Source: Nitrosopumilales archaeon
GTDB lineage: Archaea; Thermoproteota; Nitrososphaeria; Nitrososphaerales; Nitrososphaeraceae
Reading direction: 5' to 3'
DNA length: 16,986 nucleotides
NCBI GenBank assembly: GCA_044507735.1
Contig: JBIQJB010000037.1
Location: forward strand, 1 to 16,986
This document shows positions 1 through 16,986 of this stretch, in pieces (the first letter of the stretch is position 1; every line of letters begins with the position of its first letter). Under the pieces are notes generated by a model. That model ran no database searches. It was given only the letters and a program-made list of their open reading frames with translations, and was not told the DNA's origin. A program made the translations under genes and the position numbers.

Positions 1-30
1 TATCTTGCAATGATAGCACTTTGTAGCCAC
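1..30 (-). CDS. possible 5' end of a divergent tnpB (runs off window)
   Basis: GTG at 30 opens MATKCYHCKI... to the window edge, divergent from tnpA as in IS605-type elements. Only 10 codons are visible. Confidence 0.3.
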   Translation of the reverse strand, partial: MATKCYHCKI

Positions 31-54
31 GTTACTCTTATCTATATTCTATAG

Positions 55-483
55 GTTAAAAAAAACATTATAGGTAGAGCAAGTTCTGCAGTCTATAGCA
101 TCAACTATCATATCGTATGGTGTTCCAAGTATAGAAAGGCAATCCTCACGGAGAAGGTCAAAGAGTTTCTAGAAGACCAGCTCCGCACGATAGCAGAGAC
201 AAAGGGTTACAAGATTCTCGAACTGAGAGTAATGCCAGACCACATACACCTGTTCATCGAGGCAAATCCTTTCGATTCGCCTATGAATATTGTCAAGATA
301 TTCAAGGGCATTACTGGCTTGCGTATGTTCAAAAGGTTTCCTGAGCTTGAAAAGCAGTTGTGGAGGGGTGTTCTCGGGTCGCCATCATACTACATTGGTA
401 CAGCAGGTCATGTCTCTGCTGAAACTATCGAGCGATATATTCGTGAACAAGAACGGCATTCATCTACTGGACAAGTCCAGTAG
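55..483 (+). pseudogene. tnpA: IS200/IS605 transposase TnpA (Y1 HUH), probably degenerate
   Basis: Frame 1 is open from 55 (VKKNIIGRASSAVYSINYHIVWCSKYRK...MPDHIHLFI...KG...SPSYY...TIERYIREQE) with the HUH motif DHIH and catalytic YxxxQ. There is no ATG before 232 and an in-frame TAG at 52-54. Consensus WCPKYR reads WCSKYR and LWSPSY reads LGSPSY. Confidence 0.8.
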
Positions 484-495
484 TCTTCTGCCGTT
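452..495. repeat. IS end hairpin (TnpA-binding subterminal palindrome)
   Basis: Perfect 8-bp stem with a 4-nt loop at 464-483, plus a 7-bp outer stem at 452-458/489-495. Confidence 0.8.
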
Positions 496-787
496 AATCT
501 CTATAAAATCCATCGCGTGTCACGTGGATCAACTCTGCTTTTGCTTCTCTAGTGGCATTATCATTAGGAAGGTAGTAGCCCGGATGCCGTATGGGTTCCT
601 TGTCGACCTCTGTCAATGCCAACCTTATTGCATCGTCTTTCAATACTGCAAATGGTTCTGCATCAATGGCGGTCTGCGGATAAACAAATATCGCTACTGC
701 AGTTACACCTGTCCCGAACAGAGTGACTGTCAGCAATTTCACTACTTTACTATCGTTCAGACATTGTGCGCCATTCGGAGACGACAA
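494..787 (-). pseudogene. membrane-anchored hypothetical protein, probably 3'-truncated by the IS insertion
   Basis: TTG start, N-terminal hydrophobic segment (LLTVTLFGTGVTAVAIFVY) and ATATAT about 26-32 nt upstream. The frame reads ...DGFY across the TTAT target site and stops 2 codons later inside the IS end. Confidence 0.55.
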
Positions 788-947
788 GGGCTTGAATCAA
801 TGGCATTTGAAGCATATATCATTAGTTTAGTTTGAGGAAGCCATTCGTATCAGCGATTCATTTCTGGCATCTACAAGATTCAGGCTGATGCCAGCAGTCG
901 CTTGAGATGGAGTGCTGCCTTTTGCTCCCTCACAGGATTTTGAGTCT

Positions 948-1598
948 TTACCTGCTAGTATATTCCTTCAAAGATTCTGCAATAGCCGCTAGCTGTTCCA
1001 ATGGAATCTCAGTTGACCGGGCCTGTATCTTTACAATGGTTCCCGTCTTGTCGTCAACTACCCAAATCGTGGCAGGATGTTCGATTATAGACCGGTGCAC
1101 TATTTCGCCATTTTCATCTATAGCTATCGATTCAGAAAGACCCCTGTCGTATCCGGCGGCAATCATCCTGCCATTCTGGAATACATAGCTCTTTGCTTCA
1201 AGACCGTTTTCTGCAAAGCTTGCCATGGCTCTCTGAACATACTCTTCACCAGTTCTTGCGCTGCCTACTCTGCTCAGAGGAGATTCGACAATCTCGATAT
1301 ACCCTTCCTCGTGCGATGCAGGGTTGTCAGGGTCGCACACTGGACGGGTGAAATACTGCATATAGACTGTATCTGGTGGAACAAAGTCGACTGACTGCAG
1401 TGAATAGCCATCGGGCAGCGTCTCTGGCAGCAGTATTTCAAATGAAGCATTTTCCTTTACTTCTTCAATGCTATACCAACAGAGAACCTCTTCACTGCTA
1501 TTCAGCGGGCCACTGACAAATATTGAGGAGAACACAAATACCAGCATTATTCCAACGGCCAAGCCTGCGAGTGCAGAGATTGTTACGCTGCCTGCCAA
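948..1598 (-). CDS. N-terminally membrane-anchored hypothetical protein (DUF4367-like)
   Basis: 216 aa with an N-terminal TM helix. Motifs SIEEVKENASFEILLPETLPDGYSL and C-terminal IPLEQLAAIAESL resemble DUF4367-type extracytoplasmic domains. Confidence 0.7.
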   Translation of the reverse strand: MAGSVTISALAGLAVGIMLVFVFSSIFVSGPLNSSEEVLCWYSIEEVKENASFEILLPETLPDGYSLQSVDFVPPDTVYMQYFTRPVCDPDNPASHEEGYIEIVESPLSRVGSARTGEEYVQRAMASFAENGLEAKSYVFQNGRMIAAGYDRGLSESIAIDENGEIVHRSIIEHPATIWVVDDKTGTIVKIQARSTEIPLEQLAAIAESLKEYTSR

Positions 1599-1722
1599 CT
1601 GGTGCTATTTGTACGTAGAGCTTCTTTTGAGGGTTTATCTAAACAATCTCGTGATTTGTTTTTGAACCCCAGGCTAGATTCCATTCCACGAATCTCAAGA
1701 AGAGCTTGTGTGGCTACCTCCC

Positions 1723-1878
1723 TCATTCAAAGACATTCTTGTGGCCATTGCCGCACACCCATTCGCCCTTTTTGCCATTCGACCAAAAGTCAAACTTTAC
1801 CGTATCTGACTGCACTTCATGGCTGCCGCAAATCTTGCACGGCGGCAAAGGCCGCGAATGGTTGAGAAAGGACACCAT
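1723..1878 (-). CDS. 51-aa zinc-finger microprotein (not in ORF track)
   Basis: Manual translation: MVSFLNHSRPLPPCKICGSHEVQSDTVKFDFWSNGKKGEWVCGNGHKNVFE*. It has CxxCG and CxNGH knuckles, with minus-strand TTAAAAT at 1902-1908, 24-30 nt upstream of the ATG. Confidence 0.7.
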   Translation of the reverse strand: MVSFLNHSRPLPPCKICGSHEVQSDTVKFDFWSNGKKGEWVCGNGHKNVFE

Positions 1879-2039
1879 GAACCTCTGTTACACAAAGTGC
1901 GATTTTAAGTAATTGGCAAGTCGCTCTCCAGATATTGACTCAATTACACAAGATGAAAGAATGAACTATTCAAGATCTTTTTGTCAACAAACAACAAATT
2001 CAAAAAGGAGAGAGTGTGGCGGCGGAAGATGCTGTCCCT

Positions 2040-4169
2040 CTAGGCCGTGGCAGTCTTCTTCTTCTTGCCATCGTCGTAGTTCCACACCAGGTTCGTGTAG
2101 AGCATCTGCGGCACCAGCTTCTTGAACTGGACACCGTCAGACCTGTACCACTTCGGGAACCACTCGTACAGGTGCAACCTGATGGTCTGGATGTAGACGA
2201 TCAGGCCCTCTATCATCATGATGCCGATGTTGCCGCCAATCAGTATGGCCAGACCTCCGCCGTGCTCGAACGAGTTGTTGACCGTCACTAGAAGCGCAGT
2301 GTGGACAAGGAGCATGATACCAAGTCGAGAGTAGCTGATGGTGTTGGCGAGCATCTCGATGGTCCTGACCATGACTGTTTCTACCACAATGCCGACGATC
2401 CCGCCTCCCTCTGGCTCCTTGCCGTGAGCGAGGGCATGCTTTTGTTCCTTCAGGCCGCCAATGATTGTAATGGCAATGCATGCAATGATTACAGGAGGCA
2501 TGGCCTTTGCCACAAAGCCCACCGAAACCCAGCTTCCAAACGCAAATGTCAGCCATGGCACCGGTGTATCATAGTAGTTGTCACTCAGGAACATTCCGAT
2601 GATATCGTACTGGGAACCGATGGCAGCGAGTATCAGTGAGACAACTGCGAGGTACTGTATGATGGCAGGTATATCGTGGGTGTAAACCATCAGCTTGTTG
2701 CCCTGCTTCAGGTTCGTCCTCAGCCTGAGGAAGAACGCAAGCAGCAGGTGAACGATACCTATCGCAACAGATACCTCCAGTATCTTGACTACCTGGTCAA
2801 ATGTCAGCTCTGATACGCTCAGCAGGCCAATGAACGGCAAAGAGTGGGCGATCGGCTCAAGGAACGCAATGTGATCAAGGTGGAACCCAAACATCTCGCC
2901 AGTTCCAAGGCCTCCTACGGCTGCGCCAAGGCCGCTGGCTGCAATGAGCGTTCCCCAAACTTTCAGCCTGCCGTTGCCCCTGAACCTAAAGAGCATGCCA
3001 AGACCGAAGAGCAAAATACCGTGGCCGAGGTCTGCAAACATCAGCCCGTAGAATATCGGCCAGACAAACGCGATCATTGGCGTCGGGTCGATTTCGCCGT
3101 ACCTTGGCAGCCCCTGGGTCTCGGTAATGACCTGGAAGTTGTGCACGTACTTTTTGTTGGTGAGGAGCGACGGAAGTGGCTCAGAGCCCCTTTCGCCCTC
3201 GTGGCTGTTTACCGTAATGTTGGCGTCTTCAACTATGGAAACATAATCAGAGGTGAGCTTTTTGAACTTGCCCTCCATCTCTTGCGGGATATAGCCCTCA
3301 ATTACTGCAAAGTTCTTGGTTCCGCCGGGTTTCCTTGTGATTTCAAGGACGTCCTTGGCAACCCTCGCGGCCTCCTGCAGTGACAGAAGCTGTGTGAGGA
3401 TGGACTGCTTGACCTTTTCGACCTCCTTGTCCACCTGCTGTTCCCGGGCTTCAAGTTCTTTGACCTTGGCCTTTGCAAGTGCATAAGCCTCGCTTGGGTT
3501 CTGTGGCATGTTTGGAGGGAGCTGCAGCGGGTTGACGCCAAAGCTCCTGAGCACCTTGAGCACGCGCTCCGAGTCGTCTGCAGAGCCAATGATCACAAGA
3601 GATGTCTTGTTCTCGCTGAGCTTCATGGAATAGATGGCAAGGTCGTCAAGGCTCTTTCTGATCTCGGCCTCGTCGTGGGCATCGATAACGAAAAGGTTGG
3701 CCGAAAAGTTGTTCAGCTTGGACAGAACGCTCAGGTTAAAGCTCAGATTTGCGGCGTTTGAGACAAGCGCCTCAAGAGTTGAGTACTCTTCAAGCTCTTT
3801 CTTGACCCTGTTGCGCTCTTCAAGCACCTTCCTTGGGCCTTCAAGCAGCTTGGCGCTCTTGTCCTCAAGGTCGGCGATAAAGCCCTGAATGTCTTCAGCA
3901 GCGTAATCGTGCTTGCCCTTTGGGGCGCCCTTGAACATGGTCGCAAGGACTCCCGTCTCTGGAGGTATGCCCAGGGCCTTGACCACTTCGTCAATGTCCT
4001 GGTACAGCCTTTGGGCCTTTGTCAAAAGATCGTCGTAATACGGGTTAATGTGTTCAGAAGCATTCTGGATCGGATGGAACCACTCCAGCTCAGCCAGCCT
4101 GCTCACGGCCTCTTGTGTCTCCAGCCTCGGCAAGACGATCGTGGCCTTCATTAATTTGGCTAGCCCCAT
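2040..4169 (-). CDS. atpI: A/V-type ATP synthase subunit I (a)
   Basis: 709 aa with a soluble coiled-coil N-half and hydrophobic C-half. Motifs: LPRYGEIDPTP, FYGLMFADLGHG, SYSRL (essential Arg), RLHLYEWF. Confidence 0.97.
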   Translation of the reverse strand: MGLAKLMKATIVLPRLETQEAVSRLAELEWFHPIQNASEHINPYYDDLLTKAQRLYQDIDEVVKALGIPPETGVLATMFKGAPKGKHDYAAEDIQGFIADLEDKSAKLLEGPRKVLEERNRVKKELEEYSTLEALVSNAANLSFNLSVLSKLNNFSANLFVIDAHDEAEIRKSLDDLAIYSMKLSENKTSLVIIGSADDSERVLKVLRSFGVNPLQLPPNMPQNPSEAYALAKAKVKELEAREQQVDKEVEKVKQSILTQLLSLQEAARVAKDVLEITRKPGGTKNFAVIEGYIPQEMEGKFKKLTSDYVSIVEDANITVNSHEGERGSEPLPSLLTNKKYVHNFQVITETQGLPRYGEIDPTPMIAFVWPIFYGLMFADLGHGILLFGLGMLFRFRGNGRLKVWGTLIAASGLGAAVGGLGTGEMFGFHLDHIAFLEPIAHSLPFIGLLSVSELTFDQVVKILEVSVAIGIVHLLLAFFLRLRTNLKQGNKLMVYTHDIPAIIQYLAVVSLILAAIGSQYDIIGMFLSDNYYDTPVPWLTFAFGSWVSVGFVAKAMPPVIIACIAITIIGGLKEQKHALAHGKEPEGGGIVGIVVETVMVRTIEMLANTISYSRLGIMLLVHTALLVTVNNSFEHGGGLAILIGGNIGIMMIEGLIVYIQTIRLHLYEWFPKWYRSDGVQFKKLVPQMLYTNLVWNYDDGKKKKTATA

Positions 4170-4196
4170 GATCAGGGGTTCTGTGAACCCTATCTC

Positions 4197-4203
4197 TTTA
4201 AAA
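4197..4203 (-). promoter_or_regulatory. putative TATA box for atpI
   Basis: Minus-strand TTTTAAA 28-34 nt upstream of ATG 4169, preceded by a purine-rich BRE-like GAAAGGA. Confidence 0.55.
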
Positions 4204-4323
4204 TCCTTTCTTCAGCAATGTGGCCGAGAACGCACACGCTGCGCGCATGAATATGCGATGTGTTGTGTGGATGAAAGTGTTGATTGGCTTTTGGTTGCGA
4301 GAGAAAATGAAAAAGTGGTTGCC

Positions 4324-4329
4324 AAAAAA
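4324..4329 (-). terminator. putative oligo(T) terminator after atpK
   Basis: T6 run on the minus strand about 25 nt past the atpK stop, followed by further T-runs. This fits archaeal U-tract termination. Confidence 0.35.
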
Positions 4330-4352
4330 GTGGCCGGGCTGGGTTTTCTTTT

Positions 4353-4673
4353 TTACTGACCCAAGATGATGAACATCATGACTATACCGTAGATAGCGAT
4401 TGACTCGACCATACCTACGATAATGAACACGCTTGACTGCATCTTGGGGTTTTCGCTGATTGCTGCAAGGCCTGCGGCACCTACGAAGCCAAGGCCAAAG
4501 CCAGCGCCAAGTGCTGCCAAGCCAAAAGCTATACCGGCTGCGATAAACTTGAATGACGTTGAATCAGTTACAGCTGCGCCTTCACTTCCCTGCGCGAACG
4601 CAGTGTTTGTCGTCATAAAGCCTGCAAATGCAATTGCCAGAACCGCCAAAAGGGCTATTGCTTTTCGTTGCAT
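4353..4673 (-). CDS. atpK: A-type ATP synthase subunit K (c, proteolipid), single hairpin with N-terminal signal-like presequence
   Basis: Gly-rich helix GLAALGAGFGLGFVGAAG, loop ISENPK, ion-binding Glu in GMVESIAIYG, and an N-terminal MQRK-hydrophobic-AFAQ leader. Confidence 0.96.
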   Translation of the reverse strand: MQRKAIALLAVLAIAFAGFMTTNTAFAQGSEGAAVTDSTSFKFIAAGIAFGLAALGAGFGLGFVGAAGLAAISENPKMQSSVFIIVGMVESIAIYGIVMMFIILGQ

Positions 4674-4702
4674 ATCAATCAGAGTTCCGACTATCTAAGC
4701 CC

Positions 4703-4709
4703 TATTTAA
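4703..4709 (-). promoter_or_regulatory. putative TATA box for atpK
   Basis: Minus-strand TTAAATA 30-36 nt upstream of ATG 4673. Confidence 0.55.
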
Positions 4710-4866
4710 TAGTAACTACACAGGAAAATGATAATAACATCATGCAAAAAAGTGAGAGAGATGCATCAGTATAGATAGCAACAAAAAGAGATCGCAGCAG
4801 CCCCGGCAAGAAAAAACAATGATGCCGCAGACCGGCCTGCTGCCGCCGCCACTACGCACTCTGCTG

Positions 4867-6444
4867 CTATTCTGTGGCCATCTGCACCAGTTCAGAAATG
4901 CTCTTGCCCTTTCCTTCAGAGAGCGTGTTAATTCCTCCAGTCAGGCTCTCGGCGGTGATCCCCTTCTGGCCAAGCACCTGGGCGACCCGGAGCGAAGTGT
5001 TGCCCATCATGCAGACTAGCAGCGGCTTTGAGTTGGGCCCTCCAAGCGATTTTTCCATCTCCTTTGGAATCTGCTGAGTCATCAGCAGCTGCTCCACCTC
5101 GCTTGCCTTTGGCACATAGATCTTGCTTTCGTCCACCCCCAGTGTCTTGGCTATCATTTCAATCCCCTCTTTGCGCGGGGTGTACATCGTGTGTATCCAG
5201 ACGACCCTGTCATAACTTCCGATGTTGGAGACTGCTTCCTGCAGAGGCACCTCGAGGCGCTTTTGCTTTTGCTGGCTCATTGCTTCCAGGTTCTTTCTGT
5301 ACTTTTGTACCCCGTCTGCCACTATTACGACAAACCTTCCTCCGCCGCCAAAGTTGGCCATCTGCATTGCTGCATAGAGCGCAAGAGCGCTGCTCTCTCC
5401 CATGTCGTATCCCTTGTCCACAAAGAATTTCATCAGGCGCCTTGCCTGGCCAAAGTCCACTTCGTGCTGGCCTGCATACCTGTCAGGCTCGTAGAACTTT
5501 AGCCCGCTTGCCTTGCCCTTTGTCCTGATTCCTGCGACATCCTGGTCGCCGGGCGGGAAGACCACGTGCACGGCTTTCTTGCCATACTTTTCTGCCATGT
5601 ACCTGCTCAGGCCGCCGGAGGTGCCGCCGGTTCCAAAGGTGCAGACGATCCTATAGTCAGAAAGCGACTCTCCCTGCTCGCGCAGCTGTTGCTCGATCTC
5701 CGGGGCAGTCACGGTCCTGTGCACTTCTACATTCAGGTCGTTGTCGTACTGCTCAGGGCAGAAGCAGCCGTCATAGACCTTGGCCAAGAGTTTTGCCAGA
5801 TTTATGATGTCCTGCTTTGCAAGAACTGCCTCTATTTCTGCCCGCGAATTGTCAAAAGGTGAAACATCAAAGCCCAGCTCGGCGAGCTGCGAGCGGACGT
5901 TCCAGGCCGTCGCCTTGGCCGCCATGAGGTTGGCATCCCCCTTCATCCCAGGGGCGGGGCAGATGTCCATGTCGAGGTTGAGGATGCGGATGTCCTCGCT
6001 TCTCAGCTCTTCAAACACCCCTTCCTGGAGCTTCCTGGACACGAGGGTGACCACGTTTATCCCGAGTTTCTTGCCCACCAGGCCAAGCGCGATCCCAAAG
6101 TTGCCCGACGTCGCTTCAAACACTGTCTGACCTCTCTTCAGCTTGCCGGTTGCAATTGCGTCGCGAATGATGTTTATCGCGGGCCTTGCCTTTATCGAGC
6201 CTGCAAGCAGCTTTGAATCAAACTTGCCAAAAACACGCAGATCCCTGTCGGCCAGGTCCATGCCAAAGACGCTCTTTGCGCATGCCTTCAGATCTTCAGT
6301 GATATCCTTCAAAGGAGTAGCATTGACAACCTGGGCCCCTTCCAGATGGGGGACGTTGCTCAATATCTCCGTCTGGAACTGCTGGAGTAGCACGGTGTCA
6401 ACACCGTTGTTGTTGCTGCTGTTGCTGTTCAATTCCTGCCTCAC
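4867..6444 (-). CDS. PLP-dependent cysteine synthase-family enzyme (fold type II) fused to a C-terminal rhodanese-like domain
   Basis: PLP lysine motif GSIKARPA, EATSGNFG, QYDN, GTGGT and GESSA. C-terminal LLVCMMGNTS...AESLTGGI resembles the rhodanese active loop (CxxGxRS...LxGG). Confidence 0.88.
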   Translation of the reverse strand: MRQELNSNSSNNNGVDTVLLQQFQTEILSNVPHLEGAQVVNATPLKDITEDLKACAKSVFGMDLADRDLRVFGKFDSKLLAGSIKARPAINIIRDAIATGKLKRGQTVFEATSGNFGIALGLVGKKLGINVVTLVSRKLQEGVFEELRSEDIRILNLDMDICPAPGMKGDANLMAAKATAWNVRSQLAELGFDVSPFDNSRAEIEAVLAKQDIINLAKLLAKVYDGCFCPEQYDNDLNVEVHRTVTAPEIEQQLREQGESLSDYRIVCTFGTGGTSGGLSRYMAEKYGKKAVHVVFPPGDQDVAGIRTKGKASGLKFYEPDRYAGQHEVDFGQARRLMKFFVDKGYDMGESSALALYAAMQMANFGGGGRFVVIVADGVQKYRKNLEAMSQQKQKRLEVPLQEAVSNIGSYDRVVWIHTMYTPRKEGIEMIAKTLGVDESKIYVPKASEVEQLLMTQQIPKEMEKSLGGPNSKPLLVCMMGNTSLRVAQVLGQKGITAESLTGGINTLSEGKGKSISELVQMATE

Positions 6445-6470
6445 TAGGCTCTATATTGCATAAAACGGTG

Positions 6471-6478
6471 TTATAAAA
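6471..6478 (-). promoter_or_regulatory. putative TATA box for the cysteine synthase-like gene
   Basis: Minus-strand TTTTATAA 27-34 nt upstream of GTG 6444. Confidence 0.6.
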
Positions 6479-6523
6479 TATATGATATGTCTTTGAGGCT
6501 TTGGGAAAAAGGTGAAAGGTTAG

Positions 6524-6658
6524 CTAGGCCCGGGAGAGCGCCTTGCGCTTGCTTGCGGCAAGCTCTTCCTTGACCTTTTGGATCATCGAGTCGCGCTCTG
6601 CCTTGAGCTCGGCCTTGGCCTTTTCGAAATAGTCCGATGTTGCTGCGTCTACTGTCAT
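6524..6658 (-). CDS. 44-aa charged helical protein, probable small A-ATPase-associated subunit (not in ORF track)
   Basis: MTVDAATSDYFEKAKAELKAERDSMIQKVKEELAASKRKALSRA*. ATGA overlap with the atpD stop, GGAGG at 6669-6673 10 nt upstream, and the same G/C-ending codon style (AAG, GAG, GCC) as the atp genes. Confidence 0.8.
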   Translation of the reverse strand: MTVDAATSDYFEKAKAELKAERDSMIQKVKEELAASKRKALSRA

Positions 6659-7317
6659 CTTGATGCTGCCTCCGCTTCCTCTAACTTCTTCTTATCAAGC
6701 ACTACTTTAACCTTCTTGAGCCTGACGAATTCTTCGCGCTCGCGCTCTTCAAGTGTCGCCTTGATAAAGTATATCGCGTCCTGGTACTGCGGAATGATAA
6801 CATATTCCAGCGCGTTGATCAGCTTTTGCGTGCGCTCCAGTTCCTTTGCAAGGCTGAATATCGCGTTTTCATATTCTGCAGCCTTGCATATGCCCGGAAG
6901 CATGTTCTTGATTAGTTTGGATGCCTTGTCGACTGACGCGTTTGTTTCAATAAAGCCATAGGAGAGCGACTGGCCGCCTTCCCTTGTCCTGACCTGGAGC
7001 GTCGGTATCTTGACGTCGACGATGCGCCTGACGTTCACGTCCACTTCCATCACGGAGGGGGTCGAGTCAGATATCGATTCAAGCGTGGCGGTGCCAAGGC
7101 TCATGTACGCCTGGTACACCGAAGAGTAAATTTCGCCAAGCGGCGTCCAGATATCTTCCCTTGCCTTGTTCGCTTCGTCGATCATTTCGTCGATCTTTTT
7201 GAGCAATACCTCGCGCTTGTCGTCCAGGATCTTGTGCACCATCTTGGCCACTTGCATCGAGCGCCTGATCTTGATCAGCTCGATTTTTGTTGCCGTGACC
7301 CTTCTTCCAAACGACAT
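6655..7317 (-). CDS. atpD: A/V-type ATP synthase subunit D
   Basis: ATKIELIKIR...ILDDKREVL, ELERTQKLINALEYVIIP and LEEREREEFVRLKKVK. Confidence 0.97.
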   Translation of the reverse strand: MSFGRRVTATKIELIKIRRSMQVAKMVHKILDDKREVLLKKIDEMIDEANKAREDIWTPLGEIYSSVYQAYMSLGTATLESISDSTPSVMEVDVNVRRIVDVKIPTLQVRTREGGQSLSYGFIETNASVDKASKLIKNMLPGICKAAEYENAIFSLAKELERTQKLINALEYVIIPQYQDAIYFIKATLEEREREEFVRLKKVKVVLDKKKLEEAEAASR

Positions 7318-7335
7318 CTCTGTTCTCTCTCTTTT

Positions 7336-8721
7336 TTACTTGGCCTTGTAGTATTGCTTCACGTGCTTTTCCTTGATCTTGGTCAGCTCGCCCTCTGGCA
7401 GGGTTGAGAGCACCTCCCACGCCCTGCTGAGGGTCTCGTCAAGCGTCCTGTTCTCGTCTGGCGCCTGCTTTAGGAAGTGCTGCTCAAACATGTCGCCTGC
7501 GTCAAGGTATTTCAGGTCGACGCCTGTCAGGCCTGCCCTGCCGACGATTTCTGCGAGGGCCCTTACTTCCTGAGCCCTTGAATAAGCGTCGTAGAGCTGG
7601 TTTCCAACCTCCATGTGGTCGGACCTTGTCTTGCCTTCGCCGACTCCGTCCTTCATCAATCTCGATAGCGACATGAGCACGTTGACCGGCGGGTAGACGC
7701 CCTTTCTGAACAGATCGCGTCCCAGCACGATCTGCCCTTCTGTGATGTATCCGGTAAGGTCAGGAATTGGATGGGTGATGTCGTCTGCCGGCATTGACAG
7801 AATTGGCACCTGAGTCACGCTGCCGTTCTTGCCCTTGATCCTGCCTGCGCGCTCGTAGTTGTTTGCAAGGTCGGTGTATAGGTAACCAGGATATCCTTTT
7901 CTTCCGGGCACCTCTTCCCTGGCCGCGCTGATTTCACGGAGCGCCTCTGCATAGTTGGTCATGTCAGTCAGTATAGCAAGCACGTGCATGCCCAGGTCAA
8001 ATGCGAGGTATTCAGCGACAGTGAGCGCCACTCTGGGCGTGATGATTCTCTCGATTGCAGGGTCGTCTGCGAGGTTGAGGAACAGCACCGAGCGCCTGAG
8101 CGCGCCAGACTCTTCAAGGCTGCGCTTGAAATACTGCGCTTCAGAGTACTGCACACCAATTGCTGCAAACACCACCGCAAAGTCTTCCTTTGTGCCGACT
8201 ACTGTCGCCTGCCTTGCGATCTGTGCTGCCAGGATGTTGTGTGGCATGCCAGAGCCGGAAAAGATCGGCAGCTTCTGTCCCCTTACAAGGGTCAGCATGC
8301 CGTCGATGACTGATACGCCTGTCTGTATGAACGATGTCGGGTACTCGCGCCTCTCAGGGTTCATGGGCTCGCCGTTGACGTCGAGGAACTTGTCTGCGAT
8401 CGGATCTGGCAGACCGTCGTTTGGCCTGCCCAGCCCGTCAAACACCCTGCCGAGCAGTTCTTGCGAAACTGGCATCTCCATCGTCTTGCCGAGGAACTTG
8501 GCCTTTGTGCCTGTGATGGTAAGGCCAGTGGTGCCTTCAAACACCTGCACGATTGCCTTGCCAAAGCCCACCTCGAGGACCTTGCCAAGCCTTCGCTCGC
8601 CCTCTGCTGTCTCGATCTCGACCAGCTCGTCAAAGGACGCCTTGGTGATGCCGTCGATTACCATCAGCGGCCCCTTGATCTCGGCTACCTTGGTGTATTC
8701 TACTCCAGCTGTCTCAGGCAA
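7336..8721 (-). CDS. atpB: A/V-type ATP synthase subunit B
   Basis: [54 protein letters not shown] and SLSRLM. TTG start overlaps atpA by 8 nt, with GGAGG at 8731-8735. Confidence 0.98.
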
Positions 8722-10519
8722 CTACCTTCGCCTCCTCTTCCTTTGCCGCGGAACCGCCTGCGGCGGCCTTGCGGAAACCATCATCTATCTGCTTGTCCAG
8801 CTCGTCCAGTTTGCTCAGCTGTTCTTCAGGAATTTCGAACTTGGCCTTCAGTAGCGCTGGGATGATTGGCATCGCCCTGATGTCTGCAAGCGAAGTGCCT
8901 GCCTTGAGCGCCTTCTGCGCCTCCTTGTAGAACTTGACCATGAGTTTTACCAGCTTGACCTGTTTCTCAGGGCTGCAGTAGGTGTCAACCTTGTCAAACG
9001 AGTTCTGCTGGAGGATGCCGATCTTGACCATACGTGCGACTTCGAGCACCAGCTTCTCCTCGTCTGGCAGCGCTTCGGGACCGAGCAACCTGACGATTTC
9101 CTTGAGGGTGTCTTCTCTCTGCAAGACGTGGTAGGATTCTGCCCTCAGGTCGTACCATTCGCCTGTGACGTTCTCCTTCCACCACTTGCTGACATCTTCA
9201 AGGTATCCAGAGTATGACTGCATCCAGTTGATCGATGGGTAGTGCCTCGAGTATGCAAGCCGGGTGTCAAGCGCCCAGAAGGTCTTGATGAACCTGATGG
9301 TGTGCGTCGTTACTGGCTCGGTAAAGTCAGCGCCTGACGGCGACACAGCGCCTACCAGAGTGACAGAGCCGGCCCTGTCCGGTGATCCGAGTGCCCTTAC
9401 CCTGCCTGCGCGCTCGTAAAATTCTGCGAGCCTTGACGCGAGGTATGACGGGTAGCCTTCCTCTGCAGGCATCTCTTCAAGACGGCCTGACATTTCGCGG
9501 AGCGCCTCTGCCCACCTGCTGGTCGAGTCTGCCACAAGCACAACGTCGTAGCCCATGTCGCGGTAGTACTCTGCCATGGTGACGCCAGTGTAGATGGACG
9601 CTTCCCTTGCAGCCACGGGCATGTTGCTCGTGTTTGCCACAAGAACGGTTCTTTCCATCAGCGGCCTGTTCGAGCGCGGGTCGATAAGGTGCGGGAACTC
9701 TACAAGCACCTCGGTCATCTCGTTGCCGCGTTCGCCGCAGCCAATGTAGACGACCACCTTGCTGTCTGCCCACTTGGCTATCTGGTGCAGCGTAACTGTC
9801 TTGCCGGTGCCAAAGCCGCCGGGGATTGCACCCGTTCCTCCCTTTGCAATCGGGAAGTAGGTGTCGATTACGCGCTGTCCAGTCACAAGCGGTACAGTCG
9901 GGTCATAGCGCTCTGCATATGGCCTTGGCTTGCGTACGGGCCACTTGTGATACATCTTGAGCGGAAACTTGTCGCCGCCCTTCTCTGTGGTTGCGATAAC
10001 GTGTTCAAGGTCGTATTCGCCCTCTCCGGCAATGTCCGTGAGCTTGCCGCCGGGGTGGTCTGGCGGAACCAGTATGCTGTGAGTCAGCAGAGGGGTCTCT
10101 TCAACCGTGCCCAGAATCGAGCCTGGACCCACCTGGTCGCCCTTTTTCGCGCTGGGCTTGAATGTGTATTTCTTTTTCATGTCGACAGGACTTGTTACGA
10201 CGCCCCTGCCGATGAAAGCGCCAGACTTGGCAGCGATTTCATCAAGTGGCCTCTGGATACCGTCATAGATCCTGCCGATAATGCCCGGACCCAGCAGCAC
10301 CGAAAGCGGCTGGCCGGTGCCCACCACGGGCTCGCCGGGCTTGAGGCCAGATGTGGACTCGTATACCTGAATGAATGCAACGTCGCCTGTCAGCCTGATG
10401 ACTTCGCCGATGAGCTTTGAATCGCCCACCTCGACTGTTTCATACATCTTTGCTGCAGACATGCCGTCTGCCTTGACTGCCGGGCCGCTAACCCAGACAA
10501 TTCTGCCTTTTGCTACCAT
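8714..10519 (-). CDS. atpA: A/V-type ATP synthase catalytic subunit A (no intein)
   Basis: Walker [57 protein letters not shown]. 601 aa. Confidence 0.98.
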
Positions 10520-10526
10520 ATCTATT

Positions 10527-11144
10527 CTACGCCTCTCCTCTCAGCATCTGGGCTATGTTTTTCCTTATTAAAGGTTTGAGTCTTTCAATGCGAGATTCAA
10601 GTGTGTTGTCAAATGTCATCGTGCCGTCTGCAGACTTGACCCTGATCCCGCCCAGCACATCAATGCTGTGGTCAGATACCTTCGCCTTTACCTTTGGGTT
10701 CCTGCTCTGCAGGTCAGCCAATATCTTTCTGACAAGCTCGGCGTCGTTCTTGTTGCATTCGATGACGACCTCGCCCGAGCCGACAGACGAAATGCTCTCC
10801 TCGATGATGTTGCTCATCAGCGCCCTGTAGCTCTCGTTGCTGCCAGAGGCCGACAGCTTTTTCCTAGCCTCTTCGAAGGCTTTGTTAACTGCGTTTTCAA
10901 TAGTCAAAAGTTCCTGGTTGCGGGCGGTAAGCCTGGCAGACCCAACTATCTGGCGCTTCAGGTTCTCGGCCTGCTTTTTTGCAGACTCGATTATCCTTGT
11001 GCGCTCTGCCTCCAGCTTGCCGCGAGAAGCTTCAAGGTTGTTCAACGATTCCTGATACGCAGAATCTATCTTTGAAACTAGTTCTGCTTCTTTTTGTGAC
11101 AAAACCTTGTTTATAGTGCGCTCCAAAGCAGAATTTGAGCTCAT
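10527..11144 (-). CDS. atpE: A/V-type ATP synthase subunit E
   Basis: Long charged N-terminal helix, C-terminal [11 protein letters not shown]...FDNTLESRI, and position directly upstream of atpA. Confidence 0.95.
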
Positions 11145-11170
11145 TTGGTGGAATTCGGCCTTCTCACCCG

Positions 11171-11183
11171 ATTTTAACCTTTT
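11171..11183 (-). promoter_or_regulatory. putative BRE/TATA for the atpE-A-B-D unit
   Basis: Minus-strand AAAAGG-TTAAAAT, with the TATA element 27-33 nt upstream of ATG 11144. Confidence 0.55.
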
Positions 11184-11204
11184 GATACAGCAGCGCGCGC
11201 AGGC

Positions 11205-11759
11205 TCATGTTGTTGCTGATGACGATGATGATCTTGTTGTTGTTGTTGCTGCCGCGCCGAGCTCTCTGTCCACTCTCTTTGCAAGCGCCCTTATGCGCCT
11301 CAGGTGGCCCCCCTCCCAGTAGACTTTGCCGCAGCTGGTGCACTGGAAAAATTTGCTCCAAAGCTCGGCGATCCTCTCGCCGGGAAGAGAGTCTCTGACC
11401 TGCTCCGGCGTCCTTGCTTCCAAGGGCCCGTTGCACACGGAGCACCGGGAGCCAATGCCGGCAGGGCCCACTGAGGTGATCCCGTTTTTTGCCAGGATGT
11501 GAACAAGGTCTTTCACGTCGTCACCTCCTGCCCCGCCGTCGACGAGCACCCCGCCGGCTCCTGCCTTGACCGCTCGCCTGAACAGGTCCCTGTCTGCAGT
11601 AAGGATAACCCTGTTCTGTTCAATTCCTATTTTCAAAATTTCGTCGTCTGATGCGTGCGCGACATACAGGGTGTCAAACCCAAAAATGCGGAGCTTGCGC
11701 GCCACGCTCCCAAGCATTGCGTCTGCGATAAATTTAGGAGCTTTCCGACCCGCCGTCAG
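11205..11759 (-). CDS. Mut7-C RNase (PIN-like, DUF82) domain protein; start uncertain (CTG 11759 or ATG 11807)
   Basis: KFIADAMLGSVARKLRIFGFDT, RVILTADRDL, SRCSVCNGPL, FQCTSCGKVYWEGGH. Confidence 0.9.
   Translation of the reverse strand: MTAGRKAPKFIADAMLGSVARKLRIFGFDTLYVAHASDDEILKIGIEQNRVILTADRDLFRRAVKAGAGGVLVDGGAGGDDVKDLVHILAKNGITSVGPAGIGSRCSVCNGPLEARTPEQVRDSLPGERIAELWSKFFQCTSCGKVYWEGGHLRRIRALAKRVDRELGAAATTTTRSSSSSATT
11208..11256. repeat. imperfect trinucleotide microsatellite (GTT/GAT/GCT)
   Basis: tgttgttgctgatgacgatgatgatcttgttgttgttgttgctgccgc; encodes the AAATTTTRSSSSSATT tail of Mut7-C. Confidence 0.6.
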
Positions 11760-12345
11760 AAGAAGACTCGCCCCTGCACACTTCGCAGATAAATGTGCCC
11801 TCGTCATGCTGCAGGAGATCGGACCACTCGCCGCACTCGTCGCAATAGCCGGAGATGTTGCCAGGAGTTCTGGTGATGCCAAGCTCGCCCCTTACAATTG
11901 CCGCCTTTTCAGACACGACGTCGACGAGGTCTGGCGTGACCGCTATGACGTCTGAAGAAGAGATGATCCCGACAAGCCTGTTCTTGTAGACTACGCCAAG
12001 GCGCTTGATGTTGTGCTTTCTCAGCTGGCGCGCGGCCTCGGTGATGCTCTCCTCGCTTTCGATCGTGTGGATCTGCTGCATCACGTCCTTTGCCTTTATT
12101 GTGCCGGGCTTGGCGTCCTTTATCACGCCGTTTGAAACAATGTCCCAGTCAGTCACGATCCCGACAGGTTTGTCCTTGTCCATCACGACAATGCTGCCTA
12201 TCTTTTCTTCCTTCATCTTTTTCGCAATGTCGAGGATGGTGTCATCGGGAGAAGCAGAGACTACGGGGCTGTTCATGATGTCCCGTACGAGCACACGTGT
12301 CGTCATGTTTGCGTCGGCGTGCTGTCTGACTGGCTTTTTTACCAC
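11734..12345 (-). CDS. CBS-domain pair protein with C-terminal zinc ribbon
   Basis: VRDIMNSPVVS, KIGSIVV..PVGIVTDWDI, IKRLGV..LVGIISSSDV, then GYCDECG...FICEVC. Start is GTG 12345 or ATG 12306. Confidence 0.92.
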   Translation of the reverse strand: MVKKPVRQHADANMTTRVLVRDIMNSPVVSASPDDTILDIAKKMKEEKIGSIVVMDKDKPVGIVTDWDIVSNGVIKDAKPGTIKAKDVMQQIHTIESEESITEAARQLRKHNIKRLGVVYKNRLVGIISSSDVIAVTPDLVDVVSEKAAIVRGELGITRTPGNISGYCDECGEWSDLLQHDEGTFICEVCRGESSSDGGSESS

Positions 12346-12371
12346 AAAGACTAGTCGTGTTCTCTCTTTAA

Positions 12372-14330
12372 TTACTTATCTGTCTGTCCCCTTGCAGAGA
12401 AAGAGATCCTTGACTGCCCTGTCGGGAGCGCCCTTACAAAGTCGTCAAGGCTGATTCGCTTGATCGTCTCTGCGATCTCGCTCTCCCCGCCGGCCAGCTT
12501 TACAAATTCAGATTTTACTTTCTTTGCCGCATCCATGGGGTCCATGCCTCCTTGCTGGAGCACGGCGTAGTAAAGCGCCCTCTTTTTTATCGACTCTTCT
12601 GGCCCGCACACAAGGGTCTCCCTTCCGTCCAGTCGAACGACCCCTATCGCAAGCCTGATCTCTACTCCCTTTAGGTAGCTGCGCTTGCCTTCTATTACAA
12701 ACGAGCCCTTTGGCAGGAACTGGCCGGTCGGCGCGCCCTTTTTCACCTGCTCGGGCATGACCCAGTAGGCGTCGGCGCTGGATAGCCCATCCTTCCACGC
12801 CCGGCTGAATGCAACGGTGGCCTTTGCCACCTCGAGAAGCGACTGGTCGATCTTACCCTCCTGTGCGGGGGCCGCTGCATTCTTGACAATAAAGAACGGA
12901 GAGCCGTGCACTTCGGCATGGAACACAATGTCGTGCTCTGTAAGGTGCTTGCGTATCAGGGCCGAGTTTGAGGAGGCATCGCGGCCGCCTATGGCCAGAA
13001 GACCCTCGGTGGTGATGAACCACCTGTAGCGCTCGTACCACTCTTTTGGGGCCTGCTCCTTTACCACCACCTTCTTGTGGATTGCGGCAGTCTGGCTGCG
13101 CAATTTTTCGATCTGCGCCAGCAACTTGCTGCGCGCCTCCTCTATCGACGCGTTTCCACGCTCCATCTCCTTTGCCCTTCCATACAGCATCGAGCTTACC
13201 TTCGCAAGGCTCGGGTGCATCTCCACCCGCTCGCCGGCCACCTCGATGTATTTCACGCCCTTATCCTTCACCATCGATGCCGAGTTGGCCGCGAGGACGT
13301 CGTGGATCTTGGCGTCGTCCGGGTTCTGGTACGACAGGGCCATCAGCTGGTCTGCAAGCCTTCGGATAGAAGCCGATTTTTGCATCACCGCCTCCTTTGC
13401 CTTGTTCTGCTCTTCAAGATCGTGCTCGAGCACCGCGATCTGCCTGTCCAGTTCGACGGTCTTGCTGCTGCGGCCGATGTCGAGGATCTCTGTGCTGAGC
13501 ACTTCGTCGACTGCGTCCATATATGATGGCACTTTCTTGATGTTCATTTTCGCAGCCTCGTCTGTGACTATCGGGAGCGCCTCGATGGGCTTTTCCCCGG
13601 ACATGATTACCACCGGTTCGTGGTTCCTGCCAGTGCTGACATCTTCGACGAGGCTCTTGACGGTGGAATAGATCTTTTCAACCTCCTCGTCGGACAGATG
13701 CCCTGCAAGCTTATCCCTGACGCCTGCGCGCTTGGCCACCTCCTCCACAAACTTTTTGGGCATCGAGATGCTGCGGCCGATCCACCGAAGGACATCGAGG
13801 TTCTTTGACTCGCTTCGCAGCGACAGCATCTGATCAAGCGTCACTTCGAAAACGTCGACCCCCCTTGCCGGCGGGTATGCATAGCGCAGGCCGACGTTGA
13901 GAGTCCTGTGCCGGACTTCGATCGGGTTGAGGATGGCAATTATCTGCATGTTCTCGTCGCATATCGCGATGTTGCCGTCGCCAAAGAACTCGCAGACGGC
14001 GACCCTCACTTTTCCGTCAGGGTGCCTGAATTTTATCGAGACAATGCGCTCGCTCCCGGCCTGCTCCATCGACTCTATCTTGGCGCGCTCGATCTCTTTC
14101 TGGGCAATGCCCTCAATCTTGTTCTCCTCGACTGGCTTGAACTTGAGCCTTGTTATCCAGATTCCCCTCACAGATACCACAAGCATGATGTCTTCCTGTG
14201 TGGGGTGGTGTAGCCTGAGGAGAAGCGAGCTCTTTGTGATGGCGTTGACTCCGCTCACGTAATACCCGGAGGTGACCCTGCTCCTGATCTCATTGACAAG
14301 GTATCTCAACTCGATGCCGGAGAGCTCCAT
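12372..14330 (-). CDS. rqcH: Rqc2/RqcH/NEMF homologue (NFACT family, ribosome quality control)
   Basis: NFACT-N (ERIV...CEFFGDGNI), coiled coil, and NFACT-R/C motifs WYERYRWF, IGGRDASSN, FHAEVHGSP, FSRAW, QVKKGAPTGQFLPKGSFVIEGKRSY. Confidence 0.93.
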   Translation of the reverse strand: MELSGIELRYLVNEIRSRVTSGYYVSGVNAITKSSLLLRLHHPTQEDIMLVVSVRGIWITRLKFKPVEENKIEGIAQKEIERAKIESMEQAGSERIVSIKFRHPDGKVRVAVCEFFGDGNIAICDENMQIIAILNPIEVRHRTLNVGLRYAYPPARGVDVFEVTLDQMLSLRSESKNLDVLRWIGRSISMPKKFVEEVAKRAGVRDKLAGHLSDEEVEKIYSTVKSLVEDVSTGRNHEPVVIMSGEKPIEALPIVTDEAAKMNIKKVPSYMDAVDEVLSTEILDIGRSSKTVELDRQIAVLEHDLEEQNKAKEAVMQKSASIRRLADQLMALSYQNPDDAKIHDVLAANSASMVKDKGVKYIEVAGERVEMHPSLAKVSSMLYGRAKEMERGNASIEEARSKLLAQIEKLRSQTAAIHKKVVVKEQAPKEWYERYRWFITTEGLLAIGGRDASSNSALIRKHLTEHDIVFHAEVHGSPFFIVKNAAAPAQEGKIDQSLLEVAKATVAFSRAWKDGLSSADAYWVMPEQVKKGAPTGQFLPKGSFVIEGKRSYLKGVEIRLAIGVVRLDGRETLVCGPEESIKKRALYYAVLQQGGMDPMDAAKKVKSEFVKLAGGESEIAETIKRISLDDFVRALPTGQSRISFSARGQTDK

Positions 14331-14356
14331 GCTTTACGAGTGTGATTCTTCGCAAA

Positions 14357-14363
14357 TATTAAA
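14357..14363 (-). promoter_or_regulatory. putative TATA box for the Rqc2 homologue
   Basis: Minus-strand TTTAATA 27-33 nt upstream of ATG 14330. Confidence 0.5.
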
Positions 14364-14577
14364 CAATGGGGCTCTGCGATATCGCCGGCGCTGCCGCACC
14401 TGATCGAACAACTATTAGCGTCAGCTGAAATTAACCGTGCGTTGTCGCAATGACGCGAATCCACACACGTATTGCAAACTCGTCGCCGCTAAGCATTGAG
14501 CCCAAAATAGCTGATCTGACTCGACATCCGATCCATGAGCATGCTTCTATCGCCTTGCCTAACACACGGTGAAATTT

Positions 14578-14991
14578 TCATCTAGACCAGTTAAATTCGT
14601 CAGAAAAGATATTCACAAACTGAGAGCTGTACTTAAAGCCCCCGCTGCCATTTTTCATATCCTCTGCATACTTTAGCTGCGCCTTGCAGCCTTTTTGAGT
14701 AAATTGCATGTTGATCCAAGACAGAAACTTTTCGCTTCTTGATCGGGCCTTGGTGTTCTCTATCTGGTAGGAATTATTATCATACAGTTCTTGCGCCATT
14801 TCCAACGATAAGAACAACTTTGCCATTGACCACCCCATCGACAACGGCTTGGCGTTGCCCAGTTCGAATGATCCCAGTGGAAGATTGAATGCTTTTTCAG
14901 CTTCGGCCAAAACATCATGTGTGATCTTGACGTCGTTGTCAGGGTCCGTAGTTTGAAAGTCGAGTATTATGTCGCCTATGATATTGGCCAA
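14578..14991 (-). CDS. hypothetical soluble protein (137 aa)
   Basis: Only long ORF in the interval, TTG start, globular-protein composition. No family recognised. Confidence 0.7.
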   Translation of the reverse strand: MANIIGDIILDFQTTDPDNDVKITHDVLAEAEKAFNLPLGSFELGNAKPLSMGWSMAKLFLSLEMAQELYDNNSYQIENTKARSRSEKFLSWINMQFTQKGCKAQLKYAEDMKNGSGGFKYSSQFVNIFSDEFNWSR

Positions 14992-15142
14992 TCACACAAT
15001 GCTAATTGCCTGTCGAATATTATCCTTGTACCATTCTTACCATCACCGGGCGCTTGACAGTCGCGGCAGTGACCTGAGGATTGGACATAACACACGACCG
15101 CAAGGCATTTTACCGGCTGTAATTTAACCAAAAAAAGACAAC

Positions 15143-15454
15143 TTGGACGCATTTGAAAGGGTCTACTACATGCGTGCTCTGCTCGGAGTAATCGCTGGAA
15201 TCATTACGGCCTTTCTAGTACCGTTTGACCCATCAGGCCAGCTGGATCAGGGCACATCGGTAGGCATCGCCATCGGAATGGCAATTGTGTTCTATTTCAT
15301 CTCCCTCGGGATCGGGAAGGGAATCGCCAAGAACATTCCAAAGGACAAGCGCAGAAAGGTGGCGACAGAGGGCATCATGCCATTCATCTTCCTGCTCCTG
15401 GCATTCATGATAATAGTCTATACCGCGCTGCACCAGTCGGTAGTTCTAAGCTAA
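15143..15454 (+). CDS. 3-TM membrane protein, EMC6/Rab5ip-like
   Basis: Three hydrophobic segments. Pattern VYYMRALLGVIAGI...FYFIS...[basic loop]...GIMPFIF...IVYTALH resembles EMC6-family proteins. Confidence 0.65.
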   Translation: MDAFERVYYMRALLGVIAGIITAFLVPFDPSGQLDQGTSVGIAIGMAIVFYFISLGIGKGIAKNIPKDKRRKVATEGIMPFIFLLLAFMIIVYTALHQSVVLS

Positions 15455-15477
15455 AGAATATCGGGATCTGTTAACAT

Positions 15478-16101
15478 ATGGAGAGCGAGAAACAATTGTG
15501 GCCGTATCGCACTCCCGGGATCCCAGACGAGCTTTTCGACAGGACAGAAGACGTCCCCATAACAAAGGAGGACATCAGGGCAATAGCTATTAGCAAGCTT
15601 CGTCTGAAGGAGGGCCACTCTGCCATAGATGTTGGTTGCGGCAGCGGGAGCATCACAGTTGAGATTTGCTTGCAGACGGCGGCGACATCGGGAGGAGGAG
15701 CAGGGGGCACAGTATATGCAATCGATTTTGACAACAACGCCGTCGAGCTGACCAAGAAGAACCTCCAAAAGTTTGGCGCAAAGGCAGAGGTCATTTTGGG
15801 TAAGGCGCAGGACGTACTGCAAAGTCTACCGCAGGTGGATGCGGTAATGGTTGGCGGCACGTGGGGGGACACGCGCCAGGTAATCGAACTTGCAGCAGGC
15901 AGGTTGAAAAAGGGAGGCAGAATAGTCATCGACACAATACTGATTGAAACGATGTATCAGGCTCTGACCGCGATAAACGATCTAAAGCTCTCGGAGGTCG
16001 ATATCACGCAGGTGACGATAGCAAAGGCACGCAAGGTCACGACGGGCACAATGATGCTTGCAAGAAACCCCGTGATGATAATATCTGCCACTAGAGCCTA
16101 G
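15478..16101 (+). CDS. cbiT: cobalt-precorrin-6B (C15)-methyltransferase, decarboxylating
   Basis: PGIPDELF..., [12 protein letters not shown] motif [27 protein letters not shown]. Confidence 0.93.
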
Positions 16102-16966
16102 CAATTGCGGTGTCAAGATATTCCTTGTCTATTTCAAAGCCTACAAAAGAGACTCCAAGTCTCATTGCCGCGACAGCAGTAGAGCCGATTCCTGTAAAAG
16201 GATCTACCACCAGCCTTGCCTTGCCATGTAGCTGTATGCACATCTCTGGCAACTTGACTGGAAAGGTTGCAGGGTGCGGTCGCTCGCTCTTGCGCTGAAT
16301 TGTTTCATACGGTATGAACCATGTGTTGCCCCTGTCGCGCCGGTCCTCTTTTGCCGATTTCCACCTGCCAATGTTCGTCTTGTCCTGATACGGTATCCCA
16401 GTAGCCAACTTGTCGAGGTGCACGTCGCCTGTTTTTGTAAAGTGGAAAATGTATTCATGGCAGTCGTTTAGGAACCTGTTGCTCACTATGGGCTTGAAGT
16501 GGCCAACGGCGATGTCTCCCACGATGTTTGGATAGTTGCCAACGTCGGCCTTGGGTATCGCTATCGATTTGACCCAGTGGATTACATTTTGCAGCACAAA
16601 ATGCTTCCTCAGCACTGATGCAACATCCCATGCGATCCACTGGTCCTTTGGCTTGTTGCCGATGTTGAGAAAGAACGAGCCGTCGTCTGCAAGGGCGCGC
16701 TTTACAGAGATGCCGACCTCCTCCATCCATGCAAGGTACTTTTCCCTTGGCATGGCATCATTGTAGGAATTATACCCAATGCCTATGTTATATGGAGGCG
16801 ACGTAACGATTACGTCAACCGATTTTTCACTGACATTTTCATTCAGGCCAGTCACGCAATCCTTCAGGTAAAAGGTGGCAGAGCAAGAACCGCTGCCCTC
16901 TTTTCGTACTACCCTGTAAGGCGCGTCCTGATTTTGCAACAAAGAGAAAAGCTTGCAGCCCAGCAT
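16091..16966 (-). CDS. site-specific DNA methyltransferase, beta class (probable N4-cytosine)
   Basis: Motif IV TSPPY precedes HPATFP and motif [10 protein letters not shown], the beta-class order. The start may be TTG 16942/16939 instead. The 3' end overlaps cbiT by 11 nt. Confidence 0.92.
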
Positions 16967-16986
16967 TTATCCTTTGCATTTCTCGT

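Follow-up and report, generated by a model that had tools for sequence, protein, structure and literature searches.

A PLP–rhodanese fusion protein of ammonia-oxidising archaea, probably a cysteine synthase, encoded at a tolerated position within an ATP synthase gene cluster

Main

The ATP synthase gene cluster in the window, by which we mean the whole 16,986-nucleotide stretch of archaeal DNA analysed here, is interrupted by a gene for a 525-aa protein that joins a PLP domain to a rhodanese-fold domain. We consider it about an even bet that this protein serves ammonia-oxidising archaea as a second, specialised cysteine synthase, which combines CysM-like PLP β-replacement with a rhodanese domain and is encoded by a cassette that has its own promoter and is merely tolerated in the atp spacer. 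Archaea that oxidise ammonia have a major part in the nitrogen cycle, and their cysteine synthesis has been taken for granted. The family is conserved between soil and marine lineages to the same degree as core ATP synthase subunits, and in some closed genomes its gene is the only candidate cysteine synthase. If the rhodanese domain does deliver sulfur, this would be a new, compact way to feed a PLP enzyme with sulfane sulfur, and would bear on the sulfur sources usable by marine ammonia oxidisers. The gene also holds a caution: its place inside a famous operon seemed a functional clue, whereas the gene seems to be a movable cassette that carries its own promoter and occupies different positions even within one genus.

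The original prediction singled the protein out as an undescribed system, which is partly right. Literature searches for the archaeal protein returned nothing specific and no characterisation, but in one public source the family already goes by the name ‘cysteine synthase/rhodanese-related sulfurtransferase’, and the architecture has a solved fungal precedent.

A three-part protein encoded between atpD and atpK

The coding sequence (P0001) occupies 4867..6444 on the minus strand, from a GTG start and with the stop codon included. A 525-aa open reading frame inside the atp cluster had been predicted at 4867..6478; the reading frame is real and the first of these positions is correct, but its other boundary is 6444, and 6478 is the first base of a TATA box. 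The neighbouring genes all lie on the minus strand and comprise atpI (2040–4169), atpK (4353–4673), a 44-aa ORF (6524–6658) and atpD (6655–7317), together with atpB, atpA and atpE. As predicted, the fusion gene parts atpD and the small ORF from atpK. The 44-aa ORF (6524..6658, minus strand) overlaps the end of atpD by 4 nt and forms the upstream boundary of the insertion site, outside the enzyme. It had no match in Pfam or NCBIfam, and tblastn placed homologues of 53–82% identity in the atpD–atpK interval of the 13 same-genus genomes examined and of 6 embedded metagenome loci.

All four motifs highlighted in the original prediction are present in the translation: EATSGN (residues 110–115), MDICPAPG (158–165), GCFCP (226–230) and CMMGNTS (478–484). 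The protein has three parts, namely a fold-type II PLP domain, about 80 residues unmatched by CysK sequences, and a C-terminal rhodanese fold.

The PLP domain resembles CysM and retains its catalytic residues

Pfam, structure matches and a family profile place a CysM/CysK/CBS-like PLP domain of fold type II at residues ~24–395 (5260..6375, minus strand). Pfam PALP matched residues 69–376 (E = 2.8e-29), and the best solved-sequence match of the family profile was CysM (E = 2e-45). The AF2 model of the whole protein (pLDDT 92.7) aligned with M. tuberculosis CysM (3dki) over 298 residues with a VIA Z of 34.6 and an rmsd of 2.6; Z was 34.2 for E. coli CysM and 34.1 for cystathionine β-synthase (CBS), covering model residues 24 to 393–395.

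The predicted PLP Schiff-base lysine, Lys85 (codon 6190..6192, minus strand), lies in a GSIKAR segment that satisfies the S-x-K-x-R motif and aligns with the SVKDR lysine of CysK 8srt. We assessed conservation in 128 homologues reaching down to ~33% identity, and K85, S113-G114-N115, Q232, G271/T272/G274/T275 and S351 were invariant in all of them. TSGN (112–115), GTGGT (271–275), Q232 and S351 aligned to their CysK counterparts, which are, respectively, the asparagine loop, the phosphate-binding loop, the substrate Gln and the Ser facing the pyridine nitrogen. The PLP machinery of the fusion protein is intact.

Scoring against NCBIfam equivalogs for cysK, cysM, cystathionine β-synthase, SbnA and cysteate synthase gave best values of 106.7, 103.6, 92.7, 86, 89 and 56.9 bits, for which the cut-offs are 387, 344, 394, 510, 350 and 600, respectively. 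The protein therefore falls far under every NCBIfam cysteine-synthase cut-off (~100 bits against 344–413), which makes it a separate subfamily, outside every curated equivalog.

About 80 extra residues and two invariant cysteines

CysK sequences matched the protein in two stretches by HMMER, residues 66–134 and 214–376, leaving residues 135–213 (5806..6042, minus strand) between them. This is the long insertion that had been claimed to follow EATSGN and to carry MDICPAPG. It consists of a flexible loop around C162 (ICPAPG), with pLDDT below 50 at residues 162–165, and extra helices; AF2 placed helices at residues 170–189, 195–199, 201–209 and 213–223. Pfam searches with the insert alone, and with the N-terminal 65 residues alone, returned nothing useful.

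Cys162 (codon 5959..5961, minus strand) was invariant in 128 of 128 homologues, as was Cys229 (codon 5758..5760, minus strand), which lies in FCPEQY three residues ahead of the conserved Gln232, in a segment aligned with the QQFxNPxN segment of CysK. The GCFCP segment emphasised in the original prediction is thus present, and its second cysteine is invariant, but its first, C227, is unconserved (97 of 128).

The C-terminal domain has a rhodanese fold with an invariant loop cysteine

A predicted structure and a profile search both assigned residues 399–525 (4870..5250, minus strand) to the rhodanese fold. The AF2 model of this domain had a pLDDT of 95.5 and a pTM of 0.89, and its top Foldseek matches, with E values from 1.6e-4 to 1e-3, were all rhodanese-like (3gk5, at 1.6e-4, 3foj and the MOCS3 rhodanese-like domain). 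In VIA-wide, the entries with Z values of about 6 or above were of the rhodanese fold, led by 3nt6 (10.1) and with 3gk5 (9.7), 3foj (9.5) and GlpE (8.5) among them, and a profile of the domain matched 6mxv among PDB sequences (E = 3.2e-5). The homology is visible only through the family’s own profile and structure: the 127 residues matched no Pfam family up to E = 10, rhodanese PF00581 included, and in the ESM Atlas residues 395–525 gave rhodanese clusters at just 0.84, which we treat as a lead only.

Cys478 (codon 5011..5013, minus strand) is the first residue of a six-residue loop, CMMGNT, which is followed by Ser484. It lies after strand 474–477 and before helix 482–493 of the AF2 model, and aligned with the loop cysteines of 6mxv, 3foj and 8h4q, the active-site position of rhodanese-like proteins. 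None of the 128 homologues, and none of 25 genome loci, departed from it. In length the loop matches those of sulfurtransferases, and it may resemble the loop of GlpE. A rhodanese-like C-terminal domain with a Cys loop had been predicted, and was to be abandoned if the fold proved different or the cysteine unconserved; we found the fold, and C478 is conserved throughout. The domain looks catalytically competent.

Genomes that lack an ordinary cysteine synthase gene carry the fusion gene

Of 201 genomes from the class, 101 had an orthologue of the fusion gene, as did 80 metagenome loci, at identities of 57–95%. An ordinary 333-aa CysK/M-like gene (C47 in this genome, cysKM 284 bits) was found in 173 of the 201. 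Within the fusion gene’s own family we did not find it in 112 of 121 genomes, among them 6 of the 14 of its genus, which indicates that it is dispensable wherever the ordinary gene exists.

Family f2 presents a different distribution: 79 genomes carry both genes, 12 the fusion gene only, 23 the ordinary gene only and 0 neither. All 12 genomes without the ordinary gene, 5 of which are closed, carry the fusion gene, which lends support to the cysteine-synthase reading; the empty ‘neither’ cell compares with ~2.4 expected by chance, a weak statistical signal, and kinship between the genomes means that they do not count independently. In the five closed genomes, which belong to free-living relatives, the only cysKM-like matches were the fusion gene and IlvA, leaving the fusion protein as the sole CysK/CysM/CBS-type enzyme. 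The same five contained no genuine Cys_Met_Meta_PP enzyme (best match 33 bits, partial) and no SepCysS (best match 52 bits against a cut-off of 365). Sequence conservation between lineages is high, with an identity to the orthologue in genome G008 of 64% for the fusion protein, similar to AtpD (65%) and AtpK (64%) and greater than AtpI (46%) and AtpE (40%). We conclude that the archaeal fusion enzyme probably makes cysteine, and that the phyletic data support a role in cysteine formation.

How sulfur might reach the PLP domain

The notion of a self-contained sulfur-transfer enzyme holds up as regards its parts, a cysteine-synthase-type PLP domain and a genuine rhodanese fold with an invariant cysteine; that the rhodanese domain would hand over sulfur as a persulfide is our inference. 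In such a scheme the PLP domain would convert O-phosphoserine or O-acetylserine to aminoacrylate, and C478 would take up sulfane sulfur in persulfide form, with thiosulfate, sulfide-derived sulfane or some other compound as its source. The C478 persulfide would pass its sulfur to the aminoacrylate, and C162 and/or C229 might resolve the mixed disulfide, with release of cysteine or cysteine persulfide. A persulfide-relay cysteine or cysteine-persulfide synthase that works in this way would be a carrier-free counterpart of CysO–CysM and would have replaced CysK in some streamlined marine ammonia oxidisers. We advance this fuller version tentatively, as possible rather than probable.

The protein might instead be an ordinary sulfide-using O-acetylserine or O-phosphoserine sulfhydrylase, in which the rhodanese domain and the extra cysteines have a regulatory or structural role, for example in redox sensing, dimer packing or substrate gating, and deliver no persulfide. 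The C-terminal regulatory module of CBS offers a parallel, and CBS chains with C-terminal domains were among the best whole-chain structural matches. The same phyletic evidence for a cysteine-synthase role applies to such an enzyme, and a gene of the sulfite/nitrite reductase family in all five closed genomes that have the fusion gene as sole candidate means that free sulfide should be available. The conservation pattern argues the other way: G481 and S484 of the loop, like its catalytic cysteine, are invariant or nearly so in the 128 sequences, the loop has the length expected of a sulfurtransferase, and two more invariant cysteines adjoin active-site elements. On balance we consider a plain sulfhydrylase unlikely.

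Highly improbable, in our judgement, is an enzyme that works in a reverse or side direction, either as a cystathionine β-synthase or as a cysteine desulfhydrase that charges its rhodanese domain with sulfane sulfur, to be used in the thiolation of cofactors or tRNA. CBS catalytic cores do match as well as CysM, and the structural matches include many rhodanese domains fused to enzymes that mobilise sulfur (such as the MOCS3 and Uba4 rhodanese-like domains and persulfide dioxygenase fusions). However, the five closed genomes have no enzyme of the cystathionine γ-lyase/synthase family, so cystathionine would be a dead end, and a desulfhydrase role would leave them without a cysteine synthase.

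A self-contained cassette in the atp spacer

The fusion gene appears to be a self-contained cassette, complete with a promoter of its own and T-rich tracts that resemble terminators. A TATA box of its own had been predicted, and we located it as TTTTATAA at 6471..6478 on the minus strand, ending 26 nt ahead of the start codon. Upstream of the fusion gene, CATATATTTTATAACACC or a near copy is present at 7 embedded loci; a further 2 loci, both non-embedded, have a box resembling it. Past the stop codon, T-rich tracts at 4783..4816 on the minus strand (T6 at 4811–4816 and T5 at 4783–4787) are candidate archaeal terminators. The 1750-bp cassette is bounded by a 9-of-10 direct repeat, with an upstream copy, TCACCTTTTT, at 6506..6515 and a downstream copy, TCACTTTTTT, at 4746..4755, both on the minus strand; this may be a chance match. 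Genome G184, of the same genus, has a single T-rich copy of the repeat in its 91-bp spacer. A TATTAAATA box at 4703..4711 on the minus strand, 29 nt ahead of the atpK ATG, is a promoter-like site of atpK; the uninterrupted spacer of G184 conserves GTAGTTACTATTAAATAGGGCTTAGA, and G200 has a similar sequence. The spacer separates the atpD/44-aa-ORF unit from a separately promoted atpK–atpI unit.

The location is a quirk of a few Nitrososphaera lineages

Besides this genome (G000), the embedded arrangement was found in 1 of the 46 other species genomes inspected (G265) and at 6 of the 80 metagenome loci, all of them Nitrososphaera-like; it occurs in 2 of the 14 genomes of the genus and at 0 inspected loci outside it. 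In the remaining 45 of the 46 genomes no atp genes lay near the fusion gene. The original prediction would have given up a functional link to the cluster had the location been unique to this genome; strictly it is not, as G265 and the six metagenome loci show, yet it is confined to some Nitrososphaera lineages. The closest relatives have an uninterrupted atpD–small ORF–atpK arrangement, with the fusion gene elsewhere or absent. G184 and G200 have atpD–44-aa ORF–atpK with a spacer of 91–125 bp, and ten more same-genus genomes have an uninterrupted atp cluster, six of them without any copy of the fusion gene.

The embedded loci differ by up to ~24% in the fusion protein and ~33% in AtpI. The embedded state is scattered over several branches of a fusion-gene tree (32 rows, covering 16 of the 80 metagenome loci and a minority of the genome loci) and of a four-protein atp tree (20 rows). 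An embedded ancestor requires fewer changes on the atp tree, yet G184 and G299 share another site. We conclude that embedded placement is common to some Nitrososphaera lineages and probably old in the genus, and that it has apparently dissolved repeatedly.

Elsewhere, one Nitrosopumilaceae-like group shares a block with seryl-tRNA synthetase, S3Ae, geranylgeranyl reductase, a MoxR-type AAA protein and a VWA protein upstream of the fusion gene and ASCH and TBP downstream. In other genomes the neighbours are unrelated housekeeping genes, and no sulfur context was found among the annotated neighbourhoods. Beside the G184 copy lies a tRNA that was found by Rfam and missed by ARAGORN.

The original prediction had also raised a link of sulfur or redox status to energy conservation. 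An enzyme functionally tied to the A-type ATP synthase, through such a link or through modification of a subunit, would account for the recurrence of embedding in G000, G265 and the metagenome loci and for its presence on several branches of both trees, which makes it either old or recurrent. But only one other inspected genome is embedded, the clusters of ten same-genus genomes are uninterrupted and six of these lack the gene, and in G008 the two loci are ~224 kb apart. Across genera, presence of the gene is independent of whether AtpD is A-type or V-like: genera with the same A-type AtpD lack it (g7, 0 of 11, as well as g5, g6 and g21), yet others with a divergent, V-like AtpD (28–33% identity) have it (g20, 9 of 12, as well as g14 and g3). 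Moreover, the fusion gene and atpK are each preceded by a promoter of their own. A test of conserved co-location and co-occurrence failed to place the gene among the components of the A-type ATP synthase operon. We find a functional tie hardly credible, and no evidence for a link to energy conservation; the location is a peculiarity that a few Nitrososphaera lineages share, and the atp spacer is a tolerated position between two transcription units, with no functional coupling to ATP synthase. A bolder addition to the persulfide-relay reading would be that the gene has come to lie in this spacer repeatedly because selection favours its expression together with ATP synthase: the embedded arrangement stands on several branches and, if these are independent insertions, they would hint at selection for the site.

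V-type ATPase lineages are described in the available part of Wang et al. (2019). We rejected the idea that absence of the fusion gene tracks these lineages, since its presence is independent of AtpD type. The same part of Wang et al. reports a gene termed ‘sulfT’ beside atp operons. To judge from that description the fusion gene is unlikely to be sulfT, given its distance from atpD in G008 and the lack of any atp gene within ~9 kb of it in 20 genomes.

Comparison with known systems

The rhodanese-like domains of GlpE, TSTD1 and MOCS3/Uba4, and of persulfide reductase and persulfide dioxygenase fusions, share the fold of the C-terminal domain (Z 8–10) and have Cys at the same loop position, whereas the domain of the archaeal fusion is too divergent for Pfam PF00581 and has no basic residue in its CMMGNT loop. 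Cystathionine β-synthase matches in its PLP core (Z 34) and, like the fusion protein, carries an extra C-terminal domain on a CysK-like core. Here, however, that domain has a rhodanese fold in place of a CBS-domain pair, there is no heme domain, and a downstream transsulfuration enzyme was not found in the genomes examined.

Aspergillomarasmine A synthase (8H4H/8H4Q) is the sole solved structure with both domains, a cysteine-synthase-like PLP domain followed by a rhodanese-like one. It is of similar length and keeps Cys at the rhodanese loop position. Its chains 8h4h/8h4q were the top whole-model Foldseek matches (E = 3.6e-20) and the only solved chains aligned over both domains, with a VIA Z of 33.5 over 416 residues (model residues 21..518), and its C-terminal domain was matched by our C-terminal profile (E = 3.4e-4). 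According to the available part of the published account, this enzyme, like Fda4 of Fusarium poae, belongs to fungal secondary metabolism and forms C–N bonds from O-phosphoserine and Asp or Ala; Fda4 is described there as a PLP enzyme with a rhodanese-like domain that condenses O-phosphoserine and L-alanine (PMC12751119). As far as the reaction reported in that part goes, the fungal rhodanese domain is unused in sulfur chemistry (PMC12751119), which favours a plain sulfhydrylase. Aspergillomarasmine A synthase keeps the loop cysteine and yet forms C–N bonds, so the invariant cysteine is no proof of sulfur transfer.

These matches raise the prospect of an archaeal enzyme of the SbnA, aspergillomarasmine A synthase or Fda4 type, one that depends on O-phosphoserine and forms C–N bonds. 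Its product would be an N-(2-amino-2-carboxyethyl) amino acid, which might, for instance, lead on to diaminopropionate or to a metal-chelating aminopolycarboxylate. The NCBIfam SbnA score of 89 bits, little under those of the CysK models, is consistent with this. Yet identity to aspergillomarasmine A synthase is only 19–21% and the inter-domain orientation differs (rmsd 15 Å); the family profile prefers CysM and does not place the fungal enzyme among its 60 best solved sequences. In annotated loci the gene is flanked neither by an SbnB-like or oxidoreductase partner nor by a biosynthetic cluster, and C–N chemistry would leave five closed autotroph-type genomes without a cysteine-forming enzyme. 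We regard this reading as quite improbable, and the fungal and archaeal fusions may be independent.

For a specialised cysteine synthase, the nearest comparison is CysM, as represented by O-acetylserine sulfhydrylase B of E. coli and Salmonella and by CysM of M. tuberculosis. CysM enzymes take donors beyond free sulfide, including thiosulfate and protein-bound thiocarboxylate; the M. tuberculosis enzyme depends on O-phosphoserine and receives its sulfur from the thiocarboxylate carrier CysO. The archaeal protein shares their PLP fold and catalytic residues but, at ~24% identity, differs in having ~80 extra residues with an invariant Cys loop, and in a rhodanese domain fused in cis, in place of a separate carrier.

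The fusion gene and its neighbours

The fusion gene lies on the minus strand of the window at 4867..6444, where window translation gives a 525-aa ORF with a GTG start. All motifs quoted in the original prediction of a cysteine-synthase/rhodanese fusion were found in this translation, so the observation itself stands. The gene separates a 44-aa ORF (6524-6658) and atpD (6655-7317) from atpK (4353-4673) and atpI (2040-4169); atpB, atpA, atpE and genes for a Mut7-C RNase and an NFACT protein are further neighbours, all on the minus strand. The TATA element predicted for the gene is present as a TTTTATAA box at 6478-6471, with 26 nt from the box end to the start codon, and T-rich tracts lie 3' of the stop codon. 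A separate TATTAAATA box stands 29 nt upstream of the ATG of atpK. A 1750-bp cassette in the window is bounded by a 9-of-10 direct repeat (TCACCTTTTT, 6515-6506; TCACTTTTTT, 4755-4746), which is T-rich and could be a chance match. The genome assembly holds a single copy of the fusion gene.

Other elements of the window were also noted. The RNase gene (Mut7-C/PIN-like, 11205-11882, minus strand) and the NFACT gene (12372-14330, minus strand), a ribosome quality control gene, stand directly upstream of atpE and are syntenic with it in three genomes (G184, G200 and G265). About 1.6 kb beyond atpI, an 83-aa ORF (232-480, plus strand) aligns with the C-terminal portion of the IS200-like Y1 transposase family (positions 49-121 out of 121; E 3.7e-19) and is either an insertion-sequence remnant or a truncated gene.

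A CysM-like domain joined to a rhodanese fold

Pfam recognized a PLP-dependent enzyme domain alone in the fusion protein (residues 69-376, E 2.8e-29). Cysteine synthase A/B, cystathionine beta-synthase, SbnA and cysteate synthase models gave about 57-107 bits, and the protein reached none of their NCBIfam cut-offs (344-600 bits). CysK sequences matched it in two stretches, 66-134 and 214-376. The full-length AlphaFold model, built from 106 sequences, was of high confidence (pLDDT 92.7, pTM 0.79), with low scores confined to residues 1-10 and the loop at 162-165. Superposition of model residues 24-395 gave tied scores for M. tuberculosis CysM (Z 34.6), E. coli CysM (34.2) and cystathionine beta-synthase cores (34.1); the fusion-family profile placed CysM first among solved sequences (E 2e-45).

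For the C-terminal 127 residues, Pfam gave nothing even when the threshold was relaxed to E 10. A profile of 34 C-terminal sequences matched the rhodanese-like PDB entries 6mxv (E 3.2e-5), 3foj (2.2e-4) and 1wv9 (3.9e-4), aligning the family cysteine with their loop cysteine. Predicted alone, the domain had a pLDDT of 95.5, and its best Foldseek matches were rhodanese-like proteins (3gk5, E 1.6e-4). An independent all-against-representatives structure search returned rhodanese domains of persulfide reductase, 3gk5, 3foj, MOCS3 and GlpE (Z 10.1 to 8.5), and nearly all entries in its list were rhodanese folds. We therefore conclude that the C-terminal domain is a rhodanese fold, as first proposed.

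We aligned 128 homologues (121 close and 7 distant full-length). K85, S113-G114-N115, Q232, G271, T272, G274, T275 and S351 were invariant in all 128, as were C162, C229, G481 and the rhodanese cysteine, C478; C227 was conserved in only 97. The family is compact, with 33 matches at E <=1e-30, mostly fragments, among 1.84 billion representative proteins. Named members come from Nitrososphaera and Nitrosopumilaceae, with Micrarchaeaceae MAG proteins at 41-42% identity. Compared with its counterpart in G008, the window's fusion protein shows 64% identity, level with AtpD (65%) and AtpK (64%) and above AtpI (46%) and AtpE (40%). The fusion gene was found in 101 of 201 genomes of the class and in 9 of 121 of the window genome's own family. 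One unpublished genome (G132) contributes one count to each class tally (fusion gene, AtpD and ordinary CysK/M-like gene) and one inspected locus; none of the conclusions hinges on it.

The embedded arrangement is probably old

A neighbourhood survey found that the position inside the atp cluster is not confined to the window's genome. The gene is also embedded in G265 (81% identity in the fusion protein, 71% in AtpI) and in 6 of 80 metagenome loci (76-95% identity), or 5 of the 71 with adequate flanks. Among other species genomes with an inspected fusion locus, 1 of 46 was embedded. The 14 genomes of the genus, the window's included, comprise 2 with the gene embedded, 6 with it elsewhere and 6 in which no copy was seen. 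In two of them, G184 and G200, the NFACT-to-atpI region is syntenic and just 91-125 bp separate the 44-aa ORF from atpK; ten further same-genus genomes have an uninterrupted cluster. The fusion gene is flanked by a NIF3-like gene and a tRNA in G184 and by two zinc-ribbon genes in G200, and both sites are empty in the window's genome (contig C6, ~914-1138; contig C23, ~16147-16182).

At least four genomic contexts were seen within the genus (loci L033, L034 and L141-L144): the atp spacer, the NIF3-tRNA site (G184, G299), the zinc-ribbon genes (G200) and another site common to G256 and G287. The tRNA of G184 (103 nt, L033 10846-10948) lies 61 nt 3' of the fusion gene; it is probably intron-bearing, since ARAGORN missed what Rfam detected at 43.9 bits. 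In the window's genome the same tRNA is found at the corresponding site, which has no fusion gene (contig C6, ~985-1100).

At each location the TATA box moves along with the gene, as if a promoter-plus-gene cassette were relocating. Embedded members formed no clade in the fusion-gene tree, where the window's genome and locus L060 were sister to the non-embedded G184 group (support 100/99), and in a tree of the AtpB/AtpD/AtpK/AtpI segment the embedded state fell mainly on early branches. On the basis of both trees, the arrangement is probably old in the genus and was later dissolved several times. Repeated insertion into the same atp spacer is a possible alternative, in keeping with fusion-gene junctions that differ among lineages and with the other site that G184 and G299 have in common. 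In two embedded metagenome loci (L066, L067), a 350-480-bp spacer 5' of the fusion gene, reaching to the 44-aa ORF and alike in both, may hold another small gene or a remnant.

No sign of coupling to the ATP synthase

The original prediction had raised a link between sulfur or redox status and energy conservation. An AtpD search of the same 201 genomes found no coupling of the fusion gene to AtpD type. A-type AtpD like the window's (63-85% identity) occurs without the fusion gene in genera g7 (0/11), g5, g6 and g21; divergent V-like AtpD (28-33%) occurs with it in g20 (9/12), g14 and g3, and without it in g2 and g4. Given this and the gene's rarity in its own family, we discard, as highly improbable, the idea that the fusion enzyme and the ATP synthase are functionally linked; the rarity of embedding in other genomes also speaks against the proposed link. 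The promoter-like box of atpK is conserved in all relatives compared, and we therefore read the spacer as a divide between two transcription units, which is the likeliest reason that the position is tolerated.

The 44-aa ORF looks coiled-coil, has a 4-nt overlap with atpD at the atpD stop and drew no Pfam or NCBIfam match. It is kept between atpD and atpK in 13 of 13 same-genus genomes and in the six embedded metagenome loci examined (tblastn, 53-82% identity), and may encode a small stalk subunit of the A-type ATP synthase that annotation has missed. In the same-genus genome G228, contig C24 has a pair of AtpD genes separated by about 12 kb (186895-187530 and 198896-199534; L149, L150). One is A-type (86% identity); the other is V-like (31%) and adjoins an AtpB gene whose product is 58% identical. 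The two ATPase types thus appear to be neighbours in this genome. Two AtpD matches were also obtained in G059, G173 and G149.

A candidate cysteine synthase

The window's genome also carries an ordinary 333-aa CysK/M-like gene (contig C47; one-stretch cysKM match, 284 bits), as do 173 of the 201 genomes. In one family (f2, n=114), 79 genomes have both genes, 12 the fusion only, 23 the ordinary gene only and none neither; only about 2.4 would be expected by chance in that last class, and related genomes are not independent. At E 1e-25 the ordinary gene is missing from 12 of these 114 genomes (G056, G059, G072, G086, G110, G115, G125, G131, G141, G148, G149 and G186), each at least 97% complete, and all 12 have the fusion gene. 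Five closed ones were examined in detail; seven drafts were checked with one protein query.

In the five closed genomes, the cysKM model matched the fusion and a ~400-aa protein only; the two such proteins scanned (G149, G086) are threonine ammonia-lyases, scoring 471-487 bits where the cut-off is 379. These five genomes contained no genuine cystathionine gamma-lyase/synthase family enzyme (best 33 bits, with one third of the model covered) and no SepCysS (best 52 bits, cut-off 365); all five have a sulfite/nitrite reductase family gene. Cultured ammonia oxidisers make their own cysteine in mineral media. If these organisms do likewise, the fusion would be their sole cysteine-synthase candidate, and nothing else supports the cysteine-synthase reading as strongly as this absence of other candidates. 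As to enzyme class, the fusion protein is probably a cysteine-forming beta-replacement enzyme.

We regard the family as an uncharacterised subfamily of CysM-like enzymes to which a rhodanese is fused. The system is not wholly undescribed, as one public source names the family 'cysteine synthase/rhodanese-related sulfurtransferase'; in our literature search, no paper dealt with this family in ammonia oxidisers. The available portion of one preprint reports two cysteine synthases in N. viennensis and names CysM1 alone.

Comparison with C-N bond-forming enzymes

The most attractive mechanism, though overall less likely than not, is a persulfide relay in which the rhodanese cysteine would feed sulfur to the PLP beta-replacement site. 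Its appeal lies in the invariance of that cysteine, its six-residue loop and two more invariant cysteines beside active-site elements. The fusion enzyme might instead condense O-phosphoserine with an amino acid, forming a C-N bond. Aspergillomarasmine A synthase, a fungal enzyme (8H4H/8H4Q), was the top whole-model Foldseek match (E 3.6e-20, 19-21% identity) and the only solved chain aligned across both domains (Z 33.5, 416 residues). As reported in PMC12751119, this enzyme forms C-N bonds by condensing O-phosphoserine with Asp or Ala, and so does Fda4, a PLP enzyme described as having a rhodanese-like domain. However, the fusion-family profile favours CysM, no partner oxidoreductase or cluster was found near the fusion gene, and the five closed genomes would then be left without any cysteine synthase. 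Cysteine formation is thus the reading that we prefer. The fungal synthase likewise has a cysteine in its rhodanese loop; because a C-N-forming protein retains it, its conservation in the fusion family is no proof of sulfur transfer. The two proteins differ in how their domains are oriented, which accounts for an rmsd of 15 A between them.
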